Assembly: GCF_030528405.1 (NCBI RefSeq) | Contig: NZ_JAUMYY010000001.1 | Location: 10,840-74,839, forward strand | DNA: 64,000 nt | Source: Fusobacterium sp. | GTDB taxonomy: Bacteria > Fusobacteriota > Fusobacteriia > Fusobacteriales > Fusobacteriaceae | Direction of reading: 5' to 3' | Shown here: positions 1 to 64,000 of the stretch, in pieces | How positions within the stretch are numbered: position 1 is the stretch's first letter | Layout of the letters: each line of letters begins with the position of its first letter | Program-made: the position numbers and the translations under genes | The notes under the pieces: generated by a model | The model's input: the letters and a program-made list of their open reading frames with translations, nothing else | What the model was told of the DNA's origin: nothing | Database searches by the model: none

Positions 1-20
1 CTTAATTAAAAGGTGAGATT

Positions 21-3000
21 ATGGATAATTTTGTTCATTTAAATTTACATACGGAATACAGTCTTATGGATGGAGTCAGCTCTGTGGACAAATACCTTGA
101 AAAGGCAAGTTCATTAGGTATGAAGGCTATTGCTGTCACTGATTATTGCAATATGTTTTGTGCTATGGAATTTTATAAAAAAGCTAAGTCATATGACATA
201 AAACCCATATTTGGCATGGAAATTGCTATTTCAGCAGATAGCAGTTTTGATAAAAGAATTTCCTATTCTCTTGTTTTATTGGCGAAAAACTATGAAGCTT
301 ATAAAAATCTTGTAAAAATAACTTCAGAGGCATATAGAAATATTGAACATAATAAACTTAAAATATCCAAAGAAACTTTAAAAAAATATAGCTCAAATTT
401 AATAGCCTTGTCTTCTTCATTGCAAGGAGAGCTTGCCTTAGCTATTTTATCTAATAAGCATGATGAAGATTTAAAAGGTATCTTAGATGAATATATAGAT
501 ATTTTTGGAAGAGAGAATTTTTTCTTAGAGATTCAAGCTATAGAAGGAGAAGAACAAAGGAAAGTAAATGAAAGACTCTATGAGCTTTCTTTAAAATATG
601 ACATTGAAATGCTTGCGACAAACTATGTCCACTATGTAAATAGAGATGAATACAATTTACAAGATGTTGTTATATGTATACAGACTGGAGCGAAACTAAG
701 AGATAAGAACAGAAAGAGCATAAGCTCAAAAGATTTGTATTTAAAAAGTAAAGCAGAGATGGAGGCTTCTCTTGATGAAAAATACAAGAAGGCAATAGAA
801 AATACAGAATACGTAGCATCACTGTGTAATGTTGATATAAAATTTGGAGAATTACAATTTCCCTACTATGAAGTACCTAAAGAATATGAAAATATGGATC
901 AGTATTTAAAGGAAATTTGTTATACTAATTTAAAAAAAATATATGCTGAAAATCTCAATGAAGAGATAATAAAAAGATTGGACTATGAATTATCTGTAAT
1001 ATATAAAATGGGCTATTCTGGATATTTTATAGTTGTTTGGGATTTTATAAACTATGCAAAAAGGAGAAATATTCCAGTTGGTCCTGGAAGAGGTTCAGCT
1101 GCTGGAAGTTTGGTTTCATACACTTTAGGAATTACAATGGTAGATCCTATAAAATATAATCTACTTTTTGAAAGATTTTTAAATCCAGAGAGAATATCTA
1201 TGCCAGATATAGATATAGACATATGTAGAGAAAGAAGAGAAGAACTTATAGACTATGTAGTGCAAAAATATGGAAGAGAAAAGGTAGCACATATAATAAC
1301 TTTTGGTAGAATGAAAGCAAAAGCGGCGATAAGAGATGTAGGAAGAGTTTTAGATGTAGATTTGAAAAAAATAGATCATTTGGCAAAATTAGTTCCTGCA
1401 AATTTAGTGCTTGAGCAAACCTTAAAAGAAAATGTTGAGGTTGCAAAGCTCTATACAGGTGATATAGAACTTCAAAAGGTAATAGATATTTCAATAAAGT
1501 TGGATAATAAAGTTAGACATAGTTCAACTCATGCAGCTGGAATACTTATTACAAAGGAAAATTTAGATGAATTAATACCTATCTATTTAGATGAAAAAGA
1601 AGGAGTGGTAGCCACTCAATATCAAATGAAAGAACTAGAAGATTTAGGACTTTTAAAAATAGATTTTTTAGGCTTAAAAAATTTATCTAATATTCAAAGA
1701 ACTATAGATTATATAAAAAAGGATAAGAATATAGAAATAGATTTATATTCTCTTCCACTTGATGACAAGAAGGTATATAAGGCACTTGAAAAAGGAGATA
1801 CCAGTGGAGTTTTTCAGATGGAAGCAAGTGGCTTTAGGAAAATTTTGAAAAAATTAAAGGCAGATAAATTTGAAGATATAGTGGCTATGCTTTCACTGTA
1901 TAGACCAGGACCGTTAAAGTCAGGGATGGTTGATGATTTTTTAAATGCTAAAAATAGATTGAGTGAAATAAAGTATCCTCATCCAAGTTTGGAAGCTATT
2001 TTAAAAGAAACTTATGGAGTTATTTTATATCAAGAGCAAGTTATGAAAATAGCTAGTTATATGGCAAATTATAGTTTGGGAGAATCTGATCTTTTAAGAA
2101 GAGCTATGGGGAAAAAGAACTTTGAAATTATGGAAAAAAATAGGGCTAAGTTTGTAGAACGTTCCATAAAAAATGGCTATTCAAAAGAAAAAGCAGAGGA
2201 GATTTTTGATTTAATTGATAAGTTTGCAGGTTATGGTTTTAATAAATCTCATTCAGTTTGTTACGCAATGTTATCCTATTGGACAGCATACTTCAAGGTA
2301 AATTATCCTCAATATTATTATGCAGCAGTTTTAACTTCGGAAATAATGGAAGTTGATGATATTGCTTATTATTTTAATGATGCTAAGGAACATAATATCA
2401 AAATATATTCACCCAATGTAAATATTGCCAGCTCAAATTTTGAAGTAAAAGGAGATGGAATAATTTTTTCATTAGCAGCCATAAAAAATATAGGTTTAAG
2501 TTTAGCTCAAAAGATAGGAGAAGAGCTTGAAGAAAATGGAAAATATAAAAGTTTAGAAGATTTTGTATTCAGAAACAAAAAAAATGGACTTAATAAGAAA
2601 TCACTAGAAGCTCTTATCTTATCAGGTGCTTTAGATGAACTTAAGGGAAACAGGAAGGAAAAATTTTTATCTGTAGATAAGGTGCTTGAATATTGTATAA
2701 AGAAGTTTAAATTGGATGAAATTCAACAGATGAATCTATTTGGAGGAGCAGCAAGAACTATAGATAGCTTTAATTTAGTGAGTAGTGAAGATTATTCCAT
2801 AGATGAAAAATTAGAAAAAGAAAAAGAATTTTTAGGTTTTTATCTCTCATCTCATCCCCTAGATAAGTATGAACTTATAATAAAACTATATTCATTGAAG
2901 AGGTTATCAGAGTACTCCAAAATCAATGGAGAAAAGATTATAAGTTTTGGTATTGTAAGTAATTCTAAAAAGATTGTTACAAAAAAAGAAGAGAGAATGG

Positions 3001-3428
3001 CAATTTTTAATTTGGACTGTTATGATGAAAAAATTTCTTGTATAGCTTTTCCTAGAGTGTATGAAAATTATCAAAGAGAAATAATGGATAAAAATTTTGT
3101 TTATGTGGAAGGTAAAATACAGCAGGATGAATTTAGAGGAGAAGCTGTAGAAAAGCTTGTATTGAATAATATTGTTCTTCTTGAAGAGCTTATAAAAGAT
3201 ACTAGGGGAAAATTATATCTTTTAATTGAGCCAGAAGATAGTTCAAAATATAGTCGTTTAAAGGATTTATTAAAACAAAACAGGGGAACGACAAAGGTAG
3301 TTTTTGCAATCAGAAATGAGGAAGGCAAAAGTGTTAAAAATATGAAAGAGGGAGTGAAATTAAGTAAAGATTTTATAGAAGATTTAATACAGCTTATGGG
3401 AATTGAAAAAGTTAAAGTAATACTCTAA
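21..3428 (+). CDS. dnaE: DNA polymerase III alpha subunit (DnaE-type), 1135 aa
   Basis: N-terminal PHP domain motifs (HLHTEYSLMDG...), polymerase core and C-terminal OB/tau-binding regions; SD aaggtgag upstream of ATG at 21. Confidence 0.9.
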   Translation: MDNFVHLNLHTEYSLMDGVSSVDKYLEKASSLGMKAIAVTDYCNMFCAMEFYKKAKSYDIKPIFGMEIAISADSSFDKRISYSLVLLAKNYEAYKNLVKITSEAYRNIEHNKLKISKETLKKYSSNLIALSSSLQGELALAILSNKHDEDLKGILDEYIDIFGRENFFLEIQAIEGEEQRKVNERLYELSLKYDIEMLATNYVHYVNRDEYNLQDVVICIQTGAKLRDKNRKSISSKDLYLKSKAEMEASLDEKYKKAIENTEYVASLCNVDIKFGELQFPYYEVPKEYENMDQYLKEICYTNLKKIYAENLNEEIIKRLDYELSVIYKMGYSGYFIVVWDFINYAKRRNIPVGPGRGSAAGSLVSYTLGITMVDPIKYNLLFERFLNPERISMPDIDIDICRERREELIDYVVQKYGREKVAHIITFGRMKAKAAIRDVGRVLDVDLKKIDHLAKLVPANLVLEQTLKENVEVAKLYTGDIELQKVIDISIKLDNKVRHSSTHAAGILITKENLDELIPIYLDEKEGVVATQYQMKELEDLGLLKIDFLGLKNLSNIQRTIDYIKKDKNIEIDLYSLPLDDKKVYKALEKGDTSGVFQMEASGFRKILKKLKADKFEDIVAMLSLYRPGPLKSGMVDDFLNAKNRLSEIKYPHPSLEAILKETYGVILYQEQVMKIASYMANYSLGESDLLRRAMGKKNFEIMEKNRAKFVERSIKNGYSKEKAEEIFDLIDKFAGYGFNKSHSVCYAMLSYWTAYFKVNYPQYYYAAVLTSEIMEVDDIAYYFNDAKEHNIKIYSPNVNIASSNFEVKGDGIIFSLAAIKNIGLSLAQKIGEELEENGKYKSLEDFVFRNKKNGLNKKSLEALILSGALDELKGNRKEKFLSVDKVLEYCIKKFKLDEIQQMNLFGGAARTIDSFNLVSSEDYSIDEKLEKEKEFLGFYLSSHPLDKYELIIKLYSLKRLSEYSKINGEKIISFGIVSNSKKIVTKKEERMAIFNLDCYDEKISCIAFPRVYENYQREIMDKNFVYVEGKIQQDEFRGEAVEKLVLNNIVLLEELIKDTRGKLYLLIEPEDSSKYSRLKDLLKQNRGTTKVVFAIRNEEGKSVKNMKEGVKLSKDFIEDLIQLMGIEKVKVIL

Positions 3429-3440
3429 AAATAATAATTG

Positions 3441-3475
3441 CTATAAATTGAAAAATCTAGTATACTAATATTAAC
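3441..3475 (+). promoter_or_regulatory. sigma70-like promoter candidate for the asp23 module (TTGCTA-17-TATACT)
   Basis: -35 TTGCTA, 17-nt spacer, -10 TATACT about 45 bp upstream of the asp23 start. Confidence 0.35.
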
Positions 3476-3517
3476 AAGAAATAGAATAACAAAACAAATC
3501 TAATGGAGGTGTTTTTT

Positions 3518-3883
3518 ATGTCAGATTTAGGAAATATAAGAATTTCGGATGAAGTTGTAAAGACTTTAGTGGCAAAAGTAGCTGTAGATGTAGAAGGAGT
3601 TTATAAGCTAGCGGGTGGAGTTGTAGATGAAGTTAGTAAGATGCTTGGAAAGAAAAGACTTACTAATGGAGTTAAAGTTGAAGTTGGAGAAAAAGAATGT
3701 AGTATAGAAGTCTATATAGTTGTTGAATATGGATATAGAATTCCAGAAGTAGCTGAAGAAGTTCAAAAGGTTATATTGGAGTCAGTATCTAATTTAAGTG
3801 GTTTAAAAGTTGTAGAAGTGAATGTATATGTTCAAAATATAAAGGTTCATGAACAACCTGAAATAGATGAAACAGAAGAATAA
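3518..3883 (+). CDS. Asp23/Gls24-family alkaline shock protein
   Basis: Asp23 family signature (VVKTLVAKVAVDVEGVYKL...); the true start is probably ATG 3518, since the ATG at 3503 is part of the SD GGAGGTG. Confidence 0.8.
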   Translation: MSDLGNIRISDEVVKTLVAKVAVDVEGVYKLAGGVVDEVSKMLGKKRLTNGVKVEVGEKECSIEVYIVVEYGYRIPEVAEEVQKVILESVSNLSGLKVVEVNVYVQNIKVHEQPEIDETEE

Positions 3884-3906
3884 TAAATAATTCTGGTGGT
3901 GAAAAA

Positions 3907-4470
3907 ATGTTAAAAAAATTTATATTTTTTCTAGCTTGGATAGGAATACTAATTTTGTCTGTGTTAGGAATTAATTTCATACTTTTTCCAGATGAATATA
4001 TTTTTAGAATTCCAATCTTAACTAGACTTTCAATCTTTGAATTAAAAATTATATTCCTTTCTATATGTGTGATATATTTATTTTTAGTTTTATATAAATT
4101 TATTTCCCTTTTTGAGAGAAAAAAAGAATATGAAAAAGTTACAGCAAATGGTGTTGTGAAAATTTCAAATACAACTATTAATAATTATGTATTAGATTTA
4201 TTAAAGAAGGATAATGAAATATCTAATATAAAAGTTAGCAGTGAAAGAAAGGGGAAAAAGTTCTATATTTATGTTAAATTCCAAATTTTAGAGCAATTAA
4301 ATGTAACTAATAAAATAGTTGCTGTTCAAAATTTAATTAAAGAAGAATTAAATAATAATATAGGTATAGAAGTTAAAGAAGTAATAGTTAATGTATCAGG
4401 TCTATCTATTCAACAAAATAAATTTAAGGATAGTTACAGTGATAACAGCAACGATACAGAGGTGATCTAG
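3907..4470 (+). CDS. AmaP-like membrane anchor protein (Asp23-associated)
   Basis: N-terminal TM helices followed by a soluble domain, positioned immediately after asp23 as in the asp23/amaP modules of Firmicutes. Confidence 0.55.
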   Translation: MLKKFIFFLAWIGILILSVLGINFILFPDEYIFRIPILTRLSIFELKIIFLSICVIYLFLVLYKFISLFERKKEYEKVTANGVVKISNTTINNYVLDLLKKDNEISNIKVSSERKGKKFYIYVKFQILEQLNVTNKIVAVQNLIKEELNNNIGIEVKEVIVNVSGLSIQQNKFKDSYSDNSNDTEVI

Positions 4471-4471
4471 T

Positions 4472-4696
4472 ATGTCAGATAACATATTAGAAGTATTACT
4501 TGAAAAAATAATAAATAATTGGAAAAAATATCTAGGATGTTTCCTTGGTTTTGTTGCAGGAACTACCATAATGAAATATGGTTTTTTAAAAGCTTTAGTA
4601 ATATTTGCCTTAGCTTTTATTGGCTATAAGTTGGGAGATATTTCTTTTTCAAAAAAATTAAAAAAGACTATAATAAGTAAACTAGAAGAGGATTAA
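4472..4696 (+). CDS. DUF2273-like small membrane protein (Asp23-module partner)
   Basis: 74-aa protein with two TM segments, start overlapping the previous stop, same arrangement as the S. aureus asp23 operon. Confidence 0.5.
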   Translation: MSDNILEVLLEKIINNWKKYLGCFLGFVAGTTIMKYGFLKALVIFALAFIGYKLGDISFSKKLKKTIISKLEED

Positions 4697-4702
4697 ATTT
4701 AT

Positions 4703-5146
4703 ATGGATAAAGATTTTGAAGAGCAAGATTTAAAGCCTAAAAAAGGTAGAAAGCTTGCTAGAGAAGAACTTTTTAAAATTGTTTTTGAGACTGAAATTTT
4801 AGATACAGAGTTAAAAGAATTCTATTCTTTATATTTAAATAGAGAACCTATTTTGAAAAATCAAAAAGATTTGGAATTTTTAGAAAACTATGTAGAAGGA
4901 ATATCTAAGAATATTATTTTGATTAAAGATGAAATAAGAAATAATATGGATAATTGGGAATTAAAGAGAATAGGGAATATTGAAAGAAGTTTGTTAATAA
5001 TTTCTACCTATGAAATTTTAAAAGAAGATATACCAATAGAAGTTGTAGTAAATGAAGCTGTTGAATTAGCTAAAGAATATGGGGATACAAAAAGCTACGA
5101 GTTTATAAATGGTGTCTTAGCAAAAATAATAAAGAAAAACAGATAA
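4703..5146 (+). CDS. nusB: transcription antitermination factor NusB
   Basis: NusB family motifs (AREELFKIVFE..., LLIISTYEIL) and size of 147 aa. Confidence 0.8.
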   Translation: MDKDFEEQDLKPKKGRKLAREELFKIVFETEILDTELKEFYSLYLNREPILKNQKDLEFLENYVEGISKNIILIKDEIRNNMDNWELKRIGNIERSLLIISTYEILKEDIPIEVVVNEAVELAKEYGDTKSYEFINGVLAKIIKKNR

Positions 5147-5150
5147 ATGA

Positions 5151-5180
5151 AAAGGAACTATTTATATAGTTCCTTTTCTA
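5151..5180 (+). terminator. rho-independent terminator after nusB
   Basis: hairpin AAAGGAACTA-tttata-TAGTTCCTTT followed by a T-run. Confidence 0.6.
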
Positions 5181-5249
5181 ATACTTTTTTTAACAAAATT
5201 TGTATACATAGCAGTATTCTAAATAAAAAATAAATATAAAAGGAGATTT

Positions 5250-6746
5250 ATGAATACAAAAATTTATACCAGTAGTTATTTAGGAGTGGAATCTTATCTA
5301 GTTGAAGTAGAGGTTGATATAAGTAATGGACTTCCTGTATTTTCTATAGTAGGTATGGGAGATACAGCAATAATGGAAAGTAAATATAGGGTAAATGCAG
5401 CATTAAAAAATTCAGACTACGAAATAAAACCCAAAAAAATAACTATAAATCTATCTCCAGCTGGAATAAGAAAAGAAGGAGCACAATTTGATTTACCAAT
5501 TGCAATAGGAATATTAATAGCCAGTGAACTTGTGAAAGATGAAAATGAATTTATAAAAAAATATTTATTTATAGGAGAACTTTCTTTAGAAGGAGAGGTT
5601 AAAGGAGTAAAGGGACTTATAAATTCAGTAATTTTAGCAAAAGAAAGAGGATATAAAGGAGTAATTTTACCTTGGGCAAATAGGAACGAAGCAAGCTTAA
5701 TTGATGGAGTAGAAATAGTTGCAGTAAAAAGTATAAAGGAAGTTGTAGATTTTTTAGAAAATGGAAAGAAAAATATTTTTGAAAGAGAAAAAATAGAAAG
5801 AAAAGTAGATGATTTTTTAGACTTTTCAGATGTGAAAGGACAATATATGGCTAAGAGAGCAATGGAAATTTCTGCAGCTGGAGGTCATAATATACTACTT
5901 GTTGGTAGTCCTGGTTCTGGTAAATCAATGTTAGCTAAGAGAATGCAAGGAATATTGCCAGAAATGGTGGAAGAAGAAGTGATAGAAAGTACTAAAATCC
6001 ACAGTATAGCTGGAGAATTAACTGAAAATAGACCTATAATTTTAAAAAGACCCATAAGAATGCCTCATCATAGCACTACTTTAGCTGCTATGGTTGGAGG
6101 AGGTAAAAAAATAGTGCCTGGGGAAATAAGCTTAGCAAGCGGAGGAATTTTAATTTTAGATGAAATGAGTGAATTTCCAAGAGTAGTTTTGGAGGCTCTA
6201 AGGCAACCATTAGAAGATGGACTAGTAAGTATAACGAGGGCTATGTATAGGCTAGAATTTAAAAGTAATTTTATTTTAATTGGTACCAGTAATCCATGTC
6301 CTTGCGGAATGCTCTACGAAGGAACTTGTAAATGCAGCAATTATGAAGTGGAAAAGTATATGAGAAAATTATCAGGACCTATACTGGATAGAATAGACTT
6401 AGTTATAGAAATGAAAAGATTAAATGAAGATGAACTTATAAATGAGAGAAAAGAAGAAAATTCAAAAATTATAAGAGCTAGAGTGATTAAGGCTAGAGAT
6501 ATTCAAACTAAAAGATACGGAGCAAATAAAACAAATTCAAAGATGACACAGGAAGATATGAAGAAGTTTTGTAAAATAAATGAAGAAGATAAAAAATTTT
6601 TAGCTTCTGTACTGGAAAATTTAAAAGTTTCGGCAAGAGCCTATGATAAGATATTGAAAATATCAAGAACAATAGCTGATTTAGAACTCAGTGAACAAAT
6701 AAATAGAAAACATTTGCTTGAAGCTATATCTTTTAGAAGGAAATAA
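5250..6746 (+). CDS. comM: YifB/ComM family Mg-chelatase-like AAA+ ATPase
   Basis: N-terminal Lon-like/ChlI domain, Walker A GSPGSGKS, C-terminal Mg_chelatase_C region. Confidence 0.85.
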   Translation: MNTKIYTSSYLGVESYLVEVEVDISNGLPVFSIVGMGDTAIMESKYRVNAALKNSDYEIKPKKITINLSPAGIRKEGAQFDLPIAIGILIASELVKDENEFIKKYLFIGELSLEGEVKGVKGLINSVILAKERGYKGVILPWANRNEASLIDGVEIVAVKSIKEVVDFLENGKKNIFEREKIERKVDDFLDFSDVKGQYMAKRAMEISAAGGHNILLVGSPGSGKSMLAKRMQGILPEMVEEEVIESTKIHSIAGELTENRPIILKRPIRMPHHSTTLAAMVGGGKKIVPGEISLASGGILILDEMSEFPRVVLEALRQPLEDGLVSITRAMYRLEFKSNFILIGTSNPCPCGMLYEGTCKCSNYEVEKYMRKLSGPILDRIDLVIEMKRLNEDELINERKEENSKIIRARVIKARDIQTKRYGANKTNSKMTQEDMKKFCKINEEDKKFLASVLENLKVSARAYDKILKISRTIADLELSEQINRKHLLEAISFRRK

Positions 6747-6790
6747 AAATTTTGTAGGACTAGAAAAAAATGATAAAATAAGGTGGAAAT

Positions 6791-7750
6791 ATGACTATAC
6801 TAAGTATTTTTAAATATGCTAGAGAAAATAATATTTCAGATATTCATATAATTGAAAATGACTGTGTTTATTATAGAGAATACGGCGAGATTAGAGTGGA
6901 TAAAAATTTTTCTAAGATAACAAAGGAAGAAATTTTAAAACTTTGTGAAGGAAAGATGGGGGAAGACTTTATTTATATAGATGATTTCAACAACAGATAT
7001 AGAATAAGCTCTTTTTTAACTATGAATAGACTTGCTATGGTTATAAGGCTTATAAAGGATAAACCTATTTTATTAAAAAATAAATTTATAAATGAGTTAA
7101 TAGATAAAAAAATTTTAAATTTAAAAGATGGATTGATTTTAGTGACAGGAATAACTGGGAGTGGGAAATCCACAACCTTAGCTAATATAATTGAAAGATT
7201 CAATGAAAATAAATATTATAAAATTTTAACCATAGAAGATCCAATAGAATATGTATTTGAAAATAAAAAATCCCTTATTGTACAAAGAGAAATAACTCAG
7301 GATATATCATCTTATGAAGAAGCTCTGAAAAATTCACTCAGACAGGATCCAGATATTGTTATGGTTGGGGAAATAAGAGATGAAGAAAGTTTATATGCTG
7401 TTTTAAAATTGGCCGAAACAGGGCATTTGGTTTTAACAACATTGCATACAAGTAATGCAACAGAGAGCATAAATAGAATATTATCTATGGTTTCATCGGA
7501 AAGAAAAGATTTTATAAGAAATCAACTTTCCTCTGTTTTAAGATTCATTCTTTCACAAGATTTATATATAGATAGACAGAAAAGAAAAATTATACCGATT
7601 TTTGAAGTTTTAAATAATACAAAGGCGGTTGCCAATTTAATAATGAATAATAAAATAAATCAGATTCCTAATTTGATAGAAAGTGGAAGTACAAATCATA
7701 TGATAACAAAAGAAAAATACTTTACAGCAATTGAAAATACTGAATTTTAA
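6791..7750 (+). CDS. pilT: PilT/PilU-family type IV pilus retraction ATPase
   Basis: Walker A GITGSGKST, Asp box DPIEY, Walker B VMVGEIRD, His box TLHT. Confidence 0.75.
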   Translation: MTILSIFKYARENNISDIHIIENDCVYYREYGEIRVDKNFSKITKEEILKLCEGKMGEDFIYIDDFNNRYRISSFLTMNRLAMVIRLIKDKPILLKNKFINELIDKKILNLKDGLILVTGITGSGKSTTLANIIERFNENKYYKILTIEDPIEYVFENKKSLIVQREITQDISSYEEALKNSLRQDPDIVMVGEIRDEESLYAVLKLAETGHLVLTTLHTSNATESINRILSMVSSERKDFIRNQLSSVLRFILSQDLYIDRQKRKIIPIFEVLNNTKAVANLIMNNKINQIPNLIESGSTNHMITKEKYFTAIENTEF

Positions 7751-7811
7751 TAAAGATTAGTAAAAAATAAAATTTACAATCATAAATACAATAGAAGGGA
7801 AAATTTTAAGA

Positions 7812-9218
7812 GTGAAAATTGAACTTAATAAGGAATTAAACATAAGAAGTATAGAAGAGTTTGCAAGAATAATGTTAGCGGAAGAAAAGAAGGAACATAT
7901 AAAATATAATATAGTTAGAACAGAAACTAAAATTTTTTTGACAGTCTATTCTTATGATTTAAATAGGGAAGTAAAATTTGAATATGAAAATTTGGGGGAA
8001 AAAGTTGAAGATCAAGAGTTGACTATGGCAAAGATTGTTCTTTTAAAACTCTATAATAAAAAATATCCTTGGGGTTCGCTTATGGGAGTAAGACCTACTA
8101 AGGTTTTAAGAAGACTTTTAATAAACAACTGCTCTTATATTGAAGCAAGAGAAATCTTAAAAAATTTTTACTTAGTGAGTGATGAAAAAATAGATTTAAT
8201 GGAGATGGTTGTAAAAAAAGAATTGGAACTTTTAGATAAGGACCATATAAATATGTATATAGGCATTCCTTTTTGTCCTACGAAGTGTAAATATTGCTCC
8301 TTTGCTTCATATGAAATAGATGGGGGCGTAGGGAGATTTTATAAGGATTTTGTGGAAGCACTTTTAAAAGAAATTGAGATAATGGCAGAGTTTTTAAAAA
8401 ACTATAACAAAAAAATATCTTCAATTTACTTTGGAGGTGGAACTCCAAGTACACTTACAGAGGAAGACCTTGAAAGAGTTTTGAAAAAACTTATAGAAAA
8501 GATAGATTTAAGTGAACTAAAAGAATTTACTTTTGAAGCGGGTCGTGAGGATACACTTAATATAAAAAAGTTAGAACTTATGAAAAAATATAGAGTGGAT
8601 AGAATAAGCTTAAATCCTCAATCTTTTAATATTGAGAGCTTAAAAAGAGTAAATAGAAAGCTTGATAGAGACAATTTTGATTTTATTTTTAAGCTTGCGA
8701 AGGATTTAGGATTTATTATAAATATGGATTTCATAATAGGCTTACCTAAAGAAACTACAGAGGATATATTAAATACAATAGAGGAAATAAAAAAATATGA
8801 TGTTGATAATCTAACCATTCATTCCCTATCTTTTAAAAGGGCATCTAAACTTTTTAAAGAAGAGCAAAAAAGGGAAGATATAGATAGAACTTTAATTGAA
8901 CAAGAAATAACTAAGCTTGTTAAGGAAAAAAAATTATACGCCTATTATATGTATAGGCAAAAAAATATAATAGAGTGGGGGGAAAATATAGGTTATTCAA
9001 AATTAGGGAAAGAATCTATTTTTAATATTGAAATGATAGAAGAAAATCAAAATACTTTGGCTCTTGGAGGCGGTGGTATAAGTAAGGTAGTAGTTGAAGA
9101 GAAAAAAGGTATAGACTATATAGAAAGATTTGTGAATCCAAAAGATCCAGCACTTTATATAAAAGAACTCGAAAAAAGATGTTTAGAAAAAATTGCCATG
9201 TTTAATAAATATAAATAG
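7812..9218 (+). CDS. radical SAM protein, HemN/HemW/HemZ-like coproporphyrinogen dehydrogenase family
   Basis: CxxxCxxC motif (CPTKCKYC) with HemN-like downstream motifs (YFGGGTPS) and a ~140-aa N-terminal extension as in HemZ; GTG start. Confidence 0.65.
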   Translation: MKIELNKELNIRSIEEFARIMLAEEKKEHIKYNIVRTETKIFLTVYSYDLNREVKFEYENLGEKVEDQELTMAKIVLLKLYNKKYPWGSLMGVRPTKVLRRLLINNCSYIEAREILKNFYLVSDEKIDLMEMVVKKELELLDKDHINMYIGIPFCPTKCKYCSFASYEIDGGVGRFYKDFVEALLKEIEIMAEFLKNYNKKISSIYFGGGTPSTLTEEDLERVLKKLIEKIDLSELKEFTFEAGREDTLNIKKLELMKKYRVDRISLNPQSFNIESLKRVNRKLDRDNFDFIFKLAKDLGFIINMDFIIGLPKETTEDILNTIEEIKKYDVDNLTIHSLSFKRASKLFKEEQKREDIDRTLIEQEITKLVKEKKLYAYYMYRQKNIIEWGENIGYSKLGKESIFNIEMIEENQNTLALGGGGISKVVVEEKKGIDYIERFVNPKDPALYIKELEKRCLEKIAMFNKYK

Positions 9219-9249
9219 AATTTTAGTTAGCTTCATAGTAGGAGAAAAT

Positions 9250-9789
9250 ATGAGAAGAACTGTATTTTTATTTTTTTTATTAATATTTTTGAATGTATAT
9301 TCAAAAATTGATATACTGAATAGTCAAGATTTTAAAGTGATTATTAGCTCACAAAATATGAAGGAAAAGAAAGATGAAAGAATGGATATAAATACTGTAA
9401 CAGTTGAGGAAATGTTAAGTAGAGGGATAGCTAGTAGTTATGTTACAAAAATAACAGAATATCGAGAAATAACTGGTGGTTTTGAAAAACTGGATGAACT
9501 TAAAAGGATAAAAGGAATAAGGGAGGCAACTTATAGTAAGTTATCAAAATCTTTTAAAATAATAAAAAAGCCAGAGAGAAATTTTTTATATATAAATACA
9601 GTCAATGATGAAGTTTTAAAGTATTATGGATTTAGCAAAAAGGAAATAAAAGAGATAAGAAAATTTATCCAAAAATATGGTAGAATTGTAAATAATATAG
9701 AATTGAAAGAGCTTATTTCAAAGTCTATGTATGAAAGTTTAAAAGATAAGATTAGATATGAGGAGAATACTAAAAAATGGGAAGGTTAA
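9250..9789 (+). CDS. comEA: ComEA-like helix-hairpin-helix DNA-binding protein with signal peptide
   Basis: signal peptide MRRTVFLFFLLIFLNVYS and HhH ComEA motif (INTVTVEEM...IKGI); start ATG 9250 preferred, with SD AGGAG. Confidence 0.6.
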   Translation: MRRTVFLFFLLIFLNVYSKIDILNSQDFKVIISSQNMKEKKDERMDINTVTVEEMLSRGIASSYVTKITEYREITGGFEKLDELKRIKGIREATYSKLSKSFKIIKKPERNFLYINTVNDEVLKYYGFSKKEIKEIRKFIQKYGRIVNNIELKELISKSMYESLKDKIRYEENTKKWEG

Positions 9790-10634
9790 TAAGAGGAACG
9801 AGTAAAAATGCAAGATTTTTTGTTACGGATACTACAGATTTAATTCAGGAAGCATTGGATATTCATAATTATGATGTTTATTCTGCAGATATTTTTGGAA
9901 AATTTTGTACCCTTGCGGTTTTAATGGGAGCAACTTTAAAAGGTGAAGATAGATTAACAATAAGAACAGATACTGAGGGCTATATAAAAAATATCATAGT
10001 CAATTCAGATTCAACAGGAAATATAAAAGCATATTTGATAAATGAAACCAACAATAACTTTGATAGTCTTGGAAAGGGAATGATGAGAATAATAAAGGAT
10101 ATGGGCTTAAAAGAACCCTATACTGCCATAGCTGACATAGATTATTCTAAACTTGCAAATGATATTTCCTATTATTTTTACAGTTCGGAGCAAATACCAA
10201 CTGTTATTGCGTTTGCAATGGAATTTACAAATGATAATAGAGTTTTATGTGCAGGAGCCTATATGGTACAGTTATTACCCAATGCTGATGAAGAATTTAT
10301 AACTAAGCTTGAAAGAAAGATAGAAGCAATAAGACCAATGAATGAACTTATGAAAGGTGGAATGAGCTTAGAAAAAATTGTAAATCTCCTGTATGATGAT
10401 ATGGATACAGAAGATGACAGCTTAGTTGAAGAATATCAAATCTTAGAGGAAAAAGAAGTTAAATACAGTTGTGATTGTAGCTCGGATAGATTTTATAGGG
10501 GGCTTATAACTCTAGGGGCAGAAGAACTTATAAAAATTTTGGATGAAGAGGGAGAAATAGAAACTGAGTGTCAATTCTGTAGTAAAAAATATAGATTTGA
10601 AAGAAAAGATTTTTTAGAAATAATAAAAAAATAA
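9777..10634 (+). CDS. hslO: redox-regulated chaperone Hsp33
   Basis: Hsp33 fold with C-terminal zinc centre CDC...CQFC. Confidence 0.85.
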   Translation: MGRLIRGTSKNARFFVTDTTDLIQEALDIHNYDVYSADIFGKFCTLAVLMGATLKGEDRLTIRTDTEGYIKNIIVNSDSTGNIKAYLINETNNNFDSLGKGMMRIIKDMGLKEPYTAIADIDYSKLANDISYYFYSSEQIPTVIAFAMEFTNDNRVLCAGAYMVQLLPNADEEFITKLERKIEAIRPMNELMKGGMSLEKIVNLLYDDMDTEDDSLVEEYQILEEKEVKYSCDCSSDRFYRGLITLGAEELIKILDEEGEIETECQFCSKKYRFERKDFLEIIKK

Positions 10635-10650
10635 TAAAGGGGGAAAATTT

Positions 10651-11454
10651 ATGAAAGTTGATGTTAACAAACCTTTAGAAAATCCTTTATTGAAAGAATT
10701 ATTTAAGGATTTAAGAAAAGCTAAGGAAGATGATGAGTATGTAAAAATTTTTAATAAGCTGGCAGAAGAAATAGCTATGAAGGCTCATTTTTTATCTGTA
10801 ATTGAATTGACGGGCGAGCCAGAAGAAAAAAGTGATGGTAGTTTCGTACTGAAAGAAGGTACTGAAATGTCTTTTCCAATGCTAACTAATCAAGAAAACC
10901 AAGCTTTTTATCCAATTTTTATAGATTGGGAAGAACTTTATAAGTGGGAAGATTTAAAAAAAGAAAATTTAAAAACTGCTATTTTTAATTTTGATGATTA
11001 TTTGGCTATGATTTTTAGTAATAATGGAAGTCATGGTATAGTAATAAATCCTTTTAGTGATAATTTCGTATTAGATAAGGAAACTTTAAAAATTTGGAAA
11101 TCAATTAAAGAAGCTAGAATAAATGGTAAAAAATACAATATAGCAGAGGATACGAAAGTTATACTTGGGACACCTAGTGAATACCCAACAGAAATGGTTA
11201 ATAATTTAATAGAATATTCAAAGAAAGATAGTAGAGTAAATGCTATATGGCTTCGTCTAATGATGAAAGAAGAGGAGAAGATATATTTATTAGTTGTAGA
11301 TATTAATGGCGATAAAGATGAAGTATTTACAAAAATTGCAGGTGTAGTAACAGACTTTTTACCAAAGGGTTATTTTGCTGATATGGTGGAATTAAATAGT
11401 GATTTTGGAAAGAGAGCTACAGAAAATCAGGAGCCATTCTATAAGAAATCCTAG
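10651..11454 (+). CDS. SseB-family protein
   Basis: architecture and conserved blocks resemble the SseB N-terminal family (compare E. coli SseB); function unknown. Confidence 0.4.
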   Translation: MKVDVNKPLENPLLKELFKDLRKAKEDDEYVKIFNKLAEEIAMKAHFLSVIELTGEPEEKSDGSFVLKEGTEMSFPMLTNQENQAFYPIFIDWEELYKWEDLKKENLKTAIFNFDDYLAMIFSNNGSHGIVINPFSDNFVLDKETLKIWKSIKEARINGKKYNIAEDTKVILGTPSEYPTEMVNNLIEYSKKDSRVNAIWLRLMMKEEEKIYLLVVDINGDKDEVFTKIAGVVTDFLPKGYFADMVELNSDFGKRATENQEPFYKKS

Positions 11455-11532
11455 TAAATAAAAAAATTAAAAGCCCATCAAAAAAGTTTGAGAAGTAAAA
11501 ATTAATAAAATTTTATCTACCTAAGACTATTT

Positions 11533-11580
11533 AAAGACTGTTGTAAATTAAAAGTTAAAAAAGACAACGGTCTTTTTTAT
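11533..11580 (+). terminator. rho-independent terminator after the sseB-like gene
   Basis: AAGACTGTTGT...ACAACGGTCTT stem followed by TTTTTT. Confidence 0.55.
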
Positions 11581-11704
11581 TATAATAAAAATAGTCTAAA
11601 ATATTTTTATTTGTTGTAGAAAAATTTATTAGTTTTATAAAACTAGAGAAAATTAAATAAATTTGATACAATATAAAATATGAGAAAAGTTAGGAGTAGT
11701 AAAA

Positions 11705-12463
11705 ATGAAAATAATAGATTCGCATGTACACTTGGATAATAAGCAATTTGATGAAGATAGAGAAGAAGTTTTTAAAAGAATAAAGGAAAACTTAGATTTT
11801 GTTGTAAATATAGCCTATGATTTAGAGAGTAGTAAAATGGGGGTTGAATATTCAAATAAAAATGATTTTATCTATTGTACAGTTGGATATCATCCAGATG
11901 AAATAGAAGGTTACAGTGAAGAAAATGAAAAAAAATTAGAAGAACTTGCAAAAAATCCTAAAGTTTTGGCAATAGGTGAAATTGGACTTGATTATCATTG
12001 GATGACAAGACCTAAGGAAGAACAGTGGAAAATATTTAGAAGACAAATGGAACTTGCAAGGAGAACAAAAAAACCAGTTGTAATCCATACAAGAGAAGCA
12101 ATGCAAGATACAGTAAATATTTTAAATGAATTTCCTGATATAACAGGAATTTTACACTGTTATCCTGGCTCGGTAGAAACAGCAAAACAGATGATAGATA
12201 GGTATTATTTAGGAATAGGTGGAGTTTTAACTTTTAAAAATGCAAAGAAGTTAGTAGATGTAGTTAGAGAAATTCCATTAGAAAAAATAGTTATTGAAAC
12301 CGACTGTCCATATATGGCTCCAACACCTTATAGAGGGAAAAGAAATGAACCGATTTATACAATTGAAGTTGCAAAAAAAATTGCAGAAATAAAGGGTATA
12401 TCTTATGAGGAAGTTGTCAAAGTAACCAATGAAAATACAAGAAAGGCTTATAGAATGCTATGA
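11705..12463 (+). CDS. tatD: TatD-family metal-dependent DNase/hydrolase
   Basis: HVHLD N-terminus and TatD motifs (GEIGLDYHW, ETDCPY). Confidence 0.85.
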   Translation: MKIIDSHVHLDNKQFDEDREEVFKRIKENLDFVVNIAYDLESSKMGVEYSNKNDFIYCTVGYHPDEIEGYSEENEKKLEELAKNPKVLAIGEIGLDYHWMTRPKEEQWKIFRRQMELARRTKKPVVIHTREAMQDTVNILNEFPDITGILHCYPGSVETAKQMIDRYYLGIGGVLTFKNAKKLVDVVREIPLEKIVIETDCPYMAPTPYRGKRNEPIYTIEVAKKIAEIKGISYEEVVKVTNENTRKAYRML

Positions 12464-12834
12464 TTTATGGAATAGGTAATGACATAATAGAAATAGAAAG
12501 AATAAAAAAGGCCATATTAAAGGAAGGTTTTATAAGGAAAGTTTGTACCGAGAAAGAAATAGAAAATTTAAAAAAAAGAGGTAATAGAGAAGAAAGTTAT
12601 GCGGGGATATTTTCAGCTAAAGAAGCTATTGCTAAAGCTGTTGGACTTGGAGTTAGAAATTACTCATTGACAGATATGGAGATTTTAAATGATGATTTTG
12701 GAAAACCTTATGTTTTAATATCAGAAAAATTGGATAAAATTATAAGGGAAAGATTTGGAACTTATAATATAGAACTTTCTATATCGCATTCGAAGGAATA
12801 TGCAACTGCTATTGCTATTATTTTTAAAAGTTAA
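12460..12834 (+). CDS. acpS: holo-[acyl-carrier-protein] synthase
   Basis: GIGNDIIEIERI motif, 124 aa. Confidence 0.85.
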   Translation: MIYGIGNDIIEIERIKKAILKEGFIRKVCTEKEIENLKKRGNREESYAGIFSAKEAIAKAVGLGVRNYSLTDMEILNDDFGKPYVLISEKLDKIIRERFGTYNIELSISHSKEYATAIAIIFKS

Positions 12835-12851
12835 TTTTTATGGAGGATAAA

Positions 12852-13953
12852 ATGGATATATTAGAATTAAAAAGAGAGTATGATGAAATAAAAGATAAAA
12901 TTGAAAATATTAGGAGGTCTCTTTGACCTAGATAGGAGAAATCAAACTATTAAAGACTTGGAAGCTTTAACTATGGAAGACGGCTTTTGGGGAGATAAAA
13001 GAAAAAGTTCTGAAATAATAAAAAATATAAATTTTGAAAAAAATATAATTGAAAAATATAATTCTTTGGTTTCTGAAAGAGATGAAGAGGAAGTTTTAAT
13101 TGATTTTGTTGAAAGTGGAGAAGAAAGTTTTAAAGATGAACTTTTTCAAAAACATAAATTTTTAAAAAAAGATACAGAAAATTTTGAGATAGCTTTATTG
13201 CTAGATGGAGAATACGATGGAGTTTCTGCAATAGTTACTATACATTCAGGAGCAGGTGGAACGGAAGCCTGTGATTGGGCAGATATGCTGTATAGAATGT
13301 ATGCTAGGTGGTGTAATTCCAAAAATTATAAAGTTTCAGAACTTGATTACCTAGCTGGTGATGGAGCAGGTCTAAAATCTGTTACATTTTTAGTTGAAGG
13401 TATAAATGCATATGGTTATTTAAAAACAGAAAAAGGTGTACATAGACTTGTAAGAATTTCACCTTTTGATGCGAATAAAAAAAGACACACTTCTTTTGCT
13501 TCAGTGGAAGTAATGCCAGAGGTAAATGATGATGTAGAAGTTGAAATAAATCCAGCTGATATTAGAATAGATACTTATCGTGCAAGTGGTGCAGGAGGAC
13601 AACATGTTAATATGACTGATTCAGCAGTTAGAATAACACATTTTCCAACGGGTATAGTTGTAACTTGTCAAAAAGAGAGATCTCAACTTAATAATAGAGA
13701 AACTGCAATGAAACTTTTAAAATCTAAACTATTAGAAATTGAAATGAAAAAGAAAGAAGAAGAACTCAAAAAAATTCAAGGCGAACAAACGGATATAGGT
13801 TGGGGAAATCAAATAAGATCCTATGTATTTCAACCTTATGCTTTGGTTAAAGATCATCGTACAAATACAGAAATTGGAAATGTAAGAGCTGTTATGGATG
13901 GGGATATTGATGAATTTATAAATTCCTATCTAAGATTTTTAAAACAGAAGTAA
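12852..13953 (+). CDS. prfB: peptide chain release factor 2, translated with a programmed +1 frameshift at CTT TGA C
   Basis: frame-0 ORF from ATG 12852 ends at an in-frame TGA at 12924-12926 inside the canonical CUU UGA C site, preceded by an internal SD AGGAGG; the +1 frame continues through the GGQ motif (GAGGQHVNMTDSAVRITH). Confidence 0.9.
12921..12927 (+). promoter_or_regulatory. prfB autoregulatory +1 frameshift site (CTTTGAC)
   Basis: CTT-TGA-C with an SD-like AGGAGG 3 nt upstream. Confidence 0.85.
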
Positions 13954-14002
13954 ATATTTTTATTTAAAATTTTATAAAAATCTGATATTATATAGAAAGG
14001 TT

Positions 14003-14079
14003 GCTTCCATAGCTCAATTGGATAGAGCATCTGACTTCGGATCAGAGGGTTGTGGGTTCGATCCCTGCTGGGAGCGCCA
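14003..14079 (+). tRNA. tRNA-Arg (anticodon TCG), 77 nt with encoded CCA
   Basis: hand-folded cloverleaf: acceptor GCTTCCA/TGGGAGC, D-arm GCTC-AATTGGATA-GAGC, anticodon stem TCTGA/TCAGA with loop CTTCGGA, T-loop TTCGATC, 3' CCA. Confidence 0.7.
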
Positions 14080-14110
14080 TAAATTATAGAATTTATTTTA
14101 TAAATTATAG

Positions 14111-14148
14111 AAGGAACTACCAATTATTTTATGATAGTTCCTTTTTCT
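14111..14148. terminator. hairpin plus T-run terminator after the tRNA, possibly bidirectional
   Basis: AAGGAACTA...TAGTTCCTTTTT. Confidence 0.55.
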
Positions 14149-14158
14149 ATTTCAATAT

Positions 14159-14440
14159 CTATTTAATTTTTTTCTTTTGGATTGGCTCAGCAGGGAGATT
14201 TTTTTCCTCAAGTTTAGTATTTTTTTCTTTATCCATATTATTTAAATTTTCTGTGTCAACATTTGCTTTCTCTTCTTTTTTTTCATTAGATTTAAAATCG
14301 CTAAAATCACCATGGAGAATACGTTGAGTAGTTCCAAGTATGCCACCTCTATTAGCTGCAGTTGGTATAGGTGAAAAAGAAGAAGCAGAACAAGAACTTA
14401 ACAGTAAAACAGAAATAAAGAATAAAAATATTTTTTTCAT
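14159..14440 (-). CDS. small lipoprotein
   Basis: signal peptide with lipobox LLSSC, 93 aa, Lys/Glu-rich tail. Confidence 0.5.
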   Translation of the reverse strand: MKKIFLFFISVLLLSSCSASSFSPIPTAANRGGILGTTQRILHGDFSDFKSNEKKEEKANVDTENLNNMDKEKNTKLEEKNLPAEPIQKKKIK

Positions 14441-14459
14441 AAAACCACCTTTTTAATTA

Positions 14460-14834
14460 TTACATAGACTTGATTTTTTCAATAGCTTGATTAAAAGCAT
14501 CTATAAATCCTTCAGATGTATAAGAGGCACCAGCTATCGTGTCAAGTTCAAATCTTTGAGTGCTTAGAACGATATCTTTTAATTTTGCTATAGCAGGGTC
14601 TGCAATAGCTTCAGTATCTTCATGACTAGCATTGATTTCAGTTACCCTTATTTCACCATTTCTTTTTTTGTAAGCTTTAATATCAAGATTGATATCTCCA
14701 TTAAAACCTTCAGAAGAAGCACTTGCTTCTAAAATTGTGGGTTTAAATTTATCTTCAAAAGCAAGAGCAACTAAACCAAGCATAATAAAGACTACTACCA
14801 GCCATTCTCTAACTCCTAAGTTTTTAAAATTCAT
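14460..14834 (-). CDS. membrane-anchored FMN-binding domain protein
   Basis: N-terminal TM helix plus FMN_bind-like motifs (GFNGDI...GASYTSEGFIDAFNQAI), as in the RnfG/NqrC domain family. Confidence 0.55.
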   Translation of the reverse strand: MNFKNLGVREWLVVVFIMLGLVALAFEDKFKPTILEASASSEGFNGDINLDIKAYKKRNGEIRVTEINASHEDTEAIADPAIAKLKDIVLSTQRFELDTIAGASYTSEGFIDAFNQAIEKIKSM

Positions 14835-14861
14835 ATACTCTCCTTAAAAATTTAATATTTT

Positions 14862-16058
14862 TTATTTATTTGAAATGGCATCTATACCAGGTAAAACCTT
14901 CCCTTCAAGAAATTCTAAAGAAGCTCCTCCACCAGTTGAGATGTGGCTAAATTTATCTGCATAACCTAAGCTAATTGCAGCAGCAGCAGAATCTCCACCA
15001 CCAATTACTGTTAAAGAATTTTCAAGCTTAGCAATAGCATCACATACTCCTATAGTTCCTTTTGCAAAGTTAGGCATTTCAAAAACTCCCATTGGCCCAT
15101 TCCAAACAACTGTTTTAGCAGAACTAATGTATTCATTAAATAGTTTAACAGATTGTATTCCAATGTCAAGTCCCATTTTATTATTTGGAATTTCATCAAT
15201 ATTGACTGTTGAAAAAACAGAATCATTTTTAAATTCTTCTGAAACAACAGTGTCAACTGGTAAGATAATTTTTCCATTAGCTTTATCCAATAAGGATTTT
15301 GCAAGTTCTAGTTTATCATCTTCAACTAGAGAAGTTCCTATGCTTTTTCCTTGTGCTTTTAGAAAAGTAAACATCATAGCTCCACCAATTAAAATTTTGT
15401 CAGCTTTAAGTAAAAGGTTTTCAATTACACCAATTTTATCAGAAACTTTAGCTCCACCTAAAATAGCAACAAGAGGTCTTTGTGGATTATCAAGAGCTTC
15501 ACCTAAGAATTTTAATTCTTTTTCTACTAAAAATCCTACAGCAGAATTTTCAATTCCGATGTTTTGAGCTATTCCAACATTTGATGCATGTGCTCTATGA
15601 GCAGTTCCAAAGGCATCATTTATGAATATATCTCCTAAAGATGCCCAATATTTTCCAAGCTCAACATCATTTTTAGACTCTTTTTTTCCGTCTATATCTT
15701 CAAACCTAGTATTTTCAAACATTAATATTTCACCAGCTTTTAAAGCAGAAACTGCTTCTTCTAGCTCAGCCCCCCTTGTTGTAGGAATAAATTTAACTTC
15801 TTTATTTAGAAGTTCAGAAAGTCTTGTGGCAACAGCTCTTAAACTTTTGTTTGCTTTATCTTCCGCTGTTTTAATTTTTCCTAAGTGTGAAAATGCTATA
15901 ATTTTTGCTCCATTTTCAAGTGCATATTTTATAGTAGGAAGAGCGGCAACAATTCTATTTTCATCACTTATTTTTCCATCTTTCATAGGAACATTAAAGT
16001 CAAGTCTCATCAAAACTTTTTTATCTTTTAAATTTAAATCAGTAATTATTTTTTTCAT
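14862..16058 (-). CDS. pgk: phosphoglycerate kinase
   Basis: full-length PGK with conserved motifs (RLDFNVP, GGGASLE). Confidence 0.9.
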
Positions 16059-16070
16059 TTTTAGTCTCCC

Positions 16071-16688
16071 TTAAAATTTATTGAAAAAATTATCCATTTC
16101 TTTTTTCATTTCTTCCATTTTTCTAGTCATTAGTTTATTAGCTTCTTCAAATTCTTTTTTCATTTCTTCCATTATAATTTCTTTTGAACTACTTAATTTT
16201 AAGTGAGTTTTCATATTCTTTTTTAAGTTTTCAACCTTTATGAAAACTTCATTGGGTATTTTATCTCCATCATAACTTTTGTTATCTGGAGCTATATATC
16301 TAACTAATTTTTGTTCATTATCAAAGTAGTATTTATGTTCTTCTTTCTCTATTTTCATAGTATTTTTATTGTTATTATCAAAAGAATACTTTATCTTTTC
16401 AGTAGAGATATAACTAATTTTATCGTCCTTCAAATAGAATTTTTCATAAGTTTCTGTATTATTTTCGTAAGTACCTAAAGTAGCTATTTTTATATTATTA
16501 TTTTGGATAAAGTCATAAGTTGTATAAGTTCCTGTTTTTAGAGTATTCTCTATTTTAAGATTTTTATTAGAATCCATAATTTCAAAATCTTTCTTTATAT
16601 CAGATACAATTTTGTTGACATCAACTTCAGCAAAAGCATTTACTGTAAATAAAAAAATTAAAATTATAAAGCTATATATCTTTCTCAT
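16071..16688 (-). CDS. secreted protein of unknown function
   Basis: cleavable signal peptide (FTVNAFA) and internally repeated YxFDN motifs. Confidence 0.4.
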   Translation of the reverse strand: MRKIYSFIILIFLFTVNAFAEVDVNKIVSDIKKDFEIMDSNKNLKIENTLKTGTYTTYDFIQNNNIKIATLGTYENNTETYEKFYLKDDKISYISTEKIKYSFDNNNKNTMKIEKEEHKYYFDNEQKLVRYIAPDNKSYDGDKIPNEVFIKVENLKKNMKTHLKLSSSKEIIMEEMKKEFEEANKLMTRKMEEMKKEMDNFFNKF

Positions 16689-16846
16689 TTTACTACCTCC
16701 AATATAAAATATTAAAAAAGGTTGTTACAATATTTTAATGATTAAATAAGTTTTAATATTTAGTTTAAATAATAAAATAAACTATGGTAAAAAACCTATA
16801 AATCAAATTTGTAACAACCCCCTTAAAGTGTTTTTAGTTATAAATC

Positions 16847-17854
16847 TTATTTAGAAAGTTCAACGAATTTTTTTAAAGTTCTTATAAGTTGAGATGTATA
16901 TGACATTTCATTATCATACCATGCAACTGTCTTAACTAATTGTTTGTCGCCAGCATCTATAATAGTAGTTTGTGTAGCATCAAATAGAGAACCATAATCA
17001 ATTCCTATGATATCACTTGATACTAATTCTTCTTCTGTGTAGCCAAATGATTCATTAGCAGCAGCTTTCATCGCTGCGTTAACTTCTTCAACAGTAACTT
17101 TCTTTTCTAAGATTGTAGTAAGTTCAGTAACAGAACCAGTTATTACAGGAACTCTTTGAGCAGAACCGTTTAATTTTCCTTTCAATTCAGGTATAACAAG
17201 ACCTATAGCCTTTGCAGCTCCAGTTGAGTTTGGAACTATATTTTCAGCAGCAGCTCTAGCTCTTCTCAAATCTCCTTTTTTATGAGGAGAATCTAATGTA
17301 TTTTGATCATTTGTATAGGCATGTATAGTTGTCATAAGACCACCTATAATACCGAATTTATCATTTAAAACCTTAGCCATAGGAGCTAAGCAATTAGTTG
17401 TACAAGATGCTCCAGAAATTATAGTTTCACTTCCATCTAAAGTATCGTGATTTACATTGTAAACTATAGTTTTTAAATCACCTGTAGCTGGTGCAGAAAT
17501 TACAACTTTCTTTGCTCCTGCTGCAATATGTGCCTCAGCTTTTTCCTTAGTTGTAAAGAAGCCAGTACATTCCAAAACAACATCTACATCTAGTTCTTTC
17601 CAAGGTAATTCAGCTGGATTAGCTTTAGCAAAAACTTTTATCTTATCTCCATTAACTACAAATCCTTCTTCATCAACCTCAATAGTCCCATTAAACCTTC
17701 CTTGTGCAGAGTCGTATTTTAAAAGATGAGCAAGAGTTTTTGCATCTGTTAAATCATTTATAGCAACAATATCAAAGTCTTTATTTTCACTCATAACTCT
17801 TAAAGCTAATCTTCCTATTCTTCCAAATCCATTAATAGCTACTTTTACTGCCAT
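16847..17854 (-). CDS. gap: glyceraldehyde-3-phosphate dehydrogenase
   Basis: NGFGRIGR Rossmann motif and catalytic SCTTNC. Confidence 0.95.
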
Positions 17855-18034
17855 TTTAACCTCCTAAAAATTTATAAAAATAAAATATATTTAAAACTTT
17901 GTTCTATATTTAAATATATACTTTTTTTAAACATATGTCAAATTTTGACTGCTTATAATTTTATCATAATATTGATTATTTTTTTAACATAAAAACAACT
18001 AAAAAATATGAAAATGTTGCATTGAAAGGGATTT

Positions 18035-18913
18035 TTATTTGATTAATCTTTTCATATCTTCTGGCAAATCAATTTCTATTTTTATAATTTCATTGTCTCT
18101 TGGATTTTTAAATTCTAATTTATAGGCATGTAGCATTTGCCTTCTAGCTAGTTTCATATTTCCACCATAAAGCTCATCACCTAGTAAAGTATGCCCAGTT
18201 AAAGAGAGGTGAGCTCTTATCTGATGAGTTCTTCCTGTTAAAAGTTTAGCTTCAATAAGAGTAAAGTTTTTATTCTCAAATCTTTTTATCACTTTAATTT
18301 CCGTTTGTGCTGACTGACCACCATTTTCAGGTTCTAATTTTACTCTTCTCAGTTCATCACCAATTTTTCCAATAGGTATATCTATAAGAAAATTATCTTT
18401 TTCAACTATTCCATCAACAAGTGCCATATAAGCTTTTTTAACTTCTGTTTTTTCTTGTAAGAAAGCTTGAGAATAGGCATTTTTAGTTACAATTATTAAT
18501 CCAGATGTATTCATATCCAGACGATTATAGAATCTAGGTACTAAAGTTTTACCCATAGTTTTTTCAAAATAGTTTACAATAGCATTTGCAAGAGTCTTAT
18601 CAACTTTTTTTTGTGTGGGATGAACTATAATGTATGGCTCTTTATTTACAATTAGAAAATTTTCATCTTCATAGGCGATTTCTATTGGAATATCCATAGC
18701 CTTTATACCTGTTGACTTCTCTTTTTCAATAATAACTATTCTATTTAATTTTTTAATTTTTTTAGCATTATTTTTAATTTTTTTTCCGTTTAAATAAATT
18801 TCTAAATTTCTTAAACCTCTACTTGAGAAGCCTTTAGTTTCTTTTAAATAAGTTCCTATTTCATAGCCATCAAATTCATGTTCTACTATATATTTTTTCA
18901 TTTTATTCCTCAT
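18035..18913 (-). CDS. RluA/RluD-family pseudouridine synthase
   Basis: N-terminal S4-like region and HQIRAHL catalytic motif. Confidence 0.75.
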   Translation of the reverse strand: MRNKMKKYIVEHEFDGYEIGTYLKETKGFSSRGLRNLEIYLNGKKIKNNAKKIKKLNRIVIIEKEKSTGIKAMDIPIEIAYEDENFLIVNKEPYIIVHPTQKKVDKTLANAIVNYFEKTMGKTLVPRFYNRLDMNTSGLIIVTKNAYSQAFLQEKTEVKKAYMALVDGIVEKDNFLIDIPIGKIGDELRRVKLEPENGGQSAQTEIKVIKRFENKNFTLIEAKLLTGRTHQIRAHLSLTGHTLLGDELYGGNMKLARRQMLHAYKLEFKNPRDNEIIKIEIDLPEDMKRLIK

Positions 18914-19120
18914 TTTTTAGTTTATTAATAAAATTATAACATAGAAAAGAGAAAATTTTATAAAATAAATTGTTTAAAAATATGTTTTATAAAATATAAA
19001 TTTTTTTTTATAAAAAAATTTTTTAAAACGATAAAAATACAGAAAATAAAACTTATATATTTATAATATAAATGTCAGAAATAAAAACTATAAAATTTTA
19101 TTATGAAGGAGATGATTTTA

Positions 19121-20545
19121 ATGGAAGGTAGAGAAAAGTTAAAACAACCACCTCTATGGTTATGCTTAAGTATTGTTATTTTTTTAGTAGTGTCATTTTT
19201 GCTGCAATTAATAGTAAAAGGCGAACCAGATGTACATATGACTTTATTTTTCTCCTCAGTTTTTGCATCAGCTATGCTTATTATCTTCAATAAAAACAAA
19301 TTTGAACTAATAGAAGAGGGGATTATACATGGCTGTAAGATTGCAACAATATCCATGATGATACTTATGTTTATTGGAGTTATGATTCCAGCTTGGATAG
19401 CAGCAGGAACTATTCCTACTTTAATTTATTATGGTTTAAAATTAATATCTCCATCAATTTTTTTAGTAACAGCTACTCTCACTTGTGCAATAGCAACATT
19501 ATGTACAGGGACCTCTTGGGGAACAGCAGCAACATTTGGTGTTGCACTTATGGGAATTGGTGGTGGATTAGGAATTTCGCCTGGAATGACAGCAGCAGCA
19601 GTAATATGTGGAGCAATTTTTGGGGATAAGATGTCACCGATATCTGATACAGTAAATCTTTCAGCTGGAACTTGTGAAGTAAATATATTTGATAATATAA
19701 AAAGTGTTGCAACAGCTACTGTTCCAGGATTTATTATCACAATTGTAGTATTTATTTTTTTAGATCTAAAATTTAATTCAGGAGAAATTCGCAGTCAAGC
19801 AGTGGATGGAATGTTAAATGTTTTATCAGATAATTTTAATTTAAGTCCTATTAATGCCATAATTAGTTTATTGCCTATGATTTTAGTTTTAGTATTAGCC
19901 TTAAGAAAGGTAAATGCCTTGGCTACAATTGTTGTTTCAGCAATAGTAGCTATGTTTATAGCAGTGATATTACAAAAATACTCAATTATAGATATGATGA
20001 GCTATATGAATTATGGCTTTAAAATTGACACTGGAAATTTTGATGTTGATAAATTGTTAAATCGTGGTGGCTTACAATCAATGATGTGGACAGTATCAAT
20101 AGGATACTTAGGTTTATCTTATGGGGGAATATTAGAAAAAACTGGAGTTTTAAATACTTTATTATATAGTGTACAAACTATAACAAAAAATAGTAGAAAT
20201 TTAATTTTAACTCATATAGCAACAGGCTTTTTGACTATAATGCTTTCAGCAAGTCCATATGTTTCTATATTAATTCCAGGAAGAATGTTTATTGGAGGAT
20301 ATGAAAGATTGGGGATAAAAAAATCAGTGGCTTCAAGAACTTGTGAGCATTCAGGAATATGTTTAGATCCTCTATTACCTTGGTCATTAGGAGCAGTTTA
20401 TTTCTCTGGTGTTTTAGGAGTAAAAACAATAGATTATGCTGTTTATTGCGTTTTGTTATATGTTGTTCCTTTGATAGCAGCTTTCTATGCTTTAACAGGA
20501 ATATTTGTTTGGAAAGAAAATCCTAAGAAAGAGGTGAATGTTTAA
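19121..20545 (+). CDS. NhaC-family Na+/H+ antiporter or related transporter
   Basis: polytopic membrane protein with NhaC-family signature; start ATG 19121 preferred, with SD AAGGAG. Confidence 0.7.
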   Translation: MEGREKLKQPPLWLCLSIVIFLVVSFLLQLIVKGEPDVHMTLFFSSVFASAMLIIFNKNKFELIEEGIIHGCKIATISMMILMFIGVMIPAWIAAGTIPTLIYYGLKLISPSIFLVTATLTCAIATLCTGTSWGTAATFGVALMGIGGGLGISPGMTAAAVICGAIFGDKMSPISDTVNLSAGTCEVNIFDNIKSVATATVPGFIITIVVFIFLDLKFNSGEIRSQAVDGMLNVLSDNFNLSPINAIISLLPMILVLVLALRKVNALATIVVSAIVAMFIAVILQKYSIIDMMSYMNYGFKIDTGNFDVDKLLNRGGLQSMMWTVSIGYLGLSYGGILEKTGVLNTLLYSVQTITKNSRNLILTHIATGFLTIMLSASPYVSILIPGRMFIGGYERLGIKKSVASRTCEHSGICLDPLLPWSLGAVYFSGVLGVKTIDYAVYCVLLYVVPLIAAFYALTGIFVWKENPKKEVNV

Positions 20546-22173
20546 TGCTAGATAAGTTATTTATAAATGGAAAAATATATTCCATGAGAAATGAAAAAGA
20601 AAAATTTGAAGCTTTAGGAATAAAAGACGGAAAAATTATTTTTCTAGGAACAGATGAAGAAGCGAAAAAATTAAATTCAAAAGAATTAATAGATTTAAAG
20701 GGAAAGATGATGATTCCAGGTATGGCAGATTCTCATTTGCATTTATATGCCTATTGTCAAAATTTGACATTTGTTGATTTATCAGAAGTTTATAGTATAG
20801 ATGAAATGATTAATTTAATGAAAGAAAAAGTTAAAAATGTAAAAAAAGGAGATTGGATTAAAGGTGTAAATTTTGACCAAAATAAATGGAAAGAAAATAG
20901 GTTTCCAAGCTTAAAAGAAATGGATTCAATTAGTAAAGAAAATCCAATTATTATAAAAAGATGTTGTCTTCACGCTGTTGTTGCTAATTCTAAGGCATTA
21001 GAAATAGTGGGAATTGGTAAAAATTATCAAGCAGGAAGTGGTGGAATTGTTGAATTAGATAATAATGGAATGCCAAACGGAATCTTAAGAGAACAAAGCA
21101 CAAAAGTTTTCGATGATATCTTGCCTGATCCTTTAAAAGACACAGATATAAAGGTAAAAATTATGCAAGATGTTTTAAATGATATGTCTAGTAAAGGAAT
21201 CACAACCATTCATACCTATGCGGCAAAAATATGGCAATACAATGAAGACATAGAAATTTATAAGAACTTTGAAAAAGAAGATAAATTACCTCTTAGAATT
21301 ACAGTTTGTATTGACGAATTATTTGAACCAGAAGTTTTAACAGAAGAGAAATTAAATAATCCTTATAGAAAAGTTCAATTGGGAGCTTATAAAATATTTT
21401 CAGATGGTTCAATGGGTTCAAGGTCAGCAGCATTAAAAGAGCCTTATAGTGATGATCCAGAAAATAGTGGATTTATGTTATTTACACAGGAAGAACTAAA
21501 TAATAAAATATTGACGGGTTATGAACACGGACTACAACCTGCAATACATGCAATAGGAGATAGAGCTTTGGATATGACTTTAACTGCTATTGAATATACA
21601 TTAAAAACAACAAAAGAAAAGGGAATGACTGAAGAAGAACAGAAGAAAAGACTACCTTTTAGAATAATTCATGTTCAGATGGTAGATAAAAATTTAGTAG
21701 ATAGAATGAAAAAATTACCTTTAGTTTTAGATATACAACCTATATTTCTATGTACAGATTTACATTGGATAGAGGATAGAATAGGAAAGGAAAGATTAAA
21801 AGGTTCCTTTGCTCTAAAAACTATGGAACAAGCTGGATTAATACAAACTGGTGGTTCTGATTGCCCTGTTGAAACTTATGAACCATTGAAAGGTATTTAT
21901 GCAGCTGTTAACAGGCAAGATATGAATGAATACCCAAAAGAAGGATTTTTACCAGAAGAAAGGTTAAGTGTGTTTGAAGCTCTGTGTATGTATACAAAAA
22001 ATGTTCATTACGCAACTGGTCAGGAGACTGTATTAGGTACCTTAGAAATTGGGAAATTTGCAGATCTAGTTGTATTAGAAAAAGATTTGTTTACAATAAA
22101 TATGAATGAGATAAAAGATATAAAAGTAGAACAAACTTATGTAGCAGGAAATTGTGTTTTTATGATAAAATAA
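20545..22173 (+). CDS. Amidohydro_3 (YtcJ-like) metal-dependent amidohydrolase, paralog 1
   Basis: HxH metal motif (DSHLHLY), AIGDRA and GGSDCPVE motifs. Confidence 0.75.
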   Translation: MLDKLFINGKIYSMRNEKEKFEALGIKDGKIIFLGTDEEAKKLNSKELIDLKGKMMIPGMADSHLHLYAYCQNLTFVDLSEVYSIDEMINLMKEKVKNVKKGDWIKGVNFDQNKWKENRFPSLKEMDSISKENPIIIKRCCLHAVVANSKALEIVGIGKNYQAGSGGIVELDNNGMPNGILREQSTKVFDDILPDPLKDTDIKVKIMQDVLNDMSSKGITTIHTYAAKIWQYNEDIEIYKNFEKEDKLPLRITVCIDELFEPEVLTEEKLNNPYRKVQLGAYKIFSDGSMGSRSAALKEPYSDDPENSGFMLFTQEELNNKILTGYEHGLQPAIHAIGDRALDMTLTAIEYTLKTTKEKGMTEEEQKKRLPFRIIHVQMVDKNLVDRMKKLPLVLDIQPIFLCTDLHWIEDRIGKERLKGSFALKTMEQAGLIQTGGSDCPVETYEPLKGIYAAVNRQDMNEYPKEGFLPEERLSVFEALCMYTKNVHYATGQETVLGTLEIGKFADLVVLEKDLFTINMNEIKDIKVEQTYVAGNCVFMIK

Positions 22174-22202
22174 AAGTGAAGATTTTTCTGGAGGAATAAA
22201 AA

Positions 22203-23732
22203 ATGTATGCAGATATAATCATAAAGAATGCAAAGTGTGTAACTTTAAATGATGAAAAAGTTTTTGAATGGTTAGCAATAAAAGAAAAAAAAATAATTGC
22301 TATTGATAATGGAGGAAATTATAATTCTCTTATTAAAGAAACTACAATTATATTAGATGCAAAAGGGAAGACTGTTTTACCAGGATTTATAGATAGCCAC
22401 TTTCATCTTGTGCAAACTGCAATGAATGAAGAGGGAGTAAATTTACAAAATGTAAGCTCCTTTAGTGAGATAGGAGAAAAAATAAAAAAAGCTAGTTCAA
22501 ATTCTAAAGAATGTATTTTTGGAGTCAGATTAGATAAAGAAAAATTAAAAGAAAAAAAATTTCCAGACAGAAAAATTCTCGATAAATTTTCAGACGAAAT
22601 ACCTATTTGGATAAATAATTTAGATTACCAAGCTAGCATACTAAATACTTATGGACTTTTATATTATAAAATCCCATTTCGTATTGATGGAATAGAAGTG
22701 GATTCTAAAGGTGCTCCAACAGGAATTTTTAGAGGAAAGGCAAATGCAACTTTAAGAACTAATATATTAAATAGTTATCCAAATAAAAATAGAGAGCAGA
22801 ATATTAGAAAACTTATACCCAAACTCCTTGAAGTTGGTATAACAACAGTGAATGCTATGGAAGGTGGCTATATGTACAGTGATAAAGATGCAAACTTTAT
22901 ATATGAGCATATAGCCGATTTTCCTGTTGATATTGTATTATTTTATCAATGTCTTGATTTAGATAAAGTGAGGGAGAAGAAACTAAATAGAATAGGAGGC
23001 AGTCTTTATATAGATGGAACTATGGGAGCTAGAACAGCAGCCTTGACATTTGAATATAATGATTGTCCAGGAGAAATGGGCTGTCTAATTTTTTCACAAA
23101 AAGAATTAAATGAATTTGTAGAAGAATGCTATCTCAACAAACTACAGTTATCTTTATACACTATTGGAGATAGGGCCATAGAAACAGCTTTAAATGCTCA
23201 TGAATATGCAATGGAAAAAACAGGAATAAAAGGTTTGCGGCACAGGATGGAGCATGTAGAACTTGCTAGCATCTCACAGATAAAAAGAGCTAAAAATTTG
23301 GGAATAATATTTTCTATGAATCCCACTTATGAGAAATATTGGGGAGGCCCAGAAAAAATGTATTCTCAAAGATTAGGGGAGAAATATATAGAAACAAATA
23401 AATTCCGAGAAATTATAGATGAAGGAGTTATTTTATGTGGGGGTTCAGATAGTGATGTTTGCGAATATAATCCTTTCATAGGAATTTATTCTGCAGTAAA
23501 TCACCCTGTAAAAAAGCATAGAATAAGTTTGTATGAAGCTTTAAAGATGTATACAATAAATGCGGCATATGCTATTTTCGAAGAAGATGCTAAGGGAAGT
23601 TTAGAAGTTGGGAAATTAGCTGATATTATAATTTTAGATACAGATATTTTTAAAATTGACATAGAGAATATCGATAAAGTAAAGGTTTTATGTACAATAA
23701 AATCTGGAAAAATACTTCATAGTGTAATCTAG
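22203..23732 (+). CDS. Amidohydro_3 (YtcJ-like) metal-dependent amidohydrolase, paralog 2
   Basis: DSHFHL, TIGDRA and GGSDSDVCE motifs. Confidence 0.75.
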   Translation: MYADIIIKNAKCVTLNDEKVFEWLAIKEKKIIAIDNGGNYNSLIKETTIILDAKGKTVLPGFIDSHFHLVQTAMNEEGVNLQNVSSFSEIGEKIKKASSNSKECIFGVRLDKEKLKEKKFPDRKILDKFSDEIPIWINNLDYQASILNTYGLLYYKIPFRIDGIEVDSKGAPTGIFRGKANATLRTNILNSYPNKNREQNIRKLIPKLLEVGITTVNAMEGGYMYSDKDANFIYEHIADFPVDIVLFYQCLDLDKVREKKLNRIGGSLYIDGTMGARTAALTFEYNDCPGEMGCLIFSQKELNEFVEECYLNKLQLSLYTIGDRAIETALNAHEYAMEKTGIKGLRHRMEHVELASISQIKRAKNLGIIFSMNPTYEKYWGGPEKMYSQRLGEKYIETNKFREIIDEGVILCGGSDSDVCEYNPFIGIYSAVNHPVKKHRISLYEALKMYTINAAYAIFEEDAKGSLEVGKLADIIILDTDIFKIDIENIDKVKVLCTIKSGKILHSVI

Positions 23733-23743
23733 TAGGAGTTCAT

Positions 23744-24883
23744 ATGTTAGAGATAAAATTTCTTGGTAAAGTAAAAATAGAATATGATGGAGAAAATATT
23801 ACAAATAAATTTGGAGCAAAAACAAAGGCACTTTTAAGTTTATTAGTTTTGAATAAAAATAAACCATTAAATAGAGAGAAAATAGTTTCATATCTTTGGC
23901 CAGATAGTTCTGAGGATTCTGGAAAATTTAATCTCCGTTTTAATCTTTGGCAGTTAAGAAACGCTATAGGTATAGATAAAAATGGAAATAAATTTTTAAA
24001 TACAGGAAGAAGCCACTGTGGGATAAATATAAATTATACTTTTAGCTGTGATATAATAGATATTAAAGCATTTGAAATAAAAGAAAAAATAACTATCAAG
24101 GAATTAGAAGAATTACGAAATAAATTTAGTGGTGATTTTTTTGAAGGTTTTTACTTTAAGAATTGTGAAGAATTTAATGAGAATATAATTTTAGAAAGAA
24201 GTTATTTTGAAGACAAAAAAATAAAAATTTTATTAAAATTAGTTGAGCTGTATGAAATAGAAAAAAATTTTGAAAAGTGCAGTGACATTCTTAAGGAATT
24301 AGCGAACATAGAACCCTATGATGAAGAAATTGCTCTTAGAATGATAGAAATATATGAAAAAAGTGGAAAAAGGAGCTCAGCTATTATATTTTATGATAAT
24401 TTTAAAAAAAGGCTTATGACATTTTTAGGAATTTCGCCTTCTGAAGAGTTAGAAAGAAAATACTTAGATTTAAAATCTAAAGATATAAGAAAAGACAAAC
24501 ATAATATAATTATTGAAAAAGGAAAAGGATTAAATACAAACGAAAAGGAGATAATTATAGAGACTCATTGTATAGGCGAAGTAAAATATTATTGGATAAG
24601 TAATTTTTTAGATAGACTTACAGAAAGAATAAATATAGAGGATTACTTAAATAAAAGAGAGATAAAAGATTTAGGATATATTAATGTAAAGTTCATTACA
24701 GATGAATTATTAATTGCACCTCCTGATGTTAGACTGATTAATATTTTGCTAAAACTTTTAGAAGGGATGAATAATAAAAATAGGCTTATGATTAAAATAG
24801 TTAATATAGAGAAAATAGATTTAATTTCTAAAATATTTTTAGAAGAAATTGAGAAAAGAAAACTTGCTATAATAGAAAAATAA
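23744..24883 (+). CDS. SARP/BTAD-type transcriptional regulator (OmpR-like winged helix plus BTAD plus extra C-terminal domain)
   Basis: N-terminal pattern MLEIKFLGKVKIEYDG...KTKALLSLLVLNKNKPLNREKIVSYLWPD...LRFNLWQLRNAIG matches SARP DNA-binding domains; downstream is a TPR-like BTAD region. Confidence 0.55.
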   Translation: MLEIKFLGKVKIEYDGENITNKFGAKTKALLSLLVLNKNKPLNREKIVSYLWPDSSEDSGKFNLRFNLWQLRNAIGIDKNGNKFLNTGRSHCGININYTFSCDIIDIKAFEIKEKITIKELEELRNKFSGDFFEGFYFKNCEEFNENIILERSYFEDKKIKILLKLVELYEIEKNFEKCSDILKELANIEPYDEEIALRMIEIYEKSGKRSSAIIFYDNFKKRLMTFLGISPSEELERKYLDLKSKDIRKDKHNIIIEKGKGLNTNEKEIIIETHCIGEVKYYWISNFLDRLTERINIEDYLNKREIKDLGYINVKFITDELLIAPPDVRLINILLKLLEGMNNKNRLMIKIVNIEKIDLISKIFLEEIEKRKLAIIEK

Positions 24884-24886
24884 AGG

Positions 24887-24919
24887 GTAAACTAGTTGAT
24901 TATCAGTTTACTCTTTTTT
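24887..24919 (+). terminator. rho-independent terminator after the SARP gene
   Basis: GTAAACT...AGTTTAC stem plus TCTTTTTT. Confidence 0.6.
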
Positions 24920-25068
24920 AATATATGATAACTATTTTATTTATTTTAGAAATTAAAAAAATTTTTTATATTTAATTTTTTGTTTTTTATGAAAAAAATA
25001 ATAATTTAGATTTAGTTAAATACATTTTAATTTTGAAATTAAAATATATTTATTAATTTTTTTTAAAA

Positions 25069-25084
25069 AATAGTATATACTATT
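25069..25084. promoter_or_regulatory. perfect 16-bp palindrome AATAGTATATACTATT upstream of hemA, a candidate operator
   Basis: seen directly in the sequence, 32-47 bp upstream of the hemA ATG. Confidence 0.3.
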
Positions 25085-25115
25085 AGAAGTTATTAAATAA
25101 AAGAAGGGAAACGAT

Positions 25116-26126
25116 ATGTCAAATTTAGAAAATTTTATTGTTATAGGGGTATCACATGAGAGCCTTTCCTTAGATGAGAGGGAAAGATTTATAAAAACAA
25201 AACCTAAACAGATAATAGATAAATTATTTTTAGAAAAAAAAATAAAAGCTTATGTAAATCTATCTACCTGTCTTAGAGTTGAATTTTATTTGGAATTAGA
25301 AGATAAAATAAATTGTGAAGAAATAAAAGAATTTTTTTCTTTAAAAAATATCTATATGAAAAGAGCTTTAGAAGCTGTAGATTATTTATTTAAACTTAGC
25401 TGTGGTTTTCATTCAATTATTAAAGGTGAAGATCAAATTTTAACACAAATTAAATTTTCGTATTCAGAAGCACTTCAAAATAAACATAGTTCTAAATTAA
25501 TAAATATTATCTTTAATAAAGCGGTAGAATTAGGTAAAAAATTTAGAACAGAGAGTAATATAGCTCATAATGCTCTTTCTTTAGAAGCAATTTCTTTAAA
25601 GTTTATAAAATCAAAATTTGATAATCTAAGCCAGAAAAATATTTTTATTTTAGGGATTGGAGATTTATCACAAGATATTCTAAGAATTTTATTAAAGGAT
25701 AATTTAAAAAATATCTTTATAACAAATAGAACTTATCATACAGCAGAGCAAATAAAGGATAAATTTCCAAGTGTGAATTTAATTGATTATAGAGAAAAAT
25801 ATGAAGGTTTAGTTAAAGCAGATATAATAATAAGTGCAACTTCTGCATCTCATTATGTTGTTGAATATGAAAAATTTGTAGATAAAATGCAAAGAAATAG
25901 GGAATATCTATTTTTAGACTTAGCAGTACCAAGAGATGTCGATGAAAGATTAGCACTTCACAAAAATATAAGTATTTTTAACTTAGATGATATATGGGAA
26001 ATTTATAGAAAGAATGTTTGTAATAGAGATAAAATTTTAGAAGAATATTCGTACCTTATAGAAGAACAACATAAAAAATTAATCGAAAAAATAGAAAATT
26101 CGTCTAAATATAGAAAAGGAGAATAG
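25116..26126 (+). CDS. hemA: glutamyl-tRNA reductase
   Basis: GluTR N-terminal motif (VIGVSHESLSLDERE) and NADPH-binding region. Confidence 0.85.
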   Translation: MSNLENFIVIGVSHESLSLDERERFIKTKPKQIIDKLFLEKKIKAYVNLSTCLRVEFYLELEDKINCEEIKEFFSLKNIYMKRALEAVDYLFKLSCGFHSIIKGEDQILTQIKFSYSEALQNKHSSKLINIIFNKAVELGKKFRTESNIAHNALSLEAISLKFIKSKFDNLSQKNIFILGIGDLSQDILRILLKDNLKNIFITNRTYHTAEQIKDKFPSVNLIDYREKYEGLVKADIIISATSASHYVVEYEKFVDKMQRNREYLFLDLAVPRDVDERLALHKNISIFNLDDIWEIYRKNVCNRDKILEEYSYLIEEQHKKLIEKIENSSKYRKGE

Positions 26127-26128
26127 CT

Positions 26129-27040
26129 TTGGAAAAAAAAATAATTATTGGAACTAGAGGTAGTATATTAGCTCTTGCTCAAGCAAAAGAAGTGAAGAAA
26201 AATCTTTCTTTTTTCTATCCAGAATATAATTTTGAAATAAAGCCTATAACTACAAGTGGCGATAAGGATTTAAAATCAAATTGGGAAAATAGTGATAAAT
26301 CTTTAAAAAGTTTTTTTACCAAGGAGATAGAACAGGAATTATTAGAAGGAACAATAGATATTGCAGTTCACTCTATGAAGGATATGCCTTCAATTTCACC
26401 GAAGGGACTTATCTGTGGTGCTATTTCTGAAAGAGAAGATGTAAGAGACGTATTAGTTTCAAAAGAAGGTAAGCTTTTTCCTATGCTTCCAAAAGGAGCA
26501 AAGATAGGAACAAGCTCACTTAGAAGAACTATGAATATGAAGACAGTAAGAGAAGATTTAGAAATTAAACATTTGAGAGGAAATATACATACAAGGCTTA
26601 AAAAACTTGAAGAAGAGGACTATGATGCAATAGTTCTTGCAGCAGCCGGACTAAAGAGAGTAGGGCTTGCAGATAGGATAACGGAATATTTAGATGGAAC
26701 AATCTTTCCACCTGCTCCAGCTCAAGGAGCACTGTATATACAGTGTAGAGAAAATGACAGCTTCATAAAAGAACTTTTAACTTGTATTCATGATGAGAAA
26801 ACAGCTAAAATAGTTGAAATAGAGAGAGAATTTTCAAAAATTTTCGATGGAGGTTGTCATACTCCCATGGGTTGTTATTCACAGGTAAATGGAGATAAAA
26901 TAAAATTTACAGCTGTCTATTCTGATGGAGGAAAGCAAATTAAAGCCGTTGTTGAGGAATATTTATCAAAGGGAAAAGAAATTGCATATGTGGCAGCTGA
27001 AGAAATAAAAAGTAAAATTAATAAAGGAACTATACAATAG
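26129..27040 (+). CDS. hemC: hydroxymethylbilane synthase (porphobilinogen deaminase)
   Basis: IGTRGSILALAQA motif; TTG start with SD AAAGGAG. Confidence 0.85.
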   Translation: MEKKIIIGTRGSILALAQAKEVKKNLSFFYPEYNFEIKPITTSGDKDLKSNWENSDKSLKSFFTKEIEQELLEGTIDIAVHSMKDMPSISPKGLICGAISEREDVRDVLVSKEGKLFPMLPKGAKIGTSSLRRTMNMKTVREDLEIKHLRGNIHTRLKKLEEEDYDAIVLAAAGLKRVGLADRITEYLDGTIFPPAPAQGALYIQCRENDSFIKELLTCIHDEKTAKIVEIEREFSKIFDGGCHTPMGCYSQVNGDKIKFTAVYSDGGKQIKAVVEEYLSKGKEIAYVAAEEIKSKINKGTIQ

Positions 27041-27048
27041 GAGTTTTT

Positions 27049-27627
27049 ATGAAAAATTTAATAAGATGTGATTGGGCAAATAAAAGTGAATTAGAAAAAA
27101 AATATCATGATGAAGAATGGGGGATACCTGTTCATGATGATAAAAAACTTTTTAAAATGCTAATTTTAGAAGGAAAACAAGCTGGTTTAAGTTGGACTAC
27201 TATTCTTTCTAAAATGGATACCTTATGTGAAGCATTTGATGATTTTGACCCTAATATTATTATAAAATATGAGAATAAAAAAGTAGAAAGTCTTTTAAAA
27301 AATGAAGGAATAATAAGAAATAAATTAAAAATAAATGCTGTTATCAATAATGCTAAGAAGTATTTTAAACTTTGTGAAGAATTTGGTTCATTAGATAGCT
27401 ATTTATGGGCTTATGTAGATAATAAACCAATTAATAATTCTTGGACTAAGATTGAAGAAGTTCCTGCTAAAACAGAACTATCTGATAAAATAAGTAAGGA
27501 TTTAAAAAAGAGAGGCTTTAAATTTGTAGGCAGTACCATAATTTATGCTTTTATGCAGGCAATAGGAATGGTAAATGATCATTTAGTAACTTGTTCTTTT
27601 TACCATAAAGTAGAGGAGAAAAAATGA
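27049..27627 (+). CDS. tag: DNA-3-methyladenine glycosylase I
   Basis: Tag family motifs (WGIPVHDD, EGKQAGLSW). Confidence 0.8.
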   Translation: MKNLIRCDWANKSELEKKYHDEEWGIPVHDDKKLFKMLILEGKQAGLSWTTILSKMDTLCEAFDDFDPNIIIKYENKKVESLLKNEGIIRNKLKINAVINNAKKYFKLCEEFGSLDSYLWAYVDNKPINNSWTKIEEVPAKTELSDKISKDLKKRGFKFVGSTIIYAFMQAIGMVNDHLVTCSFYHKVEEKK

Positions 27628-29081
27628 AAAGAGGAAGAGCATATATAATTGGAGCAGGTCCCGGAGATTTTGAGCTTTTAACATTGAAGGCAAAAAGAAT
27701 AATAGAAAATGCCGACTGTATTATATATGATAGATTAATTAGTAAAGATATATTGAAACTTGCTAAGAAAGATGCAGAACTTATATATCTTGGGAAAGGA
27801 AATACAGAAGGTGGTTTAATTCAAGATGAAATAAATCAGACTCTTGTGAAAAAATGTCTTGAAGGTAAAAATGTTGCAAGAGTAAAAGGTGGAGATCCCT
27901 TTGTTTTTGGAAGAGGTGGAGAAGAGATTGAAGCCTTGGTAGAAAATGAAATTGAATTTGAATTGATTCCTGGTATAACATCTTCAATATCCGTTCCAGC
28001 CTATGCAGGAATACCTGTAACACATAGAGGACTTGCAAGATCTTTTCATGTTTTTACAGGTCACACTATGGAAAATGGAAAGTGGCATAACTTTGAAAAT
28101 ATAGCTAAACTTGAGGGGACTTTAGTCTTTTTAATGGGAGTTAAAAACTTAGATCTGATAGTAAATGATTTGATAAAATATGGAAAAAGTCCTAAAACAG
28201 CAGTTGCCGTTATAGAAAAAGGTGCAACTGAAAATCAGAGGGTGACAGTTGGAACTTTGGAAAATATACTGAAGTTAGCTGAGGAAAATAAAATAAATCC
28301 ACCAGCTATAACAATAATTGGGGATGTAGTAAACTTAAGAGAAACTTTTAAATGGTTTGAAAATAAAAATCCTGCTAAAAAAATATTGGTAACCAGAGAT
28401 AAAAAACAGGCTATTGAAATGTCTCAGAATATTTCTAAAAGAGGAGGCATTTCTTTAGAATTAGCCCTTATAGAGATAGAAAACTTAAAAATAAATATGG
28501 AAGATTTAGTGAAATATAAGGCAATTCTATTTAACTCACCCAATGGAGTAAAGGCATTCTTTGAAAATATAAAAGATATTAGGAAGCTAGCAAATATAAA
28601 AATTGGAGCAGTTGGAGTAAAAACAAAAGAAGTTTTAGAAAGATATAAAATAGTTCCAGATTTTATGCCTAACGAGTATTTGGTAGATAAATTGGCAGAA
28701 GAAGTAGTTAATTTTACAAGTGAAAATGAAAATATTTTAATAGTTACATCTGATATTTCTCCCTGCGATATAGAAAAATATAATAAGTTATATAATAGAA
28801 ATTATGAAAAACTTGTAGCTTATAAAACTAAAAAATTGAAAGTTGATAAAAAAGAACTTGTAGAAAAAATAAAAGATGTGGATATTATAACTTTTTTAAG
28901 TTCATCAACAGTTGAGGCATTTTATGAAAGCTTAGATGGAGATTTCTTTATTCTAGGAGATAAAAAAATTGCATCAATTGGACCTATGACCAGTGAAACT
29001 ATAAGAAGATTAGGAATGAAAGTTGCTTATGAGGCAGAAACATATACAGCAGATGGTTTGCTTGATATAATTTTCAGATAG
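27624..29081 (+). CDS. cobA: bifunctional uroporphyrinogen-III C-methyltransferase / uroporphyrinogen-III synthase
   Basis: N-terminal SUMT motifs (YIIGAGPGD, VARVKGGDPFVFGRGGEE) plus a ~240-aa HemD-like C-terminal half. Confidence 0.85.
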   Translation: MKRGRAYIIGAGPGDFELLTLKAKRIIENADCIIYDRLISKDILKLAKKDAELIYLGKGNTEGGLIQDEINQTLVKKCLEGKNVARVKGGDPFVFGRGGEEIEALVENEIEFELIPGITSSISVPAYAGIPVTHRGLARSFHVFTGHTMENGKWHNFENIAKLEGTLVFLMGVKNLDLIVNDLIKYGKSPKTAVAVIEKGATENQRVTVGTLENILKLAEENKINPPAITIIGDVVNLRETFKWFENKNPAKKILVTRDKKQAIEMSQNISKRGGISLELALIEIENLKINMEDLVKYKAILFNSPNGVKAFFENIKDIRKLANIKIGAVGVKTKEVLERYKIVPDFMPNEYLVDKLAEEVVNFTSENENILIVTSDISPCDIEKYNKLYNRNYEKLVAYKTKKLKVDKKELVEKIKDVDIITFLSSSTVEAFYESLDGDFFILGDKKIASIGPMTSETIRRLGMKVAYEAETYTADGLLDIIFR

Positions 29082-29091
29082 GAGCTATAAG

Positions 29092-29475
29092 ATGAAAATA
29101 GAACACATAGCAATGTATGTAAATGATTTAGAGAAAGTAAAAGAATTTTTTATAAAGTATCTGGGTGCAAAATCAAACGAAATCTATCATAATAAAAATA
29201 CAGATTTCAAGTCTTATTTTCTTTCTTTTGATGATGGAGCAAGGTTAGAAATAATGACAAAGCCAAATATTCAAAATGAAAAAAAATATTTACAAAGAAC
29301 AGGTTTAATTCATATAGCTTTTAGCTTAGGAACTAAAGAAAAAGTTGATGAATTAACTGAAATATTAAAAAGAGATGGCTATGAAGTATTAAGTGGTCCG
29401 AGAACAACAGGAGATGGCTACTATGAAAGTTGTATTTTAGCTATTGAAGAAAACCAGATTGAATTGACAATATAA
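29092..29475 (+). CDS. VOC/glyoxalase-family protein
   Basis: glyoxalase fold motifs (IEHIAMYVNDLE..., HIAF). Confidence 0.65.
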   Translation: MKIEHIAMYVNDLEKVKEFFIKYLGAKSNEIYHNKNTDFKSYFLSFDDGARLEIMTKPNIQNEKKYLQRTGLIHIAFSLGTKEKVDELTEILKRDGYEVLSGPRTTGDGYYESCILAIEENQIELTI

Positions 29476-29478
29476 ATA

Positions 29479-29546
29479 AAAAAGGCGTTGGAGCTATTGT
29501 AAACGGTATTTTAAAGATTTACTTAATAGACTTCAACCTTTTTTAT
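29479..29546 (+). terminator. imperfect hairpin plus T-run after the VOC gene, an internal terminator in the hem cluster
   Basis: AAAAGGCGTTGGAG...CTTCAACCTTTTTT. Confidence 0.4.
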
Positions 29547-29621
29547 TTAATTGTTTATATTTTTTAAAACTTATGCTATTATTTTAAATAAGAAATACTA
29601 ATTTAATTTGAAAGGAAAAAA

Positions 29622-30590
29622 ATGTTTACAAGGACAAGAAGACTTAGGAAAAACTTTCTTTTAAGAGAAATGGTAAAAAATGTAAATTTAGATATAAGTT
29701 CATTTATCTACCCTATTTTTGTTACTGATGGACAAAATATAAAATCTGAAATTCCATCAATGCCTGAGCAATTTAGATATTCGCTTGATAGATTGAATGA
29801 GGAATTAGATGAACTATTGAAACTAGGAATAAAGTCAATTTTACTTTTTGGGATACCAGAACACAAAGATGAGATAGGTAGCCAAGCTTATTCTAAGGAT
29901 GGAATAGTACAAAGAGCAATAAGACAAATTAAAAAGAATTATGGAGATAAGTTTTTAATAATAACAGATGTATGTATGTGTGAGTATACATCACATGGTC
30001 ATTGTGGAGTTTTACATAATTATGATGTAGATAATGATAAAACTTTAGAGTACTTAGCTAAGATAGCGTTATCTCATGCTGAGGCTGGTACAGATATAAT
30101 AGCACCATCTGATATGATGGATGGTAGAATTTTAAAAATAAGATCTGAGCTTGATAAGAATAATTTTAAGGATATTTCTATTATGGCTTATAGTGTTAAA
30201 TATTCATCAGCTTATTATGGACCTTTTAGAGAGGCAGCAGATTCTTGTCCAAGTTTCGGAGATAGAAAATCTTATCAGATGGATTTTAGAAATAATAAAA
30301 ATTTCTACAGAGAAGTTGAAGCTGATACAGAAGAAGGAGCAGATTTTATTATGGTAAAACCTGCAATGGCCTATTTGGATGTTATAAAAAAAGTTTCAGA
30401 AGTAACAGATTTACCTGTTGTTGCATATAATGTAAGTGGAGAGTATTCTATGGTTAAGGCTGCTGCTCAAAATGGTTGGATAGATGAAGAGAAAATAGTT
30501 ATAGAAAATATGTTTGCACTGAAAAGGGCAGGAGCTGAAATAATAATAAGTTATCATGCTAAAGACATAGCAAAATGGCTAAAGAAATAA
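29622..30590 (+). CDS. hemB: porphobilinogen synthase (delta-aminolevulinic acid dehydratase)
   Basis: ALAD family, 322 aa, with active-site lysines conserved. Confidence 0.9.
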   Translation: MFTRTRRLRKNFLLREMVKNVNLDISSFIYPIFVTDGQNIKSEIPSMPEQFRYSLDRLNEELDELLKLGIKSILLFGIPEHKDEIGSQAYSKDGIVQRAIRQIKKNYGDKFLIITDVCMCEYTSHGHCGVLHNYDVDNDKTLEYLAKIALSHAEAGTDIIAPSDMMDGRILKIRSELDKNNFKDISIMAYSVKYSSAYYGPFREAADSCPSFGDRKSYQMDFRNNKNFYREVEADTEEGADFIMVKPAMAYLDVIKKVSEVTDLPVVAYNVSGEYSMVKAAAQNGWIDEEKIVIENMFALKRAGAEIIISYHAKDIAKWLKK

Positions 30591-30607
30591 ATTTGTAGGA
30601 GATAAGA

Positions 30608-31915
30608 ATGAAATTCGAAAATTCAAAAAATCTATATAAAAAAGCTCTTGAATTGATACCAGGAGGAGTTAACAGTCCAGTTAGAGCATTTAAATCTGTG
30701 AATAGAGAAGCACCTATCTTTATAAAAAAAGGTGAGGGAGCAAAGATTTGGGATGAAGATGGAAATGAGTACATAGATTATATTTGTTCTTGGGGTCCAT
30801 TGATATTGGGACATAATCATCCAAAAGTTTTGGAAGCTGTAAATGAAATAATAGCAAATGGAAGTTCTTATGGTTTACCAACGAAATATGAAGTTGATTT
30901 GGCGGAGCTAATTATAGAAACAGTTCCTTCTATTGAGAAAGTTAGACTTACAACTTCTGGAACAGAGGCTACTATGTCAGCAGTAAGACTTGCGAGAGCT
31001 TATACAAAGAGAAACAAAATTTTAAAATTTGAGGGTTGTTATCATGGACATTCTGATGCCTTACTTGTAAAGTCAGGTTCAGGTCTTTTGACAGATGGCT
31101 ATCAGGATAGTAATGGTATAACTGATGCAGTGATAAAAGATACTTTAACTTTGCCTTTTGGTGATATAGAAAAATTGAAAAAATTACTTCTAAATGAAGA
31201 TATAGCCTGTGTAATTATAGAGCCTATTCCTGCTAATATGGGGCTTATAGAAACGCATAAAGAATTTTTAATAGAAGTTAGAGAAATAACAAAGAAAACA
31301 GGAACTATTCTAATTTTTGATGAGGTTATATCAGGCTTTAGACTAGCTCTAGGTGGAGCACAGGAATACTTTAACATCAGCCCAGATTTAACAACTCTTG
31401 GTAAAATAATAGGTGGAGGTTATCCTGTTGGTGCCTTTGGCGGCAAAAAAGAAATAATGGATTTGGTTGCTCCAGTTGGCAGAGTGTATCATGCTGGAAC
31501 TTTGTCAGGAAATCCTATTTCAGCAAAAGCAGGTTTTGCAACTATAAAATACTTAAAAGAAAATAAAAAAGAAGTTTATAAGGAATTGGAAGAAAAAACT
31601 ATATACCTTATTGAAAGAATAAATAAATTGGCAGAAAAATATTCGGTTAATATTTGTTTAAACCACTTAGGTTCTTTATTCACAATATTTTTTACAGATA
31701 GTCATAAGGTTGAGAATTTAGATGATTCTTTGAAATCAGATACAGAGAACTTTTCTATTTATTTCAATACTATGCTTGAAGAGGGTATAATAGTTCCGCC
31801 TTCACAGTTTGAAGCACATTTCTTATCATTGGCTCATACTAAGGAAGATTTAGATAAAACTTTAGTTTCTATTGAAAAGGCATTTAAGAAAATAGGAGAA
31901 AAAAATGGAAAGTAA
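30608..31915 (+). CDS. hemL: glutamate-1-semialdehyde 2,1-aminomutase
   Basis: class-III aminotransferase, GSA-AM signature. Confidence 0.9.
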   Translation: MKFENSKNLYKKALELIPGGVNSPVRAFKSVNREAPIFIKKGEGAKIWDEDGNEYIDYICSWGPLILGHNHPKVLEAVNEIIANGSSYGLPTKYEVDLAELIIETVPSIEKVRLTTSGTEATMSAVRLARAYTKRNKILKFEGCYHGHSDALLVKSGSGLLTDGYQDSNGITDAVIKDTLTLPFGDIEKLKKLLLNEDIACVIIEPIPANMGLIETHKEFLIEVREITKKTGTILIFDEVISGFRLALGGAQEYFNISPDLTTLGKIIGGGYPVGAFGGKKEIMDLVAPVGRVYHAGTLSGNPISAKAGFATIKYLKENKKEVYKELEEKTIYLIERINKLAEKYSVNICLNHLGSLFTIFFTDSHKVENLDDSLKSDTENFSIYFNTMLEEGIIVPPSQFEAHFLSLAHTKEDLDKTLVSIEKAFKKIGEKNGK

Positions 31916-32375
31916 ATTTTTTCCAGTAAGCATTGATTTGACAAATAAAAATGTTTTAGTAGTAGGTGCTGGGAAAATTGCATTCAGAAAGGTTGAGACA
32001 CTAGTAAAACAGGGCTGTAATATAAAAGTTATAACAAGAACTGTTGAGGAACAAAACTTTGAAAAATTACTAAAGGATAAAAAAATTTTCTTAGAAATTG
32101 AAAGAGAATTTAAAGAGGAAGATTTAAAGGATATTTTTTTAGTTGTTGCCGCTACATCAGATGAGAAAATGAATAAATATATTTCTGAACTATGCATATC
32201 CAGAAATATTTTAGTTAATAACATAAGTTCAAAAACTGATATGAATTTAAGATTTTCAAGTATTTTTGAGACAGAAGATTTTCAGATTGCTGTATCAACA
32301 AAAGAGGGGAATCCTAAAAAAGCATTAGAAATAAGGGATATGATAAGAGATTGTTTTAATAGAGGAGAAAAATAG
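31905..32375 (+). CDS. sirC: precorrin-2 dehydrogenase / sirohydrochlorin ferrochelatase (CysG N-terminal type)
   Basis: Rossmann VVGAGKIA motif, 156 aa. Confidence 0.75.
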   Translation: MESKFFPVSIDLTNKNVLVVGAGKIAFRKVETLVKQGCNIKVITRTVEEQNFEKLLKDKKIFLEIEREFKEEDLKDIFLVVAATSDEKMNKYISELCISRNILVNNISSKTDMNLRFSSIFETEDFQIAVSTKEGNPKKALEIRDMIRDCFNRGEK

Positions 32376-33823
32376 TGAGAAGATCAAAAATAAATCCTTT
32401 AATTGATATTAATTATATAAAGACCACTCCTGAAAATGTATATTTTGATGTTAAATCTTCAAGAATAAAATCCAAAGATTTAGCAACTCATTTTTCAGCT
32501 TTCGCTAATGCTGGAGGTGGAGTAATCGTTGTTGGAGTTAGTGACAATAGAGAATTTGAGGGTTTTATAAATATATCAATTGAAGATTATAATAATATCA
32601 TTTCAGCACCTAAAAACTGTTGTTCGCCTATGCCTAATTATGATGTTGAAGAGCTTGAAATTATTAACAAAGAAGGAAAAAAAGATAAAATTGTTATATT
32701 TCATATTGAAACTGAAATAAATAGAATAATCCGTACAACAGATAATAAAACATATCTAAGAATTGCTAACAAGACTAAAGAACTTAGAGGTGAAGATTTA
32801 ATAAATTTAGAATATGCTAAGAATAGAAGAAAATACGAGGATGAGATAAATGAATATGCCACATTAGAAGATTTAGATTTCAAACTTTTAGAGGAATATA
32901 AAGAAAAAATATCAGCTAAACATCTAAAAGTAGAGGAAGTTTTAAGAGCCAGAGGTTTTTTAGTTAAAGAAAAAGGAAAAAATTATTTAACAAATGGTGC
33001 ATTACTTTTATTCGCAAAAAATATTTTTCAATTTTATCCTAATTGTCGAGTCAGATTTATTAGATATGAGGGTAACTCTATGGAAGTTGGCACAAGAATG
33101 AACGTTTTAAAGGACCAAAACATAGAAGATTGTATATTAAATATAATTCCGAAAGCAATTAACTTCATTTCTACTCAGTTGAGAGAATTTATAAGTCTTG
33201 ATAAGGAAAGTGGTAAATTTAAGACAATTCCAGAATACCCTGAATTTGCATGGACAGAAGGAATTGTAAATGCAGTAACTCATAGAGAATACTCACTTCA
33301 AGGAATTCATATTGTTGTTTCTATGTATGATGATAGGTTAGAAATATTGAGTCCAGGTAAATTGCCAAGTATAGTTACATTAGAGAATATAAAAGAAACA
33401 AGATATTCAAGAAACTCAAGAATTGCAAGAGTATTGACTGAATTTGGATGGGTAAGAGAACTAAATGAAGGTGTAAAAAGAATTTATGAAGAAATGAAAA
33501 TATTTTTTCTAGATGAACCAGAATATTATGAAACTGGAGAAAGTGTAAAGTTAGTATTAAAAAACAATATTGTTATGAGGAAGTTGAGGCAAAGCATTAG
33601 ATTAGAAGAAATGGTGTCAGAAGAATTATGGAAAACATTTGATAAAATAGATAAAAATATTTTAATTTATATTACTGGAAGAGGAAGAACCAACAGAAAA
33701 GAAATTGAAAAAGAAATTTTAAAATCAACAGCAACTGTAAATAGAAGATTAAAGAGATTGATAGAATTAGGAGTAATAGAGAAGGATATTCATAATTATA
33801 TTCAAATGAAAATAGAAAAGTAG
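32375..33823 (+). CDS. AlbA_2 (Schlafen-like divergent AAA) plus HATPase_c_4 ATP-binding protein with C-terminal HTH
   Basis: domain pattern typical of 'putative transcriptional regulator/ATP-binding protein (RecG-C-like)'; GTG start overlaps the sirC stop (TAGTG). Confidence 0.6.
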   Translation: MRRSKINPLIDINYIKTTPENVYFDVKSSRIKSKDLATHFSAFANAGGGVIVVGVSDNREFEGFINISIEDYNNIISAPKNCCSPMPNYDVEELEIINKEGKKDKIVIFHIETEINRIIRTTDNKTYLRIANKTKELRGEDLINLEYAKNRRKYEDEINEYATLEDLDFKLLEEYKEKISAKHLKVEEVLRARGFLVKEKGKNYLTNGALLLFAKNIFQFYPNCRVRFIRYEGNSMEVGTRMNVLKDQNIEDCILNIIPKAINFISTQLREFISLDKESGKFKTIPEYPEFAWTEGIVNAVTHREYSLQGIHIVVSMYDDRLEILSPGKLPSIVTLENIKETRYSRNSRIARVLTEFGWVRELNEGVKRIYEEMKIFFLDEPEYYETGESVKLVLKNNIVMRKLRQSIRLEEMVSEELWKTFDKIDKNILIYITGRGRTNRKEIEKEILKSTATVNRRLKRLIELGVIEKDIHNYIQMKIEK

Positions 33824-33842
33824 TATTATTAATAAAAAAATA

Positions 33843-34060
33843 TTGATGAGCAGCAAAAAGCTATAAATGAGCAGCTAAAGTTGTCAAAAAGCTAAAAACA
33901 TAAAATTTTACTAGTAAAATCAATAAAAATTGATGAGCAGCAAAAAGCTATAAATGAGCAGCTAAAGTTGTCAAAAAGCTAAAAACATAAAATTTTACTA
34001 GTAAAATCAATAAAAATTGATGAGCAGCAAAAAGCTATAGATGAGCAACTAAAATTATTA
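33843..34060. repeat. 87-bp tandem direct repeat, 2.5 copies, each with the perfect palindrome ATTTTACTAGTAAAAT
   Basis: copies at 33843-33929 and 33930-34016, plus a diverged partial third copy from 34017. Confidence 0.9.
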
Positions 34061-34084
34061 ATTTTATAAAGGAGTTGATTTATA

Positions 34085-34462
34085 ATGAAAAAAATTATTA
34101 ACACTGTAAATGCACCTGCAGCAATTGGACCTTATTCTCAAGCGATTGAAGTAAATGGAACCCTTTATGTGTCAGGGCAAATTCCATTTGTACCATCCAC
34201 AATGACTTTAATTTCTGACTGTGTTGAAGAACAAACAACACAATCTTTAGAAAACGTTGGAGCTATTTTAAAAGAAGCTGGTTATGATTTTAAAGATGTA
34301 GTAAAAGCTACTGTTTTTATCAAAGATATGAATGACTTTGTTAAAATAAATGGAGTTTATGAAAAATATCTGGGAGATGTAAAACCTGCAAGAGCTTGTG
34401 TAGAAGTGGCAAGACTACCAAAAGACGTAAAAGTTGAAATAGAGGTTATAGCTGTTAAATAA
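34085..34462 (+). CDS. ridA: RidA/YjgF-family reactive intermediate deaminase
   Basis: RidA signature (AIGPYSQAIEV...FIKDMNDF), 125 aa. Confidence 0.85.
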   Translation: MKKIINTVNAPAAIGPYSQAIEVNGTLYVSGQIPFVPSTMTLISDCVEEQTTQSLENVGAILKEAGYDFKDVVKATVFIKDMNDFVKINGVYEKYLGDVKPARACVEVARLPKDVKVEIEVIAVK

Positions 34463-34725
34463 GTACTTGCCTTTATTGAATATTTTAGAAAAAATAAAAT
34501 ATGCGTCAGTATTACAATAAAAATAAAAGAGCTTACTATAAAATAGATTTTTTAAGTTTTTAAGGTCACAAATATACCAGATTACTGCAGTTTTTGGACA
34601 TTAACAATTATAAGGCTTATTTAATCATTAATTTTAATAAGCTCTTTTTGTTTTAATTTCTCCTTTTATAAGATTTATAAAGAATAAGTATGAAAATAAC
34701 TATTAAATTTTAAGGGGGTATTTAT

Positions 34726-36171
34726 ATGATTGTAATAAGAAAACCTAAAATTTGGGAAGCTTTGGTTCCGATTATAGGAATGGCAATTATTATTGTTTAT
34801 TCAATGATAGTTTTAAAAATTGATCCTCATATACCTATTGTCATATCAACCGTACTTGCAGGAATTATGGCATTAAAGGTAGGTTGTACTTGGTTTGAAA
34901 TTAGAGATGGAATGATTGAAAGTATTTACCGTGCTGTGGAAGCCTTAGTTATTGTTATGATAGTAGGAATGCTTATAGGTTCATGGGTTTTAGCAGGTTC
35001 TGTACCAGCTATGATCTTTTATGGTTTAGAGTTGATTTCGCCTAAATATTTTCTGCCTACAGGTTGTATCCTATGTGCTATTGTATCAGTAGCAACTGGT
35101 AGTGCTTGGACATCAGGAGGAACAATAGGTGTTGCACTTATGGGGATAGGAACTGGTTTGGGGATAAATCCAGCTCTAACAGCAGGTATGGTTGTATCAG
35201 GAGCATATTTCGGAGACAAAATTTCTCCTTTATCTGACAGTACAAATGTCGCAGCGGCAGCAGCAGAAACTGATTTATATCTTCACGTGAAATCCATGAT
35301 GTATACAACAGTTCCCAGTTTTATAATTGCATTAGTTTTATATTTCATTGTTGGGCTGAAATATAATAGTTCTACAGTTAATTTAGAAAATATAACTTTA
35401 ATAAAAAATGCTCTTTCTTCAAGTTTTAATATTAGTCCTTGGCTATTAATACCACCAATTGTTGTACTTATAACAGCAGTAAAAAAAGTTCCAGCAATAC
35501 CTTCTCTTTTAATTGCAACAATTGTGGGTGGAATATTTGCAATAATATTTCAAAATGCAAGTTTTGTAGATGTATTAAATGTGTTGCAAGATGGTTATGT
35601 GGGTGAAACAAATATTGCAATTGTAGATAAACTGCTTACTAGAGGAGGAGTAAATGGAATGTTATGGACTATTTCCCTTATTATATTTGCTCTGTGTTTT
35701 GGTGGAATTTTAGAAAAAGCTAGATTTACAGAGGTAATACTAGAAAAATTGATTCAATATGTACATTCTGTAGGAAGTCTTGTAGCTACGACTATAGTAA
35801 CAGGGATTCTTTGTGATTTTGTTTTAACAGATCAATATTTAGCAAATATAATACCTGGAAGAATGTTTTATAAAGTTTATGATGATATGGGATTAGAGAG
35901 ATATTATCTTTCAAGGACCTTAGAAGATGGTGGTTCATTATGGTCACCAATGTTTCCTTGGAATGGTTGCGGTGCATATCAATCAGCTACTTTAGGAGTG
36001 CCTACTTTTTCATATTTTCCATACGTATTTTTAAGTTTAATAAATCCAATCGTTTCAATTTTTATGGCTTATATGGGAATTGCAGTATTTAGAAAGAAAC
36101 TTGAAGAAAATGGAATTGAAATTATAGAAGTAGAAAATTTAAATGAATTGGATAATATAAGAAATAGATAA
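34726..36171 (+). CDS. NhaC-family transporter (second copy)
   Basis: paralog of the 19121 gene, with shared NhaC-family signature. Confidence 0.7.
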   Translation: MIVIRKPKIWEALVPIIGMAIIIVYSMIVLKIDPHIPIVISTVLAGIMALKVGCTWFEIRDGMIESIYRAVEALVIVMIVGMLIGSWVLAGSVPAMIFYGLELISPKYFLPTGCILCAIVSVATGSAWTSGGTIGVALMGIGTGLGINPALTAGMVVSGAYFGDKISPLSDSTNVAAAAAETDLYLHVKSMMYTTVPSFIIALVLYFIVGLKYNSSTVNLENITLIKNALSSSFNISPWLLIPPIVVLITAVKKVPAIPSLLIATIVGGIFAIIFQNASFVDVLNVLQDGYVGETNIAIVDKLLTRGGVNGMLWTISLIIFALCFGGILEKARFTEVILEKLIQYVHSVGSLVATTIVTGILCDFVLTDQYLANIIPGRMFYKVYDDMGLERYYLSRTLEDGGSLWSPMFPWNGCGAYQSATLGVPTFSYFPYVFLSLINPIVSIFMAYMGIAVFRKKLEENGIEIIEVENLNELDNIRNR

Positions 36172-36313
36172 TAAAAAAATATGAAAATATTTAAATTTAA
36201 ATGTAATAAAAAATTACAATATATAGTTAAAATTATTTTGACAATTTATATATATATTGTATAATAAAATCATAGCTGGTATTAAAAATAAATTTAAAAG
36301 GATGTGGTATGTT

Positions 36314-37342
36314 ATGAAAAAGTTTTTAAGTTTTTTATTTGTAATTTTTACAGCAACTTTTATGTTTTCTTGTCGTCCTTCTGATTCAGGTTCTGGGACA
36401 CAAAAAGCTGATGAACCTATAGTTATAAAAATAGGTCATACAGACTCTAGTTCTCGTTCTACAAATATTTGGAGTTTGGAGCTAGGAAAAATTTTAGAGG
36501 AAAAAGCTCCAGGAAAATTCAAGATTGAGGTTTATCCTGATGGACAATTAGGAGATACACCAGACTTGGTAGCAGGAGTAAAATTAGGTACTGTTACTAT
36601 GATGTTTGATTTATCGGCAGCAGTTACAGCAGCAGCTGGTCCAGAATCTGCATGTATAGATTTACCTTATTTATATCCAACTTATGAAGATTGGATAAAG
36701 GGAACTTTTGAAAATGGTGGATTGCAAGTATTCAATGAATATTTGGCAAAACAAGGTTATTATTGTATAGATATGTATTATAATGGAATGAGACAAGTTG
36801 CCAGTGTTAAAAAGAATTACCATAATTCAGATGACTTAAAAGGTCAAAAAGTTAGGATTGCTCAAAATGAATTAAATGTTGCTATGTGGGATGCTATGGG
36901 AGCAAATCCAACTCCTATGTCATGGGGAGAAGTTATAACTTCACTATCACAGGGGACGATAGATGCACTTGATCACTCATTAGGTGTATTCAATGACTTT
37001 TCATTGCATAAAATAGCTCCTTATATAACATTGACTAACCATGCAAGTTCTCCATTTCCGATAGTTTGTTCTTTAGATTGGATAAATTCACTACCTCAAG
37101 ACTTAAGAACTACTTTAGAGGAAGCAGTTAAAGAAATTGCAAAGAAACAAAGAGATGAAGAAAGAGGAAATGAGTTAAAATACATAGAAAGATTTAAAAA
37201 TGAAGGTGCTACTGTCCAAGAATTAACGGCTGATGAAATAGTAGCTTTTCAAGAAAAAGTTAAACCCGTATATGATAATTGGAGAAAGAAAGTTGGGGAC
37301 GAAGTTATGGATAAATGGTTAGCAACAGTTCCTAAAAAATAA
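36314..37342 (+). CDS. dctP: TRAP transporter substrate-binding protein (DctP family), lipoprotein
   Basis: DctP-family fold; lipoprotein signal ending FSC; start ATG 36314 preferred over the upstream in-frame Met. Confidence 0.75.
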   Translation: MKKFLSFLFVIFTATFMFSCRPSDSGSGTQKADEPIVIKIGHTDSSSRSTNIWSLELGKILEEKAPGKFKIEVYPDGQLGDTPDLVAGVKLGTVTMMFDLSAAVTAAAGPESACIDLPYLYPTYEDWIKGTFENGGLQVFNEYLAKQGYYCIDMYYNGMRQVASVKKNYHNSDDLKGQKVRIAQNELNVAMWDAMGANPTPMSWGEVITSLSQGTIDALDHSLGVFNDFSLHKIAPYITLTNHASSPFPIVCSLDWINSLPQDLRTTLEEAVKEIAKKQRDEERGNELKYIERFKNEGATVQELTADEIVAFQEKVKPVYDNWRKKVGDEVMDKWLATVPKK

Positions 37343-37355
37343 TTAGGGTGAAATT

Positions 37356-37847
37356 ATGAAGAAGAAAAACAAAATAGTAAATTTTCTTGATAGTTTAGAG
37401 GAAATTGTTTTAGTAATAATGTTTGCACTTATGGTTCTAGTAATTTTTGGTCAAGTTATTATGAGATATGTTTTTAATAATTCACTATCTTGGTCTGAGG
37501 AATTAGGAAAGTTTTTGTTTGTTTGGATTTCGTGGATAGGAATAAGTATAGGTGCAAAGAGAAAAGAACATATAAAGATAACGATGTTTGTAGATAAATG
37601 TTCACCTAGGAATGCATTAATTTGTGAAATTTTATCAGAAGCTGTTGTATTTGGTATTTGTGCTGTAACAGCATATTATGGAATGGAACTTGTAATTTCA
37701 CAGGCTCATATTAATTTCGCTGGAATAAAAATTAGTATGTCTTGGGGCTATTTATCAGTTGTAATAGGCTGCATAATAATGATGCTAAGGAATTTAATAA
37801 TAATAAAATCTTCCTTCAATTCTTTAAGAAAAGGAGGGGATGTATAG
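37356..37847 (+). CDS. dctQ: TRAP transporter small permease (DctQ)
   Basis: 163-aa four-TM protein positioned between dctP and dctM. Confidence 0.75.
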   Translation: MKKKNKIVNFLDSLEEIVLVIMFALMVLVIFGQVIMRYVFNNSLSWSEELGKFLFVWISWIGISIGAKRKEHIKITMFVDKCSPRNALICEILSEAVVFGICAVTAYYGMELVISQAHINFAGIKISMSWGYLSVVIGCIIMMLRNLIIIKSSFNSLRKGGDV

Positions 37848-39151
37848 TGACTTTTTTAGTACTTTTTATAGTCTTATTTTTGATGTTAATGATAGGAGTG
37901 CCAGTTGGTTTTGCTATTGGTGGAGCTACAATGGTTTCCATGTATTTTTGTTCCAATTTAAATATGGTTGTAAATGCTCAATATTGTTTTTCAGGGATAA
38001 ATTCATTTACAGTTATGGCAATTCCTTTCTTTATGCTAGCTGGATTAATTATGTCAACTGGAGGTATAGCTAAAAGAATTGTTGCTTTTGCTTCAGCACT
38101 GATAGATTTTGTGACAGGAGCATTAGGTTGTGTTACAATTTTAGCATGTATGTTTTTTGGGGCTTTATCTGGTTCTGGTATGGCAACTACCTCAGCCATT
38201 GGTGGAATGATGATACCAGAGATGAAGAAAAAGGGTTATCCTTCTGAATATGCAGCTACTTTAGTTTGTTTTGGTGGAATAGTGGGACCTATCATTCCTC
38301 CTAGCCTGTCTTTTGTACTTTATGGAGCAACAACAAATACTCCTGTTCCAAGTTTATTTTTAGCAGGAGTTTTACCAGGAATCCTGTTAGGGTTGGTATT
38401 TTTAACTATAAATATAGTTTTTTGTAAAAAAAATAAAATAGAAGTGAGGGAAAGGGAAGAAGAAGGAGATACTCTAGCCGAGATATTAAAAAATAGATTG
38501 AAGAGAATATGGCTTGCAACAAAAGAAGGAATTTGGGCGTTATTATCACCAACAATTATTTTAGGTGGAATTTATTCAGGAGTTTTTACTCCAACTGAAG
38601 CTGCCTGTGTTTCAGTTGTTTATTCTGCATTGGTAAGTTATTTTGTGTATAAAGATTTAAATTTAAAAGCACTTTATAATACACTTTTAGATGCAGCAGT
38701 CCTAAATGGAATAACTTCATTTTTACTAGGTTATTCAACAGTTTTCTCTACATTTATGACTTTTGAAAAAGTTCCACAAATGATTTCAACATTTTTGACA
38801 ACAGTGTCAGATAGTCCTTTTGTAATTCTATTTTTTATAAATTTAATACTTCTATTCATTGGATTATTTTTGGATACGGTTCCAGCAATAATAGTAATGG
38901 CTCCAATGCTTTTACCAACAGTAAAATCATTAGGAATAAATCCTGTTCACTTTGGAGTTATAATGGCAGTAAATTTAGCTATAGGACTTTGTACGCCACC
39001 TTATGGCTGTAATCTTTTTGTAGGAGCTGCTGTTGCTAAAATAAAGTTAGATAGTATGTTTAGGTTAATTATACCTTTCTTTTTAGCAGCTATTGTCGCT
39101 CTTGCTATGATAACTTATATTCCATGGCTATCATTGGTTTTTATAAAATAA
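37847..39151 (+). CDS. dctM: TRAP transporter large permease (DctM)
   Basis: DctM family; likely GTG start at 37847 overlapping the dctQ stop (TAGTG). The ORF-track N-terminus from 37742 is the dctQ overlap. Confidence 0.75.
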   Translation: MTFLVLFIVLFLMLMIGVPVGFAIGGATMVSMYFCSNLNMVVNAQYCFSGINSFTVMAIPFFMLAGLIMSTGGIAKRIVAFASALIDFVTGALGCVTILACMFFGALSGSGMATTSAIGGMMIPEMKKKGYPSEYAATLVCFGGIVGPIIPPSLSFVLYGATTNTPVPSLFLAGVLPGILLGLVFLTINIVFCKKNKIEVREREEEGDTLAEILKNRLKRIWLATKEGIWALLSPTIILGGIYSGVFTPTEAACVSVVYSALVSYFVYKDLNLKALYNTLLDAAVLNGITSFLLGYSTVFSTFMTFEKVPQMISTFLTTVSDSPFVILFFINLILLFIGLFLDTVPAIIVMAPMLLPTVKSLGINPVHFGVIMAVNLAIGLCTPPYGCNLFVGAAVAKIKLDSMFRLIIPFFLAAIVALAMITYIPWLSLVFIK

Positions 39152-39162
39152 AAATAAATTAG

Positions 39163-39215
39163 GGAGTTTATTATTAATTGAAAAATTTATAATAACTTCC
39201 TTTTTTTATATTAAA
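39163..39215 (+). terminator. imperfect hairpin plus T-run terminator after dctM
   Basis: GGGAGTTTATTAT...ATAATAACTTCC followed by TTTTTTTAT. Confidence 0.45.
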
Positions 39216-39296
39216 GTTGTAAAATAAAGTGTATACACATAAAAATTATAAGGTTTTAGAAAACATGAATTTAAGATATTTTAATTTGGAGGAAAA

Positions 39297-39704
39297 ATGA
39301 GTAAAAGAATAGAAGATTGGAAAGAGGAGGAATACTATAAGTATAAAGACAAATTTTCAGATAATGCTTTTTGGAATAAATTAAAGAAAATTGCAAAAAA
39401 ATTAGGTTTAAAAAGCACGGCTTATGTTCTGACACTTTATTATGTACTTCAAAAACCTGAGGTTTCTAAAAAAGATAAGGCACTGATACTTGGCTGCTTG
39501 GGCTATTTTATCTTACCTTTCGATTTGGCACCTGATTTATTTCCTTTAGTTGGCTACAGTGATGATTTTATAGGAATGATTTTTGCTCTCAAAAGATGTT
39601 TAAATTATGTAAATGATGAGGTAAAAGAAAAGGTTGCCGAAAAGCTACTTTCTTGGTTTAAAGTTGAAAAGGACTATGTTGATGGGTTATTGGAAAATAT
39701 TTAA
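39297..39704 (+). CDS. DUF1232 (YkvA-like) protein
   Basis: signature ILPFDLAPDLFPLVGYSDDF. Confidence 0.7.
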   Translation: MSKRIEDWKEEEYYKYKDKFSDNAFWNKLKKIAKKLGLKSTAYVLTLYYVLQKPEVSKKDKALILGCLGYFILPFDLAPDLFPLVGYSDDFIGMIFALKRCLNYVNDEVKEKVAEKLLSWFKVEKDYVDGLLENI

Positions 39705-39768
39705 TTTAAGATAAGAGAGTAAGTAATATTATAAGAGAAAAAATAAAGAATTTAAAGGAGGTCTAAAA

Positions 39769-39996
39769 ATGGTAGTACCTATTTATCCTATATTTGCTGT
39801 GGTTGCTTTTTTGCCACTTATCATAGTTATTCCTATGTTTTTCTTAGTAAAAAAGACTATTCTTAAAAATGATGTAGCGACACATAAGCCTGGTCCAACA
39901 CCTAAAAGACTGATAGCCTTAGTTATTTTATTAATAACATATATAGTTCCTGTTGTGTTACTTTATAATTTCTTGATAACTAAAGTTTGGTGGTAA
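39769..39996 (+). CDS. small two-TM membrane protein
   Basis: 75 aa with two hydrophobic helices and a strong SD AAAGGAGG. Confidence 0.5.
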   Translation: MVVPIYPIFAVVAFLPLIIVIPMFFLVKKTILKNDVATHKPGPTPKRLIALVILLITYIVPVVLLYNFLITKVWW

Positions 39997-40018
39997 AATT
40001 AAAAAAGGAGTAGTCTAA

Positions 40019-40840
40019 ATGTCTGAGATAAAATTTAGATATAATAAGTATTCTGAAACTATGCTATATTTTATGGTTATTTCAGGTGTAATTTTAGGTT
40101 TTTTAATCTATACTATAATTATTTATTACTCTGGAATTATTAAAGGTCCAGAATATTTACCTCTATATTTGAAAAAATATAAAAAGTATGTCATATACCT
40201 AATATTTGGCTTAATTCCAATTTGTATGTTAGTACCTACTTACTTAGTAGCTAAGTATTGGGGGAGCAAAGAAGAAGAAGGAAGTATTAAACTTTATGAT
40301 GATTTTGCAATCTTGTATTGGGATGGACAAGAAATAAAAATTAATAAGGGGGAATTGAGTATCAAATTTATGTCGCCTCGCTTGCAGTGGTATGTACTTT
40401 ATATAATAAAGACACAAAAGAGGAAAATAAAATTATGTAGCTCTGTTATTGAATGGAAAGAGGATAAAGGCAATAGATTTGCTCTATCACTTGATATTGC
40501 AATGGATAAGCTTATGTATTATGAAAAAGGTGCAAAAATGAAAGAGCTGGAAGAAACTTTAGTTCATTTTTATGAATTGGAGATATTAATTGGAATAAGT
40601 ACTCCTGAGATTTTTGAAAATACTCAATATTATGTTGATTATGACAGTGTAGTTACTATACCTGAGGGAAGATTTGCCACTTGTTTAATAAGAGAAAGGG
40701 GAAATCTTATTCATGTGGTAGGAGATTTAGGAATTGATATAAGTTTATTGAGAATTGATCAGCTAAATGAAGAAAATTTAAAAAAACAAGTTATTACTGG
40801 AGTAATTGAATTGGATGAACAGGTAGACTTATATAATTAG
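40019..40840 (+). CDS. membrane protein with 2 TM helices plus a ~190-aa C-terminal soluble domain, unknown function
   Basis: strong SD AAGGAG; TM helices at residues ~15-37 and ~57-80. Confidence 0.5.
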   Translation: MSEIKFRYNKYSETMLYFMVISGVILGFLIYTIIIYYSGIIKGPEYLPLYLKKYKKYVIYLIFGLIPICMLVPTYLVAKYWGSKEEEGSIKLYDDFAILYWDGQEIKINKGELSIKFMSPRLQWYVLYIIKTQKRKIKLCSSVIEWKEDKGNRFALSLDIAMDKLMYYEKGAKMKELEETLVHFYELEILIGISTPEIFENTQYYVDYDSVVTIPEGRFATCLIRERGNLIHVVGDLGIDISLLRIDQLNEENLKKQVITGVIELDEQVDLYN

Positions 40841-40879
40841 CAATTACTAAAGTTTTATATTAATTTTAGGAGGCTAAAA

Positions 40880-41743
40880 ATGAAAAAAAATGAAAAGCTT
40901 GGCTTATGGACTTTAGTTATATGGAATCTAACAATATTTGGAATTTTAACAGTCTTATTTATAAAACTTTTATTAAGATTTGAGAGCAAAGCTTTGGTTG
41001 CTCAAGAAGAATATATTATTCTTGCTATGATAGGAATATTTATTATAGTAACTATAAAACCTACATTTAATAATATAAAAAAACTTTATCTACATTATAA
41101 AGTGGATATAAATGAAGAAGAAAACAAAGAAATATTTATATATGACTATGCATTTATGAAGATGTATCAAAAACTTAGTTTAAGAAGGATGTTTTTATCA
41201 ATAATGATACCTTTTTTATTTGTTTTTACTTCCATAGTAATAATTTATGTTTCTCTTTTTTCAAGTGGAGCATATTCCATAAGAGAAGCATTTAATTTTT
41301 GGGAGCCAGCATTTTCAATTATTCCGAAGAGAACTTTAATACTTGTTATTGCTGGGGCTCTTTTTTTGTTTTTTAAGATTTATTCAGGACAAAAATATAA
41401 GGAAAAGCTTCTTTTTAAAATTTATGATACGGCAACAGAGGAAGAAATAAAAATTTTAGATAGTATAGAGGAGAAGAAGTATAGTTATGTATTTACAAAA
41501 GAATTTTTAATAAATTGGGATGGAACTTTAAATATTATCCCATTAAAAGAGATAAAGGAGATAAAATATGTAAAATACTTTTATTTTCTAATATATGGTA
41601 TAAGATTGAGGATTAAAGCTAATAAAAAATATATAATTTGGGTTCATGGACCTTCTGAAGATGAATGGATAAAAAGAGGATTTTTATCAGCTGATAAAAG
41701 AACTGGAAAAAGTGTAAGTATGGATATAAATCTTTTTATATAG
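40880..41743 (+). CDS. membrane protein with 4 TM helices plus a C-terminal soluble domain, unknown function (possible bacterial-PH-like)
   Basis: strong SD AGGAGG; shares a WDG-containing block with the preceding protein. Confidence 0.5.
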   Translation: MKKNEKLGLWTLVIWNLTIFGILTVLFIKLLLRFESKALVAQEEYIILAMIGIFIIVTIKPTFNNIKKLYLHYKVDINEEENKEIFIYDYAFMKMYQKLSLRRMFLSIMIPFLFVFTSIVIIYVSLFSSGAYSIREAFNFWEPAFSIIPKRTLILVIAGALFLFFKIYSGQKYKEKLLFKIYDTATEEEIKILDSIEEKKYSYVFTKEFLINWDGTLNIIPLKEIKEIKYVKYFYFLIYGIRLRIKANKKYIIWVHGPSEDEWIKRGFLSADKRTGKSVSMDINLFI

Positions 41744-41922
41744 AATTAAGAAAAAATTTTTGTAATGTAATAAAAATATTTTATTTTTAAAACTAAAAAA
41801 TGTTAAAATTTAATACATAAAACTATTGCGTTTTTATTAATATTATATTACACTATAATGGTTGATTTTAAAGATGTAATTATTTTTAAAATTAAAATCA
41901 TTTTATTTTTTGGGGGGATTTT

Positions 41923-43758
41923 GTGAAAAAAAATTTTAGATTTTTAATGTGTGTATTACTAATTTTTTATGGTAAACAATTATTTGCAGACAAATATCAG
42001 TTAGGTGATGGAAGTGTAGCACATTCAGATAAAAGTATTGCAATAGGTCAAAGCTATAAAGAAATAGATTATGACGGAGATGAAATTATTAGAAAAAATG
42101 AAGCAGGAAATCCTGAAAAATCAACTGAAAAACTTTATGCAACAGCTGTAGGAACAGCAAATAAAGCAAACAATAACTTAAGTGTTGCTGTTGGAAATTT
42201 CAATACATCAACTGGCAATGAAAGTATGACTTTTGGTAGAGGGAATATTTCAAGTGGAAATTACAGTCAATCTTTTGGTTCTTATAATACTTCAGAAGGA
42301 GGTTTCGCTTCAACTTTTGGTTTTAAAAATACTGCAAAGGGTGCGAACAGTCAAACTTTTGGTTCTTATAATACTTCAGAAGGAAATTATAGTTTAATAT
42401 TTGGGTTAGAGAACCACACTAAAGGAGGATCTAGCACGGCATTTGGTAGAAATAATGAAACATACTCGCTATTTAGTGATGCTTTTGGAAGTAATAATAC
42501 TGTAAAAAAAATGTCTGATATAGCTTTTGGTAGTGGAAATATTGCAGAAGGGGGAGGAAGCTCAGCTTTTGGATCTGGAAACAAAGCAAGAGGTTCTGTT
42601 AGTACAGCTTTTGGTACTTGGAATGAAACTAATGAATATCTTAGTATAGGTTTTGGTCATAGAAATACAGTGGATGGAGAAAAGAGTATAGCTACTGGAG
42701 GACAACTTTATATTTCAGGTAAAAATTCAGGAGCTTTTGGTAGAGGAGAGTATAATTTTCAAGCTCTGCAATATGACGATAAAGAAAACTATAAATATAG
42801 AATAGAAGGAGATAATTCATGGGTTGTGGGTGCTCATAATAATATTTCTAAAGATACTACAGATAATTTTATATTTGGGAATAAAAATGCTATAAGTGGT
42901 AATTTTTCAATGGCTATGGGATATGGAAATATAGTTTCAGGAGAAAAATCAACAGCAGTTGGATATAAAAATGAAGTTAGTGGAAATAATTCAGGAGCCT
43001 TTGGAGATCCAAACAAGGTAACAGGACACCGTTCTTATGCCTTTGGGAATGATAACAATATAGCAGGCAATGATAATTTTGTAATGGGTTCCAATGTAAA
43101 TATAGCAGCTGGAATAGCAAATTCAGTAGCGCTTGGTAATAATTCAGCAGTGTCATCTTCTAATGAAGTTTCGGTAGGTTCAAGCACAATTAAAAGAAAG
43201 GTAACTAATGTTGCCGATGGAGAAATTTCTGAAACATCAACAGATGCTATAAATGGAAGTCAACTTTATAAGGCTATGCAAGATAATAATGTAATTGGAG
43301 ATTTAAGAGTTGATTTAGGAAATTTAAAATCAGAAGTAAATCATGTTGGATCACTTAGTGCTGCTCTATCAGCTCTACATCCTATGCAATATGACCCTCA
43401 AGCACCAAATCAAATAATGGCAGGCTTTGGTCACTATAGAAATAAGCAATCTATAGCAGTTGGTATGAGTCACTATTTCAGTGAAAATGTATTAATGACA
43501 GCAGGGCTTGCAATAGGCAGCGAAAGAAGAGTAAAGACTATGGCCAATATAGGTCTAGCTTGGAAGTTAGGTAAGGGAGGTTCTACGTCTGCAACTAATA
43601 CACCTACCTATATAGTACAAGATGAAATGAATAGACTTACAAAAGAAAATAATCAGTTAAAATCAATAGTAAATTCACAAAATGATAAGCTTGTAAAACA
43701 GGATGAAAGAATAAAAAATTTGGAAGAAAAACTTGAATTATTAATAAAAAATAAATAA
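41923..43758 (+). CDS. YadA-type trimeric autotransporter adhesin with a C-terminal coiled-coil extension
   Basis: signal peptide; degenerate head repeats (SxAFGxxNxAxG, repeated about 15 times); neck and stalk; YadA anchor (LSAALSALHP...MAGFGHYRNKQSIAVGMSHYF...GLAW); then ~60 extra residues with heptad periodicity ending in K. GTG start preceded by G6 and followed by A8. Confidence 0.8.
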   Translation: MKKNFRFLMCVLLIFYGKQLFADKYQLGDGSVAHSDKSIAIGQSYKEIDYDGDEIIRKNEAGNPEKSTEKLYATAVGTANKANNNLSVAVGNFNTSTGNESMTFGRGNISSGNYSQSFGSYNTSEGGFASTFGFKNTAKGANSQTFGSYNTSEGNYSLIFGLENHTKGGSSTAFGRNNETYSLFSDAFGSNNTVKKMSDIAFGSGNIAEGGGSSAFGSGNKARGSVSTAFGTWNETNEYLSIGFGHRNTVDGEKSIATGGQLYISGKNSGAFGRGEYNFQALQYDDKENYKYRIEGDNSWVVGAHNNISKDTTDNFIFGNKNAISGNFSMAMGYGNIVSGEKSTAVGYKNEVSGNNSGAFGDPNKVTGHRSYAFGNDNNIAGNDNFVMGSNVNIAAGIANSVALGNNSAVSSSNEVSVGSSTIKRKVTNVADGEISETSTDAINGSQLYKAMQDNNVIGDLRVDLGNLKSEVNHVGSLSAALSALHPMQYDPQAPNQIMAGFGHYRNKQSIAVGMSHYFSENVLMTAGLAIGSERRVKTMANIGLAWKLGKGGSTSATNTPTYIVQDEMNRLTKENNQLKSIVNSQNDKLVKQDERIKNLEEKLELLIKNK

Positions 43759-43857
43759 GTAATAGATGCTATTGTAATAGTCCCTTTATTCGTATATAAA
43801 TATAAAACTATAGGTTTAAATGACTTTTTATTAAAATACTTTATAGAATAGAGATGT

Positions 43858-43886
43858 TTAGAATAATATTAAAATTATGGTATAAT
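43858..43886 (+). promoter_or_regulatory. strong sigma70 promoter candidate with extended -10 (TTAGAA-17-TGgTATAAT)
   Basis: read directly from the sequence, about 45-60 bp upstream of the 43945 start. Confidence 0.5.
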
Positions 43887-43944
43887 GAACAAAATATGTA
43901 ATTAATTTTTAAAATGCTAATTTGGAAAATATTTGGGAGAAAAA

Positions 43945-44475
43945 ATGGAGATATTTACTTATCAAATAGAACTAATTAGAAAAATGGGCTTTGGGAATTG
44001 GATTAAAACATATCCTGTAAACCCGATTACTATAGTTTTGACAGTTGTAATTATTGGCTTTATAGTTCTGATAGTTAATGCAAACACTAAAAAGAAAAAT
44101 GCTGAAAGAAACAAGGTTGAGGGAGCAGCTCTGCTTATACTAAAAAAACAAAATTCATTTAACAATAATTTTGCTGAACAGATAAGAGTAGTGGAAATAA
44201 ATGGAGAAAAAGCTCAATGGTTTTTTTATAAGACAAGACCAGCTGTTTATCTAAAACCTGGGAAAAATGAATTAATAGTTTATGCAGAGTGGGCTCAAAG
44301 TATAAAAAGAATAATTAAGACTGCACCTAGAAAAATAGAGTTAAGTGTCGATTATGATTCAGTATATACTATCTATTATAAAATAGAAATAGATCAGTAC
44401 CTGCTTTATAAAGGTGATGAGTATGAAGATAAAAAATGGGAAGAAAAACTTTCTAGTTATAATATTGTAAGTTAA
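43945..44475 (+). CDS. single-pass membrane protein with a C-terminal beta-rich domain, unknown function
   Basis: TM helix at residues ~28-50 (numbered from the 43933 ORF); start ATG 43945 preferred, with SD GGGAG. Confidence 0.45.
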   Translation: MEIFTYQIELIRKMGFGNWIKTYPVNPITIVLTVVIIGFIVLIVNANTKKKNAERNKVEGAALLILKKQNSFNNNFAEQIRVVEINGEKAQWFFYKTRPAVYLKPGKNELIVYAEWAQSIKRIIKTAPRKIELSVDYDSVYTIYYKIEIDQYLLYKGDEYEDKKWEEKLSSYNIVS

Positions 44476-44479
44476 TAAA

Positions 44480-44560
44480 GAAGCCGATATAAAGACAAAG
44501 AAAGAGAGTGTGAACTTTTTTCTACACTCTCCAAAGAAATCTTTATAATCGGCTTTTTAT
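44480..44560. terminator. nested long inverted repeat (double hairpin) between convergent genes, a bidirectional terminator candidate
   Basis: outer arms AAGCCGATATAAAGA / TCTTTATAATCGGCTT; inner arms GAGAGTGT / ACACTCTC; T-run follows. Confidence 0.5.
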
Positions 44561-44571
44561 AATTGACTTAT

Positions 44572-45045
44572 TTAAGCTTGAATATATTCAAGAACTGCTG
44601 AAAAAGTTTTATCTTTTTTAACATCGGGCTTTTTTATTGCAAAGCCATTTTTTACTACAGCATCAGGACAAATTTTCTTAATATCTTCTATGCTCTTTCC
44701 AAGTCCACCACCATTATGATTACAGATAGGATATATAGTTTTTCCTTTACTATCCATAGTTTCAAGAAAGGAAAGAACAACATTTGGACAGGTGAACCAC
44801 CAAGCTGGATAAATTAAGATAATTTGATTGTAGTCATTAACATTTTCAAGTCTATTTAAAAGTTGCACTTTTTCTTTTGAAAGTTTTTCCTTGGCAACTT
44901 GAGCTACAGCTACTGCATAAGAATTTGAATATTTTTTATCAGTTTGAATATGAAATATATCAGCTTTTAATTCATCTTTTAATAAATTAGCTATGTATTC
45001 AGAATTTCCACTCCAAGAAAAATAAGCAATTAAAACTTTTTTCAT
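44572..45045 (-). CDS. flavodoxin-like fold protein
   Basis: N-terminal MKKVLIAYFSWSGNSE flavodoxin-like motif, 157 aa. Confidence 0.6.
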   Translation of the reverse strand: MKKVLIAYFSWSGNSEYIANLLKDELKADIFHIQTDKKYSNSYAVAVAQVAKEKLSKEKVQLLNRLENVNDYNQIILIYPAWWFTCPNVVLSFLETMDSKGKTIYPICNHNGGGLGKSIEDIKKICPDAVVKNGFAIKKPDVKKDKTFSAVLEYIQA

Positions 45046-45253
45046 ATTTCCCTCCTTATATAATGAAAATACAGTAAAACCTAAAATATTTCAATTTTAT
45101 TTTAAATATATTTTAACATATTCTAACTCATTTTATATTATTTTTTTGTATAAAAAATATGGAATTGAATTATTTTAAGAAAATATATATTTTTCACCAT
45201 AAATATTTAAATTTGTGCTATAATTTAAGAGAATTTAATTTTGGGAGAATGTT

Positions 45254-47590
45254 ATGAATGTACACAGTTATAAAATTTTAGAATTTGATAAATTAAAAGA
45301 AAAAATTTTGGAAAATATAGTAATTGAAGAAAATAGAGATAGACTTATAGAGCTAGCTCCTTACAAAGATCTATCGGCCTTAAATAATGAGCTTAAGACA
45401 GTCAAAGACTTTATGGATTTAATAGAATTTGATGGTGGCTTTGAAAACACAGGTCTTAAAAATATTTGTATTTTAATAGATAAAATAAAACTTATAGGAA
45501 CTTATTTAGATGTTGATGAACTTTGGGATATAAATGTAAATTTAAGATTGATAAGAGTTTTTAAAAATAGACTTGATGATTTAGGGAAATATAAACATTT
45601 AAGGGAAGTTATAGGAAATATTCCCAATTTAAAAAATATAGAAGATATTATAAATAAAACTATAGATATTGAAAGACAGATTAAAGATGATGCTTCACTT
45701 GACTTAAGGGATATAAGACTTCATAAGAAAACTCTTAATATGAATATAAAAAGAAAGTTTGAGGAGCTTTTTGAAGAAGGTTCACTTGCTAATGCTTTTC
45801 AAGATAGAATAATAACAGAAAGAGATGGCAGAATGGTAACTGCTGTTAAATATGATTTTAAAGGGCAGATTAAAGGTATAGAACATGACAGATCTGCAAG
45901 TGGACAAACAGTTTTCATAGAACCTCTTTCAATAGTTTCTTTAAACAATAAGATGAGAGAACTTGAATCCAAAGAAAAAGAGGAAATAAGAAAAATATTA
46001 CTTAGAATTTCCGAGCTTTTAAGAAACAATAGAGATGATATAATCCATGTGGGAGAAAAAATAATTTATTTGGATATTTTAAATGCTAAATCTATATATG
46101 GTGTTGAGAATAAATGCAATATACCAAGTGTCAGCAATAAAGAAACGCTTTCACTTGAGCAGGCAAGACATCCATTGATTGACAGAGATAAAGTTGTACC
46201 TCTAAGTTTTGAAATAGGTAAGGATTATAATATTTTACTTATAACTGGTCCTAATACAGGTGGAAAAACAGTGGCACTAAAAACAGCAGGTTTGCTTGCT
46301 TTAATGGCACTATCCGCTATTCCTATACCAGCTTCTGAAAATTCAAAAATTGGTTTTTTTGAAGGAATTTTTGCAGATATAGGTGACGAGCAAAGTATAG
46401 AGCAATCTCTGTCATCATTTTCAGCACATTTAAAAAATATAAAAGAAATTTTAGAAAATTTGACAAAAAACTCTCTTGTTTTATTAGATGAGCTTGGTTC
46501 AGGAACTGATCCCATAGAGGGTTCAGCATTTGCTATGTCTGTAATAGATTATTTATTAGAGAAGAGATGTAAGGCTTTTATTACCACGCACTATAGTCAG
46601 GTTAAAGCCTATGGTTATAATGAACCTAGTATAGAAACAGCTTCTATGGAATTTAATACTGACACACTTTCACCAACTTATAAACTTCTTATAGGTATTC
46701 CTGGAGAAAGTAATGCCCTTACTATAGCAAGCAGGATGGGGATAGCAGATGAAATAATTCTAAAGGCTAAAAACTATATAAGTGAAGATAATAAAAAAGT
46801 AGAAAAGATGATAGAGAATATAAAGAACAAATCTCAAGAACTTGATACTTTAAGGGAAAGAATAACAAAAGTTGAGGAAGAAACAAAACTAGATAGAGAA
46901 AGAGCAAAGCAAGAAATGCTTTTAGTTGAAAAACAAAAGAGTGAAATAATAAAAAAAGCCTATGAAGATGCAGAAAAAATGATGAATGAAATGAGAGCTA
47001 AAGCATCAGCCCTTGTTGAAAAAATTCAAAAGGAAGAAAACAAAAAAGAGGATGCACAGAAACTTCAAAAAAGTCTTAATATGCTTTCATCTGCATTGAG
47101 AGAGGAAAAGAGCAAAACTGTTGAAGCTGTAAAAAATATTAAGAGAAAGGCTGAATTTAAAGTTGGAGATAGAGTATTTGTCAAAAGCATTAACCAATTT
47201 GCAACTGTTTTAAAAATAAATGAAACAAAAGAAAGTACCAATGTTCAAGCAGGTATTTTAAAGCTTGAAGTTCCTTTTGATGAAATTAAAATAGTGGAAG
47301 AAAAGAAAGAAAAAGTATACAATGTAAGTAGTCATAAAAAGAGTCCTGTTAAATATGAAATAGATTTAAGAGGAAAAATGGTTGATGAGGCAATATATGA
47401 ACTGGAAACATATTTGGATAGGGCAACACTAAATTCTTATACGGAGGTCTATATAATACATGGCAAGGGTACTGGAGCTTTAAGAGAAGGTGTACTTAAA
47501 TATTTAAAAACCTCAAGATATGTTAAAAATTTTAGAATTGGTGGTCATGGAGAAGGTGGTCTTGGATGTACTGTGGTAAGTCTAAAATAG
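45254..47590 (+). CDS. mutS2: endonuclease MutS2 (MutS domain plus C-terminal Smr)
   Basis: Walker A GPNTGGKT, a long coiled coil, and a C-terminal Smr domain (IDLRGKM...HGKGTGALR). Confidence 0.9.
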   Translation: MNVHSYKILEFDKLKEKILENIVIEENRDRLIELAPYKDLSALNNELKTVKDFMDLIEFDGGFENTGLKNICILIDKIKLIGTYLDVDELWDINVNLRLIRVFKNRLDDLGKYKHLREVIGNIPNLKNIEDIINKTIDIERQIKDDASLDLRDIRLHKKTLNMNIKRKFEELFEEGSLANAFQDRIITERDGRMVTAVKYDFKGQIKGIEHDRSASGQTVFIEPLSIVSLNNKMRELESKEKEEIRKILLRISELLRNNRDDIIHVGEKIIYLDILNAKSIYGVENKCNIPSVSNKETLSLEQARHPLIDRDKVVPLSFEIGKDYNILLITGPNTGGKTVALKTAGLLALMALSAIPIPASENSKIGFFEGIFADIGDEQSIEQSLSSFSAHLKNIKEILENLTKNSLVLLDELGSGTDPIEGSAFAMSVIDYLLEKRCKAFITTHYSQVKAYGYNEPSIETASMEFNTDTLSPTYKLLIGIPGESNALTIASRMGIADEIILKAKNYISEDNKKVEKMIENIKNKSQELDTLRERITKVEEETKLDRERAKQEMLLVEKQKSEIIKKAYEDAEKMMNEMRAKASALVEKIQKEENKKEDAQKLQKSLNMLSSALREEKSKTVEAVKNIKRKAEFKVGDRVFVKSINQFATVLKINETKESTNVQAGILKLEVPFDEIKIVEEKKEKVYNVSSHKKSPVKYEIDLRGKMVDEAIYELETYLDRATLNSYTEVYIIHGKGTGALREGVLKYLKTSRYVKNFRIGGHGEGGLGCTVVSLK

Positions 47591-48261
47591 GAAAAAAAGT
47601 CAGCTTTATTTTAGCAGCTGCAGGAATTGGGAAAAGAATGGCTTTAACTTATCCAAAGCAATTTTTGGAATATAAGGGGGAACCTTTATTTTATTCCAGT
47701 TTAAAAATAGCTTTTGAAAGTGAATTTATAGATGAGATTATAATAGTTACAAATGAAGAAAGCTTAGAGTACATGAATAATTTTTGTGAGCAAAAAAATA
47801 TACTTTCAAAAGTAAGAAAAATAATAAAGGGTGGACAAGAAAGACAAAATTCTATATATAATGCCTTAATGGAACTTACAAAAACGGACTATGTCATTAT
47901 TCAAGATGGAGTTAGACCTTTTTTAAAAGAAGAGTATATAGAGAAGACTTTGGAAGCTATTGATAAAGGGTATGATGGAGCTGTTGTAGGAGTCAAGGTA
48001 AAAGATACAGTTAAGCTTATAGATACAGATAATGAAATAATTTCTACACCAGCAAGAGATTTTATAGTATTAGTTCATACTCCCCAAACTTTTAAATTTG
48101 AAGTTTTAAAAGGTGCATATGAGGAGGCTAAAAGAAGGGGAATTGTAGCTACAGATGATGCTATGTTAGTTGAAAGAATGGATAAAAAAATTAAATTTAT
48201 CCATGGGGATTATGATAATATAAAGATAACTACACAGGAAGATTTAATTTATTTAAAATAG
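47566..48261 (+). CDS. ispD: 2-C-methyl-D-erythritol 4-phosphate cytidylyltransferase
   Basis: ILAAAGIGKRM motif; the exact start is uncertain because the ORF overlaps the mutS2 3' end. Confidence 0.75.
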   Translation: MYCGKSKIGKKVSFILAAAGIGKRMALTYPKQFLEYKGEPLFYSSLKIAFESEFIDEIIIVTNEESLEYMNNFCEQKNILSKVRKIIKGGQERQNSIYNALMELTKTDYVIIQDGVRPFLKEEYIEKTLEAIDKGYDGAVVGVKVKDTVKLIDTDNEIISTPARDFIVLVHTPQTFKFEVLKGAYEEAKRRGIVATDDAMLVERMDKKIKFIHGDYDNIKITTQEDLIYLK

Positions 48262-48292
48262 TTAATATTAAGATTAAAAAAGGGAGAAGGAA

Positions 48293-49711
48293 ATGATAAA
48301 AATATATAACACACTTACTGGACAACTGGATGAATTTAAACCTTTAAAGGAAAATGAAGTGTCTATGTATGTATGTGGTCCCACAGTATATAATCTTATA
48401 CATATAGGAAATACAAGACCAGCAGTTTTTTTTGATACTGTTAGAAGATATTTTGAATATAGAGGATTTAAAGTAAATTATGTTCAAAATTTTACTGATG
48501 TTGATGACAAAATGATAAACAAAGCAAATGAAGAAAATATAACAATAAAAGAAGTTGCTGATAGATATATAGAGGCATACTTTGAAGATACATCAAAGTT
48601 AAATTTAAAAGAAGAGGGAATGATAAGACCTAAGGCTACAGAAAATATAAAAGAAATGATAGATATAATTTCAGCACTTATTGAAAAAGGTTATGCCTAT
48701 GAATCAAATGGAGATGTATATTTTGAAGTTGAAAAGTATAAAGAGGGTTATGGGGAACTTTCAAAGCAAAAGATAGAAGATTTAAAAAGTGGAGCAAGAA
48801 TAGATATAAGTGAAATAAAAAAATCTGCCATAGATTTTGTACTTTGGAAGGCATCTAAACCAAATGAACCTAGTTGGGATTCCCCTTGGGGTAAGGGAAG
48901 ACCAGGATGGCATATAGAATGTTCGGCTATGTCAAGAAAGTACCTTGGAGATAGCTTTGATATTCATGGTGGAGGGCAAGATTTGATATTTCCACATCAT
49001 GAAAATGAAATTGCACAATCTAAGTGTGGCTGTGGTGGAACTTATGCAAGATATTGGATGCATAATGGTTATATAAATATAAATGGTGAAAAAATGTCTA
49101 AATCAGGTTCGTTTGTACTATTGAGACAAATACTTGAAAGATTTGATGGCAGAGTAATTCGTTTATTTATATTAGGAGCTCATTATAGAAAACCAATGGA
49201 ATTTTCTGATTTTGAATTAAATCAATCTAAGTCAGCTCTTGAAAGAATTGAAAACACATTAAAGAGAGTTAAGGAATTAGATAGAGAAAACTTAAATGGT
49301 AAAAATAATTTACAAGATTTAAAAATTTTTAAAGAAAAAATGGAGAAAAACTTCATAGAAGCTATGGATGAAGATTTTAATACTGCTCAGGCTTTAGGCT
49401 ATATATTTGAACTTATAAAAGCTACAAATAAAGCTATTGATGAAGGAAAATTTTCAACAGAAGGAATGCTTGTAATGGATGAAGTTTATAACTATTTAAC
49501 TACTGTTATAGAAGAAGTTTTAGGCATAAAATTAAAACTGGAAGCAGATGTAAGTAATATATCAGCAGAGCTTATAGAATTTATATTAGAATTAAGAAGA
49601 GAGGCGAGAGCTGAAAAAAATTGGTCTTTATCTGATAAAATAAGAGATAGACTTCTTGAGATGGGTATACAAATAAAAGATGGAAAGGATAAAACTACAT
49701 GGACAATGTAG
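48293..49711 (+). CDS. cysS: cysteine--tRNA ligase
   Basis: HIGN (HIGH) and KMSKS motifs plus the zinc-binding Cys. Confidence 0.9.
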   Translation: MIKIYNTLTGQLDEFKPLKENEVSMYVCGPTVYNLIHIGNTRPAVFFDTVRRYFEYRGFKVNYVQNFTDVDDKMINKANEENITIKEVADRYIEAYFEDTSKLNLKEEGMIRPKATENIKEMIDIISALIEKGYAYESNGDVYFEVEKYKEGYGELSKQKIEDLKSGARIDISEIKKSAIDFVLWKASKPNEPSWDSPWGKGRPGWHIECSAMSRKYLGDSFDIHGGGQDLIFPHHENEIAQSKCGCGGTYARYWMHNGYININGEKMSKSGSFVLLRQILERFDGRVIRLFILGAHYRKPMEFSDFELNQSKSALERIENTLKRVKELDRENLNGKNNLQDLKIFKEKMEKNFIEAMDEDFNTAQALGYIFELIKATNKAIDEGKFSTEGMLVMDEVYNYLTTVIEEVLGIKLKLEADVSNISAELIEFILELRREARAEKNWSLSDKIRDRLLEMGIQIKDGKDKTTWTM

Positions 49712-50106
49712 AAGATATAAAGAAGGATATAAGAGAATATAGTGGCATAGAACTAGCCTACTTAGGAGATGCAGTTTGGGAACTAGAAGTTAGGAATTAT
49801 TTTATAAAACAAGGTTATTCAATTTTAAATTTAAATAAACTTGTTAAGTCTAAAGTTAATGCTAAGTCACAGAGTTTATTTTTTAAAGAATTGTTTGAAG
49901 AACTGGAAGAAGAAGAAAAAAATATAGCTAGAAGAGCTAAAAATAGTAATATAAAAACCTTTCCAAAATCTTGTACAGTTATGGAATATAAAGAAGCCAC
50001 TGCTTTTGAGGCGATAATAGGTGCACTGTATTTAAAAAATAAAAGGGAAACGATTTTAAAAATTTTAAAAAAATTTATAAAGGGAGATGAAGATGGGGCT
50101 ATTTAG
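49699..50106 (+). CDS. mrnC: mini-ribonuclease III
   Basis: AYLGDAVWEL motif, 135 aa, immediately after cysS as in Firmicutes. Confidence 0.75.
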   Translation: MDNVEDIKKDIREYSGIELAYLGDAVWELEVRNYFIKQGYSILNLNKLVKSKVNAKSQSLFFKELFEELEEEEKNIARRAKNSNIKTFPKSCTVMEYKEATAFEAIIGALYLKNKRETILKILKKFIKGDEDGAI

Positions 50107-51121
50107 TTTTAAATCAAATAGGAGTATAGGTATTGACTTGGGAACTGCAAACACCCTAGTTTACAGTAAAAAACATAAAAAAATAGTTTTAAATGAGCCG
50201 TCAGTTGTGGCAGTGGAAAGAGAAACGAGAAAGGTCTTAGCAGTTGGTAATGAAGCTAAGGAAATGTTAGGAAAAACTCCTGATTCAATCGTAGCAGTTA
50301 GACCTTTAAGTGAGGGAGTTATAGCTGATTATGATATAACGGAGGCTATGATAAAATATTTTATAAAGAAAATTTTTGGGACATATAGATTTTTTATGCC
50401 AGAAATAATGATCTGTGTCCCTATAGATGTAACTGGGGTAGAAAAAAGAGCAGTTTTAGAAGCAGCAATTTCGGCGGGAGCTAAAAAAGCATACTTAATA
50501 GAAGAGGCAAGAGCAGCAGCATTAGGTTCAGGAATGGATATAGCAGCACCTGAAGGGAACTTAATAATAGATATTGGAGGAGGTTCTACAGATGTTGCAG
50601 TCATTTCATTGGGAGGGACTGTTGTCAGTAAAACAATAAGAATAGCTGGAAATAATTTTGATGCTGATATTATTAAATATGTAAAAAAGACATACAATCT
50701 TTTGATTGGGGAAAAGACAGCTGAAGAGATAAAAATGAAGATAGGAACTGCACTTCCTCTTGAAGAAGAAGAAACAATGGAAGTAAAAGGGAGAGATTTA
50801 ATAATGGGGCTTCCTAAAACAGTTGTTATAAGTTCGGAAGAAGTTAGGGAAGCTATAAAGGATTCTTTAAATGAAATATTACAGGCTGTTAAATCTGTAC
50901 TTGAAAAAACACCACCAGAACTTGCTTCTGATATAGTTGATAAGGGAATGATTATGACAGGTGGAGGTTCGCTTATAAGAAATTTCCCAGAAATGATATC
51001 AAAGCATACAAATTTAAAAGTTTCTCTAGCTGAAAATCCACTTGAAAGTGTTGTTATGGGAGCTGGATTAGCCTTAGACCAAATAGAAATATTGAGAAAA
51101 ATTGAAAAGGCAGAAAGATAA
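50087..51121 (+). CDS. mreB: rod shape-determining protein MreB
   Basis: actin-fold motifs (IGIDLGTANT, DIGGGSTD). Confidence 0.9.
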   Translation: MKMGLFSFKSNRSIGIDLGTANTLVYSKKHKKIVLNEPSVVAVERETRKVLAVGNEAKEMLGKTPDSIVAVRPLSEGVIADYDITEAMIKYFIKKIFGTYRFFMPEIMICVPIDVTGVEKRAVLEAAISAGAKKAYLIEEARAAALGSGMDIAAPEGNLIIDIGGGSTDVAVISLGGTVVSKTIRIAGNNFDADIIKYVKKTYNLLIGEKTAEEIKMKIGTALPLEEEETMEVKGRDLIMGLPKTVVISSEEVREAIKDSLNEILQAVKSVLEKTPPELASDIVDKGMIMTGGGSLIRNFPEMISKHTNLKVSLAENPLESVVMGAGLALDQIEILRKIEKAER

Positions 51122-51993
51122 TGTTAGATGAGTTTTTAAAAAATGAATTGTCATTTGATAGAGAATCAGGGACTTATTTGTTTTATGGAGATGATGTAGA
51201 AAGAAATTTTGAGCTTGCTCTTGAATTTGCAAAACATCTCTTTTCTAAAAATATAAAGGATTTGAAAAATATAGAGAGTATAAAACAAAAAGTTGATAGG
51301 CAAACTTATTCAGATTTATATGTTATAGATAACTTGAATATAGATATAGCAAGAGATATGATAAAAAAAAGTTACAGTAGTTCGCATGAAGGAAATGCAA
51401 AAGTTTTTATTTTAAAAAATATTCAAGACATAAGAAAAGAGAGTGCAAATGCCATATTAAAAATTATTGAAGAGCCTACTAAAGATAACTTTTTTATTCT
51501 ATTGTCCAAGCATTTAAATATATTAACGACCATAAGATCTCGTTCTATAATCTATAGGGTAAAAAGGGCTACAGCCGAAGAGTTAGGTGTGGATAAATAT
51601 AGTTATGAATTTTTTTTAGCTTCTTCCACAGACATAAAGAAGTTTAAACAAAGTAGTATAAATTTATCAGAAGAAGTTTCTTTTAAATCTATAGGGAAAT
51701 TTATAAAGGCATATGAAACAGAGGAGAAAATAGAGGAAAAAGTTAATATATATAAGGCACTGAGAGATTTTGTTATTAAATCTGAAAATTTAAAATTATA
51801 TGAAAAAATAAAATTTGCAGAAGATATCAATAGCAACATAACAAACAGGGAAAATGTTAAATTAGTTGTTGATTATCTTATAAATTTAGTAAAAAGAAAT
51901 AAAAATTTAAAAGGAAAACTTTATCTCAAAAAAATGCTTAGATATCCTGTAAACTTAAAATTATTTTTTATAAATTTAATATTAGAAATATAA
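51121..51993 (+). CDS. holB: DNA polymerase III delta' subunit
   Basis: AAA+ clamp-loader-like fold with sensor motif TIRSRS; N-terminal Walker A is degenerate, as is typical of delta'. Confidence 0.6.
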   Translation: MLDEFLKNELSFDRESGTYLFYGDDVERNFELALEFAKHLFSKNIKDLKNIESIKQKVDRQTYSDLYVIDNLNIDIARDMIKKSYSSSHEGNAKVFILKNIQDIRKESANAILKIIEEPTKDNFFILLSKHLNILTTIRSRSIIYRVKRATAEELGVDKYSYEFFLASSTDIKKFKQSSINLSEEVSFKSIGKFIKAYETEEKIEEKVNIYKALRDFVIKSENLKLYEKIKFAEDINSNITNRENVKLVVDYLINLVKRNKNLKGKLYLKKMLRYPVNLKLFFINLILEI

Positions 51994-52040
51994 AAAAGGG
52001 CTGTTGCAAATTTTTAAATTGTAACAGCCCTAAATTTTTT
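51990..52040. terminator. bidirectional terminator between holB and the convergent small gene
   Basis: 13-bp stem AGGGCTGTTGCAA / TTGTAACAGCCCT flanked by A-runs and T-runs. Confidence 0.65.
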
Positions 52041-52227
52041 AATCTACATTTATATATTTATCTATTGCTAATTTAATAGCTTTATATTGTTCGTCAGAAA
52101 GTCCTAAATCTTTAATTTCTTTTAATAAAGAATTATATCTTATATCTCCGATTTTTAATGCAGCTAGTTCTTCTTTTTTTCTTTCAATTACCTCATCAAC
52201 AAAACTTACTTTTTTTTCTTTTTCCAT
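52039..52227 (-). CDS. small helical protein (62 aa), unknown function
   Basis: strong SD AAGGAGTG 7 nt upstream of ATG on the minus strand, and the gene ends at the bidirectional terminator. Confidence 0.55.
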   Translation of the reverse strand: MEKEKKVSFVDEVIERKKEELAALKIGDIRYNSLLKEIKDLGLSDEQYKAIKLAIDKYINVD

Positions 52228-52510
52228 TTTTCTTCACTCCTTCTTTATAATTAATAAGAATATTTAAAATAATAAACACTAAAGTCAATTAATTACAAGA
52301 GACTAGAGAGTAAAAGTATATGTTGTTCAAACAGATGTGTGCAGCATTCACATATCTTTTAAACATAAAATTTTTTATTGTAAACATACATACACACCTC
52401 CTAAAATCTAGATTAATTTTGTCATAAATATATTATACATCTTTTTTAAAAAAAATCAATAGATAAAGAAAAAATTTTTTAAAAAATTTTACTGTTCTGT
52501 AAACAAAAAT

Positions 52511-52539
52511 TTGATTTTTTTTCAAAATTGTGTTAGAAT
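52511..52539 (+). promoter_or_regulatory. promoter candidate for the rimP-nusA-infB operon (TTGATT-17-TAGAAT)
   Basis: read directly from the sequence. Confidence 0.4.
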
Positions 52540-52557
52540 TATCTATAAACAAAAGGC

Positions 52558-52591
52558 AGTAGGGAGTGGACAAACCACTCCCTACTTTTAT
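52558..52591 (+). terminator. leader hairpin plus T-run directly upstream of the rimP RBS, a probable NusA-responsive attenuator
   Basis: 12-bp stem AGTAGGGAGTGG / CCACTCCCTACT with loop ACAAA, then TTTTA; the rimP SD AAAGAGGTG begins about 15 nt downstream. Confidence 0.5.
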
Positions 52592-52615
52592 AGAAAAATA
52601 GAAAGAGGTGATGAA

Positions 52616-53083
52616 ATGGAAAAAAATGACATTGAAAAAAAGATAGAAAAAATTGTAGAACCTTTCATAAAAGAAATGGAGCTTTCACTTGTTGATGTAG
52701 AGTATCTTCAAGAAGGAGGTTACTGGTATCTAAGAATTTTTATTGAAAATTTAAATGGCGATTTAAATATCGAAGATTGCAGTAAGTTGAGTGCTAAAAT
52801 AGAAAATCAAATTGAAGATGTAATAGATAAAAGATTCTTTCTAGAAGTTTCTTCACCTGGTTTAGAAAGACCTTTAAAAAAAATAGAAGATTTTGTAAGA
52901 TTTAAGGGAGAAAAGGTAAGTTTACATTTAAAGCATAAAATGAATGATAGAAAGCAATTTAAAGCTGTTATAAAGGATGTTAAAGACGAAAAAATTATTT
53001 TCGAAATAGATAAAGAATTAGTTGAGATAGAATTTAAGGAGATAAGAAAGACTAATATTTTATTTGAATTTAATGATTTTTAA
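52616..53083 (+). CDS. rimP: ribosome maturation factor RimP
   Basis: RimP family; true start at MEKNDIEKK (ATG 52616, SD AAGAGGTG), whereas the ORF-track start at 52511 reads through the leader hairpin. Confidence 0.8.
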   Translation: MEKNDIEKKIEKIVEPFIKEMELSLVDVEYLQEGGYWYLRIFIENLNGDLNIEDCSKLSAKIENQIEDVIDKRFFLEVSSPGLERPLKKIEDFVRFKGEKVSLHLKHKMNDRKQFKAVIKDVKDEKIIFEIDKELVEIEFKEIRKTNILFEFNDF

Positions 53084-53190
53084 AAATAGAATTTATTTTA
53101 AGGAAATTATTAAAATAATCTACTTGACGCAGCTACAATCCTAAATAATGAAAAACTTAGAGAAGTTTAATAATTGGAGGTAAGAAAAAG

Positions 53191-54249
53191 ATGAAAGCTA
53201 AGGATTCTAAAATTTTCTTAGAGGCATTAGATGAGCTTGAAAGAGAAAAGGGAATAAAGAAAGAAAGCGTTTTAGAAGCAATAGAACTAGCATTATTAGC
53301 AGCCTATAAAAAAAATTATGGAGAAGATGAAAATGTTGAAGTTCTAATGGATAGGGAAAATGGAGATATTAAGGTGTATGCAAAAAAAAGAGTTGTAGAA
53401 AATGAAATAAACCTTGATAGAAACCAAGAGATTTCAATTGAAGAAGCAACTAATATTAAAAAGAGAGTAAAAGTTGGGGATATTTTAAAAATTGAAATAA
53501 ACTGTGAAGAATTTAGAAGAAATGCCATACAAAATGCTAAGCAAATAGTTATACAAAAAGTTAGAGAGGCAGAAAGAGAATTTATATATGAGAAGTTCAA
53601 GGAAAAAGAAGGCGATATTCTCACTGGAATCATTAGAAGAATAGATGAAAGAAGAAATATATTTATAGAATTTTTTGGAATAGAGCTTATGTTAAGTCCA
53701 GCAGAACAATCTCAAACGGATATATATAGAGTGAGTGAAAGAATAAAAGTATTTCTAGTTTCAGTTGAAAGAACTAATAAATTTCCTAAGATAATTATTT
53801 CAAGAAAACATGAAGGCTTATTAAAGAAATTATTTGAATTAGAAATTCCAGAGATAAGTTCAGGTATGATAGAAATTAAATCTTTAGCGAGAGAAGCAGG
53901 TTCCAGAGCTAAGGTTGCTGTTCATTCAGAAGTTCCAAACCTTGATATAGTTGGGGCTTGTGTTGGTCAAAAAGGAACTAGAATAAAGAATATAGTAAAT
54001 GAACTGAATGGAGAAAAAATAGATATAGTTATTTGGAAGGAAGAAATAAAAGATTTTGTTTCGGCAGTTTTAAGTCCAGCTGAGGTTGAAAATGTTGATA
54101 TACTTGAAGATGGGACAGCAAGAGTCCTAGTAAAACCTTCACAGCTTTCATTAGCGATAGGGAAAAACGGTCAAAATGCAAGGCTTGCAGCAAGGTTAAC
54201 AGGAATGAGAGTGGATATAAAAGTTCTAGATGATGAAGAGGAAATTTAA
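53191..54249 (+). CDS. nusA: transcription termination/antitermination factor NusA
   Basis: N-terminal domain, S1 and two KH domains, including GACVGQKGTRIKNIVNEL. Confidence 0.9.
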   Translation: MKAKDSKIFLEALDELEREKGIKKESVLEAIELALLAAYKKNYGEDENVEVLMDRENGDIKVYAKKRVVENEINLDRNQEISIEEATNIKKRVKVGDILKIEINCEEFRRNAIQNAKQIVIQKVREAEREFIYEKFKEKEGDILTGIIRRIDERRNIFIEFFGIELMLSPAEQSQTDIYRVSERIKVFLVSVERTNKFPKIIISRKHEGLLKKLFELEIPEISSGMIEIKSLAREAGSRAKVAVHSEVPNLDIVGACVGQKGTRIKNIVNELNGEKIDIVIWKEEIKDFVSAVLSPAEVENVDILEDGTARVLVKPSQLSLAIGKNGQNARLAARLTGMRVDIKVLDDEEEI

Positions 54250-54818
54250 TGTCAGAAAAAAATCATGTACCAGAGAGAAGTTGTGTAGTATGTAGAGCTA
54301 AAAAAAATAAATTTGATTTATTTAGGCTCATAAAGTCAAATGAAGAAAAATATATATTTGATAGTAATTATAAAGCTCAATCAAGAGGGATATATGTATG
54401 TAAATCGTCTACATGTTTAGAAAGATTATCAAAACATAAAAAATTTAAAGTGGATACTGATAACTTGCTAAAAATGATAACTTTAATAAATAAGAAAAAG
54501 AAAAACTATTTAAATATATTAAGTCCAATGAAAAATTCTGGAAAACTGATATTTGGTATAAATTTATTTTTTGAAAACATAGAAAATATTTATTATATAC
54601 TGATAGCTGAAGATATAGCAGACAAAAATAGAGAAAAAATACTAAATAAAGCTAAAGAATATAAAATTCCCTTTTTATTTGTTGGGGATAAGAAAAGTTT
54701 GGGAAAAATTTTTGATAAAGAAGAAGTCAATGTCATAGGTATTAAAGATAAGAATATGGCAAGGGGACTAATAATTAAGTCTACTAAGGAGGTACTTAAT
54801 GAAAACAAGAGTTCATGA
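54249..54818 (+). CDS. YlxR (DUF448) fused to an L7Ae-like (YlxQ) domain
   Basis: N-terminal PERSCVVCRAKKNKFDLFR motif of YlxR and a C-terminal ~95 aa with an L7Ae-like pattern (GKLIFGIN...IAEDIADKNREKILNKAKEYKIPF); a single ORF in this sequence. Confidence 0.6.
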   Translation: MSEKNHVPERSCVVCRAKKNKFDLFRLIKSNEEKYIFDSNYKAQSRGIYVCKSSTCLERLSKHKKFKVDTDNLLKMITLINKKKKNYLNILSPMKNSGKLIFGINLFFENIENIYYILIAEDIADKNREKILNKAKEYKIPFLFVGDKKSLGKIFDKEEVNVIGIKDKNMARGLIIKSTKEVLNENKSS

Positions 54819-57003
54819 ATTAGCAAAAAAACATGCTATTAAAAATAAAGAGTTTTTAGAAATATTAAAAAAAGATATAGGTATAAGCGTTACATCACAT
54901 CTATCGAATTTAGATGAGGATCAGGTCAAGGAAATAGATAGTTATTTCTCTAAAATGAATATGTTAAAGGTAGCAGATGCAGAGCCTGCTAAACAATATA
55001 ATAAAAAAGATAAAAAAGATGAAAAACCGATAAGAAAGATAATAGATGAAGAAGAGGAAGACGATGAGGATATACTGGAAAGTTCTCATAGTCAAAAATC
55101 TAAAAAGAGTAAACAACAAAAAAATAAGAAGAATTTTAGTCTTGAAGAAGGCAAGCACAAAGGTAAGAAGAAAAAGGGAAGAAGAACGGACTTCGTATTA
55201 AAAACAGTTGAGACAACACCTGATGTAGTTGAAGAAGATGGAGTAAAAATAATAAAGTTTAGAGGAGAGCTAACTTTAGGTGATTTTGCAGAGAAACTTG
55301 GAATAAATAGCAGTGAAATAATAAAAAAATTATTTTTAAAAGGTCAAATACTTACTATAAACAGCACTTTAAGTTTAGAAATGGCGGAAGAGTTAGCCAT
55401 GGATTATGATGCTTTAGTTGAAGAAGAGGAAGAAGTACAGTTAGAATTTGGAGAAAAATTTGCACTTGAGATAGAAGATAAGAGCAGTGATTTAATAGAA
55501 AGACCTCCTGTTATAACGATTATGGGACATGTAGATCATGGAAAAACATCTTTGCTTGATGCAATTAGAACAACTAATGTTGTAAGTGGTGAAGCTGGAG
55601 GTATTACACAAAAAATAGGTGCATATCAAGTGGAAAGAGAAGGCAAGAAAATAACCTTTGTAGATACACCTGGTCACGAAGCTTTTACAGATATGAGAGC
55701 GAGAGGAGCTCAGGTTACAGATATAGCTATACTTGTAGTAGCAGCAGATGATGGAGTTATGCCACAGACAGTTGAAGCTCTTTCTCACGCAAAAGTTGCA
55801 AAAGTTCCAGTAATTGTGGCAGTTAATAAGATAGATAAACCAGAAGCTAATCCTATGAAAGTAAAACAAGAGCTTATGGAGCATGGTCTGGTTTCAGTGG
55901 AATGGGGAGGAGATGTAGAATTTGTTGAAGTTTCTGCAAAGCAAAGATTAAACTTAGATACTTTACTTGATACGATTTTAATAACTGCTGAAATATTAGA
56001 ATTAAAAGCTAACCCTAAAAAAAGAGCAAAGGCAGTTGTAATGGAATCAAAACTTGATCCTAAAATAGGACCTGTTGCAAATATATTAGTTCAAGAAGGA
56101 ACTTTAAAAATAGGGGATGTTATTGTAGCAGGAGAAGTTCAAGGAAAAGTTAAGGCTTTATTAAATGATAGAGGAGAAAGAGTAAAATCAGTTACAGTTT
56201 CTCAACCAGCTGAAGTAATAGGATTTAATAATGTTCCTAATGCTGGGGATACAATGTATGTAATTCAAAATGAACAACATGCAAAACGTATAGTTGAAGA
56301 GGTTAGAAAAGAAAGAAAGATTCAAGAAACGACAAAGAAAACTATATCATTGGAAGCCTTATCAGCTCAACTTGAACATGAAAATTTAAAAGAATTAAAC
56401 TTAATCTTAAGAGCGGACTCTAAAGGTTCTGTTGATGCATTAAAAGACTCACTTTTAAAACTTTCTAATGATGAGGTGGCTGTAAATATTATTCAAGCAG
56501 CATCTGGTGCCATAACAGAAAGTGATATTAAACTAGCAGAAACGGCAGGGGCAATAATAATTGGGTATAATGTAAGACCTACAACTAAAGCTATAAAAGA
56601 AGCTGAAGCAAGTAAGGTAGAGATAAGAACATCAAGTATTATTTATCATATAACAGAGGATATTGAAAAAGCTCTATCTGGAATGTTGGAACCTGAATTT
56701 AAAGAAAACTACTTAGGAAGAATAGAAATAAAGAAAGTTTTTAAAGTATCTAAAGTTGGAAATATAGCTGGTTGTGTTGTGGTTGATGGAAGAGTTAGAA
56801 ATGATTCAAATATAAGAATACTTAGAGACAGTATAGTTGTTTATGAAGGTAAACTTTCATCATTAAAGAGATTTAAAGATGATGCAAAAGAGGTAGTTGT
56901 AGGGCAAGAATGTGGACTTGGAGTTGAAAATTTCAATGACATAAAAGAAGGAGATATAGTAGAAGCTTTTGAAATGATAGAAGTAAAAAGAACATTAAAA
57001 TAG
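54799..57003 (+). CDS. infB: translation initiation factor IF-2
   Basis: G-domain motifs (GHVDHGKTS, DTPGH, NKID) plus beta-barrel domains. Confidence 0.95.
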   Translation: MKTRVHELAKKHAIKNKEFLEILKKDIGISVTSHLSNLDEDQVKEIDSYFSKMNMLKVADAEPAKQYNKKDKKDEKPIRKIIDEEEEDDEDILESSHSQKSKKSKQQKNKKNFSLEEGKHKGKKKKGRRTDFVLKTVETTPDVVEEDGVKIIKFRGELTLGDFAEKLGINSSEIIKKLFLKGQILTINSTLSLEMAEELAMDYDALVEEEEEVQLEFGEKFALEIEDKSSDLIERPPVITIMGHVDHGKTSLLDAIRTTNVVSGEAGGITQKIGAYQVEREGKKITFVDTPGHEAFTDMRARGAQVTDIAILVVAADDGVMPQTVEALSHAKVAKVPVIVAVNKIDKPEANPMKVKQELMEHGLVSVEWGGDVEFVEVSAKQRLNLDTLLDTILITAEILELKANPKKRAKAVVMESKLDPKIGPVANILVQEGTLKIGDVIVAGEVQGKVKALLNDRGERVKSVTVSQPAEVIGFNNVPNAGDTMYVIQNEQHAKRIVEEVRKERKIQETTKKTISLEALSAQLEHENLKELNLILRADSKGSVDALKDSLLKLSNDEVAVNIIQAASGAITESDIKLAETAGAIIIGYNVRPTTKAIKEAEASKVEIRTSSIIYHITEDIEKALSGMLEPEFKENYLGRIEIKKVFKVSKVGNIAGCVVVDGRVRNDSNIRILRDSIVVYEGKLSSLKRFKDDAKEVVVGQECGLGVENFNDIKEGDIVEAFEMIEVKRTLK

Positions 57004-57018
57004 GGTGAGGTGATTTAT

Positions 57019-57381
57019 ATGAAAAAACAAAGACTCGCTGGGATAGAGAAAGAAATTTTAAGAGTTATCTCAAAAGTGATAATGGAAGAGATTAAAAACC
57101 CTAAAATAAGCGGAATGGTTAGCGTTACAAAAGTTTCGGTAACAGAAGATTTGAAATATGCAGACACTTATTTTAGTGTATTACCTTCGGTAGGTCAAAC
57201 GGAAAAGGAACTTTCTCAGGAAGAACTCTTGGAAAATCTTAACCAAATAAAAGGATTTTTGCGTAAGAGATTAGCTGAAGAAGTAGAAATAAGATATATT
57301 CCTGAAATAAGAGTTAAAATAGATAATTCAATTGAAAATGCAATAAGAATCACTAAGCTTTTAAATGATTTGAAAGTTTAG
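57019..57381 (+). CDS. rbfA: ribosome-binding factor A
   Basis: RbfA family, positioned after infB; ATG 57019 preferred over GTG 57010. Confidence 0.8.
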   Translation: MKKQRLAGIEKEILRVISKVIMEEIKNPKISGMVSVTKVSVTEDLKYADTYFSVLPSVGQTEKELSQEELLENLNQIKGFLRKRLAEEVEIRYIPEIRVKIDNSIENAIRITKLLNDLKV

Positions 57382-59069
57382 TGGTGCACATGAGTGGGAA
57401 AAAAATAAAATCACATGAGCTGCTAAGGCAAATATTTGAAAAAAGAAATCTAATGACTGATTATGATATTGAAAAATTTACAAATCCAAATTTTTTAGAT
57501 TTCAGAAATCCCTTTGATTTTGAAAATATGGATAAAATAATTGATAAAATTATAAAAGCTGATAAAGAAGGGGGAAAAATATTTATCTATGGTGATTATG
57601 ATGTAGACGGGATAAGTGGAACAGCTTTTTTGGTAAGATTTTTGAGAGATATAAATTATAATGTCGATTATTATATACCAAACAGAACTGAAAGTGAATA
57701 TGGAGTTTCTCGTAAAAATATAGATTTTTTCTATAAGAAAAATGGGAAATTAATTATAACAGTAGATACAGGCTATAATAGTATAGAGGATGTTAAATAT
57801 GCAAGAAGTTTAGGAATGGATATAATAGTAACAGATCATCATAAAACTGTTAAGGAAAGTTTTGATGATGAGATACTATATTTAAATCCAAAACTTAGTA
57901 AAAATTATAAGTTTAAAAATTTATCAGGGGCAGGGGTGGCATTTAAGTTGGCTCAGGGTATCTGTATAAGGTTAAATCTAGATATGGATCTTATATATAA
58001 GTATCTTGATATAGTAATGATAGGAACTATTGCAGATGTCGTTCCCATGATAGATGAGAACAGAATTATTATAAAAAATGGTTTAAAAATAATAAAAAAC
58101 ACGAATATAAAAGGTTTATCATATCTTCTTAATTATTTAAGGTTAAATAAAAAAGAAATGACAACAACAGATGTAAGCTATTATATATCACCACTTATAA
58201 ATTCTTTAGGAAGAGTTGGGATATCAAAAGTTGGAGCGGATTTTTTTATAAAAGAAGATGACTTTGATCTATATAATATAATTGAAGATATGAAAACTTT
58301 GAATAAAGAAAGAAGAAGCTTAGAAAAAATAATTTATGATGATGCTATGAAAAAAATTCAAAGAATAGGTTTAGATAGAGATGAAACTCCTATTTTAATA
58401 CTTTCGTCGCCTAAATGGCATTCAGGTGTAATAGGAGTTGTATCTTCAAGGCTTAGTTTAAAATATCATAAACCAGTTATACTGATAGCATTTGAGGGAG
58501 ATTATGGAAAGGCATCTTGTAGGAGTGTGGCTAATATTAGTATTTTTAATCTTTTATCAGAAGTTAAACATTTGCTTGTGAGATATGGTGGACATGATTT
58601 AGCAGCAGGTTTTGTAATACATAAAAGTAAACTTACAGACTTAAAAGATTATTTAATAAAAAATACACCTCTTATAAAATCAAATGATGAATTAGAAATT
58701 AAAAATTGCGAAGAGGAAGCTATTAAATATGATTTTGAAGTTTCGATTGATGAGATAGATTCCGAAATTTTTAAGTTTATAGATTTAATGGGACCTTTTG
58801 GTTCACATAATCCACATATTTTATTTTACTCTAAAAATGTAAAGTTTAGAAATTTAAAGACCTTTGGAATAGACTTCAGACATTTCAATGGAGAAATAAT
58901 AAAAAATCATGTGAAATATAATACAGTAGGCTTTGATATGTCGGAGAAAATAGAAGAGAAAAAATATGAGGATAGAGTGTATGATATAGTTTATTATCCA
59001 GAAAAGATAGTTCTTAAAGATGAAGAGGTCATACAGATAGTATTAAAAGATATTATTAAAAAAATATAG
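57381..59069 (+). CDS. recJ: single-stranded-DNA-specific exonuclease RecJ (short form)
   Basis: DHH motifs (GDYDVDGIS, DHH) and DHHA1 region (GGHDLAAG); the start may instead be ATG 57390. Confidence 0.8.
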   Translation: MVHMSGKKIKSHELLRQIFEKRNLMTDYDIEKFTNPNFLDFRNPFDFENMDKIIDKIIKADKEGGKIFIYGDYDVDGISGTAFLVRFLRDINYNVDYYIPNRTESEYGVSRKNIDFFYKKNGKLIITVDTGYNSIEDVKYARSLGMDIIVTDHHKTVKESFDDEILYLNPKLSKNYKFKNLSGAGVAFKLAQGICIRLNLDMDLIYKYLDIVMIGTIADVVPMIDENRIIIKNGLKIIKNTNIKGLSYLLNYLRLNKKEMTTTDVSYYISPLINSLGRVGISKVGADFFIKEDDFDLYNIIEDMKTLNKERRSLEKIIYDDAMKKIQRIGLDRDETPILILSSPKWHSGVIGVVSSRLSLKYHKPVILIAFEGDYGKASCRSVANISIFNLLSEVKHLLVRYGGHDLAAGFVIHKSKLTDLKDYLIKNTPLIKSNDELEIKNCEEEAIKYDFEVSIDEIDSEIFKFIDLMGPFGSHNPHILFYSKNVKFRNLKTFGIDFRHFNGEIIKNHVKYNTVGFDMSEKIEEKKYEDRVYDIVYYPEKIVLKDEEVIQIVLKDIIKKI

Positions 59070-59137
59070 AGAATGTAAAAATAAGTTGTGCTGAATTTCT
59101 TATATGTTCAGTACAAAAATTGAGGAGGAAGTAAGTA

Positions 59138-60427
59138 ATGAAATACGAAGTAAAAAAGCTAGAAAGATCAGCAGTAGAGGTAAAAATTTTCTTAGACAAG
59201 GAAGAATTAAACCCAATTTTGGATAAAACTGTAAAAAAAGTTGCTGATAATATTGAAATACCAGGATTTAGAAAGGGAAAAGCTCCAAAAGAAGCAGTTA
59301 TAAACGCAAATAGAGAGCAAATATCTGAAGAAGTAGCTGGGGAAGCAATTAATTCTAATTTTATAGAAATAATAGAAAAAGAAAAAATAGAGCCAGTTAG
59401 CTATGTAAGAATAAAAAATATAGACTTGAATAATACTTTAGAAGTAATTTTTGATATAGACGTCTATCCTGAATTTGAAATATCAAATTATAAAGGTTTA
59501 GAAGTAGAAAAAAGAACTTTTGAAATGACTGATGAAAGATTAAATAAAGAAATTGAAACATTGTTAAATACAAATTCTAAATTAGAAGAAGTAATAGAAA
59601 ATGAATATAAAGCTGAATTAGGAGATACTGTTGATCTAGCATTTGAAGGATTTATGGACGGAGTTCCTTTTGAAGGTGGTAAGGCAGAATCTCATTTATT
59701 AAAACTGGGAAGTAAGAGTTTTATAGATAACTTTGAAGAGCAACTAGTAGGATATGTGAAGGGACAAGAGGGAGAAATAAATGTAAAATTCCCTGAAGAG
59801 TATCATTCAAATGAGCTAGCAGGAAAACCAGCTTTATTCAAAGTAAAAATAAATGCTATAAAAAAATTGGTAAAGCCAGAATTAAACGATGATTTTGCAA
59901 AAACTTTATCTTATGAGTCTTTGGAAGATTTAAAAGCTAAAAAAGCTGAAGAAATAACAAGAAGAGAAAAAGACATAATAGAAAATGAATATACAGGTAA
60001 ATTATTAGAAGAAATAGCAAAAAATACTACTATAGAGATTCCTGTTTCTATGGTTAACGCAGAAATTGACAATAGAATGAGAGAAATGGAATACCAACTA
60101 TCAGCTCAAGGTTTCAAAGTTGATGATTATTTAAAAATGATGGGAGCGAATAAAGAAATGTTTGCAGCACAAATAACTCCTTCTGCTGAGATGAAAGTAA
60201 AAACAGATTTAATTTTAGCAAAAATAGCTAAATTAGAAAATGTTGAAGTAAGTCCAGAAGAAATTTCATCTAAAATGGAAGAAGTTGCAAAGATGTATGG
60301 TATGGATATTACAGCTTTAGAAAATGAGTTAAAGAAATACAATAATTTAGAAAATTTTAAAGCATCTCTACATACAGATATAATGATGAAGAAAGCTATA
60401 GATGTTGTAATTAGTAATGCAAAATAG
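59138..60427 (+). CDS. tig: trigger factor
   Basis: ribosome-binding signature GFRKGKAP, an FKBP-like PPIase domain and a C-terminal domain. Confidence 0.9.
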   Translation: MKYEVKKLERSAVEVKIFLDKEELNPILDKTVKKVADNIEIPGFRKGKAPKEAVINANREQISEEVAGEAINSNFIEIIEKEKIEPVSYVRIKNIDLNNTLEVIFDIDVYPEFEISNYKGLEVEKRTFEMTDERLNKEIETLLNTNSKLEEVIENEYKAELGDTVDLAFEGFMDGVPFEGGKAESHLLKLGSKSFIDNFEEQLVGYVKGQEGEINVKFPEEYHSNELAGKPALFKVKINAIKKLVKPELNDDFAKTLSYESLEDLKAKKAEEITRREKDIIENEYTGKLLEEIAKNTTIEIPVSMVNAEIDNRMREMEYQLSAQGFKVDDYLKMMGANKEMFAAQITPSAEMKVKTDLILAKIAKLENVEVSPEEISSKMEEVAKMYGMDITALENELKKYNNLENFKASLHTDIMMKKAIDVVISNAK

Positions 60428-60633
60428 AAAATAAATAACTTTAAGTTAGGGGCTGTTGTAAATTTATCTTTTTAGATTTCTTATAGAATATAAGTTATTA
60501 TAAAATTTGAAAGACTTGAAGATACAAAGTCCCTAGCTTTAAAATTTTCTTATTTTAATTGATAGAATAATTAAATTTTTAAGTTTAATGGTTGATTTTA
60601 ATTATTGTATTATTTAAAAGAAGGGAGGAGAAT

Positions 60634-61227
60634 ATGTTTAAAAATATGTATAGTCCAACAGTAATAGATAATAATGGGAAGTCAGAAAGAGCTTATGATA
60701 TATATTCAAGATTATTAAAAGACAGAATTATATTTTTAGGAACAGCAATAGATGAAACAGTTGCAAATTCGATAATAGCACAGCTTTTATATCTTGAGGC
60801 TGAAGATCCTGAAAAAGATATAATAATGTATATAAACAGTCCAGGAGGAAGCGTAACTGATGGTCTTGCTATTTTTGATACGATGAATTATATTAGACCA
60901 GATGTACAAACAGTATGCGTTGGACAAGCAGCAAGTATGGGAGCTTTCTTATTAGCTGCTGGAGCAAAGGGGAAAAGATATGCTCTTGAAAACTCTAGAA
61001 TAATGATACATCAGCCTTTAATTTCTGGTGGTCTTAGAGGTCAAGCTACAGATATTTCTATTCATGCCAATGAACTTTTAAAAATAAAGGAGAAGCTAGC
61101 TGAAATTTTGGCAAAAAATACAGGAAAAATAAAATCAGAAATACTAAGAGATACAGAAAGAGACAATTATTTTAGCTCACAGGAGGCTAAAGAATACGGT
61201 CTTATAGATGCAGTTTTTACAAGATAA
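60634..61227 (+). CDS. clpP: ATP-dependent Clp protease proteolytic subunit
   Basis: catalytic triad context (GQAASMG, MIHQP); ATG 60634 with SD GGGAGGAG preferred over the upstream in-frame Met. Confidence 0.9.
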
Positions 61228-61336
61228 TCTTTTATATTAATAGATTATAGGCTAAAGATTATTATTTAAAAATTAGATTTATACAGACTTTTAGAAAATA
61301 ATTTAGTTCTGTAGCACTTTCAAGAAAGGAGAAATT

Positions 61337-62566
61337 ATGGACAAATGTTCATTCTGTGGTAGGACAGAAAGAGAAGTTTTCAAGTTATTTGCAGGAAATA
61401 ATGGAGTTTTAATTTGTGATAACTGTGTTGAAAACTGTTATGAACTTTTGGAGGAGTATGAGGATAATAAATATTTAGAAAATAAAAAGAGCTTAAGTGA
61501 TATAAAGCTTTTAAAACCAATGGAAATAAAAGAAAGATTAGATGAATATGTAATAGGGCAAGAAGAAGCTAAAAAAGTCTTATCTGTTGCTGTGTACAAT
61601 CACTATAAAAGGATTTTAAATAGTTCCGAAGATGATGATGGAGTTGAGCTACAGAAGTCAAATGTTTTACTTATAGGTCCAACAGGTTCTGGAAAAACAT
61701 TATTAGCACAAACACTGGCTAGAATATTAAGCGTTCCCTTTGCTATAGCAGATGCCACAACACTTACTGAGGCAGGCTATGTGGGAGATGATGTTGAAAA
61801 TGTTCTAGTTAGACTGATTCAGGCATGTGACTATGATATTGAAAGTGCTGAAAGAGGAATAATCTATATAGATGAATTTGATAAAATAGCAAGAAAATCA
61901 GAAAATGTTTCAATAACTAGAGATGTTTCAGGAGAAGGAGTCCAACAAGCACTTTTGAAAATTATAGAAGGAACAAAATCTCAGGTTCCACCTCAAGGGG
62001 GAAGAAAGCATCCAAACCAAGAGTTGATAGAGATAGATACTAAAAATATACTTTTTATAGTTGGTGGAGCTTTTGAAGGTTTAGAAAAACTTATAAAGGC
62101 AAGAACAAATAAAAAAGTTTTAGGTTTTGGTGCAGAAGTATCCAAAAAAGATGAAGTAGGAACAGAGGGAGAATTTTTTAAGAAGGTTCTTCCTGAAGAT
62201 TTAGTAAAGCAAGGAATTATCCCAGAGCTTGTAGGAAGATTACCAATAATTTCAACTTTGGATAACCTAGATGAACAGGCTATGATAAACATACTAACTA
62301 AACCTAAAAATGCTATAGTAAAGCAATATAAAAAACTTTGTAAGTTAGAAGGAATAGACTTAGAGTTTACTGAGGAAGCATTGGTAGAAATTGCAAATAG
62401 AGCACTTAAAAGAAAAATAGGAGCAAGGGGTCTTAGAGCGATAATAGAGCATACAATGCTTGACTTAATGTATGAAATCCCTTCAAAAAATGACATAAGA
62501 AAAATTACTATAACTAAAGAAACTATAGATGATTATAAAAAAGCAAAGATAGATTACAAAATTTAG
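61337..62566 (+). CDS. clpX: ATP-dependent Clp protease ATP-binding subunit ClpX
   Basis: zinc-binding CSFCGR...CDNC and Walker A GPTGSGKT. Confidence 0.95.
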
Positions 62567-62581
62567 TAACAAGGAGGAATC

Positions 62582-64000
62582 ATGACAAAAACACCTTTTT
62601 TACCAGTTAGAGATTTAGTTATATTTCCTGGAGTAGTTACACCTATATATGTAGGAAGAGCAAATAGCATAACTACTTTAGAGAAAGCTGTTGCAAATAA
62701 AACTAAACTTGTATTGGGACTACAAAAAGATCCAACTCAGGAGAACCCAACTTTTGATGGAGATATCTATGAGGTTGGTGTTTTAGCAAACATATTACAA
62801 ATAATAAAAATACCAAATAATAATATAAAAGTTATTGTTGAAGCTGAAAGCAGAATAAAAATAAAAAGTATTGAAACAATTGAAAATGAATATGTAGCAA
62901 CTTATAGCTCTATAAAAGAAACAGCAGCTACTGGAGTGGAAACAGAGGCAATATATAGAAAGGTTTTTTCAAAATTTGAAAAATATGTAAGTACTATAGG
63001 GAAGTTTTCATCTGATTTAATATTAAATTTAAAGAATATAGAAAATTTTTCAAATGGTTTTGATATAATGGCTTCTAATCTAAATATATCATCTGATAAA
63101 AAGCAGGAGTTATTGGAAATAACAAATGTAAAAGATAGAGGATATAAAATTTTAGATAATATAATAGCTGAAATGGAAATAGCTTCACTTGAAAAGGTTA
63201 TAGATGATAAAGTAAAAAATAAAATGAATGAAGCACAAAGAGCTTATTATTTGAAAGAAAAAATCTCTGTTATGAAAGAAGAATTGGGAGATTTTTCTCA
63301 GGATGATGACATCATAGAACTTGTAGAAAGGCTAGAAAATACAAAGCTTCCTAAAAATGTCAAAGAAAAATTGGAAGCTGAGCTAAAAAAACTTACTAAG
63401 ATGCAACCTTTCTCTGCAGAATCATCAGTTACAAGAAATTATATAGAAGCTGTTTTAGATTTACCATGGGGAAAGACTACAAAAGATGTTTTAGATTTAA
63501 AAAAGGCCTCTTCAATATTGGAAAGGGATCATTATGGACTTAAAGATGCCAAAGAAAAAGTTTTAGATTATTTGGCTGTAAAAAAATTAAATCCATCTAT
63601 GAATGGTGTAATTTTATGTCTTTCTGGACCTCCAGGTATAGGTAAGACATCACTTGTAAAGTCAATAGCTGAGTCTATGGGAAGGAAATTTGTAAGAGTC
63701 TCTTTAGGTGGAGTAAGAGATGAAGCAGAAATTCGAGGTCATAGAAGAACTTATGTAGGTTCTATGCCTGGAAAAATTATGAGAGCTATGAAGGAAGCGG
63801 GAACTAATAATCCTGTTATCTTGCTTGACGAAATAGATAAAATGTCTAATGATTTTAAAGGAGATCCAGCTTCTGCTATGCTTGAAGTTTTAGATCCAGA
63901 GCAAAACAAACATTTTGAGGATCACTATATAGATCTAGCATTCGACTTGTCTAAAGTATTTTTTGTAGCAACTGCTAATGACTTAAGAAATGTTTCTGCA
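62582..64000 (+). CDS. lon: Lon protease, 5' portion (continues beyond the window)
   Basis: Lon N-terminal domain (LPVRDLVIFPGVV) and Walker A GPPGIGKTS; no stop codon before the window end. Confidence 0.85.
   Translation, partial: MTKTPFLPVRDLVIFPGVVTPIYVGRANSITTLEKAVANKTKLVLGLQKDPTQENPTFDGDIYEVGVLANILQIIKIPNNNIKVIVEAESRIKIKSIETIENEYVATYSSIKETAATGVETEAIYRKVFSKFEKYVSTIGKFSSDLILNLKNIENFSNGFDIMASNLNISSDKKQELLEITNVKDRGYKILDNIIAEMEIASLEKVIDDKVKNKMNEAQRAYYLKEKISVMKEELGDFSQDDDIIELVERLENTKLPKNVKEKLEAELKKLTKMQPFSAESSVTRNYIEAVLDLPWGKTTKDVLDLKKASSILERDHYGLKDAKEKVLDYLAVKKLNPSMNGVILCLSGPPGIGKTSLVKSIAESMGRKFVRVSLGGVRDEAEIRGHRRTYVGSMPGKIMRAMKEAGTNNPVILLDEIDKMSNDFKGDPASAMLEVLDPEQNKHFEDHYIDLAFDLSKVFFVATANDLRNVSA

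Follow-up and report, generated by a model that had tools for sequence, protein, structure and literature searches.

We analysed a 64,000-nucleotide stretch of Fusobacterium sp. DNA (assembly GCF_030528405.1, contig NZ_JAUMYY010000001.1, positions 10,840 to 74,839 of the forward strand), referred to here as the window, which has a GC content of ∼28%. An open reading frame on the forward strand at 41923..43758, with a GTG start and its stop codon included in these coordinates, is listed as encoding a protein of 611 amino acids. The features recognised in and around this gene are as follows.

41912..41918, + strand: Shine-Dalgarno sequence GGGGGGA, 5 nt 5' of the GTG, read directly from the sequence
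41923..43758, + strand: complete gene for a CbpF-like trimeric autotransporter adhesin (TAA) of type Vc, from Pfam matches to YadA_anchor, YadA_stalk and YadA_head and a match to PDB 9gh4
41923..41988, + strand: short Sec-type signal peptide, residues 1-22, MKKNFRFLMCVLLIFYGKQLFA, from inspection of the translation by eye
41989..43197, + strand: passenger of left-handed beta-roll/YadA-head repeats, residues 23-425, from Pfam, NCBIfam and PDB matches
43198..43308, + strand: YadA_stalk (neck/stalk), residues 426-462, Pfam PF05662, E = 1.9e-10
43384..43563, + strand: YadA membrane anchor, residues 488-547, of four beta-strands, the last being ...MANIGLAW, Pfam PF03895
43564..43608, + strand: predicted flexible periplasmic linker, residues 548-562, KLGKGGSTSATNTPT, with AF2 pLDDT below 50 and rich in G, S and T
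43609..43755, + strand: predicted periplasmic coiled-coil helix, residues 563-611, from the heptad register, the AF2 helix and the alignment with CbpF

A terminator scan found no intrinsic terminator 3' of the gene. We note that the window otherwise holds only housekeeping genes.

The adhesin and its relationship to CbpF

The signal peptide (MKKNFRFLMCVLLIFYGKQLFA, followed by D) combines a basic n-region with a hydrophobic core and a small residue at the cleavage site, and no extended signal peptide region was seen on inspection. Such a region is reported to be absent from the TAAs of Fusobacteriia, and this adhesin fits that pattern. Within the passenger, residues 294-368 match Pfam YadA_head (PF05658) and LbR_Ice_bind, the beta-roll family PF21300 is matched, and the NCBIfam models Ata and YadA align at residues 34-161 and 326-454. 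The passenger matches the CbpF passenger structure (PDB 9u93) with an E value of 3e-39, and UspA1 structures are matched as well. Directly upstream of the membrane anchor is a pore helix. All close homologues of the adhesin are from Fusobacterium, the nearest full-length relatives being YadA-like proteins of F. russii with 49–55% identity.

The closest characterised relative is CbpF of F. nucleatum (FN1499; PDB 9gh4, 9gh5 and 9u93), a CEACAM1/5-binding TAA that runs as a trimer of >150 kDa. Overall the adhesin matches CbpF (PDB 9gh4) with an E value of 2e-76. Both proteins have a short signal peptide, a beta-roll head, a stalk, a YadA anchor, a GKG-rich linker and a coil, which in CbpF ends ...LLKNK, and the anchor and tail of the two align end to end. 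They differ in length (611 versus 479 residues), with a longer head in the adhesin and moderate identity overall, and the CbpF tail is shorter by exactly 14 residues, or two heptads. In the cryo-EM work on CbpF nothing is resolved after G274, and the tail is not discussed. The head, stalk and anchor modules and the four-stranded anchor fold are also shared with YadA, Hia, NadA and UspA1, and the best Foldseek matches for the anchor are Hia (3emo/2gr7), AtaA (9vnj) and YadA (2lme).

A helical tail beyond the YadA anchor

A preliminary description of this protein, made by reading the sequence, had proposed that it continues beyond its anchor. The boundary is clear in the Pfam search: all 60 positions of the YadA_anchor model (1-60 of 60) align to residues 488-547 with an E value of 4e-15 and 56 bits against a cutoff of 22.7, and no part of the model extends to the C-terminus. 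The complete anchor thus ends at W547, and 64 residues are left beyond it (KLGKGGSTSATNTPTYIVQDEMNRLTKENNQLKSIVNSQNDKLVKQDERIKNLEEKLELLIKNK). As the same description had stated, classical TAAs of Proteobacteria finish at the last beta-strand with an aromatic residue; those that we fetched from Neisseria, Haemophilus, Glaesserella and Moraxella end ...GYQW, ...GYHW or ...ALQW and have no tail, whereas the corresponding W547 is internal here.

The tail consists of a linker of ∼15 residues and a single helix of 48 residues, with lysine as the last residue of all. An AF2 model of a monomeric segment shows, after the pore helix and four beta-strands, a linker of low confidence and a continuous helix from Y563 to N610 (H38-64, E77-86, E89-99, E104-113 and E119-128 for the helix and strands before the linker, in segment numbering). 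The pLDDT is below 50 in the linker (segment residues 133-144) and 84–93 in the middle of the Y563-N610 helix, in agreement with the earlier assignment of the tail as a coiled-coil helix rather than a disordered extension. The helix begins with the conserved Y-I-V-Q-D-E and terminates ...LLIKNK. From about residue 563 its heptad register is unbroken, with M N V L I L (K) at the a positions and V L L Q Q L L at the d positions. The heptad periodicity described previously is therefore real, although its reading as specifically trimeric is not upheld, since the pattern of beta-branched residues or Asn at a and Leu or Gln at d is not specifically trimer-like. We infer the trimeric state of the tail from its attachment to a trimeric barrel, the AF2 model being of a monomer. 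These data support the view that the tail is a genuine additional helical domain with heptad periodicity after the YadA anchor.

The anchors of Hia and YadA contribute four strands per monomer and leave the C-terminus in the periplasm, and because of this topology the tail must, by analogy, sit in the periplasm, where the preliminary description had also placed it. With 64 residues it falls within the published limits for a short periplasmic domain, which extends >10 residues past the beta-barrel and measures <100 residues in total. Searches of Pfam and NCBIfam find no SLH, OmpA or LysM domain in the adhesin. The NCBIfam family of the FAD-I lipoprotein matches the tail below threshold (E = 0.009; 16 bits against a cutoff of 35); the FAD-I paper mentions neither a coiled coil nor peptidoglycan, and the match probably reflects coiled-coil compositional similarity.

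An extension of this kind could in principle be spurious, the product of stop-codon read-through, frameshifting or misassembly. The sole oddity of that sort among the database proteins is a pair of 146-residue entries (P0063 and P0064), in which the stalk is joined to a tail without an anchor. The reading frame in the present gene runs without a break to an ordinary TAA stop codon. At the protein level the tail is conserved across independent assemblies numbering in the hundreds as well as in complete genomes, and the CbpF construct that was expressed and purified (FN1499, residues S24-K479; PDB 9gh4) includes it. We consider an artefact to be practically out of the question, and the conservation of the tail leads us to reject a read-through or frameshift origin.

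Distribution and probable role of the tail

A survey of relatives with and without the tail, as had been suggested, finds it to be widespread. Among 149 diverse relatives, which are representatives clustered at 50% identity, 146 carry a tail, well beyond chance, with a median length of 66 residues, and it is present in all 119 full-length Fusobacterium homologues. Tail lengths across Fusobacterium are 41, 57, 64, 71 and 78 residues, and they vary even within single genomes (54 versus 71, and 64 versus 71); the steps of 7 residues are as a coiled coil predicts. The tails would span 5–9 nm. When the tail was compared by phmmer with the open reading frames of the window and of Fusobacterium loci, only TAAs were matched. 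Conservation is higher in the barrel-proximal motif and in a C-terminal block (I-K-N-L-E-E-K-L-x-x-L-L-K-x-K) than in the middle of the coil. The motif at the start of the helix, Y-x-h-Q-(D/N)-E, occurs in 100 of 141 diverse tails, often with GPISS just before it, and is common to the tails of Fusobacterium and Negativicutes.

Domains of this type have been described previously. Post-anchor "periplasmic domains" were first noted in Fusobacteria and Negativicutes (Béchon 2020; PMC7549365), and more recently they were reported in 62% of the TAAs of Fusobacteriia and ∼100% of those of Negativicutes, the short ones being coiled coils (Dorison 2026; bioRxiv 10.64898/2026.01.22.700529). TAAs with short domains occur outside the Proteobacteria, in Fusobacteriia, Negativicutes, Synergistia and some Cyanobacteria. 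The periplasmic coiled-coil tail is thus already published, and the adhesin at 41923..43758 is one more carrier in the CbpF family that adds little on its own. What the present comparison adds, modestly, is that Fusobacteria and Negativicutes share the motif GPISS-Y-x-h-Q-D/N-E, a hint that the tails have a common origin, on which the published phylogeny was unable to decide.

The most informative relatives are VtaA, VtaE and VtaF of Veillonella parvula. Like the adhesin, they extend past the anchor by <100 residues, which form a single long helix of heptad repeats, and they share its helix-start motif (Y-V-M-Q-D-E). They belong to another phylum, albeit also one of non-proteobacterial diderms, and the identity in anchor and tail is ∼30–40%. 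Deletion of the coil, full or partial in VtaA and full in VtaE and VtaF, leaves the adhesin non-functional and causes it to be degraded, apparently from the C-terminus (Dorison 2026).

The reading that we favour is that this protein is a CbpF-like type Vc TAA with a short periplasmic domain whose role is most likely structural, the stability part of this proposal being drawn from the V. parvula homologues. The adhesin would form a 12-stranded outer-membrane barrel with four strands from each chain, followed by the short periplasmic domain, a flexible linker of ∼15 residues and an amphipathic helix of ∼48 residues, roughly 7 nm in length. Since there are three copies per barrel, the helices are expected to zip into a three-stranded coil under the outer membrane. 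On the periplasmic side this coil would keep the three chains joined, either while BAM assembles the adhesin or afterwards, in organisms that have BamA and no BamD, and would shield the periplasm-exposed C-terminus from proteolysis; if it were missing, the adhesin would be degraded starting at the C-terminus. It is the same module that most TAAs of Fusobacteriia and nearly all of those of Negativicutes carry. By analogy with the homologous domains in V. parvula, whose deletion brings about degradation, a stabilising function is likely for the tail. The stability of proteobacterial TAAs without such a domain counts against this account.

The conserved ends of the coil could alternatively reflect docking, in which the lysine-rich end or the helix-start motif binds a periplasmic partner (the POTRA domains of BamA, an OmpA-domain protein, or peptidoglycan electrostatically), so as to guide assembly or position the adhesin with no covalent bond. 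The presence of GPISS-Y-x-h-Q-D/N-E in 88–100 of the 141 tails and the better conservation of the C-terminal block relative to mid-coil would fit such a role. So would the observations that the periplasmic domains of V. parvula are not freely interchangeable among adhesins and that an interaction with BamA in BamD-less bacteria has been proposed as their rationale (Dorison 2026). Against it, the products of the adjoining genes offer no partner, having either no Pfam domain or matches to flavodoxin and MutS2, no recognisable binding domain is found in the adhesin with Pfam or NCBIfam, and new helper proteins did not emerge from the work of Dorison et al. We regard docking as unlikely, and favour a structural role.

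The tail occupies the same post-barrel site as an additional periplasmic module in other TAAs. In peptidoglycan-binding TAAs, with SLH domains in Negativicutes or OmpA domains in Streptobacillus, a short coil precedes the binding domain, and in Veillonella either coils or SLH domains follow the anchor; the AtaA-TpgA system is comparable, and the adhesin's anchor fold matches the transmembrane domain of AtaA (9vnj). The adhesin itself has none of these peptidoglycan-binding domains, and no gene for TpgA, SadB, OmpA, Pal or YkuD, or TpgA- or SadB-like gene, is found near it or in the whole window.

The C-terminal lysine

The protein ends ...IKNK, and its final residue is lysine, as the preliminary description had pointed out. 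This residue is invariant in the genus, in 119/119 full-length Fusobacterium homologues and 40/40 unique tails, and no other position among the last 18 is conserved as highly (lysine in 47 of 50 unique Fusobacterium tails). It is kept in otherwise divergent endings such as ...LLEKK and ...LLKKK in F. russii and ...EAIKK in F. necrophorum. Lysine also ends 21/53 and 20/44 (40–45%) of the long open reading frames of the same window, depending on the set counted. We considered whether it might be mere AT-rich background (40%), and the 119/119 conservation in the genus rules this insufficient.

Outside Fusobacterium the picture is different. In the diverse relatives K is last in 76/141 (54%), the remainder having R, M, L, Q, N, G or S in that place, and in the Veillonella coils the final residue is G, M, A, I, L, R or K. 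Dorison et al. (bioRxiv 10.64898/2026.01.22.700529) likewise report that the final residue of periplasmic domains is poorly conserved. The invariance of lysine in Fusobacterium tails, set against these varied ends in Veillonella, is a second modest addition to the published picture. We note that a role in stability leaves this invariance unexplained.

The preliminary description had likened the tail to Braun's lipoprotein (Lpp) of E. coli, and there are obvious parallels: both are periplasmic helices (∼56 residues in Lpp, 48 here) that hang from the outer membrane and end in lysine, and the tail would, like Lpp, be trimeric. [quoted passage not shown] Beside the invariant lysine, several points from the literature are in keeping with this. 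F. nucleatum has no lpp, and OmpA-type domains are the sole tether reported for it; two L,D-transpeptidases (Q8RFF3 and Q8RF13) have been annotated in silico in this species. Lpp is not the only protein known to be bound to peptidoglycan through a C-terminal lysine, D. dadantii OutB (...KK) and L. pneumophila Lpg1810 (...TK) being further examples, and true peptidoglycan-binding domains (OmpA, SLH) lie at the same site in some TAAs of Streptobacillus and Negativicutes. The helix of ∼7 nm plus its linker is of an Lpp-like order of size.

Other observations weigh against a cross-link. Lysine is a common last residue in this window and is terminal in little more than half of the diverse relatives, as noted above, and a tail of 41–78 residues in the genus, variable in length even between paralogues, is unlike a fixed spacer. 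The adhesin has no sequence homology to Lpp, no match to the Lpp family being found among Pfam and NCBIfam hits up to an E value of 1. It also has neither an L-x-x-C lipobox nor a lipid anchor; the signal peptide ends ...QLFA before the D of the mature protein, and the membrane anchor is a beta-barrel. No L,D-transpeptidase is encoded within the window. In V. parvula, the coil of VtaA does not give peptidoglycan-dependent localisation, and this localisation is abolished in VtaG when a coil is swapped in (Dorison 2026). Our literature search found no peptidoglycan-bound proteins of Fusobacterium, and no 3-3 cross-links or characterised L,D-transpeptidases in the genus save the one in-silico annotation. 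The lysine may equally well reflect a preference for positive charge at the free end of the helix or evasion of tail-specific proteases, and shared ancestry, helix-dipole capping and protease avoidance are simpler accounts of it than cross-linking. We therefore think a cross-link improbable in this protein, and the broader proposition, that CbpF-type adhesins as a class are beta-barrel proteins stapled covalently to the wall by the coil lysine and a YkuD L,D-transpeptidase, very improbable.

If such a linkage were nonetheless true, the tail would do the work of Lpp as part of an adhesin, which could then resist the pulling forces of adhesion. It would also mean that a cancer-associated genus without Lpp has a covalent outer-membrane tether of a new class, and would explain how CbpF-type adhesins bear mechanical load.

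Domain organization and structure of the tail

The adhesin ORF (41923..43758, + strand) begins with GTG, is preceded by a strong Shine-Dalgarno sequence (GGGGGGA, 41912-41918) and encodes 611 residues; its coordinates in our ORF list are those of the preliminary description. At its N-terminus the protein has a short signal peptide of the Sec type, MKKNFRFLMCVLLIFYGKQLFA, and an exact look-up found no record of its precise sequence. A terminator scan detected no intrinsic terminator 3' of the gene. The domains recognized by Pfam are as follows.

Pfam domains of the adhesin
Passenger, + strand: YadA_head/beta-roll repeats
Residues 426-462, + strand: YadA_stalk
Residues 488-547, + strand: YadA_anchor (model positions 1-60 of 60; 56 bits, cutoff 22.7)

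Since the full YadA_anchor model ends at residue 547, it stops short of the C-terminus, leaving the 64 residues beyond W547 (KLGKGGSTSATNTPTYIVQDEMNRLTKENNQLKSIVNSQNDKLVKQDERIKNLEEKLELLIKNK) as the extra domain that had been proposed. The trimeric autotransporter adhesins (TAAs) that we fetched from Neisseria, Haemophilus, Glaesserella and Moraxella end in GYQW, GYHW or ALQW and have no tail, in keeping with the premise that classical TAAs finish at the barrel with an aromatic residue, whereas the Trp equivalent to this proteobacterial terminal Trp is internal in the adhesin.

A single unbroken heptad register can be read from about Y563, with M, N, V, L, I, L and (K611) at the a positions and V, L, L, Q, Q, L and L at the d positions. 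An AlphaFold2 model of the monomer, computed from 33 aligned sequences, places a pore helix, four beta-strands, a linker (pLDDT below 50) and one continuous helix, Y563-N610 (mid-helix pLDDT 84-93), in that order. The heptad periodicity claimed earlier is thus confirmed, and Pfam boundary, register and predicted helix together support the reading of the tail as an additional periplasmic coiled coil that follows the anchor. Such a domain is an already published feature and not a new one: Béchon et al. described extra post-anchor domains also in Synergistetes and Fusobacteria, and a survey of all TAAs found a periplasmic domain in 62% of those of Fusobacteriia and 99.8% of those of Negativicutes, the short ones (<100 residues) being long coiled coils (Dorison et al. 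2026, bioRxiv 10.64898/2026.01.22.700529). Foldseek searches with the model gave significant matches only to the solved TAA anchors of Hia (3emo, 2gr7), AtaA (9vnj) and YadA (2lme), all of which, unlike the adhesin, stop at the barrel.

The tail (residues 559-607, window 43597-43743) also has a weak, sub-threshold NCBIfam match (E 0.009; 16 bits, cutoff 35) to positions 63-107 of the 111 in NF041845, the 'FAD-I family' of small lipoproteins. The operon of the autotransporter adhesin RadD includes the FAD-I gene, and a small lipoprotein of the outer membrane that ended in a coil would resemble Braun's lipoprotein (Lpp) in its own right; the match may be mere coiled-coil compositional similarity.

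Conservation, length and origin of the tail

The closest relatives of adhesin residues 420-611 are all Fusobacterium proteins, nearly all with a tail. When 1.84 billion representatives (clusters at 50% identity) were searched, 146 of the best 149 anchor-bearing matches had a tail 30 residues long or longer (median 66). Within Fusobacterium, each of the 119 full-length homologues has one; these represent F. russii, F. vincentii, F. animalis, F. nucleatum and F. necrophorum. Tails in the genus are 41 to 78 residues long and fall into classes seven residues apart (49, 56, 63, 70 and 77, or 57, 64, 71 and 78, depending on how the boundary is defined), an insertion/deletion signature of a coiled coil. 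Paralogues within one genome differ likewise, with tails of 71 and 54 residues in F. watanabei and of 64 and 71 in Fusobacterium sp. oral taxon C10. These differences are whole-heptad insertions in mid-coil; the helix-start motif and the I-K-N-L-E-E-K-L-x-x-L-L-K-x-K block at the two coil ends are better conserved than the middle. Conservation across relatives and length in heptad steps exclude a read-through or frameshift artefact as the source of the tail.

In two 146-residue database proteins (P0063 and P0064) a TAA stalk (…NGSQLYKAMQ…) is joined straight to a tail that shares about 75% identity with that of the adhesin (…TNTPTYIMQDEVERLSKENHHLKS…FIKNK), the whole beta-barrel anchor being absent. 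These may be deletion or recombination products, or assembly artefacts.

The helix-start motif, Y-x-h-(Q/E)-x-(E/K/Q), usually Y-V/I-M/V-Q-D/N-E, lies 15-29 residues past the barrel and occurs in 100 of 141 diverse tails; in 88 of the 141, GPISS stands before it. The longer motif R-Y-K-x-G-P-I-S-S-x-Y-V-M-Q-D-E is common to post-anchor tails of Fusobacterium and Negativicutes (proteins P0083-P0229, loci L006-L062), and this shared sequence suggests a common origin of their periplasmic domains, which Dorison et al. could not establish by phylogeny (bioRxiv 10.64898/2026.01.22.700529). A TAA of the betaproteobacterium Mesosutterella porci (locus L052, match 4001-4351) has a 57-residue Ala/Leu-rich helical post-anchor tail (…LKAQFAALSSRNEALLARFEEAGGGRDSK), a rare instance of such a periplasmic domain in a proteobacterium; horizontal transfer and convergence are candidate origins.

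Role of the tail and of its terminal lysine

The best PDB sequence match of the adhesin (9gh4/9gh5, E 2e-76) is CbpF (FN1499), the CEACAM1-binding TAA of F. nucleatum. The alignment covers the anchor and the entire tail, although the CbpF tail (...KLGKGSGVTYDETPQYVVQNEVKRLTVENQELKERVRNLEEKLNMLLKNK) is exactly two heptads shorter. From this match we assign the adhesin to the CbpF family, in which it is, by sequence, a paralogue whose beta-roll head is longer. At full length it is closest to YadA-like proteins of F. russii (49-55% identity). The cryo-EM study of CbpF resolved no residue past G274, predicts the barrel at V378-L431, has K479 as the last residue and does not discuss the tail; in E. 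coli the protein tolerated a StrepII tag at its C-terminus (PMC12012533).

In Veillonella parvula, deleting the VtaA coil wholly or in part, or the coils of VtaE and VtaF wholly, led to loss of function and degradation, apparently from the C-terminus (bioRxiv 10.64898/2026.01.22.700529). By analogy, the adhesin tail most likely acts as a periplasmic trimer-clamping and stabilising domain. When the VtaA coil was put on VtaG, the peptidoglycan-dependent localisation conferred by the SLH domain was lost, from which Dorison et al. concluded that the coils do not bind peptidoglycan; they also suggest a tie between periplasmic domains and BAM machineries without BamD (bioRxiv 10.64898/2026.01.22.700529).

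The preliminary description had instead proposed an Lpp-like covalent tether, with the C-terminal Lys bound to peptidoglycan. We regard this as improbable, albeit chemically possible in Fusobacterium. Lpp, D. dadantii OutB and L. pneumophila Lpg1810 are known to be attached by way of a C-terminal Lys (PMC12729407). F. nucleatum is without lpp (PMC12826042), and two L,D-transpeptidases have been annotated there, in silico only (PMC10326533); the sole tether reported in Fusobacteria consists of OmpA-type domains. The positive evidence is the conservation of the Lys: in Fusobacterium, a genus without Lpp, 47 of 50 unique tails end in Lys, a higher conservation than at any other of the last 18 positions (88% for the best core Leu), and all 119 full-length homologues (40 unique tails) have it, including such divergent ends as LLEKK, LLKKK and EAIKK. 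However, Lys also ends 21 of 53 window ORFs of at least 150 residues and 20 of 44 of at least 200, while making up only 10% of residues overall; with 40-45% of long ORFs ending this way, a terminal Lys is no signature by itself. In the wider family the Lys is not conserved: among the 141 diverse tails the last residue is K in 76, R in 15, M in 10, L in 8, Q in 7, N in 6, G in 5 and S in 5, and the coils of Veillonella finish with G, M, A, I, L, R or K. Tail length, which varies even within single genomes, is unlike that of a spacer of defined length, and the adhesin has neither an Lpp family match (Pfam, NCBIfam) nor a lipobox. A search of the literature on Fusobacterium turned up no report of proteins bound to peptidoglycan. 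Shared ancestry, a general C-terminal Lys bias, positive-charge capping of the free helix C-terminus or avoidance of a tail-specific protease could account more simply for the conserved Lys.

The strong C-terminal Lys bias of the window bears on any terminal-Lys argument; Lys ends 5 of 29 ORFs in the flanks of other Fusobacterium loci and 6 of 47 in Veillonella loci.

Gene neighbourhood

The adhesin gene is flanked by a flavodoxin gene and by three ORFs.

Flanking ORFs without a Pfam family
40019-40840, + strand: hydrophobic, membrane-protein-like
40880-41743, + strand: hydrophobic, membrane-protein-like
43933-44475, + strand: hydrophobic, membrane-protein-like

No TpgA- or SadB-like helper, OmpA, Pal or YkuD gene, or second autotransporter, was found anywhere in the window, which is ordinary chromosomal core encoding DnaE, a Mg-chelatase-like ATPase, Hsp33, TatD, prfB, PGK, GAPDH, heme biosynthesis, a TRAP transporter, MutS2, IspD, CysS, MreB, NusA, IF-2, RecJ, trigger factor and ClpP/ClpX. 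The prfB gene (release factor 2; 12852-13953, + strand) has a classical programmed +1 frameshift site: from the ATG at 12852, an SD-like AGGAGG is followed by TCT CTT TGA C, whose TGA (12924-12926) is in frame, and the PCRF/RF-1 ORF carries on in the +1 frame. Although the biology is known, automated annotation would break the gene up or cut it short.
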